A stretch of DNA of 64,000 nucleotides from Bacteroidales bacterium (GCA_017615595.1 JAFZZT010000014.1:228-64227); one strand, 5' to 3'. Positions 1-64,000 are shown, counted from the stretch's first letter. A program made the numbers and translations. The notes: generated from the letters alone by a model not told the origin.

Positions 1-420
1 GATCTGCTCGATGATGTGGCCGGAGGCGCGGGGCTCGATGGAGGGGCCCTTCACGTTGAGGGCGTCCATGGCCTTGTGGTAGCTGTCCATATAATATTGT
101 GCCACCTCCATAGGCTCCAGCTGCTCCAAACGGGCCTTCTTGGCGATTTTGTCCTCGCCTTCGTCTGCATCGTGCTCCAGATGGCCCACATCGGTGATGT
201 TGCGCACATAGCGGACCTTGTAGCCGATGTGCGTCAGATAGCGGAACACCACGTCGAAGGTCACTGCCGGACGAGCGTGGCCAAGATGGGGCTCGCCATA
301 GACGGTGGGACCGCAGACATACAGACCCACATGGTCGGGAACGATGGGGGTCAACAGCTCTTTTCTTTTTGATAAAGTGTTGAATAATAAAACTTTGCCT
401 TTGTTGTCGGTAGGTTGCAT
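1..420 (-). CDS. cysS: Cysteinyl-tRNA synthetase, N-terminal part (runs off the window)
   Basis: Not in the ORF track. Manual translation from the ATG at 420 gives [21 protein letters not shown]...[24 protein letters not shown]...[10 protein letters not shown], the class I CysRS signature. Confidence 0.95.
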
Positions 421-452
421 TATCTTTGTATTTAAATATTGTAATAGGGGTG

Positions 453-460
453 CAAAGATA
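453..460 (-). promoter_or_regulatory. Bacteroidota -7 promoter box (TATCTTTG) for cysS
   Basis: CAAAGATA on the + strand matches TAnnTTTG, about 30 nt upstream of the cysS start. Confidence 0.65.
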
Positions 461-478
461 CGCATTTTTTCTAACACT

Positions 479-513
479 AAAAAGAGGCTATGCATCTCTG
501 ATGCGTAGCCTCT
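479..513 (-). terminator. Intrinsic terminator after the acyl-CoA ligase
   Basis: Stem AGAGGCTATGCATC/GATGCGTAGCCTCT with an A-run on the left, which is a U-tail on the - strand. Confidence 0.7.
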
Positions 514-535
514 CTAAATCATGATGGTAGATCTT

Positions 536-2296
536 CTATGCGAACAGCTTCTCGATCTGCTCTTCATATTTCTTGATGAGCACGTTGCGCTTGAGCTTGA
601 GGGTGGGGGTGAGCTCGCCCGTCTGGATGGACCACTCATAGCCCACGAGCGAGAAGCTCTTGACCTTCTCAGTGTCGCCGAAGAATTTGTTGTATTGATC
701 TACAATCTTCTTGAACTTCTTCACTACATCGGGATGGTGAATCATCTCCTCGTTGGTGGTGTATTCGATCTCGTGGTGATGACACCAGCTCCGGAGGTCG
801 GTGAAGTTGGGGACGATCAGGGCGGCGGCGAACTTCTTGTTTTCGCCCACCACGAGGATGTTGTCAATCAAGGGATCCTCAGCGAACTTGTTCTCAATAA
901 TGGTAGGGACCACATACTTGCCGAAGGCGGTCTTGAACATCTCTTTCTTGCGCCCGGTGATCTTGAGACGCCCGCCAGGGGTGAGCTTGCCAAGGTCGCC
1001 CGTGTGAAGCCAGCCATCCTCGTCAATTGCCTCTGCAGTGAGGTCTGGGGCGTTGTAGTAGCCCTTCATCACATGCTTGCCTTTGGTCAGGATCTCGCCG
1101 TCATCGGCAATACGGACTCGTGTGCCGGGGAGCACATGACCCGCGGCGCCGAACTCCAGTCCGCCTTTGAAGAAGTCACTGACCGCAATGACCGGTGCGG
1201 ACTCCGTGGTGCCGTATCCTTCCAAGATAGGAACGCCCATGGCCCAGAAAATACGCGAGATGCGTGGCTGGATGGCCGCACCACCGGAGACGATGACCTT
1301 GAAGTTGCCGCCCAGGGCCTCGTGCCATTTGTTCAAGACCAGTTTGCGAGCTATCTTGAGTCTGCGCTGGTAGGCTTTATTGGCGTTGAACTCATAATTT
1401 AAAGCCACATCGTTAGCCCAGAAGAAGATTTTCTTCTTGATACCCGTCAGCTTGTTGCCCTGCGCCAAGATCTTGTCATACACCTTCTCCAACAGCCTGG
1501 GAACGGTGGTGAAGATGTCGGGTCTCAAGTCTGCCATGTCCTGCTGGATCTTCGCAATGCTTTCCGTGTAGTAGATAGGGAGTCCTAATGATTGGAAGGC
1601 ATAGTTCAACATGCGCTCATACACATGACAAAGAGGCAGATAGCTGAGTATTCTATTGTTTTTCTCGGTAGGAATGATGGGCAGTACGCCCCGGATGTTG
1701 GTCAGGAAGTTCTCGTGGGTCAGCATCACGCCTTTGGGATTGCCTGTGGTGCCGGATGTGTAAACGAGTGAGACCACGTCATCGGGGGTGATGCTGTCTT
1801 TGATCTCCTGGAGGTATTGGGGACTCGGGTTGGAACGACCTACTTCTATGAGCTCGTTCAAGTGTCTATATCCCAATAGATTACGGAATGTATATACGCG
1901 GTCGTTGAGCTCGGGAATGTTGGAGATGATGTTGGTGATTTTTCGCAACAGTTCCCAGCCGGAGACGAAGATCAGCTTCACATTGGCATGGTGCAGAATA
2001 TAGTCGTAGTCGCTTTCGCTGATGGTCGGGTAGATGGCGACATGGATGGCGCCAATCTGCATGATGGCCATGTCGAGAAAGTTCCATTCGGGACGGTTCG
2101 CAGTGATGGTGGCCACGCAATCTCCCTTCTTGATGCCCAGCTGAAGCAGGCCGTAGGAGATGTTGTTTACAATCTGAATATACTTCTGGGTGCTGTATTT
2201 GACCCAGACACCGTTTTCTTTACCGCAGAGGGCGTCCTCGATAGGGAATTCCTTCAAATTTCTATCCAGGATATCAAACAATCGAGTAATTTCCAT
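536..2296 (-). CDS. Long-chain fatty acid-CoA ligase (AMP-dependent synthetase)
   Basis: YTSGTTGNPKG, YLPLCHVYE, EGYGTTE and GWLHTGDLG motifs; start moved to MEITRLFD. Confidence 0.93.
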   Translation of the reverse strand: MEITRLFDILDRNLKEFPIEDALCGKENGVWVKYSTQKYIQIVNNISYGLLQLGIKKGDCVATITANRPEWNFLDMAIMQIGAIHVAIYPTISESDYDYILHHANVKLIFVSGWELLRKITNIISNIPELNDRVYTFRNLLGYRHLNELIEVGRSNPSPQYLQEIKDSITPDDVVSLVYTSGTTGNPKGVMLTHENFLTNIRGVLPIIPTEKNNRILSYLPLCHVYERMLNYAFQSLGLPIYYTESIAKIQQDMADLRPDIFTTVPRLLEKVYDKILAQGNKLTGIKKKIFFWANDVALNYEFNANKAYQRRLKIARKLVLNKWHEALGGNFKVIVSGGAAIQPRISRIFWAMGVPILEGYGTTESAPVIAVSDFFKGGLEFGAAGHVLPGTRVRIADDGEILTKGKHVMKGYYNAPDLTAEAIDEDGWLHTGDLGKLTPGGRLKITGRKKEMFKTAFGKYVVPTIIENKFAEDPLIDNILVVGENKKFAAALIVPNFTDLRSWCHHHEIEYTTNEEMIHHPDVVKKFKKIVDQYNKFFGDTEKVKSFSLVGYEWSIQTGELTPTLKLKRNVLIKKYEEQIEKLFA

Positions 2297-2327
2297 AATA
2301 ATAAAAAATCCGGCAAAAATACAATTT

Positions 2328-2939
2328 TTATATTGCGTAGCGCATGTTGCCGACAATCTGAGACAACATATTCTTGGCCCGGAGCAACTGAATCTTGACG
2401 TTGGAGAGGGATATGTTGAGCGTTTGGGCTATCTCTTCGTAAGAAAGCTCGTCGTAGTAGCGCAACTCAACCACCTTGCGGTATTTCTCGGGCAGCCTTT
2501 GCACGGCTGTTCTGAGCAGAGAAATGCGTTGCTTGTCAATCACCACGTCCTCAGGGGTCTGCGACTGATTCGACTGTGTGCGGTCGATGATCTGTTCCGT
2601 GGTGCTGCTGAACAGGTCCTCGTCAATACATTGCGGCGAGTTGTGCTTGTGGCGGATGTAGTCGATGCTGTTGTTGACCGCGATGCGATACAGCCAGGTG
2701 GAGAAGGCATACTGCGGAGAATAAGCATGCAGATTGCGGAATGCCTTGCCGAAGGTCTCCTGGGTCAAGTCTTCCGCATCATCGCTGTTTTTCACGATTT
2801 TCATCATCAGATAATAGATGCTGTCGCGATAGAGACTCATCAGCTCGGCGTATGCCCGCTGATCGTTGAAGTCCAACGCCTTGCGCAAAAGGATGTAGTC
2901 CCGTTTTGCCTTTTCGGTAGAGTATTGTAAATTTCCCAT
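2328..2939 (-). CDS. ECF-family RNA polymerase sigma factor
   Basis: DAEDLTQETF, FSTWLYRIAVN and region-4 LSYEEIAQTL...VKIQLLRAK. Confidence 0.93.
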   Translation of the reverse strand: MGNLQYSTEKAKRDYILLRKALDFNDQRAYAELMSLYRDSIYYLMMKIVKNSDDAEDLTQETFGKAFRNLHAYSPQYAFSTWLYRIAVNNSIDYIRHKHNSPQCIDEDLFSSTTEQIIDRTQSNQSQTPEDVVIDKQRISLLRTAVQRLPEKYRKVVELRYYDELSYEEIAQTLNISLSNVKIQLLRAKNMLSQIVGNMRYAI

Positions 2940-4075
2940 TATTTGAATCTTTGATGATGTAAATGTGCGCTAATGTAATATAAAGGATTCATGACGGCAA
3001 ATGTCAGATCGTAGAGGAGTAGGGCAGGGATGGTCTGCTTCTCGTTGAGTCGTTTGGCGGAGAAGCCATACACCAGATACATACTGATGAAGCGCAGGCA
3101 AGCGATGCCTAAAACGACCGCAAGCAATGGCAGGTTTTTGCATGTCAGGATGATGGCAAAGGCCAGCGCAATATAGAACAAGAGGTTGACAATGCCATAC
3201 GCGTTGAGCAGGAATCTGTTCTTGACTGTGTTGTATTTGCGGGTGAACAACAATCCTTCTTTATGATGACACCAATAATTGTAGTAGGCAGAACGCTGCA
3301 GAACGGTGAATGATTCCGGCGAATAGACTATCGCGGTGTTCTTCTGGTTGGAGGCTTTGCTGATAAAGATGTCCTCATCTCCATAGACCAGATGGTTGTG
3401 AGCTGCGAAACCTTTCTGCTTGTAGAAAAGGGTTTTGGAGAATCCGATGTTTTTGTGGTCGCCGCGATAGGTGGAGTGGGCGAGAGCTAGGGAGAAATAC
3501 TGCATGGCAGCAACCATGGTGTCGAAGTGCAAAAGCCTGTTGAATGGGTTGTTGCGTTTCTGGTAGGTGCTGTAACCCAATACAATATGGGTGTTGTCGG
3601 AGAATTGTCCCGCTACATGCTCCAGCCAATGAACCGAGGTCGGGGCGCATTCAGCATCGGTAAATACCAGGTTCTCGTACTTGGCGCATCGGATGCCGAT
3701 GGACATGGCATATTTGTTGCCTCGGATGCTGGTCACGGCGGAGTCAAGGTTGACAACGTGAATGTTGGGGTATTGCTGTTGATATTCCAACAATAAGAGC
3801 TGCGTGTCGTCCTTGGAGTTGTCGTTCACAATGACCAGCTCAAAGTTGGGGTAGTGTTGGTTCAGAAGACGGGGGAGCGTTTTCAGGAGGGCGGCGGCGG
3901 CATCTTTCACCACCATGATGACCGATACCGGTGGCGCGTCCAGGCCAATCTCGGGCATGGCAGGCGTCCGTCTAAAAGCGAACCGCGCATACAACAGATA
4001 GTAATACAGTAACTCTATGAAAGTTATGGCTGCAAATAATACAAAAACAACGAGCGATATAGTATCGTCGAACAT
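2939..4075 (-). CDS. Membrane glycosyltransferase family 2
   Basis: PPVSVI, VNDNSKD, FTDAEC and GDEDIF motifs; TM helices at both ends; overlaps the sigma factor start. Confidence 0.85.
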   Translation of the reverse strand: MFDDTISLVVFVLFAAITFIELLYYYLLYARFAFRRTPAMPEIGLDAPPVSVIMVVKDAAAALLKTLPRLLNQHYPNFELVIVNDNSKDDTQLLLLEYQQQYPNIHVVNLDSAVTSIRGNKYAMSIGIRCAKYENLVFTDAECAPTSVHWLEHVAGQFSDNTHIVLGYSTYQKRNNPFNRLLHFDTMVAAMQYFSLALAHSTYRGDHKNIGFSKTLFYKQKGFAAHNHLVYGDEDIFISKASNQKNTAIVYSPESFTVLQRSAYYNYWCHHKEGLLFTRKYNTVKNRFLLNAYGIVNLLFYIALAFAIILTCKNLPLLAVVLGIACLRFISMYLVYGFSAKRLNEKQTIPALLLYDLTFAVMNPLYYISAHLHHQRFK

Positions 4076-4103
4076 AGGTTGGTTTGGTTAAGGTTTCAGT
4101 TTG

Positions 4104-4144
4104 CAAAAATAATTTTTTTTGCATCGTAAAATGTAGTATTTTTG
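4104..4144. promoter_or_regulatory. Divergent pair of -7 promoter boxes (GT2 operon / tgt)
   Basis: CAAAAATA at 4104-4111 (- strand) and TATTTTTG at 4137-4144 (+ strand). Confidence 0.6.
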
Positions 4145-4162
4145 CCGCAATTTACTAACAAA

Positions 4163-5296
4163 ATGAAGTTTATAATTAATCGTAAGGACGAGAAGAGCCA
4201 TGCCAGAGCGGGTGTCATCACTACAGCACATGGTGAGATAGAAACCCCCATATTCATGCCCGTGGGTACGCTCGGCGCTGTCAAAGCATTGCATATCAAA
4301 AATTTATATGAGGATGTCAAGGCCCAAATCATATTGGGAAACACCTATCATCTCTATCTGCGACCGGGCACGGATGTGCTGAAAGCGGTTGGCGGACTGC
4401 ACAAATTCAACGGGTGGAACCGGCCGATTCTGACGGACAGTGGCGGGTTTCAGGTGTTTTCTTTGAGCCATCGCCGCAAGATCAACCCCGAAGAGGGCGT
4501 CTGGTTCCTGTCCCATATCGATGGCTCCAAGCATCTGTTCAGCCCGGAAAATGTGATGGACACGGAGCGTGCCATCGGTGCCGACATCATTATGGCTTTC
4601 GATGAGTGCATTCCGTATCCTTGTGATTATCAATATGCTAAGAAGTCTATGGAGACCACCTTCAAGTGGCTGAAACGCTGTGTGAAACGTCTGGAGGAGA
4701 CGGAGCCGCTCTATGGCTACGAGCAGACACTTTTCCCCATAGTGCAAGGTGGTGTATATCACGATCTTAGAATTAAATCTGCAGAATATTGCGACTCGGT
4801 GAACCCGGATGGAATCGCCATCGGTGGGGTAGCGGTCGGGGAGCCCGTGGAGCAGATGTATGAGATCGCAGACCTCTGCTGCAGAGCCCTGCCGGAGAAC
4901 AAGCCCCGTTATCTGATGGGTGTAGGCACACCCGCCAATATCATCGAGAATATCGCGCTGGGCGTGGATATGTTCGACTGTGTGATGCCTACACGCAACG
5001 GCCGCAACGGCATGATCTTTACCTGGGACGGAATACTCAATATGCGCAATGAGAAATGGAAATACGATTTCACGCCGATTGACGCCAACAGCGATCTTTT
5101 CGCCGACCAGCAATACACACGCGCATATCTGCGTCATTTGTATGTTGCGGATGAAATGCTCGGCCCGATGATCGGCAGCATCCATAATTTGCATTTTTAT
5201 CTGGATCTCGTTCAGACTGCGCGTAAAAAAATTCTCGATGGTACGTTCGCATCCTGGAAAAACGAAATTCTCCCGAAGATATCTCAGCGACTCTGA
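4163..5296 (+). CDS. tgt: Queuine tRNA-ribosyltransferase
   Basis: ETPIFMPVGT, LGNTYHL, TDSGGFQ and GVDMFDCVMPTRNGR; start placed at MKFIIN. Confidence 0.97.
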   Translation: MKFIINRKDEKSHARAGVITTAHGEIETPIFMPVGTLGAVKALHIKNLYEDVKAQIILGNTYHLYLRPGTDVLKAVGGLHKFNGWNRPILTDSGGFQVFSLSHRRKINPEEGVWFLSHIDGSKHLFSPENVMDTERAIGADIIMAFDECIPYPCDYQYAKKSMETTFKWLKRCVKRLEETEPLYGYEQTLFPIVQGGVYHDLRIKSAEYCDSVNPDGIAIGGVAVGEPVEQMYEIADLCCRALPENKPRYLMGVGTPANIIENIALGVDMFDCVMPTRNGRNGMIFTWDGILNMRNEKWKYDFTPIDANSDLFADQQYTRAYLRHLYVADEMLGPMIGSIHNLHFYLDLVQTARKKILDGTFASWKNEILPKISQRL

Positions 5297-5453
5297 TTTT
5301 CTCTTAACTCGCCGAGATTTCCTTTTTCTCATTTTCCTCACACACGGTCGGTCTAGCCCCGAATATTCAATTCTCAGGTCGATATCGTTATTCAATCTCT
5401 CCGGTTTTATTTTGTCCGATAATTTATATTATGTTAAATAGAGAAAGTGGAGC

Positions 5454-5490
5454 AAAGAAAAAAGGCAGACGAAACGGATCTGCCCTTTCT
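5454..5490. terminator. Probable bidirectional terminator between convergent genes
   Basis: AAAAAAGGCAGA...TCTGCCCTTT hairpin. Confidence 0.55.
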
Positions 5491-5510
5491 GTTGGGATTA
5501 CAATAAAAGA

Positions 5511-6260
5511 TTAGACTTCGTAGGTATGCTCCACGCGTTCCCATTTTCTGAACCAGCTGCGAATACGGAGCCCTATCACACCGAAGATGGCTTCCTTAAA
5601 AATGCCGGAGCTCATCTTGGAGATTCCTGCTTCGCGGTCTTTGAAAATGATCGGAACTTCCACGACTTTATATTTCAATTTGTACATGTTGAACTTCATC
5701 TCAATCTGGAATCCGTAACCAATATGTTTGATTTTGTCAAAATCCACGCATTTCAAGGCGGATGCTCTATAACATTTGAATCCGGCCGTGGTATCCATAA
5801 TCGGCATGCCGAGCATGATTCTGACGTACATGGAGCCATAATACGACATCAGCAGTCGTCCCATGGGCCAATTCAGCACATTCACGCCTTTGCAGTAGCG
5901 GGAACCGATGGCCAGATCGGCATTCTGCTCCACGCATGCGTTGTAAAGTCGCTGTAAATCAGCGGGATCGTGGCTAAAATCAGCATCCATCTCAAAGATG
6001 AAGTCATAATGGCGGGCCAATCCCCACTTGAAACCATGGATATAGGCCGTGCCCAATCCCAACTTGCCGCTTCTCTGCTCCAGGAAGAGTCTGTCGGGGA
6101 ACTCCTGCATGAGGGTCTTCACGATATCGGCGGTGCCGTCAGGCGAATTGTCGTCGATGATCAAGATATGCACGTCAATCTCCTTATAGATGGCGCGGAT
6201 GATGTTCTCGATATTCTCCTTTTCCTTGTATGTAGGAATAATTACCAGTCTTTTATCCAT
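5511..6260 (-). CDS. Polyprenol-phosphate mannosyltransferase (DPM1-like GT2)
   Basis: IIPTYKEKENI, IDDNSPDGT, EMDADFSHDP, GSRY and DTTAGFKCY. Confidence 0.92.
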   Translation of the reverse strand: MDKRLVIIPTYKEKENIENIIRAIYKEIDVHILIIDDNSPDGTADIVKTLMQEFPDRLFLEQRSGKLGLGTAYIHGFKWGLARHYDFIFEMDADFSHDPADLQRLYNACVEQNADLAIGSRYCKGVNVLNWPMGRLLMSYYGSMYVRIMLGMPIMDTTAGFKCYRASALKCVDFDKIKHIGYGFQIEMKFNMYKLKYKVVEVPIIFKDREAGISKMSSGIFKEAIFGVIGLRIRSWFRKWERVEHTYEV

Positions 6261-6272
6261 GATGTCAGCAAA

Positions 6273-7292
6273 TTATTTAGTCAAAGTAATATATACGGGC
6301 AGGTGGTCGCTGTAGCCGCCTTGATAGATGCCACCGGCGTACATGCGCCAAGGATAGTTCATGTAAGATCCTGATTTAGTGAGCATATAGTCTTTGCGGA
6401 AAATATGGGCCATAAAGAACTTATAACCATGAGTCGGATTTACTAAACCTGCAGAGACAATGATGTTGTCGATGAGTTCCCAGGAGTCGCGGTATGCGTA
6501 GGACCCTACCCCATTTCTATACATTTGCCACATCGGATTGTAGAGATCGTCAGGTGCCAGGTCTTTCGTGTTGGTTCTTGTGCGAAGACATTCCATCAAG
6601 CTCTTGGCATTCGGATTGTCATTCAAGTCACCCATGATGATGATTTTGGCATTGGGAGAAGCATACATGATGGAGTCTGCAATATATCGGGCCAGTTTGC
6701 CGGCACCCAAACGATACGGCAACGATCTCTTTTCACCGCCACTTTTGGAGGGCCAGTGGTTGACGATAATATGCAGGGTGTCTGTGCCATCGAGGATACC
6801 CGTCATCAGCCATTGGTCACGGGTGATGAAGTCGGGATTCTCCGGGAATTTGAGCGGAAAAGCTTTGGTGGAGAGCACTTTGAAGCGACTCGGGTTGTAG
6901 ATGAACGACACGTCCACACCTCTTCTGTCCGGAGATTCGTGGTGGCATACTTCCAATTTGTAAGGGGCCAACCGTTCCGTGGCAATCAGATCGCGCAACA
7001 CCTGCTCGTTTTCCACCTCCGAGACACCCAGCACGGCCAAGCCGCCAGGCATCTGTGCCATATCCGAGATGACTTGCGAGAGCATCTGCAACTTGAGAAG
7101 ATATCTTTCTGACGTCCATTGATAATCGCCATTAGGCAAAAACTGTTCGTCATTTTTTTCAGGGTCATTGATGGTATCAAACAGATTCTCAACATTATAG
7201 AATCCAATGTTGACTCTGTTTTGAATGCTTTGGGCCTGTGTCAACCCCCATATCAATAAGGTGAAGAGAACAATTAAACTGGTACGTTTCAT
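6273..7292 (-). CDS. Secreted endonuclease/exonuclease/phosphatase-family protein
   Basis: Signal peptide; FYNVENLFD, NHWPS, MGDLND and GYSDHLPV. Confidence 0.9.
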   Translation of the reverse strand: MKRTSLIVLFTLLIWGLTQAQSIQNRVNIGFYNVENLFDTINDPEKNDEQFLPNGDYQWTSERYLLKLQMLSQVISDMAQMPGGLAVLGVSEVENEQVLRDLIATERLAPYKLEVCHHESPDRRGVDVSFIYNPSRFKVLSTKAFPLKFPENPDFITRDQWLMTGILDGTDTLHIIVNHWPSKSGGEKRSLPYRLGAGKLARYIADSIMYASPNAKIIIMGDLNDNPNAKSLMECLRTRTNTKDLAPDDLYNPMWQMYRNGVGSYAYRDSWELIDNIIVSAGLVNPTHGYKFFMAHIFRKDYMLTKSGSYMNYPWRMYAGGIYQGGYSDHLPVYITLTK

Positions 7293-7383
7293 TTTTCTAA
7301 AAAATTGAGATGCAAAAATAATAAAAAAAAGGGATTTCAAGGCCACCAAACTCTTTTTTTAGGGTGGGGCCCCCTACCCCACT

Positions 7384-8475
7384 TTATGGCCGTTTGATTT
7401 CAATGATTTGATGGGCAATATGATGTTCGTCCAAAATCTGATGAACCCGATGCTCGTCCGTGTCGGAGATGAAGACTTGTCCAAAATGGTCATGACCCAC
7501 CATGTTGAGCAGCTCTGCGATACGGATACGGTCCAATTTGTCGAATATATCATCCAACAGCAGTATGGGCTTGATCTGTTTTCTTTCGTAACAGTAGTCG
7601 AACTGAGCCAGCCGCATGGCCAGGGAAAATGATTTCTGCTGCCCTTGTGAACCAAAGCGTTTGACCGGTTGGCCGTTGATGAGGAAGAGGAATTCGTCTT
7701 TGTGAACACCAAAGTTGGAAAAGCCGGTTTTCGTGTCTAGAGAAAGATTCTGCCGTAGTCCCGCATCGAAAGACAGTTCGAAAAGTCCTGATTGATAGAT
7801 GATTTCCACCCGCTCCGCCTCTTTGGAGAGTTGGGCGTAGTGTTTCTGGAAAATGGGTTGTATCTGGTCAATGAAGTCCCGTCGGCGTTCAAAAATAGAC
7901 TGTCCCAGGGGGATCATCTGTTCGTCGAAGATGGTGAGCAGCGTGTCCTCGACACGATGGCTCTCCTGCATCTGCTTGAGGAGCGTGTTGCGTTGTTGGA
8001 GCAGCTTGCGATAGGAGATCAGCTGTTGCAGGTATTCTGCATCGAATTGGGAGATGACGGCATCGAAAAACTTGCGCCGCACCTCACTGCCGCCGTGGAT
8101 GATCTCGCTGTCGTACGGGGAGACCATCACCACAGGATACTGACCGATATGGGCGCTGAGCCGTGGATATTCTTTCTTGTTGGCCCTCATGGATTTATGT
8201 CCGTTGCGGTAGGTGCAGCTGATGAGCGCGTTGTTGTCGGTTTCCCGCTGGCAGAAGGTGCCATGGATGGCGAAGAAGTCGGTGTCGAAGCGTACCGAGA
8301 AGATGTCTTGGGCCGAGAAATAGCTTTTGCAGAACGAGAGATAATAGATAGCATCGAGGAGATTGGTCTTCCCGCTGCCGTTCTTGCCGACAATGGCATT
8401 CACGTTCTCGTTGAAAGAAAACTCAGCCTCCTCGTAGCTTTTGAAATTCGACAGTTGTATGTTTTTAAGATACAT
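7384..8475 (-). CDS. recF: DNA replication/repair protein RecF
   Basis: GKNGSGKTNLLDAI, GSQGQQKS and PILLLDDIFDKLD. Confidence 0.96.
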   Translation of the reverse strand: MYLKNIQLSNFKSYEEAEFSFNENVNAIVGKNGSGKTNLLDAIYYLSFCKSYFSAQDIFSVRFDTDFFAIHGTFCQRETDNNALISCTYRNGHKSMRANKKEYPRLSAHIGQYPVVMVSPYDSEIIHGGSEVRRKFFDAVISQFDAEYLQQLISYRKLLQQRNTLLKQMQESHRVEDTLLTIFDEQMIPLGQSIFERRRDFIDQIQPIFQKHYAQLSKEAERVEIIYQSGLFELSFDAGLRQNLSLDTKTGFSNFGVHKDEFLFLINGQPVKRFGSQGQQKSFSLAMRLAQFDYCYERKQIKPILLLDDIFDKLDRIRIAELLNMVGHDHFGQVFISDTDEHRVHQILDEHHIAHQIIEIKRP

Positions 8476-8489
8476 CTACGGTAAAATAT

Positions 8490-8517
8490 GTAGAGACGGT
8501 ATGCATACCGTCTCTAC
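8490..8517. repeat. Perfect 28-bp GTAG-type REP-like palindrome
   Basis: GTAGAGACGGTATG-CATACCGTCTCTAC. Confidence 0.75.
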
Positions 8518-8535
8518 CAGGATACATGCAATTTC

Positions 8536-10185
8536 TTATAGACCAATAACATTCAGACCTTGATTGAAGCGGATGTCTCTGGGGATGCCGGCCTTGTTGA
8601 TGCGGTCCAGATCTTTTTGCAGGTTGCTGCCAACGGTGCCGTGCTTCTTGCTGAACTGTTGGGCAAACTCGAAGTCGCCTTCTGCCTGAGTCTTCAAGAT
8701 GAGGGCAATCCAGCTGTTCATCGCCTCGCGGGCTTTGTCATAGTCGATATGATAGGTGCCGTTGCCGGTGCGTTTGAAGGCGCCGTTCTCCTCGAAGTAG
8801 TTGTAGCACATCATATTGGCGATGCCGTGAGCCTCCTTTGCGCCGAAACGGACTGAGCGGAGCAGACCCACGATATAGGTGGTGATGGCATCCTCCACGG
8901 AGATGTCGGTGATTTCGCCTTTCTCAATCAGGCTGCATACGAGATAGAGTCCGATGATGTCGGCCTTAGCCTCTTCCCAGCTGGTATTCTCGGTCTGCAT
9001 GGCGTCATCCACGGAACCTTTCCCGTTGATGGTCTGCTTGACGCCCAGGCCATGCGCCACCTCATGGAAAGTCACGTTCCAGAAGAAAGCGTCAAAGGTG
9101 ATGTGGCTCTGCTCAGACGGTTCGATGACGATCTCGCCGATGGGCTTCATGATCTTGTCGAATTTGGCATGCATAGCGTTGCGCAGTTGGAAGCGGCGGG
9201 AGCCCTTCTCCTCCTGGATCTTGTCGTCATTCGGCAAGTTGATGGCGATGGTCTTGCCACCCGCATTGCAGTCGCCACCGTAGAAGATGACATCATAGAT
9301 GTTCATGTCGGAAGAGGTGCCCGGCACATAGTTCTTCTTATGCTGGGGCTCGCAAGGCAATTCCTTCTGGAGCTGAGGCAGCATGGCGACGAATTTGTCC
9401 AATTTGCCACTCTCTTCCTCATCTTTAACCAACACAAATGCCTCGTAGGAGGTCTTGACGCTGTTCAGCTCGTCGTCATAGTTCTCGATGGGTCCCAGGA
9501 CAAAGTCCAGCTTGGTGTTTTTCATGTCCATCCAAGCAAGGTCGGATTTGTAGTAATCGTCTGTCTGCAGAGCTTTCTTGCGCAGGGTGAGATATTTCTT
9601 CATGGACGGGTTTTCGGCGATGGCGATGGCCTTGTCGAGCAGTTCGCATACCTTGTCGATCTTCTCCTTGTACATCTCATGATACCAGAGCGTCTTCAAG
9701 TTGTTGTTCTCGTCGCGCACCAGCACGGTGTAATGGGAGTTCTTGTTCTCATCTTCGTAAGCGTCAAACTCCTCTTTGGTCAGGTCGTGGGGATAGTAAT
9801 TAGCCGTAACAGGCTTCTCGCCAAACCCTTTGACAAAGGGCTTGTTGCCTCTCAGGCGATCCCAAGGACCGTAGTTGATCATGACGTAATCCTTGACCCA
9901 CGGGTCGCTGATGGTGTCCAGAATGGACTTGTCGCCGAAGGTCTGCTCCCAGAACAGCTCGTCCATGATCTCTCCGATTTCGAAGAAGATGGGGAGCAGC
10001 TGTTTGTCGTTCTCACTCAGTTTGGAGATGTCGGTGGTGAGGTCGAAGTAGGCGTACTCTTCCACCTTCTGTTGCATCTCGCTGATGGTTTCGCCCGTAA
10101 CCGGGTCTGTTTTCTTCTTGCTACATTGCGTTGACATCAGCAGGATGCCGCCAAGCAGGATAACCATAGTGATAGATTTTTTCAT
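8536..10185 (-). CDS. Peptidase M49 (DPP III-like) zinc hydrolase, probable lipoprotein
   Basis: Lipobox-like STQC; NYGPWDRL, IAINLPND, FHEVAHGLG and EEAKAD. Confidence 0.85.
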   Translation of the reverse strand: MKKSITMVILLGGILLMSTQCSKKKTDPVTGETISEMQQKVEEYAYFDLTTDISKLSENDKQLLPIFFEIGEIMDELFWEQTFGDKSILDTISDPWVKDYVMINYGPWDRLRGNKPFVKGFGEKPVTANYYPHDLTKEEFDAYEDENKNSHYTVLVRDENNNLKTLWYHEMYKEKIDKVCELLDKAIAIAENPSMKKYLTLRKKALQTDDYYKSDLAWMDMKNTKLDFVLGPIENYDDELNSVKTSYEAFVLVKDEEESGKLDKFVAMLPQLQKELPCEPQHKKNYVPGTSSDMNIYDVIFYGGDCNAGGKTIAINLPNDDKIQEEKGSRRFQLRNAMHAKFDKIMKPIGEIVIEPSEQSHITFDAFFWNVTFHEVAHGLGVKQTINGKGSVDDAMQTENTSWEEAKADIIGLYLVCSLIEKGEITDISVEDAITTYIVGLLRSVRFGAKEAHGIANMMCYNYFEENGAFKRTGNGTYHIDYDKAREAMNSWIALILKTQAEGDFEFAQQFSKKHGTVGSNLQKDLDRINKAGIPRDIRFNQGLNVIGL

Positions 10186-10306
10186 AAGAACCGTATTTTG
10201 ATGAATAATAAACAAAGAAAGAACCCTCTATAGGATGCGTTTCACTTGCCATCACATAGAGGGTGCAAATATAATTAATTTATGGATGTCTGTTGGAAGA
10301 AAAATC

Positions 10307-11715
10307 TCAATCGAGGACGCAGCGGACCGAGAAGCCGCTCTGGCGATCGGAGACGATGTCAATGCCGAGAGCTGAATTGCCATTAATCACCCCCACAGAT
10401 TGAGCACTGGGGCCGTTGGCTTGCAACCTAAAGTGGTGCTCCATAAAGATCCCGCACCTCCAGGGGCAAAATATACCGCATAGGTGTAATGACCCGCTGG
10501 CAGTATTGAGAAACCCGTGGCGTCATTGGTGGAAGGGTTGTTGCCTGGGGCACAAGACCAACCTGTGAAATTCCAATAATTTTGAGAAGACAATGCTTTG
10601 GCAGTATTGTAAGAGTTGTTGTTGCAGAAGTATTGGCTCTGGCTTCGCACATAGTTGTTCAGTTGGTTCCATTCCGCTATACTGGGCACATGCCAGCCCT
10701 CTGGGCAAATACCCTGCACGCCCGAAGGATTGCTGTCGCTCCCGTTGGCGCCGTGCATCACGGCAGGCCAGTTGTAAAAATATCCAAAGACCGCCACGTT
10801 GGCACTGTCATTATTGGGATAATAGCGGTAAGCGTCTGAATTGCTGGCGTTAACTCCCAAAGGGATCATCGTTCCATCAGTGTATCTGACAGAGCGGAGA
10901 TTTTCTTTCGTCCAGCATTGGTTGCCGATCTGGACCGTGTTGTAAACATTGCCGTCGTAGTCATACACATACGGGAGTCGCTTACAAGGAAAGCCGTCAT
11001 TAATCCCTTGCTGGAAAGCAAAATAAAGCTTGATAAACTCTGTGCCACTCTGTTCCTGCACCAGACTCAAAGATATCTCGTCAGATCCGTTGATGGTGGC
11101 ATAACCGATATATTCCATCTGGTCACCTTGATGGAACGGTTGGTAAGAATTGCCCTTGGGCGACAAGCCGTCAAGATCTTCTTGGGAAGAAAGTCCATGG
11201 TATTTGATTCCATTCTTTCCCCCATTTCCCTGGTTTACAATCTTGACAGATGCAGATTTGCCGTTCTGCTTTGCCGTGAGAAAATAGATGCCTGCCGCAG
11301 CAAACGACACGTCCAGCTGGTGGGTACCAGGGAGAACAGATGTCATACGGGATGACTCTACGACACGTCCCGTCATATCCGTGATGTCAATCATCACATC
11401 GCCAGCTTCCTGCACAAGTAGGGTTGTCAGAGCGTTTCCTTGGCACGGGTTGGGACTGCAAGACCAGTGGAGAGGCTCGGCCGCCTGCCATGTTTCCACG
11501 CCATTGGGTCCGGGGGTGGCATGCAGTTGCAAGACGGTATCGGGCCAATAGAGGGTCTCCTGCCAGCCTTGGGAGAGGTTCTTCACCTGAATATGGTCAA
11601 GACGCACATAGCGGTTGCTGGTATCCCGCCCCGAAAAATACAAATACACGGTCTGGGCGTAAAACACCGTAGCGGTCATAACTATCACAAGGGAAAGTAA
11701 AAGTTTCTTCATCAT
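10307..11715 (-). pseudogene. Secreted FISUMP (Fib_succ_major) domain protein, frameshifted near the 3' end
   Basis: DYDGNVYNTVQIGNQCWTKENLR, YNWPAVM and QGICPEGWHVPS. The ORF stops at 10387, but the canonical tail GFSVRCVLD* is in another frame and ends at 10307. Confidence 0.75.
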
Positions 11716-11855
11716 AAATGATTATATTTGTTGTCAATAAAAGATGGTGCAAACATACATAATATAAGACGAATAAACACCCATTTTATTACACTTTTCC
11801 AACAAAAAAAATCATTTTTTTTGGGGGGGGTAATATATTGATTTTTAATGTGTTA

Positions 11856-12566
11856 TTATAAAAATTTCACCACATCTTTCATGCTCTCCATTTCCTCCAA
11901 ATTGATCTCGATATTCTCGGTAATGAAGTCGTTGAAGGGCTTCATGGCCTGGCAATAACCGGTGATGATCTGTACGGCATCTTTGCGCTGGAGAATATCG
12001 TCGGGCAGGTCGAAGGCGATGGTATATTCTTTGGGGAGAAGATATTCCGGATAGGGAAAGTCTTTGGGGTATCCGTTGGGAATGCGTTTGTAGTAGTTCA
12101 ATCCCAAGGTGGGTTTCCGCTTTTGCAGTTCCGGGGCTTGCATGATGCCATGGAACAGTTCCGCCTGGTCCACGATGGCGTGGCGCAGGGCGTGCATCTC
12201 CTTGGACGGGAGCCACCAGACGCCACCGCCTAAGAAGACCTTGTAAGGCTCAATCTGCACATAGTATCCGCCATAGTAGGCCTTCTTGCCTCGCTCGTTG
12301 ATAAAGGCGCCGAAATGTCCTTTGTAAGGCGTTTTGTCTTGCGAGAAACGGATGTCCCGGTAAATGCGATAGATGCAATCCTTAGGGGTCAGATAGCTGA
12401 CGCCGGGGTCGAAAGCGGCGGTCTCCCCTATCAGCTTGGCAACCAACTCTTGGAATTCCGACCATGCCTCGTCAAACCAGGCTTTGTTGGCCTTGAACCA
12501 CTCGCGATTGTTGTGTGAGACCAATTCGCGAAGAAAAACTTGCATGTTGTTGTCAGGCTTTTTCAT
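11856..12566 (-). CDS. DUF2461 / TIGR02453 family protein
   Basis: HNNREWF and IYRIYRDIRFSQDKTPYK; ATGA overlap with the tlyA stop. Confidence 0.9.
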   Translation of the reverse strand: MKKPDNNMQVFLRELVSHNNREWFKANKAWFDEAWSEFQELVAKLIGETAAFDPGVSYLTPKDCIYRIYRDIRFSQDKTPYKGHFGAFINERGKKAYYGGYYVQIEPYKVFLGGGVWWLPSKEMHALRHAIVDQAELFHGIMQAPELQKRKPTLGLNYYKRIPNGYPKDFPYPEYLLPKEYTIAFDLPDDILQRKDAVQIITGYCQAMKPFNDFITENIEINLEEMESMKDVVKFL

Positions 12567-13360
12567 GACATGGCCTTTTTCAGAGATTTTACATCCGCGC
12601 ATATCTGGTTGAGGTTCAGTAAGAAACCATTGTCTTGGCGGCTGAACAGCGCCAGGAACTCCACATTCTTGTGCACTTCTGCCAGCGTGGAGACGGTGAG
12701 GTTGTTCAGGTAGAAATGTTGGTTGAGGGCCTCGTTAACCACTTTCTGGATGGCGATCTTGTAGCCTTTCTCGTCTTTGACGATGCCGTTCTTGTTGAGG
12801 AATGAGGGACCCGCCTCAAACTGCGGCTTGATGAGGAGCACCATGCGGCCGTCAGGTTTCAGGAAGGGCTGGCAGTACGGGAGGATGTAGGTCAAGGAGA
12901 TGAAAGAGACATCGGAGACGATCATGTCGAAGGGCTCGTTCCCGGTCTCTGCCAAGGTCAGCTCGCGGAAGTCGCGGTTCTCGATGGAGAGCACCCGGCT
13001 GTCGGCGCGGAGTGTGTCGGCGAGCTGGCGTGTGCCCACATCGACAGCCACTACCCCACTCGCCCCGTGCTGGAGCGCACAGTCGGTGAATCCGCCCGTG
13101 GAGGCGCCAATGTCCAGGACGCGAAGGCCGGACAGCTGCAGTCCGAAATCCTCAATAGCCTTCTCTAATTTCAAACCGCCCATGCTGACATATTTATTGT
13201 AGATATCGATGACCTCTACCTCCATGGCATCGTTGATGTCCATGGAGGACTTGGTGACCACCTGGCCGTTCACCTTGACCGTCTGGTGCTTGATGGCCGC
13301 CTGAGCCTTCTCACGCGACTGGAAATGGCCGTTATCCACAAGAAACTTGTCTAAGCGCAT
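12563..13360 (-). CDS. tlyA: TlyA-family rRNA (cytidine-2'-O)-methyltransferase
   Basis: N-terminal S4 domain; YVSMGGLKL, DIGASTGGFTD, DVSFISL and LIKPQFE. Confidence 0.93.
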   Translation of the reverse strand: MRLDKFLVDNGHFQSREKAQAAIKHQTVKVNGQVVTKSSMDINDAMEVEVIDIYNKYVSMGGLKLEKAIEDFGLQLSGLRVLDIGASTGGFTDCALQHGASGVVAVDVGTRQLADTLRADSRVLSIENRDFRELTLAETGNEPFDMIVSDVSFISLTYILPYCQPFLKPDGRMVLLIKPQFEAGPSFLNKNGIVKDEKGYKIAIQKVVNEALNQHFYLNNLTVSTLAEVHKNVEFLALFSRQDNGFLLNLNQICADVKSLKKAMS

Positions 13361-13372
13361 GGCCGTGATGTT

Positions 13373-13864
13373 TTAGCGAAGACGGTCTGCGCTTCTCACC
13401 AGAGCCTCGTCCTTTTTGATGAACTTGTTGGCGAGGTACAAGCATACAGCTTCCACGGCAATCAAGATGATCAGGAGGATCTGGTTGGCAAAATGGAATC
13501 CGGTGATCGTCTCACCGCGCAAGGAGAAGAACTTCTTGATGATGATGTCCGGACAAACCCAGAGCATCAGCAACAGGGCGATCAGATAGACGATCATCGT
13601 GATGGAGACGATATTGCTTTGACGGACACGGTTTTTGTAGGTGAACAGTGCGATAGTGCAGAGAATGGCGCAGAGAGCCAAGGTGAAAGCCAGATAATAG
13701 AGGCGTAACACTGCGATGCCATCGGGGATGTTCATCTTCACACATAGGGAATTATATATATATTGTGCATTGGCCGTGTCGAAGATGCCAATGGGGAGGA
13801 TGATCAACACGATAGGGACAATGATACCTATAAGTAGAAACAGGGATTGGATTCTTTGAATCAT
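13373..13864 (-). CDS. DUF4293 family membrane protein
   Basis: MIQRIQS start, four TM helices and IKKDEALVRSADRLR end. Confidence 0.9.
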   Translation of the reverse strand: MIQRIQSLFLLIGIIVPIVLIILPIGIFDTANAQYIYNSLCVKMNIPDGIAVLRLYYLAFTLALCAILCTIALFTYKNRVRQSNIVSITMIVYLIALLLMLWVCPDIIIKKFFSLRGETITGFHFANQILLIILIAVEAVCLYLANKFIKKDEALVRSADRLR

Positions 13865-13887
13865 GATAAATGTTTTTTTAATGATGA

Positions 13888-14493
13888 TTATTCTTTATTG
13901 CCGACAGTCTTGCTTAAAATGAAAGGCGGGAATTTCTGCACTTTCTTGCCAACCGTGAACTTCGGTGAGAATTTGATTTTGACGTTGGAAGGGTCGCCGT
14001 TGCCGTAGTCTTTCAGGTTTTTGACAAACTTGACCACGCTGTTGAGTTCGCCCTCCTGGTTTCTGAATATTTTGACCAGATCCACAGAGACGGGGACCTT
14101 GATCTGGGTGGTGGTGTTGGGCTTGATGAGGAAGGACTGTTCATCGTAGGAACCGGTGGCGACAGAGGCGTTGTCGAGGAACAGCTCGTATTCATAGGCG
14201 ATCATCTTGGCATCGCGCGGAGTGCTGTTCTTGACGTTGACCTTGATGTTGCAGCCGATGTTGAAGTCCTTGTTTTTGAGCGCTGTGGCTGCCGACTTGA
14301 GGTCGTTGATGCTCAGGTCGGAGACGCTCTTGATGTTGCTCATGTTGACGCCCGCCCAGGTGATGTCTGTGATGCCGTCCATGTCGAAGGAGCAGCGCAG
14401 CAGGTTGACCACTTTAGAGAGTCCGCAGCTGCTCACGGCCACGGCGATACAGAGCATCGTGATGTAGATAAGGCTTTTGTGAAATTTTTTCAT
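13888..14493 (-). CDS. LEA type 2 / WHy-domain lipoprotein
   Basis: True start MKKFHK; lipobox VSSC; VKNSTPRDAKMIAYEYELFLD pattern. Confidence 0.65.
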   Translation of the reverse strand: MKKFHKSLIYITMLCIAVAVSSCGLSKVVNLLRCSFDMDGITDITWAGVNMSNIKSVSDLSINDLKSAATALKNKDFNIGCNIKVNVKNSTPRDAKMIAYEYELFLDNASVATGSYDEQSFLIKPNTTTQIKVPVSVDLVKIFRNQEGELNSVVKFVKNLKDYGNGDPSNVKIKFSPKFTVGKKVQKFPPFILSKTVGNKE

Positions 14494-14503
14494 TGTTGTA
14501 AGA

Positions 14504-15160
14504 TTAAGAATGGATAAGGCGGCCATCCTGCAGCTGGATTTTGCAGTCTGACAGGGCGGCGAGTTCCTCATTGTGGGTGACGATGACAAAGGTCTGCTTG
14601 AACTGGTCGCGCAGCTCGAAGAAGAGCTGGTGCAGTTTGCGGGCGTTGTCGGTGTCGAGGTTGCCGGAGGGCTCGTCCGCGAGGATGATCTCGGGCTTGT
14701 TGATGAGGGCACGGGCCACGGCAACACGTTGTTGCTCTCCTCCTGACAGCTCGGATGGCTTGTGGGTGATCCGCTCCTTGAGGTGGAGGAAGTCCAGAAG
14801 CTCGGTGGCGCGCACGAGAGCCTCCTTCTTCGGGAGTCCCGCGATCATCGCCGGCAGGGCCACGTTCTCCGCCGCCGTGAACTCCGGCAGCAGATGGTGG
14901 AACTGGAAGACGAAGCCGATATGGTGGTTGCGGAAGTCGGAAAGCTGGTTGTCGGACAGTCGGCTGATGTCCGTGCCTTGGATCAGGATACTGCCTTTGT
15001 CAGCACGGTCCAATGTGCCCATCAAATGCAACAAGGTGGACTTGCCCGCCCCGGAAGGGCCGACAATAGAGACCACCTTGCTGTCATCTATGGAGAGGGT
15101 TATGTCCTTCAAGACGTGAAGGGAGCCATAACTCTTATGTACATGTTGTACCTCGATCAT
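14504..15160 (-). CDS. ABC transporter ATP-binding protein, LolD-like
   Basis: [29 protein letters not shown] and ADEPSGNLD. Confidence 0.9.
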
Positions 15161-16164
15161 TATTTTTGGGTTTCCTTAGCCAGGCGAGCAGTCAGCATCG
15201 GCACGATCTTGTGCAGGTCGCCCACGATACCCACGTCTGCCACGCCAAAGATAGGAGCGAACTTGTCCTTGTTGATGGCGATGATGAAGTCGGACTCCTC
15301 CATGCCGGCTAGGTGCTGGATGGCACCGCTGATACCGCAGGCAAGATAGAGGTTGGGACGCACGGTCTTGCCGGTCTGGCCGACCTGCAGGTTGTGGTCC
15401 ATGACGCCGGCATCCACCATGGCACGGGAGGAAGCCACCTGGCCGCCTAATACGTCGGCGAGCTCGCGCAGCTTGTCAAAGCCCTGCGTGTTGCCTACGC
15501 CACGGCCGCCGGAGACGAGCACCTTGGCCTCGGTGATATCGACACAGTCCTTGCACTCTTTGACGGTCTTCACCAAGCGTACCTTGAAACGGCTGCTGTC
15601 GAAGGTGGGCTTGAAGTCGATGACATCGCCTTGGCGGGTGGCATCGGGAGCCATCTTCTGCATCACGCCCGGACGTACCGTGCTCATCTGCGGACGATGC
15701 TCGGTATTCAAGATCGTGGCCATCAGGTTGCCGCCGAAGGCGGGACGCGTGCTGGCCAGCTGCTTGTCCTCCGTGATCTCCAACTTGGTGCAGTCGGCGG
15801 TGAGACCCGTGTTCAGACGGGCGGCCAAGCGCGGCGCCAAGTCACGACCGATGGTGGAGGCACCGATCAGCATCATGTTGGGCAGATATTTGGAAACCAC
15901 CTGGAAAAGGGCCTGGGTGTATTGCTCTGTGAGATAGTCCTTCAACTCGGGCTCATCGACACAGATCACCTCATCGGCACCGTATTCAATCAGTTTGGGA
16001 GCCTGTGCTTTGACCTGGTAGCCCAGCAAAACGGCCACCACCTTCTCGTTGAGGTCCAAGGAGAGCTTGTGAGCCTCTCCCAAGAGCTCCAAGGCCACAG
16101 GTTGAATGTTACCTTCGCGTTGCTCCGCAAAGACAAATATATTCTTATAATCAGATTTTTCCAT
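15160..16164 (-). CDS. etfA: Electron transfer flavoprotein alpha subunit
   Basis: [24 protein letters not shown] and [12 protein letters not shown]. Confidence 0.95.
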
Positions 16165-16172
16165 AGCGATCG

Positions 16173-16955
16173 TTAAATAATGTGTTTCTCTTTCAGTTTG
16201 TTGACAATGATTTCGACAGCCTCTTCGGGATCCACCTCAAAGACTTCGCCAGCGCCTTTCTGCGGCTTGGTGAAGGATTTCTTGACGCGGGTCGGGGAAC
16301 CGGAGAGACCCAGGCGGTTGACATCCACATCGAGCTTGTCGGCGCCCCACACTTCCACCTCTTTGTCGTACGCTTCCATGATGCCTTTGACGGTCATGTA
16401 GCGCGGCTTGATGGCGGAAGAGAGCACGGTAAGCACGCAGGGAGTCTCCACTTCGAGGATCTGGTAACCGTCCTCCATCTCTTTGGTCAGCGTCAGCAAT
16501 GCCTTGCCGTCATATTCGAGGTTGGTCACATAGGTCACCTGCGGCAGGTCGAGGTGTTGAGCCAAGGACACGGGGGTCTGGGCGGTGTCGCCGTCGATGG
16601 CCTGGCGTCCGGAGAGGATCAGGTCGTAGTCGAGCATGCGCATGGCGCCAGAGAGCGCGTAGGAGGTGGCCAAGGTGTCGGCGCCGGCGAACTTGCGGTC
16701 TGACAACAGGATGGCACGGTCAGCACCCATGGCGAAGGCCTCGCGGCAGATGGCGTCGGCTTGCGGAGGACCCATCGTGATGACGGTCACATGTGCGCCG
16801 TATTGGTCTTTCAGACGCAGGGCCAGCTCCAGCGCGGAGGCATCGTCCGGATTCAGAATGCTGGGCACTCCGTCACGGATGAGCGTACCTGTCTCCGGAT
16901 TGATTTTAATAACATTGGTATTCGGAACCTGTTTTATCGTTACAATAATATTCAT
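16173..16955 (-). CDS. etfB: Electron transfer flavoprotein beta subunit
   Basis: KQVP, FAGADTLAT, GRQAIDGDTAQ and GLSGSPTRV. Confidence 0.95.
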   Translation of the reverse strand: MNIIVTIKQVPNTNVIKINPETGTLIRDGVPSILNPDDASALELALRLKDQYGAHVTVITMGPPQADAICREAFAMGADRAILLSDRKFAGADTLATSYALSGAMRMLDYDLILSGRQAIDGDTAQTPVSLAQHLDLPQVTYVTNLEYDGKALLTLTKEMEDGYQILEVETPCVLTVLSSAIKPRYMTVKGIMEAYDKEVEVWGADKLDVDVNRLGLSGSPTRVKKSFTKPQKGAGEVFEVDPEEAVEIIVNKLKEKHII

Positions 16956-16969
16956 AAGTCTCTAAGTTT

Positions 16970-18109
16970 TTATTTGAACAATTTACCGGCGATAACCATT
17001 CTCTGGACCTCGGAGGTGCCTTCGTAGATCTCGGTGATCTTGGCGTCGCGCATCATACGTTCGATGTCATACTCGCGGGTGTAGCCGTAGCCACCGTGGA
17101 ACTGCACGCACTTGGTGGTCGTCTCCATCGCGGTCTCGGCGCAATAGAGCTTGGCCATGGCAGCGTCCACCGTGTAGGGCTGCTTGTTGTCTTTCTTCCA
17201 GGCGGCCTGGCGGACGAGCAGACGGGCGGCCTGCACTTTGGTCTCCAGGTTGGCCATCTGGAACTGGGTGTTCTGGAAGGCGCTGATGGAGCGGCCGAAC
17301 TGCTTGCGCTCTTTGGTGTATTTGACGGTCACGTCAAGGGCGCCCTGGGCGATGCCCAATGCCTGTGCGGCGATGCCGATACGGCCGCCGTCGAGGGTCA
17401 TCATGGCGATCTTGAAGCCCTTGCCGAGGTCACCCAACAGGTTCTCCTTCGGGATGCGGCAGTTTTCAAAGATCAGCTCGCAGGTGGCGGAGCCGCGGAT
17501 ACCCATCTTCATCTCCTTCTTGCCGATGGAGAAGCCTGGGGTGTCCTTCTCCACGATGAAGGCGGAGATGCCACGGGTGCCCTGCGATTTGTCGGTCATG
17601 GCCATCACGACATAGACGTGGGCGTAGCCGGCGTTGGTGATGAATATCTTGGAGCCGTTGAGGACCCACTCGTCACCGTCCAGCACGGCGGTCGTCTGCT
17701 GCATGGCAGCGTCTGTGCCGGCGTTGGGCTCGGTGAGACCGAAGGCGCCGATCCACTCGCCAGAGACCAGCTTCGGCAGGTACTTCATCTTCTGCTCCTC
17801 AGTGCCGAACTCCAGGATGGGGTTCATACAGAGGGAGGTGTGGGCGCTGACAACCACGGCGGTGGTGGCGCATACTCTCGCCAGCTCTTCCACGGCCATG
17901 ATGTACATCTGGTTGGTACCACCCTGTCCACCATACTGCGTGGGGATGGGGATGCCCATAATGCCGATCTTGGCCATCTTTTCAACCGTCTCCGCAGGGA
18001 AACGTTCTTGCTCATCTATTTCGGCAGCCAAAGGCTTCACTTCCTCTTCCGCAAACTTACGAATCATCTGCAAGAAGAGTTCTTCTTTCTTGTTTAAACT
18101 AAAATCCAT
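16970..18109 (-). CDS. bcd: Butyryl-CoA (acyl-CoA) dehydrogenase
   Basis: FGLTEPNAGTDA, NGSKIFITN, LDGGRIGIAAQ and DAKITEIYEGTSEVQR; directly upstream of etfBA. Confidence 0.9.
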   Translation of the reverse strand: MDFSLNKKEELFLQMIRKFAEEEVKPLAAEIDEQERFPAETVEKMAKIGIMGIPIPTQYGGQGGTNQMYIMAVEELARVCATTAVVVSAHTSLCMNPILEFGTEEQKMKYLPKLVSGEWIGAFGLTEPNAGTDAAMQQTTAVLDGDEWVLNGSKIFITNAGYAHVYVVMAMTDKSQGTRGISAFIVEKDTPGFSIGKKEMKMGIRGSATCELIFENCRIPKENLLGDLGKGFKIAMMTLDGGRIGIAAQALGIAQGALDVTVKYTKERKQFGRSISAFQNTQFQMANLETKVQAARLLVRQAAWKKDNKQPYTVDAAMAKLYCAETAMETTTKCVQFHGGYGYTREYDIERMMRDAKITEIYEGTSEVQRMVIAGKLFK

Positions 18110-18130
18110 TGTCTTTTAAGTGTATTAATT

Positions 18131-18172
18131 CTAACTAAAAACTTCTAACTACTAACTTCAAACTCCCAACTG
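18131..18172. repeat. Degenerate heptamer tandem array (6 units, nnAACTn)
   Basis: CTAACTA AAAACTT CTAACTA CTAACTT CAAACTC CCAACTG, abutting the CoA-transferase stop. Confidence 0.75.
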
Positions 18173-18832
18173 TTAATCGATCTCCATCGGTTTGAGGTCG
18201 GGGGACACGATGAAGTCGGCCTCGGTGGCAGCCTTCACGTCCTCCACGGTGAACTCGGGATAGAGCTCTGTCAGGGTCAGGCCTTCGGGCTTGAACTCCA
18301 TGACGCACATCTCGGTGATGATCATGTTGACCTTGCCTTTGGCGGTGAGGGGCAGGTTGCATTTATGCAGGATCTTGGGAGCACCCTTCTGGGTGTGGAT
18401 CATGGCGATGATCACGCGGGCGTTGGTGAGCAGGTCCATAGCGCCGCCCATGCCGGCGACCAGCTTGCCGGGAACCATCCAGTTGGCCAGGTCGGCGTTC
18501 TCGTCAACCTGCATGGCGCCCAAGACGGTGGCGTCCACATGTCCGCCTCTGATCAGCGCGAAAGAGTCGGCAGAACTGAAAGAGGCTGCACCCGGCTGTG
18601 CGGTGATGTAGCCGCCGCCGGAGTTCGTCAAGAACGGATCCTCCTTGCCCTCTTCAGGGGTCGGACCAAAGCCCAACATGCCGTTCTCGGTCTGCAAGAT
18701 GACGTGCACGTCTTTCGGTAAATAATTGACTGCCATGGTGGGAAGACCAATACCCAGGTTCACCACATCGCCGTCGTGCAACTCTTTAGCCACACGCTTG
18801 GCGATAATTTGCTGCATTTGTTGTTTATCCAT
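18173..18832 (-). CDS. 3-oxoacid/butyrate CoA-transferase beta subunit (AtoA/CtfB-like)
   Basis: VNLGIGLPT, catalytic (T)ENG and GMGGAMDL. Confidence 0.92.
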   Translation of the reverse strand: MDKQQMQQIIAKRVAKELHDGDVVNLGIGLPTMAVNYLPKDVHVILQTENGMLGFGPTPEEGKEDPFLTNSGGGYITAQPGAASFSSADSFALIRGGHVDATVLGAMQVDENADLANWMVPGKLVAGMGGAMDLLTNARVIIAMIHTQKGAPKILHKCNLPLTAKGKVNMIITEMCVMEFKPEGLTLTELYPEFTVEDVKAATEADFIVSPDLKPMEID

Positions 18833-18876
18833 ATCTCTAAGTTTTAATAAAAATTATCCTTATAAAATAAGCGGGG

Positions 18877-18903
18877 CAAAGATACAAAAAATGTTTATCT
18901 TTG
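18877..18903. promoter_or_regulatory. Divergent -7 boxes driving the two halves of the butyryl-CoA cluster
   Basis: CAAAGATA at 18877-18884 and TATCTTTG at 18896-18903. Confidence 0.65.
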
Positions 18904-19000
18904 CACCCGACTTTTTTCACGAATTGAAAAAGGACGCAATTCTCACTGGAAAATGTCGATGTTTTTTCGCTAAGTTATTATAAGTCCGAATAAAAACTTT

Positions 19001-19795
19001 ATGGAACAGACCTACACACAGGAATACGAATTTTTAAAGGTCAGCAGACAGGACCGGATTGCCGTGGTCGCTATCTCCGCACCGAAGTCATTAAATGCGC
19101 TGAACTCTGTCATCATTGGCGAGCTGACGCACTTTATCTCCAATATCGATGAAGATACCCGGGCGCTCATCATCACGGGCGATGGGGAAAAATCCTTTGT
19201 GGCGGGTGCCGACATCTCCGAGATGGCGACGCTGGACCGCATTGGCGGGTGTGCTTTCGGGCAGGCGGGCGCCGACCTCTTCCGCATGATCGAGACGTTG
19301 CCGATTCCCGTCATCGCGGCTGTCAACGGCTTCGCGCTGGGCGGCGGCTGTGAGCTGGCCATGGCCTGCGACATCCGGCTGGCCTCCAACAAGGCCAAGT
19401 TCGGCCAGCCTGAGGTGGGACTGGGCATCATCCCCGGATTCTCCGGCACGGTGCGCCTCGCGCGTACGGTGGGCATGGGATACGCCAAGGAGATGATCTA
19501 TACCGGCAAAATCATCCGCGCTGACGAAGCATTGCGCATTGGACTCGTCAACGCCATCTACGAGCCGGAAGCACTGATGGACGCCGCCATGGAGATGGCC
19601 AAAAAGATCGCCGCCAACGCTCCCATCGCGGTACGCTACGCCAAGACCTGCATCAACGAGGAGTGGGATATGAACGCCGATGACGCCATCGAGTTCGAGA
19701 CCGAATTCTTCGGCAGATGCTTCGACACCGAAGACCAGAAAGAGGGCATGCAGGCCTTCCTGAACAAGACCCCTGTGGAATTCAAAAATCGATAA
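19001..19795 (+). CDS. crt: Crotonase (3-hydroxybutyryl-CoA dehydratase)
   Basis: FVAGADI, NGFALGGGCELAMACDIR and FGQPEVGLGIIPG; context. Confidence 0.88.
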   Translation: MEQTYTQEYEFLKVSRQDRIAVVAISAPKSLNALNSVIIGELTHFISNIDEDTRALIITGDGEKSFVAGADISEMATLDRIGGCAFGQAGADLFRMIETLPIPVIAAVNGFALGGGCELAMACDIRLASNKAKFGQPEVGLGIIPGFSGTVRLARTVGMGYAKEMIYTGKIIRADEALRIGLVNAIYEPEALMDAAMEMAKKIAANAPIAVRYAKTCINEEWDMNADDAIEFETEFFGRCFDTEDQKEGMQAFLNKTPVEFKNR

Positions 19796-19796
19796 A

Positions 19797-19831
19797 AAAC
19801 TGATCTCTGATCACTGTTCACGGATCACTAA
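19797..19831. repeat. Heptamer array (TCACTGA family, 5 units)
   Basis: AAACTGA TCTCTGA TCACTGT TCACGGA TCACTAA. Confidence 0.7.
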
Positions 19832-19857
19832 CTTAATCACATAAAAATAATTACAGT

Positions 19858-20694
19858 ATGAAAATTTGTGTTATTGGAACAGGTACTATGGCCAAGGGCA
19901 TCGTGAAGGCTTTCGCCGCCAAGATGCCGGTCGTTATGAAAAGTAGAACCCAAGAGAGCCTCGACAAAGCCATGGGCTCCTTTGCCAAAGGCTATGGCAA
20001 ACTCGTGGAGAAGGGCAAGCTGACCCAAGAGGCCGTTGACGCCATCCTCGCCAACATCACCACCACGACCGATTACGCCACGTTTGCAGATGCAGACCTG
20101 GTGATTGAGGCTGCCGTGGAGGATATGCAACTCAAGAAGGATGTCTTCACCGAGCTGGACAAGATCTGCAAGCCGGAGACTATCTTCGCCACCAACTCCT
20201 CTTCACTCTCCATCACGGAGATCGCTGCCTGCACCAGCCGTCCGAGCCAGTTCATCGGCATGCACTTCTTCAACCCTGCCGACAGAATGGCCTTGGTGGA
20301 AGTCATCAAAGGTCAGGTTACCTCTGACGAGGTGTGCAAGCTGATCGTGGATCTGGCCACCTCCATCGGCAAGACCCCGGTGCTGGTGAATGAGGCTCCC
20401 GGTTTCGTGGTGAACCGCATCCTCATCCCGATGATCAACGAGGCTGTGGGTATCTTAGCCGACGGCATCGCTTCCGCCGAGGATATCGACAAGTGCATGA
20501 TGCTGGGTGCCAACCATCCGATGGGCCCGCTCGCCTTGGCCGACCTGATCGGCAACGATGTGAACCTCGCCATCATGGAGGTTCTGTACAACGAGTTCGG
20601 CGACCCGAAATACCGTCCGCATCCGCTGCTCCGCAAGATGGTGCGCGCCGGTTTGCTCGGCCGCAAGACCGGTGAGGGATTCTACAAATACTAA
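19858..20694 (+). CDS. hbd: 3-hydroxybutyryl-CoA dehydrogenase
   Basis: [34 protein letters not shown] and ANHPMGPL. Confidence 0.93.
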
Positions 20695-20716
20695 TAGTAT
20701 CTTGGACACCTTAACC

Positions 20717-20752
20717 AAAAATAGGATGATCCTGCGGGGTCATCCTATTTTT
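20717..20752. terminator. Bidirectional intrinsic terminator
   Basis: AAAAATAGGATGATCC...GGGTCATCCTATTTTT. Confidence 0.8.
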
Positions 20753-20772
20753 ATTTGCTGAAAATCTGTTCG

Positions 20773-21336
20773 TTACGAGGGTCTATATTCCTCAAAACTC
20801 CTGTCTTCGTAGAAGAAGATGATCTTGACAATTTTCTTATCTCCCTGAGAATTCAATATTCGCTCGCGTTTCGGGCGCTCGGGTGCAGGATGCGATTCTG
20901 CATTTCGGGCACGTCCGCGCGGTGCTGTCGCCTTTACCGGCGCCGGGACCACGGGGACTTCCTCCACAACCTGTTCAACGATAGGTTCGGGATCGGGTTC
21001 GACCACGGGTTCCTCAACAGAGACGGGCTCTTCGTCAAAGGCATCAAAGAGGTCTGTCTGTCGCAACTCCAGATCTGTCTTGACCGGCTTGGATGCTGAC
21101 TCAACGGGAGGCGCAGGCACCTCTTCAGACTTGATCATCTCACCCATACCCATGACCAACCACTCGGAGCTGATCTCCGGGAAGGCTGTTACAATCTTCT
21201 TGACAATATCCAGACTGGGTTGGTTACGACCATTTAATATATGCGTAAGACCGGAAGGGTTGATGCCAATCTTTTCCGCAAAGCTGGATTTTGACAATTG
21301 TAAATACTCTAAAACTTGAATAATACGATTCAGCAT
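20773..21336 (-). CDS. XRE-family HTH protein with acidic/proline linker
   Basis: FAEKIGINPSGLTHILNGRNQPSLD and WLVMGMGEM; C-terminal KIVKIIFFYEDRSFEEY typical of a Bacteroidota family. Confidence 0.85.
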   Translation of the reverse strand: MLNRIIQVLEYLQLSKSSFAEKIGINPSGLTHILNGRNQPSLDIVKKIVTAFPEISSEWLVMGMGEMIKSEEVPAPPVESASKPVKTDLELRQTDLFDAFDEEPVSVEEPVVEPDPEPIVEQVVEEVPVVPAPVKATAPRGRARNAESHPAPERPKRERILNSQGDKKIVKIIFFYEDRSFEEYRPS

Positions 21337-22079
21337 AGATATTGATTTTTACATTTTACAAATAAGCAAATCAACGTGTTTAATAATGACACGGCAAAGA
21401 TACATTTTATTTTTTACAAAGATACATCAAAAATCACCAAAATAAAGATTGTTCATAACATACCAATTTTTTAATGTAGATAGTTGTTGTAATTCATTTA
21501 ATTTTAAGATAATACGATATATATGAGTAGATTGTCCAAGATGTTAATTATAATTATCCGTATATTTTATGATATGCTTTATATGAAACATATATTTATA
21601 TTGGAAATCAATTATTTAATTTGAGTTGAAAACAAAGATGAACTAGATATTGTGAGGTGGTGGCATAGAATAATAGGATGGTTGTTTTAATGAGTAGAAG
21701 AATGTAAAAACTGGACGATTGAATATTGTAATTGCATAATACAGTCTTCCACTTAAGTATATTTACAAAAATAAAATCAAATGAAGATTGATTTTTACAA
21801 GGTTGAAAATATATGAATAATTGACAAATGTAAATCCAAGTATGAGAACATTTTTTTTGTGATATGGGTGTGTCTAGGGTGTCTGTTGCTTGAAAACGTT
21901 TTTTCATATTTCGAGCAAGGATGAGGAGATTGGGGCAATATGCAAATCTCGGCGGGTTATGCTTCCCTACCCTGTTTTGATTAATTTTATCCTACGAATC
22001 GATGTTTTGGTGTCAGTTTTTTCTATATCTTTGCCACCATATTTTTATCAAGAATAATCATCAATAAATCAAGAACAAT
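21337..22079. promoter_or_regulatory. Long AT-rich divergent intergenic region with repeated TTKACAA motifs
   Basis: -7 boxes at 21395 and 21417 (-) and 22026 (+); TTKACAA at 21355, 21413, 21762, 21794 and 21821. Confidence 0.55.
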
Positions 22080-22862
22080 ATGAAACCTAAAATCGTCATT
22101 GGAAACTGGAAAATGAACAAAGGCTTTGAAGAGGCCGAGGAACTGATTAGTGAAATTGAAGAGAAGTTGCAAGATTACAACTTCGAAACAGAGATTGTGT
22201 TGTGTCCGCCCATGCTCTATGCAGAGTTGGTGACAGATCATGCCAACGAAGAGGGCAGCCAGTTCTATGCCGGTGTTCAGAATGTCAGTGAGTTTGAGAA
22301 TGGCGCCTATACGGGCGAAGTGTCTGCCGAGATGTTGGCCGAGATGGATGTCTCCTTCTGTATCGTGGGCCACTCCGAGCGCAGAAAATACTTTGGGGAA
22401 ACCAACGAGATCGTCCTCAAGAAAATGCTCCGTCTGTTGACGAACGACATTGTGCCGGTCATGTGCTGCGGCGAGACCTTGGAAGAGCGCAAGTCTGGAA
22501 AGCACTTTGATGTGGTGCAGAAACAGATTGAAGAGACCATCTACCAGCTGACTCCCAAACAGTTGGAGTCCACCATGATTGCCTACGAGCCTATCTGGGC
22601 CATCGGTACGGGCGAAACAGCCACTCCGGACCAGGCTCAGGAGATGCTCTCCTTCATCCGTTCTCTCATAGAGAAGAAGTTCGGCACCGAAATGGCGGTC
22701 AACACCTATATATTATATGGTGGCAGCTGCAACGGCAAGAATGCACTCGAGCTCTTCAGTCAGCCCGATGTGGATGGCGGCCTTATCGGTGGCGCCTCTC
22801 TCAAGGCAGACGAATTCCTGAAGATCATCGAGGCGGGCGAGACCGTCATCAAAGACAACTAA
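22080..22862 (+). CDS. tpiA: Triosephosphate isomerase
   Basis: GNWKMN, GAYTGEVS, GHSERR, AYEPIWAIGTG, YGGS and GGASL. Confidence 0.98.
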   Translation: MKPKIVIGNWKMNKGFEEAEELISEIEEKLQDYNFETEIVLCPPMLYAELVTDHANEEGSQFYAGVQNVSEFENGAYTGEVSAEMLAEMDVSFCIVGHSERRKYFGETNEIVLKKMLRLLTNDIVPVMCCGETLEERKSGKHFDVVQKQIEETIYQLTPKQLESTMIAYEPIWAIGTGETATPDQAQEMLSFIRSLIEKKFGTEMAVNTYILYGGSCNGKNALELFSQPDVDGGLIGGASLKADEFLKIIEAGETVIKDN

Positions 22863-22863
22863 T

Positions 22864-24900
22864 ATGCGCAACTGGCTGAATATATGGCTTCTGCTGATTC
22901 TCCTCTTCTGTGGTGGCAATCTGTTTGCCCAAGAAGAGGAGGATCCTTGCGTGCAGACCATGGACAAGGCCAGTGAGAAACTCTTCAAGAAAGCCCGGGA
23001 GTTTCAAAAGAGTGGCAAGAAAGCGGAAGCCTTTGAGCTTTACGATGAGATCTTGGAAGATCATCCCGAGTATCTGGAGGTCAACTATTACTACGCATTT
23101 GGTTTGTACAGTCCGCTGGTGGACAACAACTATCGTGCGATCAAAGCCGACAAATCGGATGTGAAGCGGGCGTTGGCAGCCTTCAACCGAATGTACAATG
23201 TGTGTCCTTACTACAAGGTACACTGCAACTTATATGCGGCGAGGATAGCCTATTTCAACGAGATGTTCTCGGAGGCCATCAAGTTCGCCTCTGTCATTGT
23301 GGAGAATCCCGACCTCTTTACGAAGGCCACGGACACGGCCAAGCTGGCGGAGGCGCAGCTCATTATCCGCAAGGCGCGCTTCTACGACAATATCCTCAAC
23401 CATCCGGTTCCTTTTGACCCCAAGCCGGTGTCGGGCATCTCCACCAAATATGACGAGTATCTGGGCACCTTGTCGCCAGACGGCTCCCTGTTCTATTTCA
23501 CCCGCCGCAAGGAAGTGCCGGTGCAGAATGCCTTTGGCGCTAGTGATGGCGAGACCGAGCGCCGTGAGTTCTTCTCACAGAGCTCTTTGAAGAATGGACA
23601 GTTCCAGACAGGTGCACCCCTCCCCGACCCTTTCAACCACTCCAAGAGCGAGGGCAGTCCTACCATCAACATCACCAACGACCTGCTTATCTTCACCCGT
23701 CTGATGCCCACCAACGATTCCCGTGGAGTTGTCTATCAGAACTATGACCTCTACTATTCAGAGCGTATTGGTGACGAATGGACCGAGCCTAAGAGTCTGG
23801 GATCCAATATCAACAATCCTAACACCTGGGAGTCGCAGGCCTCTCTTAGCTCTGATGGACGGATATTGTTCTTCGCCTCCGACAGACCCGGCGGCTTTGG
23901 CGGCTCCGACATCTGGTACTCCCAGCGCAACAGCGACGGGTCCTGGCGCAAGCCCATCAACTTAGGACCGAAGATCAACACCGAGGGGAACGAGCGTTCG
24001 CCCTTCCTGCATACCGACAGCAAGACCCTTTACTTCTCCTCCTCCGGTTTCGATGGCATCGGCGGACAGGACATCTTCTTCTCCAAACTTGACCCCAATG
24101 GCAAATGGAGCGATCCTGTCAACATCGGCTATCCCATCAACACAGAGAATGACGAAGTGGATTTCTTTGTCAGCCTGGATGGAAAAACCGGCTACTTCTC
24201 CTCCAACCATTATGGAAATAAGGACTGGAACATCTACGAATTTGAGCTGTATGAGGATGCGCGTCCTCACAAGATGCTCATCGTAAAGGGTTCTGTCACA
24301 GCGGATGATGACGAATTGGAGAATGCCGTGGTGGAGATCCGCGACACGTCTGCCAAGGTCATCGCCACGGGTGTGGTCAGTAGCAACAACAAACAGTATG
24401 CTGTGGCCACCGAGGTGCCCAAAGAGGATGCCGCACCGCTCATCGTGACCGTCAAGAAGGAGGGCCACTCCTTTGATGCACAAGTCATCACGGCCGAACA
24501 AGTCGCCACGCAACCCATCATCACCAAGGATGCGGAGATCAAGGCCATCGAGACCGGCAAAGTGTGCGACCTGAAGGATATCTACTACCAGACCAACTCC
24601 TACACGCTGACACAAGCCTCGCAGGTCATCATCAACCTCTTTGTGGAGTTCCTGCGCGACAACCCGACCGTCAAGGTGGAGATCCAGGGCCACACCGATG
24701 ACGTCGGCAACGACAAAGACAACCAGATCTTGTCGGAGCGCCGTGCCAAGGCGGTCTATGACCTGGTCATCAGCAAGGGTGTCTCGGCCGATCGTTTACG
24801 TTACAAAGGTTATGGCGAGTCGCAGCCCATCGCGGACAACAGCACGGCTGCCGGTCGCGCCAAGAACAGAAGAACCGTTTTCCTGATTTATGAGCAATAA
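22864..24900 (+). CDS. OmpA-family protein with TPR-like and PD40 repeats (PorE-like architecture)
   Basis: Signal peptide; FFASDRPGGFGGSDIW repeats; C-terminal GHTDDVG...LSERRAKAV...NRR. Confidence 0.88.
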   Translation: MRNWLNIWLLLILLFCGGNLFAQEEEDPCVQTMDKASEKLFKKAREFQKSGKKAEAFELYDEILEDHPEYLEVNYYYAFGLYSPLVDNNYRAIKADKSDVKRALAAFNRMYNVCPYYKVHCNLYAARIAYFNEMFSEAIKFASVIVENPDLFTKATDTAKLAEAQLIIRKARFYDNILNHPVPFDPKPVSGISTKYDEYLGTLSPDGSLFYFTRRKEVPVQNAFGASDGETERREFFSQSSLKNGQFQTGAPLPDPFNHSKSEGSPTINITNDLLIFTRLMPTNDSRGVVYQNYDLYYSERIGDEWTEPKSLGSNINNPNTWESQASLSSDGRILFFASDRPGGFGGSDIWYSQRNSDGSWRKPINLGPKINTEGNERSPFLHTDSKTLYFSSSGFDGIGGQDIFFSKLDPNGKWSDPVNIGYPINTENDEVDFFVSLDGKTGYFSSNHYGNKDWNIYEFELYEDARPHKMLIVKGSVTADDDELENAVVEIRDTSAKVIATGVVSSNNKQYAVATEVPKEDAAPLIVTVKKEGHSFDAQVITAEQVATQPIITKDAEIKAIETGKVCDLKDIYYQTNSYTLTQASQVIINLFVEFLRDNPTVKVEIQGHTDDVGNDKDNQILSERRAKAVYDLVISKGVSADRLRYKGYGESQPIADNSTAAGRAKNRRTVFLIYEQ

Positions 24901-26212
24901 GACCATCTATTTTCTCGGCATCGGCGGCATCGGCATGAGTGCCCTGGCGCAATATTATCTGCACGAAGGGGCTATCGTGCATGGCTACGACCTGACGCCC
25001 TCCCCTATCACCGAACGGCTCTCGCAGATGGGCGCTGTGATTCATTATGAGGAGGACTGCTCTAAGATCCCCGCTCAGGTGGATATGGTCGTTGTTACGC
25101 CCGCTATTCCCAAGGAGCATGCCGAATACCAATATTTTCTGAAGAGTGGTGTCAAGATGCACAAGCGCTCCGAGGTGTTGGGGCACATTGCCGATGCGCT
25201 CCCCACCATCGCGGTGGCGGGCACGCATGGCAAGACGACCACCACTTCGCTGGTGGCCCACCTGCTCTCGCCCCAAGTGCCCATCGCTGGCTTCATCGGG
25301 GGCGTCGCCAAGAACTTCGACAACAACTTCGTCTATAACGATCCGCCTCAATATGCGGTGGTCGAGGCGGACGAGTACGACCGTTCCTTCCTGACGCTGC
25401 ACCCTGCCGCCGCCATCATCACCTCCATGGATGCCGACCATCTCGACATCTACGGTACACGCGAGAATCTGATCGCCGCCTTCGGGCAGTTTGCACAGCA
25501 GAGCCGCTATCTCATAGCAGAACAACGTATTGCGCCACTGCTGACGCATCCTGATATGGTCACTTATGGTTTTCAGCCGGAGGCCGACTTCTATGCCTAT
25601 AACGTGGATGTAAAGCCCAACGCCCTGACTTTCGACCTGCGGATGCCTGACGGAGAGTGGAAAGCGTTGCGCTTGCGGGCCAACGGACTCTACAACGTCT
25701 TGAACGCCACTGCCGCCATCGCCGCGGTGCGCCATTCCACGAATATCTCGGAAGACATTATCCGGGAGAAGTTAGCCTCCTTCTTGGGGGTCAAGCGCCG
25801 TTTCGAATATGTGGTGGAGCGTCCCGACTTCATCTATATCGACGATTACGCCCATCATCCCCAGGAGATCCAGTCGGTGCTGACGGCCGTGCGGGAGCTC
25901 TATCCCGACAGAAAGCTCACCTGCATCTTCCAGCCGCATCTGTACAGTCGCACCCGCGATTTGGCCGATGGTTTCGCCACCGTGTTGTCGATGGCCGACA
26001 AGGTCATCCTCTTGCCCATCTACCCGGCCCGGGAGCTGCCCATCGAGGGCATCACCTCGGAGTGGTTGTTAGGCAAGGTCACCCAACCCGACAAACTCCT
26101 GTTGCAGAAATCTGAACTTATCCCCTACCTGCAACAACACCCGCAGGAGTTGCTCTTGACGGTAGGCGCCGGCGACATCGACCGGCTGGTGCCGCAGATT
26201 GGGGAGTTGTGA
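24890..26212 (+). CDS. murC: UDP-N-acetylmuramate-L-alanine ligase
   Basis: GIGGIGMS, AGTHGKTTT, EADEYDRSF, DDYAHHP and FQPHLYSRT. Confidence 0.97.
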   Translation: MSNKTIYFLGIGGIGMSALAQYYLHEGAIVHGYDLTPSPITERLSQMGAVIHYEEDCSKIPAQVDMVVVTPAIPKEHAEYQYFLKSGVKMHKRSEVLGHIADALPTIAVAGTHGKTTTTSLVAHLLSPQVPIAGFIGGVAKNFDNNFVYNDPPQYAVVEADEYDRSFLTLHPAAAIITSMDADHLDIYGTRENLIAAFGQFAQQSRYLIAEQRIAPLLTHPDMVTYGFQPEADFYAYNVDVKPNALTFDLRMPDGEWKALRLRANGLYNVLNATAAIAAVRHSTNISEDIIREKLASFLGVKRRFEYVVERPDFIYIDDYAHHPQEIQSVLTAVRELYPDRKLTCIFQPHLYSRTRDLADGFATVLSMADKVILLPIYPARELPIEGITSEWLLGKVTQPDKLLLQKSELIPYLQQHPQELLLTVGAGDIDRLVPQIGEL

Positions 26213-26249
26213 CGATCCGCACATCTACGGCGTGCAAGAATAGAGGCAC

Positions 26250-27041
26250 TCAATCCTTCACACAGCGGACAGAATAACCTACGTCCTTGTCGTTACTGCC
26301 GCGACTCAATGTATTGCTTGTGTTAAACATGTAATGATCATAGGCGTAAGTGCAACCATCGCATCCTGTGGCTCCCCAAAAACATGCTTTGGTCCCTACA
26401 GGAACGTATCCATCGTGTCCAAAATGATTACCCGCAGGAAATGCATTGAAGCCAGAGGCATTGTTGGAACTTAATTCATGACCGGGAGAACAATTCACAT
26501 TACTAGATTCCCATTCAGAATTGGACGCCAAGCAACTGGCATAAGTACGGAAAAAAGTGAATGTGTCGCACACAAATTCATCCTTATTAGCACAATAATC
26601 TTTAAGTTGCTCCCACTCCGCATCACTGGGCAGGTGCCAACCATCAGGACAAACACCCTGTCTGCCACTGGGATTCGCTTCCGAGGAACCAGCTCGATTC
26701 ATGGCTGCCGGCCAGTTGTAATAATAACCGTATTTGGCCACATCAAAATCCTCGTCTGGACAATAGATAAAGGGTTGTGTCAGACTTGTGTTGGTGCCGC
26801 CGAAAGGGATATCCTCACCATTGGGAAAGTGCTTGACATGAAGGTTGGAGGCCATCCACACCTGTTGGCCTATGCGTACCGCATCATAGACATTGCCATC
26901 GTAGTCGGTTACCGCATGGGGGATCAGTCCATCCATTTCAGTGACGGGATCATCTCCCGGAGTAGGTTCTGGTTCGGGCTCCCGGTCGCAGGCCAAGGCC
27001 ACCAAGGCTGCCACGCATAACAAAGTGAAAATCTTTTTCAT
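26250..27041 (-). CDS. FISUMP-domain lipoprotein
   Basis: Lipobox ALAC; DYDGNVYDAVRIGQQVWMASNL, YNWPAA, CPDGWHLPS and GYSVRCVKD. Confidence 0.88.
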   Translation of the reverse strand: MKKIFTLLCVAALVALACDREPEPEPTPGDDPVTEMDGLIPHAVTDYDGNVYDAVRIGQQVWMASNLHVKHFPNGEDIPFGGTNTSLTQPFIYCPDEDFDVAKYGYYYNWPAAMNRAGSSEANPSGRQGVCPDGWHLPSDAEWEQLKDYCANKDEFVCDTFTFFRTYASCLASNSEWESSNVNCSPGHELSSNNASGFNAFPAGNHFGHDGYVPVGTKACFWGATGCDGCTYAYDHYMFNTSNTLSRGSNDKDVGYSVRCVKD

Positions 27042-27305
27042 AGGAATTGATATTTAGGTTTTTAATAAATGTGTATGAAATGATGATAATCGTTTATAAT
27101 CCGAAACGTATAACCCGCGTCAAAATACGACGCCACATTTTGTTAGACGAATAGGTGCTGAAATTATTGCACTAACATAATAGTGATTTTATACCTGATG
27201 GCACCATTGAGGTTGTTTGCAATTGCAACTCGATTATTAATTGTTATTAGTATAGAGAGGAAAACGTGCTGTTCAACAACAACATTCTTATACACAATAT
27301 TTTTT

Positions 27306-27740
27306 TCAACTTTTCTCTTGAAGAAAAAGTTGACAAAAGATCAAGCCGACATGAACGCCACCCGCTCTGTCCGCCCTCTGACAGCGGCGGCAAACGGGAA
27401 CAAAAATGCAGCGTTAAGCATAAGGAAAGAATTTCCGAAGGCGTGCATTTTTGTAAACGCAAGCGCCTTTGCACGCCGCTGTTGGAGACCGGCCATTCAC
27501 ACCGCGTCCACACCGCATGTCGGCATCCCCGCCCGCGTGCTCCATGGGAATGTGCCTCAGGAAAGCATTGTGAGATTAAATGAGAAAGTATGTATTTGTC
27601 TTTGTTCTCTTCAATACTATACCCTTCCCTACAGGCCGGCGGCCTGCCTGGGTGTGTAGAACGATGCGGGCGGCACGAAAAACCGTACGCCGGAGGTGTG
27701 CGGGGTCGCAAATATCGAAAACCACCATGCCACACCTTTC
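27306..27740. ncRNA. Candidate structured non-coding RNA or MITE-like element
   Basis: Nested stems: 27306-14/27325-33; loop 27317-21 with 27341-45; 27381-89/27474-82; 27400-10/27444-54; 27529-36/27666-73. No credible ORF. Confidence 0.45.
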
Positions 27741-28394
27741 AATTTTTAACAATCAATATTAAATATTTAAAAATATTTGACAATTAAAAACTATTATCGT
27801 ATTTTTGCAGTCTAAAATAGCGAACCGAAAAACGAACTGGCATGAAACAAAAAAGTCATCTTCCTGAACTGATAAGCAGACCTTTAGTCACTACGGCTTC
27901 TCAAGAAGATGACGCGGCAAAAATACAAATTATATCTGAAAATGCAAGAAAAAATTTATTAACAGTCTCAGAAAAATACAAAGGGATCCATGATCCCGAA
28001 GGGTTTATCACCAATTTAAAAAGAGCCTTAGGCATGGGGGCTGACAAAGCTAGTAATTATAAAGTCTTTAAGATAGCGCTAACTGGTCACCGCGTTTCCA
28101 TACGGGTCAGTAACCACCATGCAAACGCGGACAAGTATTTGGAGCATGAAGCCAATGACTTCAATTTGAGCATCATGGTGTCGAAGCGATACAGGAAAAA
28201 CACGTTCCGACCGCATCCAGATGTGGTGCTGACAGAGTATGTCTATATGGGGCGGCAGTTGGAAAATGTAGAGAGTCCTTATTCTCAAATTGCCAAATCC
28301 ATAGCAGGTTTTCTGGAAACCGGCAAGTACGTTGACACCACCGGCGTGGTCAAGGTAAACGTGTCGCCGTGACAGGCCAGACACCTGCCTGGGT
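27631..28394. repeat. 23-bp imperfect direct repeats (27631-27653 and 28372-28394) flanking an orphan gene
   Basis: ACAGGCC-GGCGG-CCTGCCTGGGT versus ACAGGCC-AGACA-CCTGCCTGGGT. Confidence 0.65.
27842..28372 (+). CDS. Hypothetical protein, possibly a polyvalent-protein-associated domain
   Basis: 176-aa ORF with its own TATTTTTG box near 27800 and an SIRVSNH motif; family assignment is only an impression. Confidence 0.6.
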   Translation: MKQKSHLPELISRPLVTTASQEDDAAKIQIISENARKNLLTVSEKYKGIHDPEGFITNLKRALGMGADKASNYKVFKIALTGHRVSIRVSNHHANADKYLEHEANDFNLSIMVSKRYRKNTFRPHPDVVLTEYVYMGRQLENVESPYSQIAKSIAGFLETGKYVDTTGVVKVNVSP

Positions 28395-28484
28395 AAGCAC
28401 CTCATATTTTTGCATAACAGCCGCAAAAATGGTGATTCCCAATCCGAAAAAATACTATCTTTGCGCTTCTAAAAATCAGAGCGT

Positions 28485-29345
28485 ATGCAAACGAGAATCG
28501 CCATCATCGGATATGGCAACATTGGAAAGGCCGTGGAACAGGCCGTGCTGGCTGCCGAAGACATGCAACTGGTGGGCATCTACCATCATAACGACAATCT
28601 GGACAACATAGAGGCGGACGTGGTCGCCTTGTGCACCCCCACCCGTGAGGTGCCGCTCTTTGCGGAGAAGCTGCTGAGTCGCGGCATCGCCACCGTGGAC
28701 AGTTTTGACATCCACGGACAGATCTACGACCTCCGTTCCCATTTGACCCCCATCGCCAAGGAACATCAGGCGGTCAGCATCATTGCTGCCGGTTGGGATC
28801 CCGGTTCCGACTCCATGGTGCGTGCCCTCCTGCAGGCCATAGCCCCCAAGGGCATCACCTACACCAACTTCGGTCCGGGCCGCAGCATGGGCCATACCGT
28901 GGCCGCCAAGGCCATCCCTGGCATCAAGGACGCCCTCTCCATGACCATCCCCTTGGGCACCGGCATCCACCGCCGCATGGTCTATGTGGAGCTGGAAGAA
29001 GGAGCCGACTTCGCTACCGTGGAGAAGCTGCTGTTAGCCGATGACTACTTTGCACATGATGAGACGCACGTCATCCCCGTGCCTTCCATCGATGCTCTCA
29101 ACAATGTGGCGCACGGCGTCCACCTGGTCCGTGACGGTGTCAGTGGCGAGACCCACAACCAGCGTTTCGAGTTCAATATGAGCATCAACAACCCGGCTCT
29201 TACCGGTCAGGTGCTGGTGGCCTGCGCCCGCGCCGCCGTTAAGATGCGCGCAGAACAACGTCATGGCGCCTTCACCATGATCGAGATCCCGCCCATCTAT
29301 CTCTTGCCGGGCGACGAAGAGCAGCTCATCCGTTCATTAGTATAA
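28485..29345 (+). CDS. ddh: meso-diaminopimelate D-dehydrogenase
   Basis: IGYGNIG, VDSFDIH, GWDPGSDS, TNFGPGRSMGHT and NNPALTGQ. Confidence 0.93.
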   Translation: MQTRIAIIGYGNIGKAVEQAVLAAEDMQLVGIYHHNDNLDNIEADVVALCTPTREVPLFAEKLLSRGIATVDSFDIHGQIYDLRSHLTPIAKEHQAVSIIAAGWDPGSDSMVRALLQAIAPKGITYTNFGPGRSMGHTVAAKAIPGIKDALSMTIPLGTGIHRRMVYVELEEGADFATVEKLLLADDYFAHDETHVIPVPSIDALNNVAHGVHLVRDGVSGETHNQRFEFNMSINNPALTGQVLVACARAAVKMRAEQRHGAFTMIEIPPIYLLPGDEEQLIRSLV

Positions 29346-29375
29346 CCCTTGATTATCAATTATAAACAACTCAAT

Positions 29376-30998
<1,623 letters not shown>

Positions 30999-31004
30999 TA
31001 TAGA

Positions 31005-31074
31005 TGGCCATTAGCTATTAGCTATTGGCCATTAGCTTTTTACTGATCACTAATCACTGTTCACTGATCACTAA
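31005..31074. repeat. Compound heptamer array, 10 units in register
   Basis: TGGCCAT TAGCTAT TAGCTAT TGGCCAT TAGCTTT TTACTGA TCACTAA TCACTGT TCACTGA TCACTAA. Confidence 0.85.
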
Positions 31075-31075
31075 T

Positions 31076-31492
31076 ATGAGTATCACCAACGCCTTTCGCA
31101 ACGCCTTTGAGCGCAAGATGGAGAAGAACTGGGACAAGATCTATGTCCTGGTGGATATCCACGACACCATCCTCAAGGCTTGTTATGAGCACGTGGAGAG
31201 CTACGACTATTTCCCGATGGCTAAAGAGGCCCTGCAAGAGCTCTCTGCCCGTCAGGATATCTGTCTCATCCTGTGGTCGAGTTGTTATCCCGAGAAACTG
31301 GATAGCTACCTGGGCAAGTTTGAGCATGACGGCATCCACTTCGACTATGTCAACAGGAACCCGGAGGTGGTCAACACCTCCCTCGCCTGCTTTGACGACA
31401 AGCTCTATTTCAACGTCGGCATCGACGACAAGTTTGGCTTTGACGCCGACACCGACTGGTATGAGGTGGCGGAAGTCTTGAATCAGCAGTGA
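31076..31492 (+). CDS. Small capless HAD-like protein
   Basis: VLVDIHDTI (motif I variant), LILWSS, FDYVNRNPE and IDDKFGF. Confidence 0.7.
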   Translation: MSITNAFRNAFERKMEKNWDKIYVLVDIHDTILKACYEHVESYDYFPMAKEALQELSARQDICLILWSSCYPEKLDSYLGKFEHDGIHFDYVNRNPEVVNTSLACFDDKLYFNVGIDDKFGFDADTDWYEVAEVLNQQ

Positions 31493-31511
31493 TCATATCC
31501 TCAGCGGACAT

Positions 31512-31549
31512 TAAAAAAATCCCGACATCTTTCGATGTCGGGATTTTTT
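31512..31549. terminator. Bidirectional intrinsic terminator
   Basis: AAAAAAATCCCGACATC-TTTC-GATGTCGGGATTTTTT. Confidence 0.85.
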
Positions 31550-31568
31550 GTGTTATGGAATCGGGAAA

Positions 31569-33935
31569 TTAGCGGGCAACCGTGAATTTTTGGTTGATCA
31601 CGCCATTCTCGGTGTTCACTTTCACCATATAGACACCGTTAGCAAGGCTGCTGACGTTGACCTGGGTGTGAGTGTCGTTAGCATTCTGGCTCATAACAAT
31701 CTGCCCCATCATGTTCAACACTTCAACGGATTGGATATTGGAGTTAGCGGTTACATTCAGCATGTTGGAAGCGGGGTTCGGATAAACCACGATGTTGTTC
31801 TCCACATCCTCAATGCCAGCGCCTTCCGTCACTTGGAAGTTGTCGAAGTAGATGTAATACATGTCAGCATTGGACTCCACCTTGATGGCAACTTTGACAG
31901 TCTGGTTGGAGTAAGCACTGAGATCCACGCTCTTGGTTTGCAGACCAGTGGTGGAGACTGCTTGTGTAGGTGAAACATTGACAGCAGAAGAAACAGAGCC
32001 GCCTTCCGGAATCACCCAAACAGAGAATTTCTCAGGATAGCTAGCCGAAGCAATAGCATACTCAAAGCCAGCGTGCGCATCGTTAGGCAGCGTGATTTCC
32101 GGAGAAATCAGCCAATCCTCGGCACTGTTGTCGGAATTGTAGAAGTAAGCAGCGACACCGGTGTTCTCGCTGTCGTATGCCATGAATTGAATGGTTCTAC
32201 CATCGTTGTTAGCATCTACAATCTCCCAGCAAGGACGAGTGCTGGAATTCACGTCAAAGGTCTCGTAGAACGGGAAGGTGTTGATTACATTGCACTCCAC
32301 AGCAGTACCAGTCAAGGTGACAGTCTCGGAGGTGCCCGTAGTGGCGATGGTCACAGTTCCGTTGTGAGTACCAACAGTTGTCGGAGCATACTTCACTGTA
32401 ACGGTCGTAGAGATTAAAGATGTCGTGGCAGGGATGGTAACTGATGTGGAGTAGCTATTGCCATCCAATGAGAGAGAATACGGAGCATCCGTGGTGATGG
32501 TGACATCGCTGGAAGCGTTGACAACGTCAAGGGAGAAGGATGCTTCAGAGCTGGTGGCAACCTTGATGGTACCGAAATCTACGGCATCAGGATCGACTGT
32601 CATGATCTCAGAAGCGATGACGACAGAGAAGTTGTCCACATACAGTCTGTATTCGTCGGCATCGGAGGTACATTTAATGGCGATTCTATAGTTACCGACA
32701 AGATCGCTCAGTCCGATATATTGAGTCATAGGAGCTGTAGAGGTGTTCGTGACATTCACGGTGTTTACCAGCACGGAAGTGTCAGCGCCAAATGCGTAAA
32801 CCATGAAAGACTCAGGCCAAGTGGCAGAGGAGCACCAGTAGTCGAAAGATGCCATCTCATTGCCCGTTAACACGAATTCCGGGGAAATCAGATAATCGTT
32901 GGCTGCATTGGAGCTATTGTAAGTATAGTAAGCGTATCCTGCAGAAGGATCCATTGAAAAGGTAGAGCCGTCTTCGTTAGCATCCACAACGCTCCAGCAG
33001 TTGGCCATGCCAGCATTATCGAAACTGAAGTTATAGGGGAAAGTGGATACGGTACAATCAATGCCGTTACCAACGAGAGCAACCGTAGCAGAGGTGACAC
33101 CCGTGGAGGCGATGGTCATGCTGCCATTGCTGACACCTACAGCGGTAGGAGTGTAACGGACATACAAAGGAGCGCTCGTGGTGCTGCCAGTACCTGTGGT
33201 AGCGGTAAGGGTAGCCGTGGTACCGAAGGTGATGCCGTCAGCAGACACAGAGAAGGGAGCAGCGGTGGTAACCGTGATGTCGTTGGTGAGGGAGTAAGCC
33301 GTCACCGTCATGGACTGATCAGCGTTCATGCCTACAGGTGTCATGCCCAGGTCAAGAGTGTCGGGCATGCTGGCTAAAGTAGGAGCGCTGGGAACAGAAC
33401 CAAACATGAAATCATCAATGTTCAACCAGAACATATCCGTTACATTGTAGTGGCGAATAGCCACATAGATGTTCTGACCTGCATAAGCGTTCAAGCTGAT
33501 GGCCAAACGTTGATAATCGCTGGTGGAAACACCTTGATACACAGAGGTGAAATCCGTAGTGGCAGTTCCCGTGGTGGATACATACACACCAAACACCTCA
33601 GCAGAATAACTGGCATCCTGACCTCTGTACCAGAAGGAGACAGAGTCGCCGGCGCTCACTGCCAGTTGGGGAGTGATCAACCAGTTGTCGGGGGTCAACG
33701 CACCTACATAATTCACATAGGATGCAGAAGTGATACAAGCACTTCCTGAATGTGCATTGAAAGTACCAACGGTAGTTGAAGAAACCCAGTTGTAACCGTC
33801 GCCGTCCGCATCGATGGCGGTCCAGCCGGCAGGAACGGTAGCTCCTTCAAAATCCTCATTCAGGAATGAAACCTGTGCCTTGGCACAGAAACTCATCACA
33901 AATAAAGCGATGAACAATGTGAAAATCTTTTTCAT
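31569..33935 (-). CDS. T9SS-secreted adhesin with three cleaved-adhesin (choice-of-anchor J) domains
   Basis: GWTAIDADGDGYNW and LTPDNWLITPQL, two further D(Y/W)LISP repeats with Ig-like spacers, and a CTD (YPNPAS...GVYMVKV...KF). Confidence 0.88.
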   Translation of the reverse strand: MKKIFTLFIALFVMSFCAKAQVSFLNEDFEGATVPAGWTAIDADGDGYNWVSSTTVGTFNAHSGSACITSASYVNYVGALTPDNWLITPQLAVSAGDSVSFWYRGQDASYSAEVFGVYVSTTGTATTDFTSVYQGVSTSDYQRLAISLNAYAGQNIYVAIRHYNVTDMFWLNIDDFMFGSVPSAPTLASMPDTLDLGMTPVGMNADQSMTVTAYSLTNDITVTTAAPFSVSADGITFGTTATLTATTGTGSTTSAPLYVRYTPTAVGVSNGSMTIASTGVTSATVALVGNGIDCTVSTFPYNFSFDNAGMANCWSVVDANEDGSTFSMDPSAGYAYYTYNSSNAANDYLISPEFVLTGNEMASFDYWCSSATWPESFMVYAFGADTSVLVNTVNVTNTSTAPMTQYIGLSDLVGNYRIAIKCTSDADEYRLYVDNFSVVIASEIMTVDPDAVDFGTIKVATSSEASFSLDVVNASSDVTITTDAPYSLSLDGNSYSTSVTIPATTSLISTTVTVKYAPTTVGTHNGTVTIATTGTSETVTLTGTAVECNVINTFPFYETFDVNSSTRPCWEIVDANNDGRTIQFMAYDSENTGVAAYFYNSDNSAEDWLISPEITLPNDAHAGFEYAIASASYPEKFSVWVIPEGGSVSSAVNVSPTQAVSTTGLQTKSVDLSAYSNQTVKVAIKVESNADMYYIYFDNFQVTEGAGIEDVENNIVVYPNPASNMLNVTANSNIQSVEVLNMMGQIVMSQNANDTHTQVNVSSLANGVYMVKVNTENGVINQKFTVAR

Positions 33936-34134
33936 TTTTGAATAGATTTAGTTAATAAAAATGTTGATAATTAGTGTTTTAAAAAAGTATTTCCGTTTTT
34001 ATTTTTCCTGTAAAAACAAGTGGCAAAAATAACATTTTATAGTTAAAAATGCGAGGCTTTTTCCTGGATTTTTTTTGTATCTTGGGAAGCGCTAAAAAAA
34101 TGTATTTTTGCTCCCTATTTAGAGAAGAGAAACT

Positions 34135-35511
34135 ATGGATACCATCTGTGCCATATCAACCGCCCAGGGAGTCGGCGCCATCGCGGTGGTGAGGGCTTCC
34201 GGACCGCAGGCCTTTGCCATTGCCGACACGCTGTTCCATCAGGAGAGCGGCTTTGCCTCCTTGCCACCCCAGCAAGCCAAGTTCGCCCATCTGTATGACG
34301 GCGAGCAGTTGGTGGACCAGGTGGTGGTGCTCAAATATGCCGCCCCCCACTCTTACACGGGCGAAGACATGGTGGAGATCTCCTGTCATGGTTCTCTCTA
34401 CATCCAAAAGAAGATTCTGGAGATGCTGATAGAGGGTGGCTGTCGCATGGCCCTCCCAGGAGAGTTCACCCAGCGCGCCTTCATGAACGGCAAGCTAGAC
34501 CTGCCCCAGGCGGAAGCAGTCGGAGACCTGATCAGCTCCCAGAGCGAGACATCGCACCATCTGGCCATCAACCAGCTGCAAGGAGGCATCTCCAAGAAGC
34601 TGCATCTGCTGAGGGATTCTCTCGTTCAGGTAGCCTCGCTGCTGGAGTTGGAGCTGGACTTCAGCGAGGAGGATGTCACCTTTGCCAACCGGGAGGAACT
34701 CGACCGCCTGCTGACGGATATCGGCACGGAGGCTGAGCAACTCGCCCAGTCGTTCAAGATCGGCAATCTGCTGAAGACGGGCATACCGGTTGCCATCGTG
34801 GGCAAGCCCAACGTGGGCAAGTCCACCCTGCTGAACGCGCTGCTGCAACACGAGCGCGCCATCGTCTCGCAGGTGCCCGGCACCACGCGCGACACCATTG
34901 AGGACACGCTGACCTTGGGGGGTACCCTCTTCCGCTTTATCGATACCGCCGGACTGCGTACCACCAGTGACGAGGTGGAACAATACGGCATAGAGCGATC
35001 CTACGAGGCCGCCCGCAGAGCTGCCATCATCCTCTATCTCTGTGACAACACCCAGCAATCACTCCCCGAAATCTTGGATGACTTTCACCAGCTACAACAA
35101 CATGTAGATACACAAGACAAGCATATTATCTTTATTTTCAACAAAATAGATCTTGACCAAAACATCTCGGGCGGCCATATAGACATGATGGCAGATCATT
35201 ATCCCGCCATCGCCATCTCCGCCAAAAATCGACAATATATAGATTTGGTAGAAGATGCCTTGCTGGACTTCGTGGAGTCCCATCGTGTGCAAGATATGGC
35301 CCTGCTGACCAATGAGCGCCACTATGGCCTCCTGACGAGCATCGTCCAATCTATCGCTGATGCGCGTCAAGGTCTCGCTGGCAACATCCCCACCGACCTT
35401 TTAGTGGAGGACATCCGCGCCGCGCTCACCGACATCGGCACCCTGACTGGAGCAATCTCCACGGATGATATCTTAAACAATATTTTCGGACATTTCTGCA
35501 TAGGAAAATAA
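34135..35511 (+). CDS. mnmE: tRNA modification GTPase MnmE
   Basis: APHSYTGED, GEFTQRAF, GKPNVGKSTL, GTTRD, DTAG, NKID and FCIGK end. Confidence 0.97.
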   Translation: MDTICAISTAQGVGAIAVVRASGPQAFAIADTLFHQESGFASLPPQQAKFAHLYDGEQLVDQVVVLKYAAPHSYTGEDMVEISCHGSLYIQKKILEMLIEGGCRMALPGEFTQRAFMNGKLDLPQAEAVGDLISSQSETSHHLAINQLQGGISKKLHLLRDSLVQVASLLELELDFSEEDVTFANREELDRLLTDIGTEAEQLAQSFKIGNLLKTGIPVAIVGKPNVGKSTLLNALLQHERAIVSQVPGTTRDTIEDTLTLGGTLFRFIDTAGLRTTSDEVEQYGIERSYEAARRAAIILYLCDNTQQSLPEILDDFHQLQQHVDTQDKHIIFIFNKIDLDQNISGGHIDMMADHYPAIAISAKNRQYIDLVEDALLDFVESHRVQDMALLTNERHYGLLTSIVQSIADARQGLAGNIPTDLLVEDIRAALTDIGTLTGAISTDDILNNIFGHFCIGK

Positions 35512-35521
35512 ATTTGAACAG

Positions 35522-36217
35522 ATGACAGAGAATAAAAAATATGAATATGACTATTGGCGTCCGGCGGTGACCGTGGACAATGTGGTATTGAACTTTGACG
35601 GTACCCACCTGCGCATGCTCCTCATCCGCAGGAAAAACGAGCCTTACAAAGACCAGTGGGCTTTTCCTGGTGGGTTCCTTGATGAAGACGAGTCGCTGGA
35701 GGAAGCGGCCCAGCGGGAGCTTAAAGAGGAGACCGGTGTCAACAAGAAACCCTTCATCCAAATCGGTTCCTTCAGTCGGGTGGACCGCGACCCCCGGGGG
35801 CGCACCATCACCACCGCTTTCCTCACGCTGACCCGTTCTAACGAGACAAAGATCAAAGCCCAGGACGATGCGAAAGAGGTCAGCTGGTTCCCCGTCCACA
35901 ACATGCCGGCGTTAGCTTTCGACCATGAGGAGATTTTCCAGAAAGCCAAACTCATCTTGAAAATACTCTTCAACCTCTCCCCCATTCCATTCCTGCTGAT
36001 GAACGACCTCTTCACGCTTCCCGAGATGCAACGGCTCTACGCGGAAGTCTATGAGCATGACTTTGACCGGCGGAATTTCCAAAAGAAGTTCATCTCTTCG
36101 GGCATGCTGGCACCTGTCGCCCACGACAGCAAGGAGCGTGGCAATGCCCCCACCTTCTATCGTTTCAACCAAGGCGGGTTTTATGCTTACCAAAAGAAAA
36201 AATTCCATATTGGGTAG
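35522..36217 (+). CDS. NUDIX hydrolase with C-terminal wHTH (NrtR-like)
   Basis: WAFPGG...RELKEETG Nudix box, DRDPRGR, LAFDH and DRRNFQKK. Confidence 0.9.
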   Translation: MTENKKYEYDYWRPAVTVDNVVLNFDGTHLRMLLIRRKNEPYKDQWAFPGGFLDEDESLEEAAQRELKEETGVNKKPFIQIGSFSRVDRDPRGRTITTAFLTLTRSNETKIKAQDDAKEVSWFPVHNMPALAFDHEEIFQKAKLILKILFNLSPIPFLLMNDLFTLPEMQRLYAEVYEHDFDRRNFQKKFISSGMLAPVAHDSKERGNAPTFYRFNQGGFYAYQKKKFHIG

Positions 36218-36221
36218 CAGA

Positions 36222-37712
36222 CTACAGCTCTTTGCGTAATCTTGCCACCGGGATGTTTAACTGGTCGCGGTACTTGGCCACTGTCCGCCGCGCCACCGCA
36301 TAGCCTTTCTCCTGCAAGGCGGCGCACAAGGCCTCGTCAGATAGCGGTTTCTGTTTGCTCTCATGCTGCACCAGCTGCGTCAAGATGCTCTTGATCTCTT
36401 TGGAAGAGACCTCGTCATCATTCACCGCCTCTGAAAAGAGATGCTTGACCGGGATGATGCCGAAATCCGTCTGCACATACTTGCTGTTGGAGAAACGGGA
36501 GATGGTCGAGACATCCAACTTCACCTCAGCGGCTATCGTCTTGAGCACCATGGGCTTTAGCTGGCTGTCATCGCCGGTGAGGAAATAATCCAGTTGATGC
36601 TGCATGATGGCATACATGGTGTTGTACATGATCTTCTCCCTCAAACTCAACGTGTTGATGAAGAGTTCTCCCTTCTCCACATAGTCTTTGAGGAACTGTA
36701 CGGCATCGGCTTCCTTGCGCGACATCAATTTGCGGTTCTGCAATGGTTGGACAATTTCCTTGTTGATACGCACTTTTGGGATGTATTGATTGTTGAGGGT
36801 CAGGGTCAGCTTGTCGTCCACCGCGGTGATGATGAAATCGGGGGTGATATGGCTGCCCGACTTCTCCAGGTCGGTGTCGGAATCTACCGGTTTGGGATCC
36901 AGCGATCGTATCATCTTGAGAACCTGTTGCATGACATCATCATGGATGCCGAGGAGACTCATTATCTTGGCATAATGTTTCTTGGTGAAGAGATCAAAAT
37001 ATTGTTCCAGGATTAGGATAGCCAGGCGGGTGATCTCGGTCGGCTTCGATTGGCGACGCAATTGGATCAGCAGACACTCCTGAAGATTGCGGGCGCCCGT
37101 GCCGGGTGGGTCCAGCTCCTGCACATATTGCACCAGGATCCGTTCAACCTCAGCCACTGTCGTGTCGATGTTATGGTTATAGAGCAACTCGTTGGTCACC
37201 GCTTGCATGTCGAGGGTGAAATAACCGTCATCGTCTAAATTACCCATCAGATAGCAGGCTATTTTGCTCTCTTCGTCCGTCATGACCATCTCTCCCAGCT
37301 GGAGCATCCACTGTTCTCTGATGGACTCCTGATAAACGCCCACACTGTCGCGTCTGGGACGGTCTTCGGGGGCGTTGAGCCGTTGCAGCGTCCGCTCCGT
37401 CATGAAGTCGTCCATCTCCTCCTCATTGTAATACTCCTCGTTGAAGATCTCATCATTGTTCAGCGGCTCGGAGACTTCAAAGGGAACCCCGTTTTCATCG
37501 TATTCCGGTTCCGCGGCCTCTTCCTGCTGGGCATAGTCGTCTTCCACCGGGTCGCTCACGATCTCCAAGGCAGGATTCTCGTCCACCTCTTTCAGGATTT
37601 CCTGTTCCAAAGAGAGATAAGGCATCTCCACGAGTTGCATCAAGCGGATAGTCTGCTGGGTGGCTATCTGCTTTTGTTCGATTTTCTGCTGCAGTGTCTG
37701 CTTTGTCGGCAT
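36222..37712 (-). CDS. rpoN: RNA polymerase sigma-54 factor
   Basis: DPPGTGARNLQECLLIQL, STISR and RpoN box ARRTVAKYR. Confidence 0.96.
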   Translation of the reverse strand: MPTKQTLQQKIEQKQIATQQTIRLMQLVEMPYLSLEQEILKEVDENPALEIVSDPVEDDYAQQEEAAEPEYDENGVPFEVSEPLNNDEIFNEEYYNEEEMDDFMTERTLQRLNAPEDRPRRDSVGVYQESIREQWMLQLGEMVMTDEESKIACYLMGNLDDDGYFTLDMQAVTNELLYNHNIDTTVAEVERILVQYVQELDPPGTGARNLQECLLIQLRRQSKPTEITRLAILILEQYFDLFTKKHYAKIMSLLGIHDDVMQQVLKMIRSLDPKPVDSDTDLEKSGSHITPDFIITAVDDKLTLTLNNQYIPKVRINKEIVQPLQNRKLMSRKEADAVQFLKDYVEKGELFINTLSLREKIMYNTMYAIMQHQLDYFLTGDDSQLKPMVLKTIAAEVKLDVSTISRFSNSKYVQTDFGIIPVKHLFSEAVNDDEVSSKEIKSILTQLVQHESKQKPLSDEALCAALQEKGYAVARRTVAKYRDQLNIPVARLRKEL

Positions 37713-37719
37713 TTTTTTG

Positions 37720-37748
37720 AAAAATAGGGGCGTCAAAAACGCCCCTAA
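37720..37748 (-). terminator. Hairpin terminator between asnS and rpoN
   Basis: AAAA-TAGGGGCGT...ACGCCCCTA. Confidence 0.6.
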
Positions 37749-37767
37749 TGATTAATATGGATTATGT

Positions 37768-39165
<1,398 letters not shown>

Positions 39166-39174
39166 GCTTCCCTC

Positions 39175-40041
39175 CTAGTTCAAATATGATTGTAAAACGC
39201 GACATTTCGGGTTGTGACGCAGCTTGCGGATCGCCTTCTCTTTGATCTGGCGTACGCGCTCACGGGTGAGGTCGAACTGCTCGCCAATCTCGTCCAGCGT
39301 CATGGGGTGCTTATATCCCAAACCATAATAGAGCTTGAGGATGTCAGCTTCACGCTGCGGCAATGTCTCGATGATGCTGCCGATCTCGTGTTGCAGAGAC
39401 TCGTGAATCAAGGCAGTGTCTGGCGGTTCCACGCTCTCGGACGGATATACGTCGTAGAGGTTGGAATCATCGTCTTTGGTCAGCGTGGCGTCCATAGAGA
39501 GGTGACGCGGCGCATTCTTCAGCGACTCCTTCACCTCCGACTCGGTAAGGTCGAGACGCTCGGCAATCTCGGAAAGACGCGGTTCGCGCTGGAACTCTTG
39601 CTCCAAGATGGCGATAGTCTTGGTGATCTTGCTGATAGTGCCCACCTTGTTCATAGGCAGACGCACGATACGGGATTGTTCGGCGATAGCTTGCAGGATT
39701 GCCTGGCGGATCCACCATACCGCAAAAGAGATGAATTTGAAACCGCGGGTCTCGTCAAAACGGCGTGCAGCCTTGATCAAACCCAGATTGCCCTCGTTGA
39801 TGAGGTCTGAGAGCGTGATACCCTGGTTTTGATACTGCTTGGCCACAGACACAACGAAACGCAAGTTCGCATTTGTCAACTTCTCCAACGCATCCTCATC
39901 GCCCGCCTTGATCTTGCGGGCCAGCTCCGCCTCCTCATCTGCCGTCAACAACGGAACCTTTCCAATCTCATGCAGATATTTGTCTAACGAAGCAGTCTCG
40001 TTTCGGTTTGTAACCTGTTTGGTAATGTGTAATTGTCTCAT
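39175..40041 (-). CDS. rpoD: Primary sigma-70 factor (short Bacteroidota type)
   Basis: [31 protein letters not shown] and LTRERVRQI. Confidence 0.92.
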
Positions 40042-40107
40042 CTATATTCTTAGATTTTAAAGTCACGGCTTATCTTTACGAAAAAACCTTGTCAATTGTT
40101 ACACTTT

Positions 40108-41085
40108 TTAGAAGCTGTAGCCAATACCCAGGCCAACCACTTCTTTGAATTGTACGCGCGCGCGAGGGCCTTCGGAGTATTTACGCCATCCGGCACCGTC
40201 AATCTTCACCTGATCGTAGTACTTCAGAGAGGTCATCAAGCTGACGCTGAACACTTTCAAGAAGTTGTAGGTGACAGCCACATCCCAGTCCACGTCAAAG
40301 TTGCCGAATTTTTGCTGCTTGGAGGTGTACGGCGTAAACAACGTAACAGTGGAGATGACTTTCAGGTTCTTTGTCAGCGTGTAGTTGATGCCGCCATGGA
40401 TACGGAGACCTAAGGCAGCCATCACGGACTTGTATGTGCCGTCTTCATTCTGGGGAAGACCATAGTTGGGACGCAGCTCCTCTTCCAAGCAGGTGGTCAA
40501 ACGACCCGCCACAGGATACACACCGACTGTGAAGATGTCGTTGGGGCGGTATTCAACACCAAGGGCCAAATCCGTGTAGGACGGTGACAGCCATTTGGAA
40601 ATCAAAGTCTTGTCACCTGCTTCATTGTTGGCATAGGTATAGCCTGGGGCATATTGAGACTTGAAACTTCCCAACAGTGTCAGATACCATTGTGGATGCA
40701 TCTGGAAACCGCCTTTGGTTGTCAGGTTCAACTTGTCGTTGGACTTTCTCCACTTCGGATTCAGGTCAGAGGCGAACATCTCACCCAGTTCGGTGTCGAG
40801 GTTGGTGTCCCATGTCCATTTGTCTTTCTTGAAAGAGAGCGTCATATTGGCAAAGACAAAACCGGTTACGTTATTGTTACCACCGGCAGCCCAGTTGAAG
40901 AGAGCGGTCTGGGCGGCGTTCAACCCCACCGTACCTGTGAATTTCCAGTTTTTGGCACTGTCAATCTCAGCTGCTTTTACCGTTGTGGCCACGGCTGCGT
41001 CAGCGGCGGCTTTTTCTTCCACCTGAGCATTCAAAAGCACCATGGTGCTCAAACTCATGACAATAAGTAAAAATAGTTTTCTCAT
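40108..41085 (-). CDS. DUF3078 outer-membrane beta-barrel protein
   Basis: Signal peptide, NWAAGG, RKSNDKL and terminal GIGYSF. Confidence 0.85.
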   Translation of the reverse strand: MRKLFLLIVMSLSTMVLLNAQVEEKAAADAAVATTVKAAEIDSAKNWKFTGTVGLNAAQTALFNWAAGGNNNVTGFVFANMTLSFKKDKWTWDTNLDTELGEMFASDLNPKWRKSNDKLNLTTKGGFQMHPQWYLTLLGSFKSQYAPGYTYANNEAGDKTLISKWLSPSYTDLALGVEYRPNDIFTVGVYPVAGRLTTCLEEELRPNYGLPQNEDGTYKSVMAALGLRIHGGINYTLTKNLKVISTVTLFTPYTSKQQKFGNFDVDWDVAVTYNFLKVFSVSLMTSLKYYDQVKIDGAGWRKYSEGPRARVQFKEVVGLGIGYSF

Positions 41086-41108
41086 ACGAATTATTGTTTA
41101 GTGATTAA

Positions 41109-42284
41109 TTAATGATTCAGTTTGTTATAGGTTTTCCACCATTTGTCGGGAATGATGTCCTGACAGGCAAGGTTGTAATCTTTCTCCGAACAGGGAAGAT
41201 AGTATTTTTGTACGATCTGGCTGTCCTGCGACATGATGGGCACCACCATCCACCATCTGTTGGTCTTGCGGCTGCAATAGAAGACCATCTCGTCAAAGGC
41301 GCCGGAGACCTCGATGCTGTACTGGCGGTAGTGCTGCTTGTTGGAGAAGTCACTCTCCTTCTGACGATGCAGATAACCTTCCACAAAGTACCAGAGAATA
41401 TGGCCTATCAGCTGGGCAGTCTGCTTGTTGTAGTCCATAGTCGGATCAAACTCGAAGATGCCGAAGGAGGAGAGCTTGTCGCTCACACCTGCATATTTGG
41501 CAATCTGACAGATCTCTTCTCCGTAGAAGCCGTTGGAGGAAGCGTGGGGACACCCTGGAGCATCGGGGCGGCGCACCGCGGAGATGTCGATGGACATCAT
41601 GTCCGCATTCCGGACCAAAGGCTCGATGTCCTCCATGTTCTTGCGCATGGTACCGACACGATAGACCTCGAAAAGCAGATCCTCCATCAGCTTGGTGTTG
41701 GCAGGACTGTTCATGTAGATCTGATAGCCGATGTTGGCGTAATTCATCAAAAAGTTGGGCTGTTGCAGTACGATCTTATTCAGATAGGCGTCTGAGCGGA
41801 TCTCTTGATCCTCTTGGCCCAGATCGAAGCGTGGATCCACAGCCACCAGATTGACCACCCGTTCCAACTTCTCGTAAGCTTTGTAGTTGGCGAAGACCAA
41901 GTCGTTGCTTCCACCCAAGATGATGGGTATCACCTGGTTGGAAAGCATGTCGGCGATGATGTCCGTGAGAATGCTGTAGGTGTCTTCCACGGTATCGCCG
42001 ACTTTCAGGTTGCCCATGTCGATGATGCGCACGTTCTGGTTCCAGCGGTAGAGCTCATAGAAGGAACGGCGGATCTCGTCCGGGCCCAGGGAACAGTCGT
42101 CATTAAGGTAACTGTTGCGCGCCTCGGGCACACCGATGATGGCCAGCTCGGCATCTCCAATCTCCAACGGCTCCTCCGGATTGTAAAACAACACGGTATT
42201 CGCCAGCAGGTCGGGATGGATCATAGCCTCGCTAAAACCCAGCGTGTCAATATCAACCGGTTCAAACAGCAGTGAATAATCCAT
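41109..42284 (-). CDS. Arginase/formimidoylglutamase-family protein
   Basis: AIIGVPE, IIDMGNL, PIILGGSNDL and SIDISAV...APG...NGFYGEE. Confidence 0.85.
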   Translation of the reverse strand: MDYSLLFEPVDIDTLGFSEAMIHPDLLANTVLFYNPEEPLEIGDAELAIIGVPEARNSYLNDDCSLGPDEIRRSFYELYRWNQNVRIIDMGNLKVGDTVEDTYSILTDIIADMLSNQVIPIILGGSNDLVFANYKAYEKLERVVNLVAVDPRFDLGQEDQEIRSDAYLNKIVLQQPNFLMNYANIGYQIYMNSPANTKLMEDLLFEVYRVGTMRKNMEDIEPLVRNADMMSIDISAVRRPDAPGCPHASSNGFYGEEICQIAKYAGVSDKLSSFGIFEFDPTMDYNKQTAQLIGHILWYFVEGYLHRQKESDFSNKQHYRQYSIEVSGAFDEMVFYCSRKTNRWWMVVPIMSQDSQIVQKYYLPCSEKDYNLACQDIIPDKWWKTYNKLNH

Positions 42285-42287
42285 GAC

Positions 42288-44777
42288 TTATGATTTTTTG
42301 GATGATCTTCTCTTGGCAGTCGGGGCCGTACTGGCGATGATAGCCTGACAGTCGGAATATGACAAGTTGTCGGCCAACATCCCTTTCGGGATCTTGTAGT
42401 TGTTGGTGCCATCCGTGATATAGGCGCCGTAGCGGCCGTTCATCACGCGCACGGAAGCATTCTCGTCAAACTTGCGAATCACATTCTTGTTGTCAACGTT
42501 CTTCAGATAGTCGATGGCCATCTCTTCCGTGATGGTGGAGATGTCGGTGTTCTTGTCGAGCGTATAGTTCTTGTTGTCATACTTCAGATAAGGACCGTAA
42601 CGACCTACTGCAGCGGAGATTTCCTTCCCTTCCCAGGTGCCGATGATCTTGGGGGCACGCGCTTCTGTCTCGCTCTTCTTGGCATTAATCAGTTCCACGC
42701 AACGTTCATAGGTGACGCTGAGCGGGTCCTCGTTCTTCGGGATCGTGACAAAGACATTGTTGTGTTTCACGTATGGGCCGAAACGTCCGGAGCCGACTAC
42801 CACGTCACTGCCCTCGTATTGTCCGAGATTTCTCGGCAGCTGGAACAGCGACAGAGCCTCTTCCAGCGTGATGGTCTCAATGAACTGGTTGGGTTGCAGT
42901 CGGGCGTAGCGCGGTTTCGTGTCCGCATAGTTCTCCCCTATCTGGACCATCGGACCGTATTTACCCAGCTTGGCAAACACCTTCTCGTTGGTTTTCGGGT
43001 CATAGCCCAGCAAACGCTCTCCGCTGGCTTTGGCGGAATAGTTCAAGGCATTGTCAACAGAATGGTGGAAGTCGTTGTAGAAATGGTCGATCATATCCTG
43101 CCACTTCTCTTTTCCCTCGGCGATTTCGTCAAAGTCCTTCTCCACATCTGCGGTGAAGCCGTAGTCCATGATCTTGTCGAAGTTCTCTTGCAGGTAGCCA
43201 TTCACCACCATGCCCACATCTGTCGGGAAGAGTTTGTCTTTCTCAAAGCCGTATTTCTCTTTCTTCTCGTCTGTTTTGATCGTATCGTCTTTCAAGGTGA
43301 TGAGCTCGTACTTGCGTTCCTTGCCGGGGCGCGAAGCTCTGCCCACATAACCTCTCTTCTGAATCGTGGTGATGGTAGGTGCGTATGTGGAAGGACGTCC
43401 GATGCCAAGCTCCTCCATCTTCTTCACCAGGCTGGCTTCCGTATAGCGCGCCGGCGGTTGGGCGAAGCGCTGGGTGGCGGTGATGCTCTTGGAGATCAGC
43501 ACATCATCCACCTGCACGGAAGGCAGCAAGCCCTTGATCTCTTCCTGCTCCTCGTCTTTGGATTCCGTATAGACTCTGAGGAAACCAGGGAAGAGGACCA
43601 CCTCTCCCGTGGCCACGAACTTCTCGGGACGATTGGAGATCGGGATGTTGATGGTGGTCTTCTCGGTCTTGGCGTCACTCATCTGGGAAGCGATGGTACG
43701 TTTCCAGATCAGATTGTAGAGATTCTTGAGGAAGGTGTCGCCCGGGACCGTCTGTCTGGACATGTCGGTAGGACGGATGGCTTCGTGGGCCTCCTGAGCT
43801 CCTTTGGTCTTGGTCACATACTTGTGCGGGTGGGCGTATTCAGCGCCATATTGCTCGGTGATCACCTCTTTGGCAGATGCCAGGGCAAGGGCGGAGAGGT
43901 TGACAGAGTCGGTTCTCATGTAGGTGATGTATCCGGACTCGTACAGTTGCTGAGCCACCACCATGGTCTTGCTGACGGTGAAGCCCAGTTTGCGGGCAGC
44001 CTCCTGTTGCAAGGTGGAAGTGGTGAATGGCGGTGCGGGACTCTTCTTGCCAGGAGTCTTCTCAATAGCATCGATGTGGAAAGAGGCGCTCTTGCAATCC
44101 TCCAAGAAGGCGACAGTCTCCTCGTGATTGGTAAAACGCTTGTTCAGCTCAGCAGACAGCTCCAGCTTCTTGTCGCGCTCGGGGAAGAAATTGCCCTCCA
44201 CCTTGTAGGAAGAGGACGTGTTGAACTTCTCGATCTCATGCTCCCGTTCCACGATGAGCTTGACAGCCACCGACTGCACACGTCCGGCAGACAGCTGCGG
44301 TTTCACTTTGCGCCACAGCACGGGCGACAACTCAAAACCAACCAGGCGGTCCAAGATGCGGCGGGCCTGTTGCGCATTGACCACGTTCATATCCAACTCG
44401 CGGGGATTGCTCAAGGCATTCTCGATGGCGTTTTTCGTGATCTCGTGGAAGACGATTCTCTTCACCTTGGCGGGATCCATGCCCGTCACCTCCATCAGAT
44501 GCCAGGAGATAGCTTCACCCTCGCGGTCATCATCAGTCGCCAGCCAGATGGTGTCTGCCTCTTTGGCCAACTTCTTAATGTCCGCAATCAATGATTTCTT
44601 GTCGTCCAAGATCTGATAGTTGGGCTCGAAATTCTTGGTCACATCAATACCGATGTCCTTCAAAGGGAGATCCCGGACATGGCCTTTGCTGGAAATAACC
44701 GTAAAGTCCTTTCCGATGAACTTCTGGATGGTTTTCGCCTTCGCGGGAGACTCTACAATAATTAAATTTTTGCTCAT
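42288..44777 (-). CDS. topA: DNA topoisomerase I
   Basis: IVESPAKAKT, ATDDDREGE, SAGRVQS, ITYMRTDS, GIGRPSTY and Topo_C repeats (GRYGPY). Confidence 0.98.
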   Translation of the reverse strand: MSKNLIIVESPAKAKTIQKFIGKDFTVISSKGHVRDLPLKDIGIDVTKNFEPNYQILDDKKSLIADIKKLAKEADTIWLATDDDREGEAISWHLMEVTGMDPAKVKRIVFHEITKNAIENALSNPRELDMNVVNAQQARRILDRLVGFELSPVLWRKVKPQLSAGRVQSVAVKLIVEREHEIEKFNTSSSYKVEGNFFPERDKKLELSAELNKRFTNHEETVAFLEDCKSASFHIDAIEKTPGKKSPAPPFTTSTLQQEAARKLGFTVSKTMVVAQQLYESGYITYMRTDSVNLSALALASAKEVITEQYGAEYAHPHKYVTKTKGAQEAHEAIRPTDMSRQTVPGDTFLKNLYNLIWKRTIASQMSDAKTEKTTINIPISNRPEKFVATGEVVLFPGFLRVYTESKDEEQEEIKGLLPSVQVDDVLISKSITATQRFAQPPARYTEASLVKKMEELGIGRPSTYAPTITTIQKRGYVGRASRPGKERKYELITLKDDTIKTDEKKEKYGFEKDKLFPTDVGMVVNGYLQENFDKIMDYGFTADVEKDFDEIAEGKEKWQDMIDHFYNDFHHSVDNALNYSAKASGERLLGYDPKTNEKVFAKLGKYGPMVQIGENYADTKPRYARLQPNQFIETITLEEALSLFQLPRNLGQYEGSDVVVGSGRFGPYVKHNNVFVTIPKNEDPLSVTYERCVELINAKKSETEARAPKIIGTWEGKEISAAVGRYGPYLKYDNKNYTLDKNTDISTITEEMAIDYLKNVDNKNVIRKFDENASVRVMNGRYGAYITDGTNNYKIPKGMLADNLSYSDCQAIIASTAPTAKRRSSKKS

Positions 44778-44789
44778 ATACTTAAGATT

Positions 44790-45383
44790 TTATTTTTCAG
44801 CACTATGATTTGGATGGGGTTCATACGCATATCCGAGCAGCTCGTTGACGGTTTTCCAGTCTTCCTTTCGGATAGCCTCACGGATGGCCGCGGAATGGAC
44901 GCCGGACTCACGCATCATATACTCAGGAATCGGGAGCACCTGCACCTGACGTTCAGCACAGAAGTGGGCTATGGACTCGCCGTTGCCTCCCTTGTGGTAG
45001 CCGACAGTGTGGTTGGGGCCCATCAGCAGACATTTGGCATGCAGGGCATCGATGACATATCGCTGCAGGAAATCGCGGTAGTCGCATGATGCCAGTGCTT
45101 GAGTGAAAGGCAGCACTAGGGCCGCGTCAACGCCTTGCTCCTCCATCAACGACAGGTTCTTCTGCAAGGTGTTGATGGTGAAGAAAGCGGGGTCGTGTTG
45201 CAGTACCTCACGGGGATGTGGGTCGAAGGTGATCACCACGCTACGCAGGTTCTTTTCCCGTGCGGTGGCGCAAAGCCATTGGAGGATGTGGCGATGCCCC
45301 AGATGGACACCGTCAAAAGATCCGATGGCAACCACGGAATCCCGGACTTCGGTGAGTGCTTCTATGTCCCTGTAAACCTGCAT
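44790..45383 (-). CDS. FAD synthetase (FMN adenylyltransferase domain only)
   Basis: GSFDGVHLGH, TFDPHP and HSAAIR...LLGYAY; no riboflavin kinase domain. Confidence 0.85.
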   Translation of the reverse strand: MQVYRDIEALTEVRDSVVAIGSFDGVHLGHRHILQWLCATAREKNLRSVVITFDPHPREVLQHDPAFFTINTLQKNLSLMEEQGVDAALVLPFTQALASCDYRDFLQRYVIDALHAKCLLMGPNHTVGYHKGGNGESIAHFCAERQVQVLPIPEYMMRESGVHSAAIREAIRKEDWKTVNELLGYAYEPHPNHSAEK

Positions 45384-45389
45384 GAACCG

Positions 45390-47858
45390 TTAGCTTCTCA
45401 ATGTTGCACTCACCTCGCGCTCGTAAGCGGCAATCAGTTTGTTCATCACCTTGTTGATCTCTTCATCTGTCAAGGTCTTGTCTGGATGCTGCAACACAAA
45501 GTTGAGCGCGTATGATTTCTTGTCATGACCGACCTTTTCGCCTTCATAGACATCAAACAAGGAGATCTTCTTGACCAGCTTGGAACCGAATTTATATCCG
45601 ATCTGTACCAGCGTTTCATAAGTGACAGACTTGTCAACCACCAAAGCCAGATCGCGCTTAACTGCCGGATAGGTGGCAATCTTGGTGTATTCAACGCTTG
45701 TATTGACGTTCCGGACGATGGCCGGCCAGTTCAATTCGGCATAACAGACGGGTTTCTTCAACGACACTGCTTTCAGGACAGCGGGAGAAACCACGCCGAA
45801 GGTGGCGATTCTTTCATCTTTCAGATAATAGGAATAGTGGTCTGAGAACATGCGGGCGTTCTCCTCCACCCTGCCCGTCAGCTGTTCCACCGGGAAGTTC
45901 AGGCGATTCAGCATATTGACAATCATATTCTTCAAATAGAAGACATCCAGATCCTCGGCACGATGGTTCCAGGAATCATCGCCCATCTTGCCCGTCACGA
46001 ACAGCGCCAACTCCTCTTTCTCCTGATAGCGTACCGTCACATCGGCGCCCTGCTCGGCAGCGGGATTCAGCGAATAGGTCTTGCCAAACTCAAAAAGACG
46101 GAGGTTGGCATTCTTGTTGTTCACATTGCGGGCCACATTCTCCAAGCCGCCGAAGAGGAGCGTCTGACGCATCACATTCAACTCGGTGCTCAACGGATTC
46201 AACAGCTTGACTGTCTCGTTGGCCGGGATGAAGTCGAATTGCTCGGCATAGTCGCCACGCGTCAGAGAATTGTTCACCACCTCATAGAAGCCGTTGTCAG
46301 CCAGATAGCGGGAAGCCGTCATCTGCATCTGATAGGCCAGGTTCTGTCCTTGGCATGATGAGAGCTTGAACTGGATGGTGTCCGGAATCTCGATGTTGTT
46401 ATATCCGTAAATACGGAGCACTTCCTCTATCAAGTCGATCGGGCGGGTCACATCCACCTTGTTCAACGGGACCGTGACGACGCAGAAGTCTTCTTCAAAA
46501 GAGTTCAGCTTGATATTCAGCAGTTGCAAGATCTTGATCACCTCGTCCTTGGGGATGACCTTGCCAGCGATCTTGTTGACCTCATCATAGTGAAGGGTGA
46601 TGCAGGCGGGTTCGATCTTGACGGGGTAGATGTCATTGATGTCGGCCAGCATGTTGGCGCCCGTGAGGGACTGGATCAGGTTGGCGGCTCTCTTCAACGC
46701 GTAGATGGTGATGTCGGGGTCGCAACCGCGCTCATAGCGGAAGGAGGCGTCCGTCTTCAGTCCGTGACGTTTGGCCGTCTTGCGGATGGAGACCGGGTTG
46801 AAATAGGCGCTCTCCAAGAAGACGCGGGTGGTCTCGCGGGTGATACCGGAATGCAGGCCGCCATAGACGCCGGCGATGCACATGCCCTCCTCTTCGTTGC
46901 AGATCATCAAGTCCTCTTCGTGAAGCTTGATCTCATTGCCGTCCAACGTGACAAAAGGCGTGTCCTTGGGCAAGTTCTTGACGATGACCTTGTTGCCCTT
47001 GATCTTGTCGGCGTCAAAAGCGTGCATCGGCTGCCCCACCTCGAGCATGACATATTGGGTTACGTCCACCACATTGTTGATGGGACGGATGCCCACAGAT
47101 CTGAGCTTGGTTTGGAGCCACTCGGGGGAATCTGCCACTTTCACGTTATCCAGATACAGGGAAGAATAACGCGGACAGGCCTTGGTGTTCTCGACCGTGA
47201 CGTCGATATGGAATTTCACATTGGAGATGGGCTTGATGTCGTGGGCAGAAGGAAGCACCAGCGGGGAGCATTCCACGCCGTTGCGCACCAGCGAGGCATA
47301 GAGGTCGCGCGCCACGCCCACATGGGAGATGGCATCACAACGGTTAGGGGTAAGGCCGATCTCAAAGACCGTGTCAGACTCCACGTTGAAATACTGGGAG
47401 GCGGGAGTGCCTGGCACTGCTTCCGGGTCCAGCACCATGATGCCGTCATGGGAAGAGCCAAGTCCGATTTCATCTTCAGCACAGATCATGCCCTCGGAAG
47501 GCTCGCCGCGCAATTTGGATTTCTTGATGGTAAAAGACTCATCGCCGGAATAGAGCACGGTGCCGATGGTGGCCACCACGACCTTTTGTCCGGCCGCGAC
47601 ATTGGGAGCGCCACAAACAATATGGAGGGGCTCTTCAGCGCCTACATTCACAGTGGTCACATGCAGATGGTCGGAATTGGGATGTGCTTCACACGTCAGC
47701 ACCTCGCCAATAACCAGTCCGCGCAGACCGCCCTTGACCGTCTCAAACGTCTCCATGCCTTCAACTTCCAGACCACAATTGGTCAGATATACGGCCGTTT
47801 CTTCAGCAGATAAATCAAATGACAGAAGGTCTTTTAACCATTTGTAAGAAATCTTCAT
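45390..47858 (-). CDS. pheT: Phenylalanyl-tRNA synthetase beta subunit
   Basis: MKISYKWL, VCGAPN, TPNRCD, NNVVDVT, SFRYERG and FDX-ACB C-terminal domain. Confidence 0.98.
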   Translation of the reverse strand: MKISYKWLKDLLSFDLSAEETAVYLTNCGLEVEGMETFETVKGGLRGLVIGEVLTCEAHPNSDHLHVTTVNVGAEEPLHIVCGAPNVAAGQKVVVATIGTVLYSGDESFTIKKSKLRGEPSEGMICAEDEIGLGSSHDGIMVLDPEAVPGTPASQYFNVESDTVFEIGLTPNRCDAISHVGVARDLYASLVRNGVECSPLVLPSAHDIKPISNVKFHIDVTVENTKACPRYSSLYLDNVKVADSPEWLQTKLRSVGIRPINNVVDVTQYVMLEVGQPMHAFDADKIKGNKVIVKNLPKDTPFVTLDGNEIKLHEEDLMICNEEEGMCIAGVYGGLHSGITRETTRVFLESAYFNPVSIRKTAKRHGLKTDASFRYERGCDPDITIYALKRAANLIQSLTGANMLADINDIYPVKIEPACITLHYDEVNKIAGKVIPKDEVIKILQLLNIKLNSFEEDFCVVTVPLNKVDVTRPIDLIEEVLRIYGYNNIEIPDTIQFKLSSCQGQNLAYQMQMTASRYLADNGFYEVVNNSLTRGDYAEQFDFIPANETVKLLNPLSTELNVMRQTLLFGGLENVARNVNNKNANLRLFEFGKTYSLNPAAEQGADVTVRYQEKEELALFVTGKMGDDSWNHRAEDLDVFYLKNMIVNMLNRLNFPVEQLTGRVEENARMFSDHYSYYLKDERIATFGVVSPAVLKAVSLKKPVCYAELNWPAIVRNVNTSVEYTKIATYPAVKRDLALVVDKSVTYETLVQIGYKFGSKLVKKISLFDVYEGEKVGHDKKSYALNFVLQHPDKTLTDEEINKVMNKLIAAYEREVSATLRS

Positions 47859-47969
47859 AATTCTATAGTTTTGTATGATAATAAGTTACAAAAAAATGCC
47901 CATTCTTGGAAATGGGCTGCAAATATATAATATATATAATAAAAGTGGTAGGGGAATGATAGATTTTTT

Positions 47970-48212
47970 TTACGGGACTGGGTCGTAGCCGCTGCCGCCC
48001 CATGGATTGCACGACAAAATCCGCTTCAAGGTGAGCCATCCACCTTTGATCGGACCATGCTTGCGGATAGCCTCGATGCCGTAGTTGGAGCAGGTGGGCG
48101 TATAGCGACAAGAGCGACCTATCAGCGGCGAGAGCGTCCATTGATACACCTTGATGAAGAAGATCATCACGGAAGCAACACCCTTGGATATCCACCCCAG
48201 CACCTTTTTCAT
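47970..48212 (-). CDS. yidD: Membrane protein insertion efficiency factor
   Basis: [10 protein letters not shown]...[17 protein letters not shown]. Confidence 0.95.
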
Positions 48213-48574
48213 CGCGACTCCTTGATTTTATCGTGAATATGTATGACAGCCTTGCAGACATCCGCGTAGCTGGACATCTCCTTGCCCACATACACCCAAC
48301 ACATTTGCAATGCGAAGTCTTGGAACTTGTGGGTGCGATATGCCTCGCGCATCAACCGTTTGAGGCGGTTGCGATCTACTGCATGACGGAAACGGCGTTT
48401 GGGCACGACCACCGCCAATGAAGTCTCCGGCGCGTCCTCAGGGGCTCGCCTGTAATAACATTTGATAGGATGGGAAAAGACAGTTTCACCACTCGTCACG
48501 ATGTCGTGAATCAGCAGCGATGATTTGATACGATTGCGGCGCGAGAATGTCTGGTTAGCGTCTGCGAGTGGCAT
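48209..48574 (-). CDS. rnpA: Ribonuclease P protein component
   Basis: [24 protein letters not shown]. Confidence 0.93.
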
Positions 48575-49319
48575 AGTCCTTCAAATATGCGTCCATGGCA
48601 TCCGTGATGGACGGGAACTCCTTGGTGGGAGCGGTCACCTGCGCCGTGAACCCCTGCTCCTCCAAAGCGGCCACCACTGAATGACCCAATGCCGCGAAAA
48701 CCACTTCACCCTGCTCAAAGTCAGGATAGTTCTCTTTCAAGGAGTGCACACCGTTAGGACTGAACAGCGCAATCATGTCATACTTCTTGATATCAATGTC
48801 TTCTTTTAAGTTCGCAGACAGAGTCTCAAAAACCGTGGCCTCGTGAAAACAGATCTCATGCTGCTGCAAGAAGTCAACCAACTCTTTGTTGGCACCCGTC
48901 TGGCCACACGGAATCAACATAGCCAAGTCCTTGTTCTTGAGAAGAATATCATGGAAGTTCGACATGGAAGAGTCTTTGGAGAAGAAAATCTTCCGCTTGC
49001 GGAATTGAATGTATTTCTGAAGATAAACCGCAACCGCCTCTGTTGAACAGAAGTATTTCATGGACTCCGGCATCACGACACGCATCTCCTTGCACAAATC
49101 AAAGAAGCTGTCAATCGTGTTTTTACTGTAAAATATGATAGCCTGATGCTCCAATATATTGACCTTGGTCTTTCGGAAGTCAATGGCAGAGACATGTCTG
49201 ATCTGGAAAAACTTGTAGAAGTCGATATTGATACTGTACTTCTTTTTCAGCTCTCCGTATGGTGATTTCTCTATTTCTGCCGGTGCATTTTGCGAAATCA
49301 AAATGTTCTTGATCTTCAT
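48555..49319 (-). CDS. Uroporphyrinogen-III synthase-like protein (Bacteroidota HemD family)
   Basis: MKIKNILISQ, YLQKYIQFRKRKIFF and FSPNGV; context beside rnpA. Confidence 0.85.
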   Translation of the reverse strand: MKIKNILISQNAPAEIEKSPYGELKKKYSINIDFYKFFQIRHVSAIDFRKTKVNILEHQAIIFYSKNTIDSFFDLCKEMRVVMPESMKYFCSTEAVAVYLQKYIQFRKRKIFFSKDSSMSNFHDILLKNKDLAMLIPCGQTGANKELVDFLQQHEICFHEATVFETLSANLKEDIDIKKYDMIALFSPNGVHSLKENYPDFEQGEVVFAALGHSVVAALEEQGFTAQVTAPTKEFPSITDAMDAYLKDYATRRR

Positions 49320-49343
49320 TTCAGTCTTATAATTATCTATCTT

Positions 49344-50048
49344 TTAATACTTTACAACAAAGCTTACCATGATTACCCATGGTAAAATTTCAAGGGTGCA
49401 AAAATAGATAAAAAATTGAAACAAATTGAATCCTCTGGGATTTATTTTACACAGGTTATAGAAGAAGAGTATGGTAATAAGCGCTAAAACAACAAAATAT
49501 ATGTTTATCAGGGGCAAAAAGCGGCTGAAAATCACCAGTGCAAGGAAGACATACAGAATCAGCGCGGCGACCGTGGTATAGATGAACTTATGCAGGAGAA
49601 GATGGTAACGCTCCTTCTGGCGGTCGAAGAGGTAAACATAGAGATTCTGGAACAGCACTTTGAGTGCGTGGAGTGTGAGCAACGCGGCAATCGCGATACC
49701 GTAGCAGCCCGGATAGGTGAACTGCTCAATCAGTTCCGGCTTGTAGAGCTCCACCAGGGTTGTCACGCCCAGCGCGATGGTCATTAGGTCGAAGATCAAC
49801 AGGAAGCGGAAGGCTCTCTGCTCCATGATCTTCCCCTCCCGGAGCACCAACGAGAAATGTCGCGGGACCACCAGGGCCTTCACGAGTTGCAATACCTTTC
49901 CTCTGGAGGAGGCTACCACAACAGAAAGAAGCATCAGCAATACGAGCATGATGCCTATATTCCAATTGCTCGGCTGTGTCACCGAAGCTTCATCAAAGGA
50001 GGTAAAGGCTAGTTGATTTTGATAGAATATGGATGAAAGGATCGTCAC
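49344..50048 (-). CDS. DUF4271 membrane protein
   Basis: Multi-TM protein ending FFIYFCTLEILP. Confidence 0.8.
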   Translation of the reverse strand: MTILSSIFYQNQLAFTSFDEASVTQPSNWNIGIMLVLLMLLSVVVASSRGKVLQLVKALVVPRHFSLVLREGKIMEQRAFRFLLIFDLMTIALGVTTLVELYKPELIEQFTYPGCYGIAIAALLTLHALKVLFQNLYVYLFDRQKERYHLLLHKFIYTTVAALILYVFLALVIFSRFLPLINIYFVVLALITILFFYNLCKINPRGFNLFQFFIYFCTLEILPWVIMVSFVVKY

Positions 50049-50761
50049 TATTTCACCAATAACTTCTTAGAAGACAACATGCGTCCGTCGCTCTCTATGC
50101 CATAGAAATAGACGCCTGCTCTAAAGGAAGACACATCAACGGTGCTCTTGCCAGAAATGGAGACTGGAGTTCTATAGACCTCCATGCCCGTGAGGTTGCG
50201 AATCACCAAGAAGGCATTATGTACGTTGCTGGCGGAATATTCTAATGTGACGGAAGAGGAGGCCGGGTTCGGGTAAGCGGAAAGCTTCGTGACGGAAGGC
50301 ACGTCCTGAACACCCGTTGTCGTGGTATAGTGAATAATGAAACTGATGGTGTCGTTGGCGTCGTCACTGTTCACAATCGTAAAGCGGACTCGCTGGTTGC
50401 CAGCTGCCTGATGCGAATAAGAGGCGTGAAAAACATTCGTCTCGTCATCCAGCCCCCAAGTCTGTCCGGGATTCAGATAGAGTTCTTGAGACAAATTGCC
50501 GGTATAACAGGTTCCTCCAACACAGAAGGTGATGGCGTCACTGCTGACGGATGTCAACACTTGCTTGCGGATGCGGAAAAAGACTGCATCCTGCTGATCA
50601 TTGGTAAATTCAATGTATGTATTGGTGGAGACACCTTCCGTTGACGTAACATATATGGTGCCGTCATTGGGGATGACTGCATTGTCATATTTCAATGTAA
50701 GTGGCTGTGCGCCAAGAACTATGGCGAACAAGCACAATAAGATCGTAAGAATATTTTTCAT
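50048..50761 (-). CDS. Small T9SS-sorted protein
   Basis: Signal peptide, FCVGGTCY and CTD (YPNPAS...GVYFY...KKLLVK). Confidence 0.85.
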   Translation of the reverse strand: MKNILTILLCLFAIVLGAQPLTLKYDNAVIPNDGTIYVTSTEGVSTNTYIEFTNDQQDAVFFRIRKQVLTSVSSDAITFCVGGTCYTGNLSQELYLNPGQTWGLDDETNVFHASYSHQAAGNQRVRFTIVNSDDANDTISFIIHYTTTTGVQDVPSVTKLSAYPNPASSSVTLEYSASNVHNAFLVIRNLTGMEVYRTPVSISGKSTVDVSSFRAGVYFYGIESDGRMLSSKKLLVK

Positions 50762-50834
50762 TTTTTTATAATTTTCGTTTTAGGCTACAAAAATACAAAA
50801 AAAATGAATTGTCTAGGAGAAGTGAGGATTTTTT

Positions 50835-51542
50835 TTATTCTGCTTGCAATAACTTCATAAACAGCATGTTGAATGGAGGCGCCTCCACTATGATTTCCTG
50901 ATGCTGAACCGGGTGCTCGAAGCGCAGTTTGCGGGCATGGAGCGAGATGCTTCCGTCCTCATTGGATCTTTTGGCCCCGTATTTGAGGTCGCCCTTGATC
51001 GGACAGCCCATGGCGGATAGTTGCGCACGGATCTGGTGGTGCCTGCCTGTATGCAGATCGACCTCCAGCAGTGCGTACTTATCCCCGGCGGCCAGCAAGC
51101 GATACGACAGCTCGGCACGCTGCCAGCCGGCCTTCTCCGTGCTGGAGACCTCGGAAGTGTTGGTGCGCTCGTTCTTGCGCATATAGTGGACGAGCGTGCC
51201 CTCCGGCTCTTCAGGAATCCGCTCCACAATAGCCCAGTAAGTCTTTTGTATGGCCCGCTCCTTGACAAGCGCATTCATCCGCGCCAACGCCTTGGAGGTC
51301 TTGGCAAAGACCACCGCGCCGCTGACAGGCCTGTCGATGCGGTGTACCAGCCCGCAGAAGACATTGCCCGGCTTGTTGGCACTGACCTTTATATAATGGC
51401 GCACCATCTCCAGCAAGGGCTCGTCACCGGTCTTGTCGCCCTGCACAATCTCACCCGCCCGCTTGTTCACGATGAGCAGGTGGTTGTCCTCATAGAGGAT
51501 GCGGTTGCTGAGGTCGGTGATATCAGTATTGCTCTGATTCAT
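50835..51542 (-). CDS. RluA-family pseudouridine synthase
   Basis: [29 protein letters not shown] and LHA; start uncertain. Confidence 0.92.
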
Positions 51543-52344
51543 TGGGGAAATTACGACTCTTGACATCGTCGATATAGTGCTCGATGGCTCCCACGATCTC
51601 TTCGCTGAGATTCAGGTAACGGCGCAGGAAGCGGGGCGAGAACTGCTGGGTGATGCCCATCATGTCGTGGAAGACGAGCACCTGACCGCTGGTCTCCCTG
51701 CCGGCACCGATGCCGATGGTCGGGATGTGCAAGGTCTCCGTGACCTTGGCGGCCAGCGTGGCGGGGATCTTCTCCAGCACCAAGGCGAAACAGCCGTGCT
51801 CTTCCAGCAGCTTGGCATTCTCCATCAGCTGGTCGGCCTCTTCCTCGCTGGTGGCACGCACCGCGTAGGTGCCGAACTTGTTGATGGATTGCGGCGTCAG
51901 GCCGAGATGGCCCATCACGGGGATGCCGGCACTGAGGATACGGTCAATGGACTCGATGACCTCTGCCCCACCTTCCAACTTGACGGCGTCGGCGCCCGAC
52001 TCTTTCATGATGCGGATGGCGGAGGCAAGTGCCTGCTTGGAGTTGCCCTGATAGGTGCCGAAAGGCAAATCCACAACCACCAGCGCGCGCTTGACGGCAC
52101 GCACCACGGAAGAGGCATGGTAGATCATGTCGTCCAGCGTGATGGGCAAGGTGGTCTTGTAGCCCGCCATCACATTGGCAGCGGAGTCGCCCACCAAAAT
52201 GACATCGATCTTCGCCATGTCCAACAAGGTGGCGATGGAATAGTCGTAGGCCGTCAGCATGGCGATACGCTCGTTGGCGTTGCGCATCTTCTGCAGCGTG
52301 TTGGTCGTGATTTTTGTAATGTTCTCTGTTAAATATCCAGACAT
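51523..52344 (-). CDS. panB: 3-methyl-2-oxobutanoate hydroxymethyltransferase
   Basis: [26 protein letters not shown] and IGIGAG. Confidence 0.97.
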
Positions 52345-52384
52345 TTCTTATAGATTTTGAACGCGCAAAAATAAAAAAAATATT

Positions 52385-52487
52385 GCTGAAAAACGCCGAA
52401 AATACGGAAACCATGCGGAAACACAAGGTCAGGATATTTATTCATCTATTTCCGCGCATTTCCGTTTATTCCGCATATTTCCGCATT
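52385..52487. repeat. Inverted arrays of 9-10-bp CGGAAA/TTTCCG units
   Basis: Left arm GCTGAAA, GCCGAAA, ACGGAAA, GCGGAAA; right arm four (T)TTCCG units. Confidence 0.65.
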
Positions 52488-52519
52488 AAAAAAGGGAGAA
52501 CCCTTGAGGCCCTCCCTTC
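52488..52519 (-). terminator. Terminator of the galactose operon
   Basis: AAAAAAGGGAG...CTCCCTT. Confidence 0.55.
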
Positions 52520-52542
52520 TAATCGTTCCAAACACCACCCTT

Positions 52543-53841
52543 CTACTCTACCGGAATATCGGTATTGACATTCTTGGAGCCCCAAAGGGCATAGAAGAGG
52601 ATGTAGGCGGCGCAAGCCAGCACCACGAAGAAGCTGGTCATGTAGCTGCCTGTAATGTCGGCGAGCCAGCCCTGGAGACCCAGCACGATGGCGAAACCGA
52701 ACACCATAGTCATGAAGGCACCGGAAGCGATAGCCGTGTATTTACCCAGTCCTTCGGTAGCCAGGTTGAAGATGGCTCCCCACATCACAGAGGAGCACAG
52801 GCCCACGAGGATGAAGGCGAAGATGCCAATTGGCACTTGCGCCCAGATCACGGAGAGATTGGCCCAGTCAATACCGGGAACCTTGACCATGATGGAGCTG
52901 GGGGCGAACATACCAAAGGCAACGAGCGCCACGGCCAAGCCGGACACGGTAGCCAACATGGTCTTCGTGGAGACCTTTCCGCCGACGGCACCACCGATAA
53001 AGCGGCCAATGAGCATCATCAGCCAATAGACAGCCACAATGAGGCCAACCACAGTGCCATCCATACCAAGTCCTGGCGTGGCGGCATCCGGGGCAGCTGT
53101 CATATACTGCATCATGTAGGTGGGAGGACCCACTTCCACAGAGCCATACAAGAAAATGGCCAGAATGCCCAGCTTGAAATGACGGAAGGAGAAGGCGCTG
53201 TACTTGTCTTTCGGCGCGTTGGCGTCCTTCAGTTCCACCGGTTGTTGCGGCTCCTCAATTTTAGTGAAGAGGATCACGATGAAGGCGACCACAAAGATGG
53301 CCAGGGCAATCATCAACGCGGGGGTGGCATCGGCGATCTTAGCCTTGGTGGCCTCACCGATCAGAGCGCCCATGATGATATATACAGCCACGGCTGCAGC
53401 GGAGTTGAAGACACCGCCGATCTGGATCAGCTGGTTGCCTTTGTTGCCGCCACCGCCTAAGAGGTTGAGCATCGGGTTGACGACCGTGTTCAGCATGCAC
53501 ATGCAGAAGCCGGCGATGAAGGCACCCACGAGATAGACGGCAAAGCTGCCGACCTGGCCGCTGAGCCATTGTACCAGGATACCGAGAATACCCACGGCCA
53601 ACGCCATCAAGGCGGTCTTCTTATAGCCAAACCGCTTGATCAGCATACCCGAAGGGATACCCATCACCAGGTAGGCGATGAAGTTGCCGTAGTTGCCAAT
53701 CTGGGACAGGAAGTTGGAGGCCCCGAACTGGTTCTTGACGATAACAGCCATCGGAGAACAGAGGTTGGTCACGAAGGCGATCATCGCAAAGAGGGCTATC
53801 ATCACAATAATAGCACCCCATTGTTTTGTTTTAGTACTCAT
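52543..53841 (-). CDS. MFS sugar transporter (FucP/GluP family), probable galactose permease
   Basis: About 12 TM helices; GILAIFLYGSVEVG and SVMWGAIFNLA; last gene of the gal operon. Confidence 0.88.
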   Translation of the reverse strand: MSTKTKQWGAIIVMIALFAMIAFVTNLCSPMAVIVKNQFGASNFLSQIGNYGNFIAYLVMGIPSGMLIKRFGYKKTALMALAVGILGILVQWLSGQVGSFAVYLVGAFIAGFCMCMLNTVVNPMLNLLGGGGNKGNQLIQIGGVFNSAAAVAVYIIMGALIGEATKAKIADATPALMIALAIFVVAFIVILFTKIEEPQQPVELKDANAPKDKYSAFSFRHFKLGILAIFLYGSVEVGPPTYMMQYMTAAPDAATPGLGMDGTVVGLIVAVYWLMMLIGRFIGGAVGGKVSTKTMLATVSGLAVALVAFGMFAPSSIMVKVPGIDWANLSVIWAQVPIGIFAFILVGLCSSVMWGAIFNLATEGLGKYTAIASGAFMTMVFGFAIVLGLQGWLADITGSYMTSFFVVLACAAYILFYALWGSKNVNTDIPVE

Positions 53842-53851
53842 TGTTGTTGTA

Positions 53852-54904
53852 TTAGAATGTTAAAAAATAAAAAATGATAGATTCGTGGTAAGTCTCACCT
53901 TCTCGTAAGATGGTGCTGTGAAAATGGGCGTGGTTGGGCGCATCGGGCAATGCCTGGCACTCCAAGGCCACACCGGAGTAGTCGTGATAGCGATGGCCGT
54001 TCTTGCCTTGCGGACAGCCCTCCAGCCAGTTGCCGGTATAGACCTGCAGACCTCGCTGGGTGGTGGCGATGCCTACCAGACGGCCAGTCCCTTCGTGAGA
54101 CAGTTGGGCCGCCATCGTCATCGTGTTGTCGTCTTTGTCGAGCACCCAGCAGCTGTCATAGCCCTTGCCGGCGCGCAGTGCGTCAAAGTCCGCGTTGATG
54201 TCCCGCCCGATGCGTTTCTCTTCGCGGAAGTCCATGGGCGTGCCCTCTACGGAGCACATCTCGCCCGTGGGGACCAGATCGTCGTCGGTGGCCAGATATT
54301 GTCCTGCGAAAACCCTCAAGTCGTGATCCAGGATGTCGCCGTCCCCCTCCCCTTTCAGGTTGAAGTAGGTGTGGTTGGTCAGATTCACGACGGTCGGCTT
54401 GTCGGTGACAGCTTGCAGGTCCACACAGAGTGTGTTAAAATCCGTTAATGTGTAGCGCACCGTGGCGGTCAGTTTGCCGGGATAGCCTTGCTCGCCGTCT
54501 GCCGCGGTGTAGGTGAAGACCACACTGTCGTCCACCACCTCGCCTTTCCACAGACGGTTGGCAAAACCCATTGCGCCGCCATGGAGGTGGTGCTTGCCAC
54601 CGGCGGTGTTCAAGTCCAGCTGATAGGTCTCGCCATCGAGGCAGAAGCGGCCATGGGCGATACGGTTGGCACTGCGCCCGGGCACCTTGCCCATGCAGGG
54701 TCCATCGCCGAAGTAGTCTTCCGGCTTGGCATAGCCCAGGACGATATCCGCCATACGGCCATCCCGGTCGGGTGTCCAGAGGCTGACAATGCCCGCCCCG
54801 ATCTCGCACAGCTGCACGCGCACGCCATGCTCGTTCTCCATCGTGAACAGCCGCACATCCTCCCCATCAGGACCCTTCCCCCAGATTTTTGTTTCAATAT
54901 GCAT
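53852..54904 (-). CDS. galM: Aldose 1-epimerase (galactose mutarotase)
   Basis: GRSANRI, HLHGG, NLTNHTYFNL, GYD and ALECQ; start MHIET. Confidence 0.95.
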   Translation of the reverse strand: MHIETKIWGKGPDGEDVRLFTMENEHGVRVQLCEIGAGIVSLWTPDRDGRMADIVLGYAKPEDYFGDGPCMGKVPGRSANRIAHGRFCLDGETYQLDLNTAGGKHHLHGGAMGFANRLWKGEVVDDSVVFTYTAADGEQGYPGKLTATVRYTLTDFNTLCVDLQAVTDKPTVVNLTNHTYFNLKGEGDGDILDHDLRVFAGQYLATDDDLVPTGEMCSVEGTPMDFREEKRIGRDINADFDALRAGKGYDSCWVLDKDDNTMTMAAQLSHEGTGRLVGIATTQRGLQVYTGNWLEGCPQGKNGHRYHDYSGVALECQALPDAPNHAHFHSTILREGETYHESIIFYFLTF

Positions 54905-54910
54905 TGATAG

Positions 54911-55010
54911 AATTGTTGAACTGTTGATTTGTTGAATTGTTGAATTGTTGAGAATCCCCTCCAACCCCTCAACTATTATCTATTATCTATAATCTATTAT
55001 CTAATATCTA
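54911..55010. repeat. Octamer array (AATTGTTG x5) plus heptamer array (ATCTATT x5-6)
   Basis: 54911-54950 and 54971-55010. Confidence 0.8.
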
Positions 55011-55919
55011 CCTGTCCCACAGTTTCTCCGGATACACTCCCCGCTCAATCAACTCCCGCACCTTGCGCATCACCTCGGGCTTGTCCTCCTTGTAGGTGAC
55101 ACCGAACCAGGAGGCGTTGCTCGACAGCACTTTCAGCTTCGCAGTACCGTCGTGAATGGCGTTGTTGACCATCAATGGGATATAGAACTCGGCCTTGATA
55201 TTGGTCTGGGCAGGGCCTTTCAGAAACTCCACAAATCCCTTCTCCGAGTACTCGAAGAAGTCGGGGGTGAAGCCGAAGAAGTTCATGGAGACCAGCGAGT
55301 CCATGTCGAGTGGATGCGAGCCTGTCTCGTCGGTATAAGCCGCGCCACCGTCTTCGGTATGGCCGATGGCGGTGCGCTCCACGATGGTCAGCAGGTTGTC
55401 GTCATCGTCGGCGGTGCAGATGCCGCGCGACACGGTGCCGTAGTCGGACATGGTGTTGCGCAGTTTGTAGGCGACCATGCTGTAGGCGCCCTTCTTGTCC
55501 TCGCACTCCCGCAGATATTGGGCCAGCACCTCGTAGGCCTCCTTGCCGTAGAAGTCGTCGGCGTTGATGGCGGCGAAGGGCTCGTGGATCACGTCCTTGG
55601 CCATGAGCACGGCATGACACGTGCCCCAGGGTTTCACGCGCCCCTCCGGGACCGTGAAGCCCGCCGGCAGCTTGTCCAGTGACTGATAGACATACTCAAC
55701 GGGGATGCCGAACTTCTCGGAGTTGTTGACCTTCTGGAACGCCTCGGCGAAGTCCTCGCGGATCACGAAGACCACCTTGCCAAAACCGGCACGTTTGGCG
55801 TCATAAATGGAATAATCGAGGATAGCCTCATTGTTGGGACCGATGCCGTCCATCTGCTTCAAAGCCCCATAACGGGAACCCAAGCCCGCGGCGAGAACTA
55901 ATAGTGTGGGAGAAAACAT
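55008..55919 (-). CDS. Sugar-phosphate nucleotidyltransferase
   Basis: LAAGLGSRYG, KPWGTCHA, INADDFYG, VSRG and WFGVTY. Confidence 0.88.
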   Translation of the reverse strand: MFSPTLLVLAAGLGSRYGALKQMDGIGPNNEAILDYSIYDAKRAGFGKVVFVIREDFAEAFQKVNNSEKFGIPVEYVYQSLDKLPAGFTVPEGRVKPWGTCHAVLMAKDVIHEPFAAINADDFYGKEAYEVLAQYLRECEDKKGAYSMVAYKLRNTMSDYGTVSRGICTADDDDNLLTIVERTAIGHTEDGGAAYTDETGSHPLDMDSLVSMNFFGFTPDFFEYSEKGFVEFLKGPAQTNIKAEFYIPLMVNNAIHDGTAKLKVLSSNASWFGVTYKEDKPEVMRKVRELIERGVYPEKLWDR

Positions 55920-55923
55920 GGTG

Positions 55924-55972
55924 AAAGTTAATAGTTAACAGATAATAGATAATAGTTGATAGATAATAGATA
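55924..55972. repeat. Heptamer array (ATAGATA/ATAGTTA x7)
   Basis: AAAGTTA ATAGTTA ACAGATA ATAGATA ATAGTTG ATAGATA ATAGATA. Confidence 0.8.
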
Positions 55973-55982
55973 CAATAGGAAA

Positions 55983-57128
55983 TTAGATTTTACGGCTTCC
56001 ATCGGAGATTATTACGTCATAGATCTTGGGTGAATGGTGGAAGCGGGCGGTGAAGAGTTCTTTGGCGGTGGCGATGAAGGTGTCGTACAGTTCCTCTTTG
56101 ACCAGGTTGATGGTGCAGCCGCCGAAACCGCCGCCCATGACGCGCGAGCCGGTGACGCCGCACTCCTTGGCCACATCGTTGAGGAAGTCCAGTTCTTCGC
56201 AGCTGACCTCGTAGAGTTTGCTCATGCCATGATGCGTGCCGTACATCTTCTCGCCCACGGTCTCATAGTCGCCTCTCTCCAGCGCCTCGCACACATCCAA
56301 CACGCGCTGTTTCTCGCCAATCACATACTCCGCACGAAGGAAGTCCTCATCGGAAATCTCGTCCCTAACCTCTTCGAGCATAGCCATGTCCGCGTCGCTC
56401 AAGTATTGCACTTCCGGGTGACGGGCCGCAATGTGACGACAGGCATTTTCGCATGACTCCCTGCGTTTGTTATAGGCTGAAGAGGCCAATTCGTGTTTCA
56501 CCACCGTATCTAACAGCACCACCTTATATCCTTTCGGATTGAATGGGAAATATTCATACTCCATCGTAGCGCAGTTGAGCCGCATCAGATGACCGGCCTT
56601 GCCGAACAGGGAAGCGAACTGGTCCATGATGCCGCATTTCACCCCGCAGTAGTTGTGTTCGGTGGACTGCCCGATACGCGCCAGCTCGAACTTGTCGATG
56701 CCTAGGGCAAGCAGGTCGTTCAGCGCGAAGGCGAAGGTGCTCTCCAATGCTGCCGACGACGACATGCCCGCACCCAGGGGAACGTCACCATAGAAGCAGG
56801 TGTCGAACCCTTGCACCGCATAACCGCGCTTCTGGATCTCACGGCACACACCGAAGATGTAGCGTGCCCATGCCTCGGCAGGTTTGTCCTCCTCCCGCAA
56901 GCCGAACTCGCAAAATTCATCATAATCGGCGGAATAGGCGCGCACACGGTCGGTTCCATTCAAGGCGATACAAGCATAGATGCCCTTGTCGATGGCGCCG
57001 GGGAAGACAAAGCCTCCATTGTAGTCAGTATGCTCGCCAATCAGGTTGATACGGCCGGGGGAAGTGTACAGCACACCCTCTCCTCCAAACCGTTGAAGAA
57101 AAAGAGATTGTAACGTTTCTATATTCAT
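55983..57128 (-). CDS. galK: Galactokinase
   Basis: PGRINLIGEHTDYN, PLGAGMSSSA, CGIMDQ and GGGFGG. Confidence 0.97.
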   Translation of the reverse strand: MNIETLQSLFLQRFGGEGVLYTSPGRINLIGEHTDYNGGFVFPGAIDKGIYACIALNGTDRVRAYSADYDEFCEFGLREEDKPAEAWARYIFGVCREIQKRGYAVQGFDTCFYGDVPLGAGMSSSAALESTFAFALNDLLALGIDKFELARIGQSTEHNYCGVKCGIMDQFASLFGKAGHLMRLNCATMEYEYFPFNPKGYKVVLLDTVVKHELASSAYNKRRESCENACRHIAARHPEVQYLSDADMAMLEEVRDEISDEDFLRAEYVIGEKQRVLDVCEALERGDYETVGEKMYGTHHGMSKLYEVSCEELDFLNDVAKECGVTGSRVMGGGFGGCTINLVKEELYDTFIATAKELFTARFHHSPKIYDVIISDGSRKI

Positions 57129-57305
57129 TATCTGTGTTAATTTCAAACGAGGGCGCAAATTAACAAAAATTTGAATTGAATGAACTCCTTATGATAAAAA
57201 AAGCTATCTTTGCCACTCTCAAAATCAGCAATGGCATTCTGGCCATTGCCTTTTGAATGATTCACCTGGTTAATACTGATTTATCTTTCTAAAAACAAGT
57301 TATTT

Positions 57306-57683
57306 ATGAAAAGAATCATCCCTACCCTCTTCATGCTGCTTTTGATAGCATGCACTGGTTGCGCCCAGACCAAAGGTTTCACCTCCATGAGCAACGAGCC
57401 CTTCGCCAAACTTATCAAGAAGAAGAGTGTCCAGCTCATCGATGTGCGCGATGCGAGACAGTACGAGAAGAGTCATATCAAAGGAGCCATCAACATCGAA
57501 TACTCCTCCAAAGGCTTCGACCGCAAACTCATGGAACTCAACAAGAGAAAACCGGTTGCCGTCTATTGCAACGCCGGAAGAAGCAGCAAATCGGCCGCCA
57601 AGAAGCTGGTGGAGATGGGCTTCAAGAAGGTGTACGAGTTGGACAAAGGATTCAAGTCGTGGGATGGCGAGAAAGAACCATAA
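57306..57683 (+). CDS. Exported rhodanese-like domain protein
   Basis: Signal/lipobox-like N-terminus; LIDVR, HIKGAINI, VYCNAGRSS and ELDKGFKSW. Confidence 0.88.
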   Translation: MKRIIPTLFMLLLIACTGCAQTKGFTSMSNEPFAKLIKKKSVQLIDVRDARQYEKSHIKGAINIEYSSKGFDRKLMELNKRKPVAVYCNAGRSSKSAAKKLVEMGFKKVYELDKGFKSWDGEKEP

Positions 57684-57702
57684 CAACCTATAGAACAACA
57701 CT

Positions 57703-59043
57703 ATGCAATATCATATCACCCAAGGATTAGACCTGAAGATAGCGGGCGCCGCGTCAGATGTGATGCTCGAATTGCCACTGTCTGACCAATTCCGTGTGTC
57801 TCCCAGCGACTTCCGCTGGCTGAAGGCCAAGCTGTTGGTCCAGCCCGGCGACCGGGTGGAGATCGGCACCCCGCTCTTTTGCGACAAGCAAGACGAGCGC
57901 ATCGTGGTTGTCTCTCCCGTAACGGGCACCGTGAAGGAGGTCGTGCGTGGCGAGAAGCGCGTCATCGAGGCCATCACCATCGACCGTGATCTGGATGCGC
58001 CCATGTCTGCCACAGTGGATTTCGAGGAGCCCGCTGATGGCGACTCCGTCCGCCGACTGCTGTTGCAGCATGGCTTGTGGTCCTGTCTGCGCCAGCGGCC
58101 CTTTGCGGTAATCCCCCAGCCGGATGTCCTGCCCAAATCGGTCTTTGTCCCCTGCTTCGACAGCAATCCCCTCGCGCCCGACTACAACGTTTTGTTGCAC
58201 GGTCAGGAGGAGAACTTCCTATATGGGTTGAAGATGCTACAACGCGCTGCAGGCACCGCACCCACGCACCTGTGCATGCGTGAAGGTGCTGACAACCAGA
58301 TCTTTGAAAAAGCGAAAGCGGTAGAAAAACACTACTTCAGCGGTCCGCACCCCGCCGGCAACGTGGGCACGCACATCCATCTGGTGGACCCCATTGACAA
58401 GGGCGACACCGTCTGGTTCATCCATCCGCAGGAGGTGGCTCGTATTGGGCAGTTCTTTGCGAAGCGAGTGCTGCAATTTAAGAAGACGGCGGCCCTGACG
58501 GGTCCAGAAGTCAGCAACACCGGCTATTTTCGCACGGTGTATGGCGCGGACCTCTCGGCGCTGTTGGCGAACAATCTCCGACAGGAGAAGGTGCGCATCA
58601 TCAGCGGCAGCGTGTTGAGCGGACGTCAATGCCAGCAGCCGCCCGTGTTGGGTTTCTACGATCAGCAGATGACGGTCATTGCGGAAGGCGGAAAGCGTGA
58701 AATTCTCGGGTGGCTGTTGCCCGGGTTGAAGAAGTGGAGCTTGTCGCGCACCTTCCTCGCCTGGCTCACGCCCAAGCGCACCTACGGCGTGGACACGACG
58801 CTGCATGGCGGCCGCCGCGCCTTCATGATGACGGACGTCTATGACAAAGTCTTCCCCCTGGACCTCCTACCCTTGCAGCTGCTCAAAGCCTGCGAGATCA
58901 AAGACATAGAGCAGATGGAGTCCCTCGGCATCTACGAAGTGGACAGCGAGGACTTCGCCCTCTGCGAGCTCGTCTGCCCCTCCAAGAAGGAGTGCCAAAG
59001 GATCGTGGAGGAAGGGATGAAAGAGATAATAGATAATAGATAA
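57703..59043 (+). CDS. nqrA: Na(+)-translocating NADH:quinone reductase subunit A (stand-alone)
   Basis: GLDLKIAG, RGEKRV, RQRPF, GPHPAGNVG, ISGSVLSG and EDFALCELVCPSK. Confidence 0.9.
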   Translation: MQYHITQGLDLKIAGAASDVMLELPLSDQFRVSPSDFRWLKAKLLVQPGDRVEIGTPLFCDKQDERIVVVSPVTGTVKEVVRGEKRVIEAITIDRDLDAPMSATVDFEEPADGDSVRRLLLQHGLWSCLRQRPFAVIPQPDVLPKSVFVPCFDSNPLAPDYNVLLHGQEENFLYGLKMLQRAAGTAPTHLCMREGADNQIFEKAKAVEKHYFSGPHPAGNVGTHIHLVDPIDKGDTVWFIHPQEVARIGQFFAKRVLQFKKTAALTGPEVSNTGYFRTVYGADLSALLANNLRQEKVRIISGSVLSGRQCQQPPVLGFYDQQMTVIAEGGKREILGWLLPGLKKWSLSRTFLAWLTPKRTYGVDTTLHGGRRAFMMTDVYDKVFPLDLLPLQLLKACEIKDIEQMESLGIYEVDSEDFALCELVCPSKKECQRIVEEGMKEIIDNR

Positions 59044-59091
59044 TAGTTAATAGTTAAGAGTTAAGAATTAGAAGTTTGGAGTTTGGAGTTG
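59022..59091. repeat. Heptamer array, 10 units, overlapping the nqrA 3' end
   Basis: AGAGATA ATAGATA ATAGATA ATAGTTA ATAGTTA AGAGTTA AGAATTA GAAGTTT GGAGTTT GGAGTTG. Confidence 0.8.
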
Positions 59092-59161
59092 GTGGGAGGT
59101 GGAAGTATTTTGAGCTTTTTCATACCTTTGCAACTAATGTAGTATCTATTTGAAGGGGCTA

Positions 59162-59263
59162 TCAAAAAGGCAGATTTGTTTTAGCGTCACCGCGATGGTT
59201 TACGCCGGTGTAGGCCAAGAAAGAATCCTCGTAGCGGCGGAATTTCAAGATGGAGTCGTTCAT
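59162..59263 (-). pseudogene. Gene 3'-region remnant, copy 1 (MNDSILKFRRYEDSFLAYTGVNH...)
   Basis: Shares GGTTTACRCCGGTGTAGG (YTGVN) with copy 3. Confidence 0.6.
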
Positions 59264-59329
59264 TTTATAAAAAGGCAATTATTTTAATTTATTGACGAAA
59301 ATTAGTATATCTGTACTGAGAAAGTCATC

Positions 59330-59515
59330 TTGTCAGCGGCCAAAGCGTATTATTTTGTATCCCTGATTGAGAATGATGGCATCACAATCGAGAAATACAA
59401 CAGTCGGCAACTGGAGCGCATGAGAGATTGGTTGTTCACGGACTACGGATACACGAAACTCAACAAGCTAAAGAAGTCAAATCCAGAGGCGTTCTTCTAT
59501 TTGTATTTGGCATAA
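59330..59515 (+). pseudogene. Unassigned short ORF or C-terminal gene fragment followed by a hairpin
   Basis: 61-aa ORF with a TTG start; hairpin AAATCATGC...GCATGATTT at 59519-59542. Confidence 0.35.
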
Positions 59516-59590
59516 CATAAATCATGCTTGTAGGCATGATTTTTCAAGCAAGCCTTGGACAGTTTTTGTGACACTAATGTACAATAAACT

Positions 59591-59656
59591 TTAATCTACC
59601 AACGCCTCTATGGGCACGGTGCTGTCCATCAGGCCGATGCGGGTATCGGTGGCGTG
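59591..59656 (-). pseudogene. Gene 3'-end remnant, copy 2 (HATDTRIGLMDSTVPIEALVD*)
   Basis: 58/63 nt identical to copy 3; four of the five differences are synonymous. Confidence 0.7.
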
Positions 59657-59703
59657 GCAAACGCTCTTATGCAGAAATGCTCAGGAGAGAAAACTAATAA
59701 TTC

Positions 59704-59895
59704 TTATACCTCGGGATGATAGAACTTGTAGATCTTTTCAGTTAACCGACGACGAGACTCTTCGAGTGGAATACATTGTGCCATTTCTTCATCGGAGATT
59801 ATCCGATAAGCGGTTTCTGCAGCAACTCCATATTCTGTGGATGGTTCATTAACCATCGGAGTTTCAGGTTCTTCTATAGGATAATCTTTTGCCAT
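59704..59895 (-). CDS. Small acidic protein, antitoxin-like
   Basis: 63 aa with VNEPSTEYG and CIPLEESRRRL; own -7 box (CAAAGATA near 59916). Confidence 0.55.
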   Translation of the reverse strand: MAKDYPIEEPETPMVNEPSTEYGVAAETAYRIISDEEMAQCIPLEESRRRLTEKIYKFYHPEV

Positions 59896-59974
59896 ATAAT
59901 TGTTTTTTTACAAGGCAAAGATACATATTTTTTTAACACCTCGTCAGTTCCGCCCGATCCCTACTTCGCCCAAG

Positions 59975-60155
59975 CCCGTCAGGGCTTCCATCTCTGTAGC
60001 ACGAGGACGTTCCTGTCCGCGTCCCACAACCCCGTATGGGGTTGCACATTGGGCACGACAATGTTTCGGCACCCCGTTGGATATGAATCTCCTACGGAGA
60101 TTTGGCACCGCACACGGGCATCCGTTTTTTCTATAGAGATGTATCCCCTGACGGG
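59975..60155. mobile_element. REPIN/PATE-like non-autonomous palindromic element
   Basis: Symmetric ends CCCGTCAGGG-n5-ATCTCTGTAG and CTATAGAGAT-n5-CCCTGACGGG; inner hairpins at 60027-44 and 60086-102. Confidence 0.6.
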
Positions 60156-60161
60156 GATATG

Positions 60162-60257
60162 TCACCCATCCACCAACGCCTCAATCGGCACGGTGCTGTC
60201 CATCAGGCCGATGCGGGTGTCGGAGGCGTGGCGGTTTACACCGGTGTAGGACAGAGA
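60162..60257 (-). pseudogene. Gene 3'-end remnant, copy 3 (SLSYTGVNRHASDTRIGLMDSTVPIEALVDG*)
   Basis: Overlaps both copy 1 and copy 2 in sequence. Confidence 0.7.
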
Positions 60258-60329
60258 GGTGCGTGACAGCGATTTAGGATTGAGTATTCGGTGGAAGGAG
60301 AAGATGTGAAAGTTATTTATGATTCCTCG

Positions 60330-61337
60330 TTATCTTAAATCATTGTCCATACAATATTTTTCAACAACAGGAATAAAACTCTCATACCAATACCATGTTT
60401 TTGCAACTTTAACACCATACGTGTTGTCTCTTTTGGCATTATTAGATTTCCAACATTGTACAAAATGATGCATATTCATTTTGGCGAAACCATTATCTTT
60501 CATTATTCTCACAATGTCTCCAGGCAGCAGTTTCTTTTTTTCTCTTTCTTTAATTAGAACGTACTCCGTATTTATTTTATCTGCCTCCTTGCTTCCTTCT
60601 TTTATGAAAGTCACAACCCTATCAGCTTGTCCTTGATTATTTGCAATTTTAGGCACATAAAAAATACGGTAAGAGTAATTTGTACTTTTGTATATATCTT
60701 CATCAAGAGATTTGTCAAATTCATCTATAAACATTGCAATATTAGTTGGAATTCCTTTTAGGTCTTTAAGCATTTCTATCTGTGGTTCAGAAAGACTCGT
60801 GAATTGAATAGACATACTCAGTTGATTTGAAATGCTATATTTTTTACCAAATAATTTCGTTATTACTTGTTCATAGTTGATGCAACACGCCTGGAATTTT
60901 GCAGATACAGCATCATCAATTTTCGTGGTCATTTGATGCTCTATTTCATGCCGTAACCCAATTAAAAAACGAAGGTTTGCCTTTGTTGGATTATTAAAAG
61001 GACATTGGGTTTCATTTAAACAACGTTCAAGTTCCCATGCTTTTAATGCACCGTACTTAGTTTTATCAAACAATCTTTTTTTCCCAGATTGCTTGAAATA
61101 GTGATATTCTATTTTCTTTTCCCTGTAATATGCGTGGCAAAGGTATGTCCATGATATTATTGCAAGGACACAAAAAGATTCTGCTTTGAAAGTTATGGCT
61201 GGATTGTTGTACATCTGAACTGCGCACAACATTGATTCTCTTGATTTTTGCAGAAGTTCAAGCTTTATTGATCCTATTTTCTTCTTTGGCATGTTATTGT
61301 ACAGTCTAAAAACATTTATAATCTCGGATTGAATCAT
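60330..61337 (-). CDS. DUF3644 (HEPN-like) domain protein
   Basis: KSRESMLCAVQMYNNP...ESF...ISWTYLCHAYY and LRHEIEH (RxxxxH); TGATG overlap with AbiH; alternative start at 61292. Confidence 0.85.
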   Translation of the reverse strand: MIQSEIINVFRLYNNMPKKKIGSIKLELLQKSRESMLCAVQMYNNPAITFKAESFCVLAIISWTYLCHAYYREKKIEYHYFKQSGKKRLFDKTKYGALKAWELERCLNETQCPFNNPTKANLRFLIGLRHEIEHQMTTKIDDAVSAKFQACCINYEQVITKLFGKKYSISNQLSMSIQFTSLSEPQIEMLKDLKGIPTNIAMFIDEFDKSLDEDIYKSTNYSYRIFYVPKIANNQGQADRVVTFIKEGSKEADKINTEYVLIKEREKKKLLPGDIVRIMKDNGFAKMNMHHFVQCWKSNNAKRDNTYGVKVAKTWYWYESFIPVVEKYCMDNDLR

Positions 61338-62299
61338 CAAACACGAAATGCTTCAGTTTTTCTTACTTTCCAAAGGCTTAATGCTTCTTTTGTTTTGGAA
61401 ACAGCATCAGTAAGACTGCAATCAATTGGAACTATTTCATTTTTGTTGTCAATCTGGTATGGGTTTATACCACCGGTATAGGCACCTACGTTGTCCATTA
61501 CATCGCTTAAAGCTTTCTCTCCATAGCCGTATATTATAAAAAGTTTATTCTTCTTGCCTTCGAATAATTTACGAAAGTAAAAATCATCCGTTGATCCCAT
61601 TGAACACCCATAGATGATATATACGTCTTTCATGTTTATGTAATTCATCAAATCAGTAATATTAAAAATTTTTTGTCGAGATTTATACAAGAACGAGTGT
61701 GCCTTTTCCACCTTTTGAATGTCATCTATTCCAAGCACAATATAATCACTAGGATTGTCTGTCCCTTTTTCTGGATTATAGATTGAACCATGCTGAAATA
61801 TGATTTTTTCTTTGTTGAAAGATAAATTTGAATTGTATAGTTTTGCATCCGCCGAATAGGCAGCGACGATATGAGTATAATTGAATGAAACTATTTGATA
61901 ATCTAAACAGTTCCACTCTTGGGATATTTTCCCCACCCAATACCCTGGATTGCCAGATTTAGAAGTGCTTATCTCTTCTTTTAAATACAGGAATAAGGCA
62001 TTTTTCAACTCCTTAAACTCTGTTTTGAATTGTTCTGAAGATTGTTTGTTGCCAATTCCATCATTAGCTGTTATTTGTTTAGAATATTCATATAAACCAT
62101 ATTCCAAATCCATCCATAACTCACCATCAACATTGTCAATAATGTGTTTGCATAATCGATTGCCTTGTTGAGACAATCTTTTAAGTTCCTTGCTTTTTTC
62201 GTAAAAATTCTTATAACTTGTTTTGTAGCCATGAGCTATGTCAAAACCATTTCCTAAGAAAACCATTGCTTTAAATGTTTGTCTTGCAAGTTTATCCAT
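61337..62299 (-). CDS. AbiH-family abortive infection protein (SIR2-like fold)
   Basis: LGNGFDIAHGYKTSY, SFNYT, HGS, LGID and IYGCSMGSTD. Confidence 0.88.
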   Translation of the reverse strand: MDKLARQTFKAMVFLGNGFDIAHGYKTSYKNFYEKSKELKRLSQQGNRLCKHIIDNVDGELWMDLEYGLYEYSKQITANDGIGNKQSSEQFKTEFKELKNALFLYLKEEISTSKSGNPGYWVGKISQEWNCLDYQIVSFNYTHIVAAYSADAKLYNSNLSFNKEKIIFQHGSIYNPEKGTDNPSDYIVLGIDDIQKVEKAHSFLYKSRQKIFNITDLMNYINMKDVYIIYGCSMGSTDDFYFRKLFEGKKNKLFIIYGYGEKALSDVMDNVGAYTGGINPYQIDNKNEIVPIDCSLTDAVSKTKEALSLWKVRKTEAFRV

Positions 62300-62318
62300 C
62301 GTTTTTTTCTTTTTTTTG

Positions 62319-62326
62319 CAAAAATA
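62319..62326 (-). promoter_or_regulatory. -7 box for the AbiH-DUF3644 pair
   Basis: CAAAAATA about 20 nt upstream of the AbiH start. Confidence 0.55.
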
Positions 62327-62355
62327 CAAAAATCCTCAAAATAGAAAAAGATACA

Positions 62356-64000
62356 TCATTCACTCTTTTCAATTACCGCAATTTCCTCCTCCGTCAACCC
62401 ATACAACTCATACACCAACGCGTCAATTTCCCGCTCCAAAGTCGAAGTATCGGCATTAGGATTGGATTTCTTTGCGGAAAGGATTTGGTCAACCAATGCG
62501 ATAATGGGTTGTTGCTTGTCTTTGCTCGCTTTTAGTATAGGTAATTTCTTCGCTTGGGCTATTCGTATTTTCGGAAAGAGTTCTGTCTCACCTTTGAACA
62601 TTGTTGAATAATACCATTGAAGTAGAGAAGAGTTTAGCAATGCTAACACATACTTTGTACTCAATCGATCATCCGTGATTAGAATTGAATATAGGCTTCT
62701 ATTTGAATATATTGTTTCATTCCCAAGATATACCGCAATGAGAAAGCTACCTGCTTCCCGCAATAATATTCTTTCTTTGCTAAAAAATATCTTATCCTTA
62801 GAAAAAGCATCTAAAACAGTTTGGCTTATATATGACAGCTTTGTATAGTGATATTTGGAAACATCTGATCCTGTAAGAAATTTGTGTTGACCGTTGCGTC
62901 CAACCATATTTCGTCCAATTTCAAAGCCTCGCATAATTGAAGAAACAGATGAGAGTGGAACGGTTCCCGAAATAATATGTTCAATGATATTACCATCTGC
63001 ATAAAAATCCTCAAAACGCCAACTCGACTTGCATTTTTTTGCTATAAATGTTGCTGTCGGGATTTTTGCATTCTTGAAGACATTATCTCCTTCTATTCTG
63101 AATGCAATCACGGTAACATTTTCTTGCAAGAAATCGCGAAGTAAATGAAATTTCATGCCTTTGACAAAAAGAGATGAAGTGATAAATGATAGAATACCAT
63201 TTTTACTTAATAAGTTGACAGCCCGTTCATAAAAGAAAGCGTATAAATCCAAACATGATGCGGTTTTATATGTGCTGTATGTTCCGTCTGCACCGATAAC
63301 CACATACGGCGGGTTCCCGATCACAATGTCAAACCCACCCTTGTCGAAGATGTCCTTGAACCACGTGTGCCAGAGGAAGAACTCCTGGTTGGCGGAGGGG
63401 TCGAGGGCGGAGAGGCGGACTTCGGCGGAGGACGTGAGACCCTGCTGGGCGATGTACCGCTTCACGTTACCGTTGATAGTACTGCGGGCTGCCACCTTTT
63501 TGGCGTGGTCTGTGAGCGAGAAGTACTCCTGCAACAGCAAGCGCAGATTGTGCTTGGTTTCGTCAGAAGTGTATTCCATCGCCAACTGGTTCGCGCCTGC
63601 CTTGTTCTTCCCCTTGCCAAGACCGCTCATCATCCCCTCCTGATCCATCATCCGGCTTAAATCCACCCCTTCGAAGCTCTCTATCAGACTGTTGCCCTGC
63701 ATAAATTTGTAGTCGAAGTTGGGCAATGCCTCGGGTACTTCACTGTCAACCACGATGCTAAGCCAAAAACGCAGTCGGGCAATGTCAATGGCACCACGTT
63801 CGATGTCCACACCGTAGATGTTGTTCTCGATAATCTCCTTTTTCAATTGTGATCTGTGAACAGTGATCAGTGAACAGGAATCGGAAACCGCCAGAGCCTC
63901 CCTGCAACGCCACAGCTCGTTCAGCAGTCCCATCGGGAACGCGCCGGAACCGATGGCTGGGTCGCAGATCTTCACTTCGCGCAGAGCTTTGTAGAGTGTG
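62356..64000 (-). CDS. Type IIG (Eco57I/TaqI-like) restriction-modification N6-adenine methyltransferase, C-terminal part
   Basis: DPAIGSGAF, IYGVDI, ARLRFWL, GNSL, GFDIVIGNPPY, TaqI_C-like YVLALLNS and EIDALVYELYGLTEEEI; frame open to the window edge. Confidence 0.93.
   Translation of the reverse strand, partial: TLYKALREVKICDPAIGSGAFPMGLLNELWRCREALAVSDSCSLITVHRSQLKKEIIENNIYGVDIERGAIDIARLRFWLSIVVDSEVPEALPNFDYKFMQGNSLIESFEGVDLSRMMDQEGMMSGLGKGKNKAGANQLAMEYTSDETKHNLRLLLQEYFSLTDHAKKVAARSTINGNVKRYIAQQGLTSSAEVRLSALDPSANQEFFLWHTWFKDIFDKGGFDIVIGNPPYVVIGADGTYSTYKTASCLDLYAFFYERAVNLLSKNGILSFITSSLFVKGMKFHLLRDFLQENVTVIAFRIEGDNVFKNAKIPTATFIAKKCKSSWRFEDFYADGNIIEHIISGTVPLSSVSSIMRGFEIGRNMVGRNGQHKFLTGSDVSKYHYTKLSYISQTVLDAFSKDKIFFSKERILLREAGSFLIAVYLGNETIYSNRSLYSILITDDRLSTKYVLALLNSSLLQWYYSTMFKGETELFPKIRIAQAKKLPILKASKDKQQPIIALVDQILSAKKSNPNADTSTLEREIDALVYELYGLTEEEIAVIEKSE
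63847..63881. repeat. Heptamer array (TCACTGA family) inside the methyltransferase ORF
   Basis: TTGTGAT CTGTGAA CAGTGAT CAGTGAA CAGGAAT; encodes ..DSCSLITVHRSQ.. Confidence 0.75.

Follow-up and report, generated by a model that had tools for sequence, protein, structure and literature searches.

The window, the whole 64,000-nt stretch analysed here (Bacteroidales bacterium, GCA_017615595.1, JAFZZT010000014.1:228-64227), carries an array of short gene fragments between the conserved chromosomal gene nqrA and the head of a defence island. The array contains three copies (F1 to F3) of F, the 3' end of a restriction gene here called res, and a multi-hairpin element, E. Its features are given below, with profile positions referring to a DNA profile of the res 3' end:

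57703..59043, plus strand: nqrA, conserved chromosomal gene bounding the array, with orthologs in relatives
about 59021-59110: low-complexity heptamer tract after nqrA
59191..59265, minus strand: F1, a 'long-class' stub, profile positions 83-157, MNDSILKFRRYEDSFLAYTGVN; its right half is lost
59330..59560, plus strand: 3' end of an AbiEii toxin gene and a downstream hairpin; 61-aa ORF at 59330-59515
59591..59659, minus strand: F2, the shortest stub, profile positions 151-219, HATDTRIGLMDSTVPIEALVD and stop
59704..59945, minus strand: 63-aa gene preceded by a promoter-like region of its own; its ortholog in intact parent operons lies between methylase and res
59969..60159, minus strand: E, conserved multi-hairpin element in its short form, starting 6 nt after F3
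60166..60280, minus strand: F3, stub of the res 3' end, profile positions 97-218, protein-like part SLSYTGVNRHASDTRIGLMDSTVPIEALVDG and stop
60330-61340, minus strand: DUF3644/PDC-S19 gene of the island head (head, 60330..64000)
61337-62329, minus strand: AbiH-like gene of the island head
62356 to the window end, minus strand: type IIG Eco57I/TaqI_C enzyme of the island head, its 5' part beyond the contig

Read along the minus strand, the order is type IIG head, AbiH-like gene, DUF3644/PDC-S19 gene, F3, E, 63-aa gene, F2, AbiEii stub (antisense) and F1. The protein-like part of F3 is preceded by a diverged leader that starts about 30 nt past the DUF3644 stop, and E contains a 25-nt long-range inverted repeat (59975-59999 / 60131-60155). 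A pattern scan for intrinsic terminators, which assumes a T-run, returned none in 58900-60500.

All three copies lie on the minus strand and tile onto one protein end, as a preliminary description of this DNA had claimed and as repeat comparison, tblastn and the DNA profile bear out. Copies 2 and 3 form a direct repeat of 65 nt (59594-59658 / 60168-60232) at 92% identity, with 60 of 65 positions shared and 5 mismatches, while copies 1 and 3 agree at 19 of 21 nt (59197-59217 / 60233-60253). When the C-terminal 70 aa of an intact relative served as tblastn query, copy 1 was found at 59266-59171 (residues 22-54, E 1e-9), copy 2 at 59656-59597 (residues 46-65, E 4e-8) and copy 3 at 60287-60171 (residues 27-65, E 2e-14); the DNA profile of the parent 3' end placed them at 59191-59265, 59591-59659 and 60166-60280. 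Codon by codon, four of the five differences between copies 2 and 3 are synonymous third positions (GAC/GAT, CCG/CCC, ATT/ATA and GTG/GTA), the remaining one changes S to T, and the GGC/GGT mismatch between copies 1 and 3 is synonymous, again matching that description. No further DNA copies were found in the same genome (2.11 Mb, 53 contigs, 92% complete): two places in the window matched at E < 1e-20 and all else at E > 0.5, so the gene-end repeat is not dispersed there.

The parent of all three copies is the C-terminus of a ResIII-type restriction subunit of about 840-850 aa that is intact in congeners. A 32-aa peptide from copy 3 gave tblastn matches in 38 of 101 related genomes, its own included; 36 of 54 congeners matched, one weak match fell in another family, and the other 45 genera sampled had none. 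Several matches lie at the very end of open frames of 841-871 aa, and the called parent genes, 838-852 aa long, end in ...QMNDAILKFRRYEDASLAYTGVNRHASDTRIGLMDSTVPIEALV followed by a variable tail. The res product matches Pfam ResIII (PF04851, E 2e-5, 25 bits, just above the cut-off of 22.5), with no NCBIfam name found for it, and its neighbour is an Eco57I-family methylase (PF07669, E 1.7e-30, 106.8 bits). Because PADLOC sets both genes on one type IIG profile (PDLC03626, positions 480-801 and 865-1357), the parent is read as a split type IIG-like restriction-modification (R-M) system, and the operon does pair a ResIII helicase/nuclease subunit with an Eco57I-family gamma-class methylase. The tBLASTn search that the preliminary description had asked for thus leads to a true protein C-terminus, and its suggestion of a helicase/restriction subunit partnering Eco57I-like methyltransferases was right.

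Intact parent operons run in the order ~260-aa gene, methylase, 63-aa gene, 104-aa gene and res, and their left homology boundary is their own promoter box. In one congener (G007) the res-methylase pair is intact, and its nqrA neighbourhood is that of the window. An exact scan for the core pattern over one genome per bacterial and archaeal species returned 44 stretches only, all from metagenome-assembled genomes (MAGs) of uncultured ruminant-gut Bacteroidales, which is what the genus consists of. Diversity at codon positions 1/2/3 is 0.091/0.007/0.227 in 13 intact genes, indicating purifying selection, and 0.162/0.135/0.184 in 53 stubs, indicating no protein-level constraint. The earlier view of the fragments as ends of functional alleles therefore holds for the window copies, which look recently functional because their differences are mostly synonymous, but not genus-wide, where the stubs have lost that constraint. 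A polymorphic-toxin orphan module was rejected as the source because the conserved part, instead of being a pre-toxin region, is the very C-terminal end of a helicase-type restriction subunit. A diversity-generating retroelement was rejected as well: a scan of the ORF families gave no reverse transcriptase, and on inspection the copy differences are not adenine-specific.

The sequences between the copies had been taken for unrelated payloads, a view that does not survive comparison with relatives. The 63-aa gene belongs to the parent operon, of which it is the middle gene; it is about four-fifths identical (counted by eye) to the gene between methylase and res of an intact operon, and its neighbour there, the 104-aa gene, is precisely deleted in the window. 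At F2, sequence that in intact operons lies ahead of the res start codon is fused straight to the last 66 nt of res, so the res body has been deleted, and copy 2 with the 63-aa gene is an internally deleted parent operon; in other genomes this deletion has a different joint. The plus-strand fragment, also described as unrelated, consists of the final 186 nt of an AbiEii toxin gene and is what remains of a DUF6577+AbiEii cassette in antisense orientation to F. In relatives (L030, L031, L044 and L053; L and G are our labels for loci and genomes) this cassette lies between two copies of a 138-nt stretch from the res end, and F1 shares its ATGAAYGA starting point with the copies found behind AbiE cassettes there. 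The palindromic element, E, is a conserved companion of the gene end and not cargo. The window array is the decayed product of at least three joint events: F3-E, the internally deleted parent operon (63-aa gene and F2), and an almost wholly deleted AbiE cassette with the truncated F1. Most of the cargo has since been deleted.

Taken across the genus, such arrays are real and widespread, and the window is a decayed example. A DNA profile built from the last 225 nt of five parents was scanned over 28 loci of relatives and the window, and returned 68 F copies. The window and 25 of the 28 loci (20 genomes) hold two to four copies each, co-oriented within every locus; the other three (L029, L032 and L033) hold an intact parent gene only, with no copies downstream. 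F spans the last 65-140 nt of res and occurs in 36 of 54 sampled congener species. Right ends fall at profile positions 210-224 in 62 of the 68 copies and left ends are spread from 2 to 168; as the profile stops at the gene end itself, the common end point rests partly on direct inspection, which shows six or more unrelated sequences taking over within a few nt of ...GCGCTGGTG, still inside the final res codons.

The interval between nqrA and the R-M genes, whose comparison among relatives the preliminary description had recommended, is highly variable, and 25 loci have variable cargo bounded by this gene end. None of the three outcomes named there as refutations came up. Cargo between F copies comprises DUF6577+AbiEii, a 23S-IVP/Zn-ribbon protein, AAA_14/DUF4143 ATPases, DUF4062 with a Schlafen/AlbA_2 protein, HicAB, DUF4160, RhuM, ORF6N and a ~340-aa gene, H. 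Cassettes start at their own promoter box, and each cargo type has its own fixed joint to the downstream F, recurring in several genomes. The arrays are headed by the parent operon or by type IIG enzymes of ~1000 aa with small genes, and they occupy at least eight chromosomal sites, with nqrA, nqrD, pyrG, an M20 peptidase, Maf, a class I tRNA synthetase, a PBP and malic enzyme among the neighbours.

Element E stands behind 29 of the 68 F copies, within 3-11 nt in 25 of those 29. It is a conserved multi-hairpin sequence of 190-240 nt with CCCC-loop-GGGG hairpins and inverted CTACAG motifs, present either in one piece or with cargo separating its left and right parts, and it also forms cargo-less F-E-F-E tandems (L031, L042, L043, L045 and L046). 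In the genome of the window it is single-copy, which rules out a genome-wide repeat or MITE. A known RNA or tRNA identity for F or E was rejected too: Rfam covariance models gave no match in window positions 58000-62000 at E up to 1, and in L031, L045 and L035 a sole, unrelated match (E 0.51), and no tRNA or tmRNA was found at F/E. The consensus structure of 18 E copies shows compensatory change in 5 of 48 pairs only (covariation term 0.06), the sequences being too conserved for covariation.

These comparisons identify F as a recombination joint, whose flanks reassort around a common end point and which has lost its coding constraint. Among 81 unique F copies, one left-flank type pairs with several right-flank types: the leader left flank is found with E (12), AAA (3), hp2 (4) and AbiE (1), and the parent left flank with AbiE (3), E (1), TGATTAG (2), CGTGAGG (1), hp2 (1) and others (5). 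Cassette order is likewise not fixed, G028 having AbiE followed by the 63/104-aa unit and the window the reverse. In L036 and L042, the F copies lying upstream of AAA_14 cargo have rare variants in common only over the right ~30 nt, and AbiE-linked copies agree in this way only over the last few nt. The F core forms an imperfect palindrome: 83.5% of cells are paired, versus 27-52% for slid partners. Covariation gives no support to compensatory maintenance of this hairpin, being no better than in shuffles (the observed values are reached in 205 and 249 of 500). In the stub core (columns 12-60) pi is 0.08-0.16 versus 0.47-0.6 in the flanks, in a sample from which diverged copies would have escaped; the conservation may reflect a DNA-level function, gene conversion or mere non-detection of such copies.

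All loci are metagenome-assembled contigs, and some flank combinations seen at single loci could be assembly chimeras or repeat-driven misjoins. A general artefact is argued against because the same units recur in MAGs from many records. For the window, independent Logan contigs carry nqrA, F1, the AbiE stub and F2 on one 2562-nt record with 0 differences, and also cover F3-DUF3644; the Logan pieces break inside F2/F3/E, and the evidence for those two joints is the MAG assembly together with recurrence of the arrangement in other MAGs. The depth of F and E exceeds that of the flanks 50- to 100-fold in three metagenomes containing the window, and contigs break at F and E. We give no evidential weight to window stretches that lack bridging metagenome contigs. 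A look for RNA runs containing this DNA found none. The same runs contain contigs that run from F into intact res (loose end at 60250). Apparent 'skips' and 'goes back' between F copies were rejected as excision products and are best read as intact F-bearing contigs of other strains aligned piecewise.

Mechanistically, we propose that the last 65-140 nt of res, often with E behind, would serve in this genus as a portable recombination joint, with self-promoted defence and toxin-antitoxin cassettes each ending in an F copy. Exchange inside F would add, remove and reshuffle cassettes downstream of R-M head genes, and co-oriented F copies would stay behind between cargo units. RecA-type recombination between copies of F (and E) could act through Campbell-type re-insertion of excised cargo+F circles and through unequal exchange with incoming DNA, and illegitimate recombination would have to account for the initial fusion of each cargo type to F. 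We give an even chance to cassette accretion and shuffling by recombination within F, taking RecA-type homologous recombination as the most likely process and RecA as the enzyme we infer.

Homologous recombination is favoured because crossover points inside F vary and no recombinase is linked to the arrays. No integrase or transposase domain was detected in any of the 149 ORFs that lie within 6 kb of an array (0 of 149 with PF00589), the only related match being an IstB-like helper-ATPase fragment present as cargo, and the PF00589 genes of five genomes, one of them in the genome of the window, all lie on contigs other than those of the arrays. The absence of an integrase noted in the preliminary description thus extends beyond the window. 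Homologous recombination alone, on the other hand, does not create the first gene-end duplication, and a search for a matched pair of empty and occupied sites in one chromosomal context found none, the intact parents of L029, L032 and L033 sitting in other neighbourhoods. Nor does it explain why six unrelated sequences start within a few nt of the hairpin foot, inside the last res codons. A fixed start near the hairpin foot is the pattern that a site-specific or hairpin-directed enzyme would give, and since this common end point is left unexplained, hairpin-directed enzymes stay in play.

The first alternative, which we regard as unlikely, is hairpin-directed single-strand transposition, with the hairpins of F (perhaps also of E) acting as REP-like ends for a RayT/IS200-type HUH-Y1 enzyme encoded by cargo H. 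Cargo between co-oriented F hairpins would be peeled out as a circle and pasted beside another F, and the arrays without an enzyme would be the counterpart of integrase-less attC clusters. The ~340-aa H protein has the motifs VMPDHHHIVLQV and YVYAN, with H152-H154, Y213 and N217 invariant in 18 homologs; its NCBIfam RAYT match is weak (E 1.4e-4, below cut-off), and JGI calls homologs RayT. In its AF2 model (pLDDT 86.6) the predicted N-terminal domain resembles, by Foldseek, ISDra2, IS608 and IS200 TnpA and E. coli RAYT (E 2e-6 to 4e-5, TM on target 0.57-0.70), and the C-terminal part is predicted to resemble DprA and ShosA. PDB sequence searches with H, single or profile, returned no Y1 enzymes; the link consists of motifs and fold.

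The genomic setting of H points both ways. Five orthologs (at least 73% identity) occur in the 54 congeners, against 36 of 54 with F; three of the five are F-flanked on both sides within one contig and a fourth has F on its assembled side, matching an F at the end of another contig, but the fifth has no F flank. The H cassette occurs in three different array contexts, and H paralogs at 36% identity have flanking hairpins of their own, in REPtron style. The palindromic shape of F, the co-orientation of its copies, as in IS200/IS605 ends, and the position of the junctions at the hairpin foot also favour such an enzyme. Against it, the H family profile finds nothing in the genome of the window, in G029 (99% complete, with a three-copy array), in G009 or in G039, the F hairpin has no more covariation than shuffled sequences, crossover points inside F vary, and H may be merely one more cargo. 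In the fuller form of this idea, which seems to us slightly less probable, F and E would be the ends and targets of a hairpin-directed single-strand cassette system run by a RayT-like HUH-Y1/DprA-like enzyme, the foldable res 3' end having been captured as its site and most arrays, that of the window included, being enzyme-less relics. If this were true, it would amount to an integron-like defence-gene platform built on peel-and-paste transposition in place of a tyrosine recombinase.

We doubt, a little more strongly again, that decay alone produced the arrays, by successive unrelated illegitimate insertions of R-M operons and defence genes at hotspots, with F stubs as deletion leftovers of res genes and the common end point as the outcome of selection for whole transcription units, from promoter to terminal hairpin. 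Several observations fit it: the 63/104-aa unit is an R-M operon minus methylase and res that retains 45 nt of the methylase as a stub, the left boundary of this unit varies (query positions 257, 439, 463, 466, 486 and 492), two different res-deletion joints exist, terminal F copies are ragged, stubs lack coding constraint and the left boundary of the parent operon is its own promoter box. It leaves unexplained, however, the fixed F joints to cargo that was never R-M (IVP/Zn-ribbon, AAA_14, the Schlafen pair and H), the long direct duplication around AbiE, the empty F-E-F-E tandems and the occurrence of one cargo+F unit in differing orders and neighbourhoods. Site-specific recombination at an F/E site by an unlinked recombinase (for example housekeeping Xer, as in IMEX or Acinetobacter pdif modules) is very improbable, for although F has a fixed end point, E is made of repeated hairpin motifs in inverted orientation and at least one tyrosine recombinase of ~300 aa is encoded elsewhere in each genome examined, a dif-like site was not found, crossovers inside F vary and nothing ties any recombinase to the arrays.

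Defence islands turn over fast, and to our knowledge few of the routes by which their genes enter and leave have been worked out, apart from integrons and integrase-borne islands. In the arrays described here, the recurring cassette joint is a short foldable piece of a restriction-gene end, seen in 36 of the 54 species sampled from a single rumen genus, and no integrase is linked to it. F is thus a concrete, testable recombination substrate, and H a candidate single-strand enzyme, in a lineage that has no genetics yet. For annotation, F stubs and the antisense or read-through ORFs that result from them should not be gene calls.

Keyword searches of the literature turned up no description of defence cassette arrays punctuated by a gene end in this way. 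Insertion with long target duplication was reportedly described in earlier work on H. pylori. It is the closest described process, and in the account of R-M loci by Furuta, Abe and Kobayashi (2010, PMC2853133) direct repeats > 30 bp flank the insert and no mobility gene is present. The AbiE cassette, flanked by its res-end duplication and free of mobility genes, is alike; as far as that account goes, the differences are that here the end of an R-M gene is both target and repeat and not cargo, that one target is reused, giving arrays, and that the repeat is a palindrome with a companion element (PMC2853133). Direct repeats of this length without mobility genes are seen in the 138-nt AbiE flanks, and the window keeps remnants of 65 nt and 21 nt.

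Integron attC sites have the crossover core consensus GTTRRRY. Integron cassette arrays and rAID-1 clusters (10.1101/471110) are closest in outcome. Integrons and integrase-less attC clusters, as portrayed in a report that includes chromosomal integrons with defence cassettes (bioRxiv 10.1101/2024.07.02.601686), likewise form co-oriented arrays of small cassettes that each end in a foldable imperfect palindrome, with shuffled order and cargo rich in defence and toxin-antitoxin genes. Unlike the integrons of that portrayal, F arrays have no IntI, attI or GTTRRRY core, their cassettes have their own promoters, and the F repeat derives from the end of a protein-coding gene (10.1101/2024.07.02.601686). 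No IntI-type tyrosine recombinase was present among the ORFs beside the arrays, and inspection showed neither an attC-like core nor promoterless cassettes, the joint being ...GCGYTGGTG followed by variable sequence. The preliminary description had pictured incoming DNA recombining at the 3' end of an R-M gene in an integron-like accretion; the outcome stands, as variable cargo in F-bounded arrays, but the features that define an integron are absent, and the arrays are integron-like in outcome without being an integron.

The rAID-1 clusters are Bacteroidales arrays of immunity genes with a conserved XerD-family recombinase (Ross et al. 2019, bioRxiv 10.1101/471110). They resemble F arrays in host order, in repetitive intergenic sequences and in signs of active acquisition, and differ, by the description given there, in that F arrays have no linked recombinase and carry anti-phage or TA-like cargo versus immunity genes (10.1101/471110). 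No XerD-family recombinase heading an immunity-gene array was found here, the cargo being AbiE, AAA_14/DUF4143, Schlafen/AlbA_2, HicAB and RhuM.

For the candidate enzyme H, the closest systems are REPtrons, in which a Y1 HUH enzyme gene is flanked by cognate hairpins and of which non-autonomous hairpin-flanked units exist (Quentin et al. 2018, PMC6006769). As there and in IS200/IS605, a putative Y1 HUH gene lies between co-oriented hairpins in some arrays, with a predicted fold that matches PDB 2xm3, 2vjv and 4er8; against the systems set out in that paper, the candidate is present in few arrays, is absent from the genome of the window and has a DprA-like domain, its 'REP' lies inside a coding gene end, and H is known from sequence and predicted fold (PMC6006769). 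The F-flanked gene with its HUH and Tyr motifs is found in 3-4 congener arrays, no member of its family being found in the four genomes named above.

Tycheposons, whose integrases act at tRNA genes, are tandem integrative elements that leave arrays of partial tRNA repeats, and the minimal mobile elements of Neisseria exchange cassettes between homologous flanks in core genes. The arrays described here are like the former in that repeated stubs of an integration target separate the cargo, and like the latter in the exchange of cassettes between conserved flanks; they differ from both in that the repeat is the end of a defence gene that travels with the cassettes.

The island adjoins nqrA, and the operon to which this gene belongs is in two parts in the genome that holds the window: nqrA lies alone by the island while the remainder is on another contig, where a gene for a 688-aa translation-GTPase-like protein sits between nqrB-nqrC and nqrD-E-F. 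Islands in congeners adjoin either nqrA or nqrD, and the nqr operon is therefore a recurrent insertion site.

Window 57703-59043: nqrA, adjoining the island
Own genome, contig C39:25580-31948: nqrB-nqrC, 688-aa gene, nqrD-E-F
Window about 59021-59110: low-complexity tract of 7-nt units, 3' of the nqrA stop

The units of this tract are AATAGAT, AGTTAAG and GGAGTTT, and in metagenomes containing the window its depth is 10-40x that of its flanks.

At the island head, a type IIG enzyme lies upstream of two translationally coupled proteins, DUF3644 (which matches the PADLOC candidate system PDC-S19, E 1e-147) and an AbiH-like protein. Four small, unrelated genes take their position in two related genomes, G002 and G008. 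The ~117 nt of promoter and leader with which the parent restriction operon begins also stand at the head of type IIG operons; cassette starts, like cassette ends, are therefore reused modules.

Window 60330-62329 (-): DUF3644 gene and AbiH-like gene
L034:354-476, L079:194-312, L092:598-717 (loci from related genomes): ~117-nt promoter and leader

Within the parent operon, the 63-aa and 104-aa genes separate the methylase from res, the stop of one overlapping the start of the other. They persist as a unit after res deletion; the window retains only the 63-aa gene. Neither matched Pfam, NCBIfam or PADLOC, and the two may form a toxin-antitoxin system or serve as a controller.

Window 59704-59895 (-): 63-aa gene
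L036:8628-8942 (+), L031:8475-9129: 63-aa/104-aa region in relatives

Element E, a conserved 190-240-nt group of CCCC-loop-GGGG hairpins without a match in Rfam, adjoins F (the copied res 3' end) in every case. It carries a hairpin+CTACAG motif once forward and twice inverted, together with a T-loop-like GGTTCAAATCC stretch, and looks like a BIME-type REP cluster.

Window 59969-60159 (-): E
L031:5305-5541, L031:5663-5897: E, two copies
L035:5794-6031: E

The ~340-aa cargo protein fuses an IS200/RAYT-like HUH-Y1 domain to a DprA/ShosA-like domain. Its only source name is 'RayT' (JGI), and 1952 relatives were found at E <= 0.001 among 4516 candidates from the protein collection.

L034:7993-9042 (-), L043:8557-9606 (-), L041:6945-8087 (+), L098:4658-5722 (-): ~340-aa HUH-Y1/DprA-like protein
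L100:2951-3952, L101:2653-3654, L102:2783-3784, L103:2737-3738, L104:2668-3690, L105:2643-3821: paralogs

These six paralogs, 31-36% identical to the ~340-aa protein, are each bordered by hairpins of their own. In L100-L104, inverted copies of a GCGACG...CGTCGC hairpin stand on either side of the gene, and in L105 the gene has another hairpin, with three copies upstream of it and one downstream; AGTTAGG tracts, similar to the heptamer tract after nqrA, lie upstream of the paralogs in L100-L103. In these rumen Bacteroidales, the arrangement of a paralog between its own hairpins resembles that of a REPtron.
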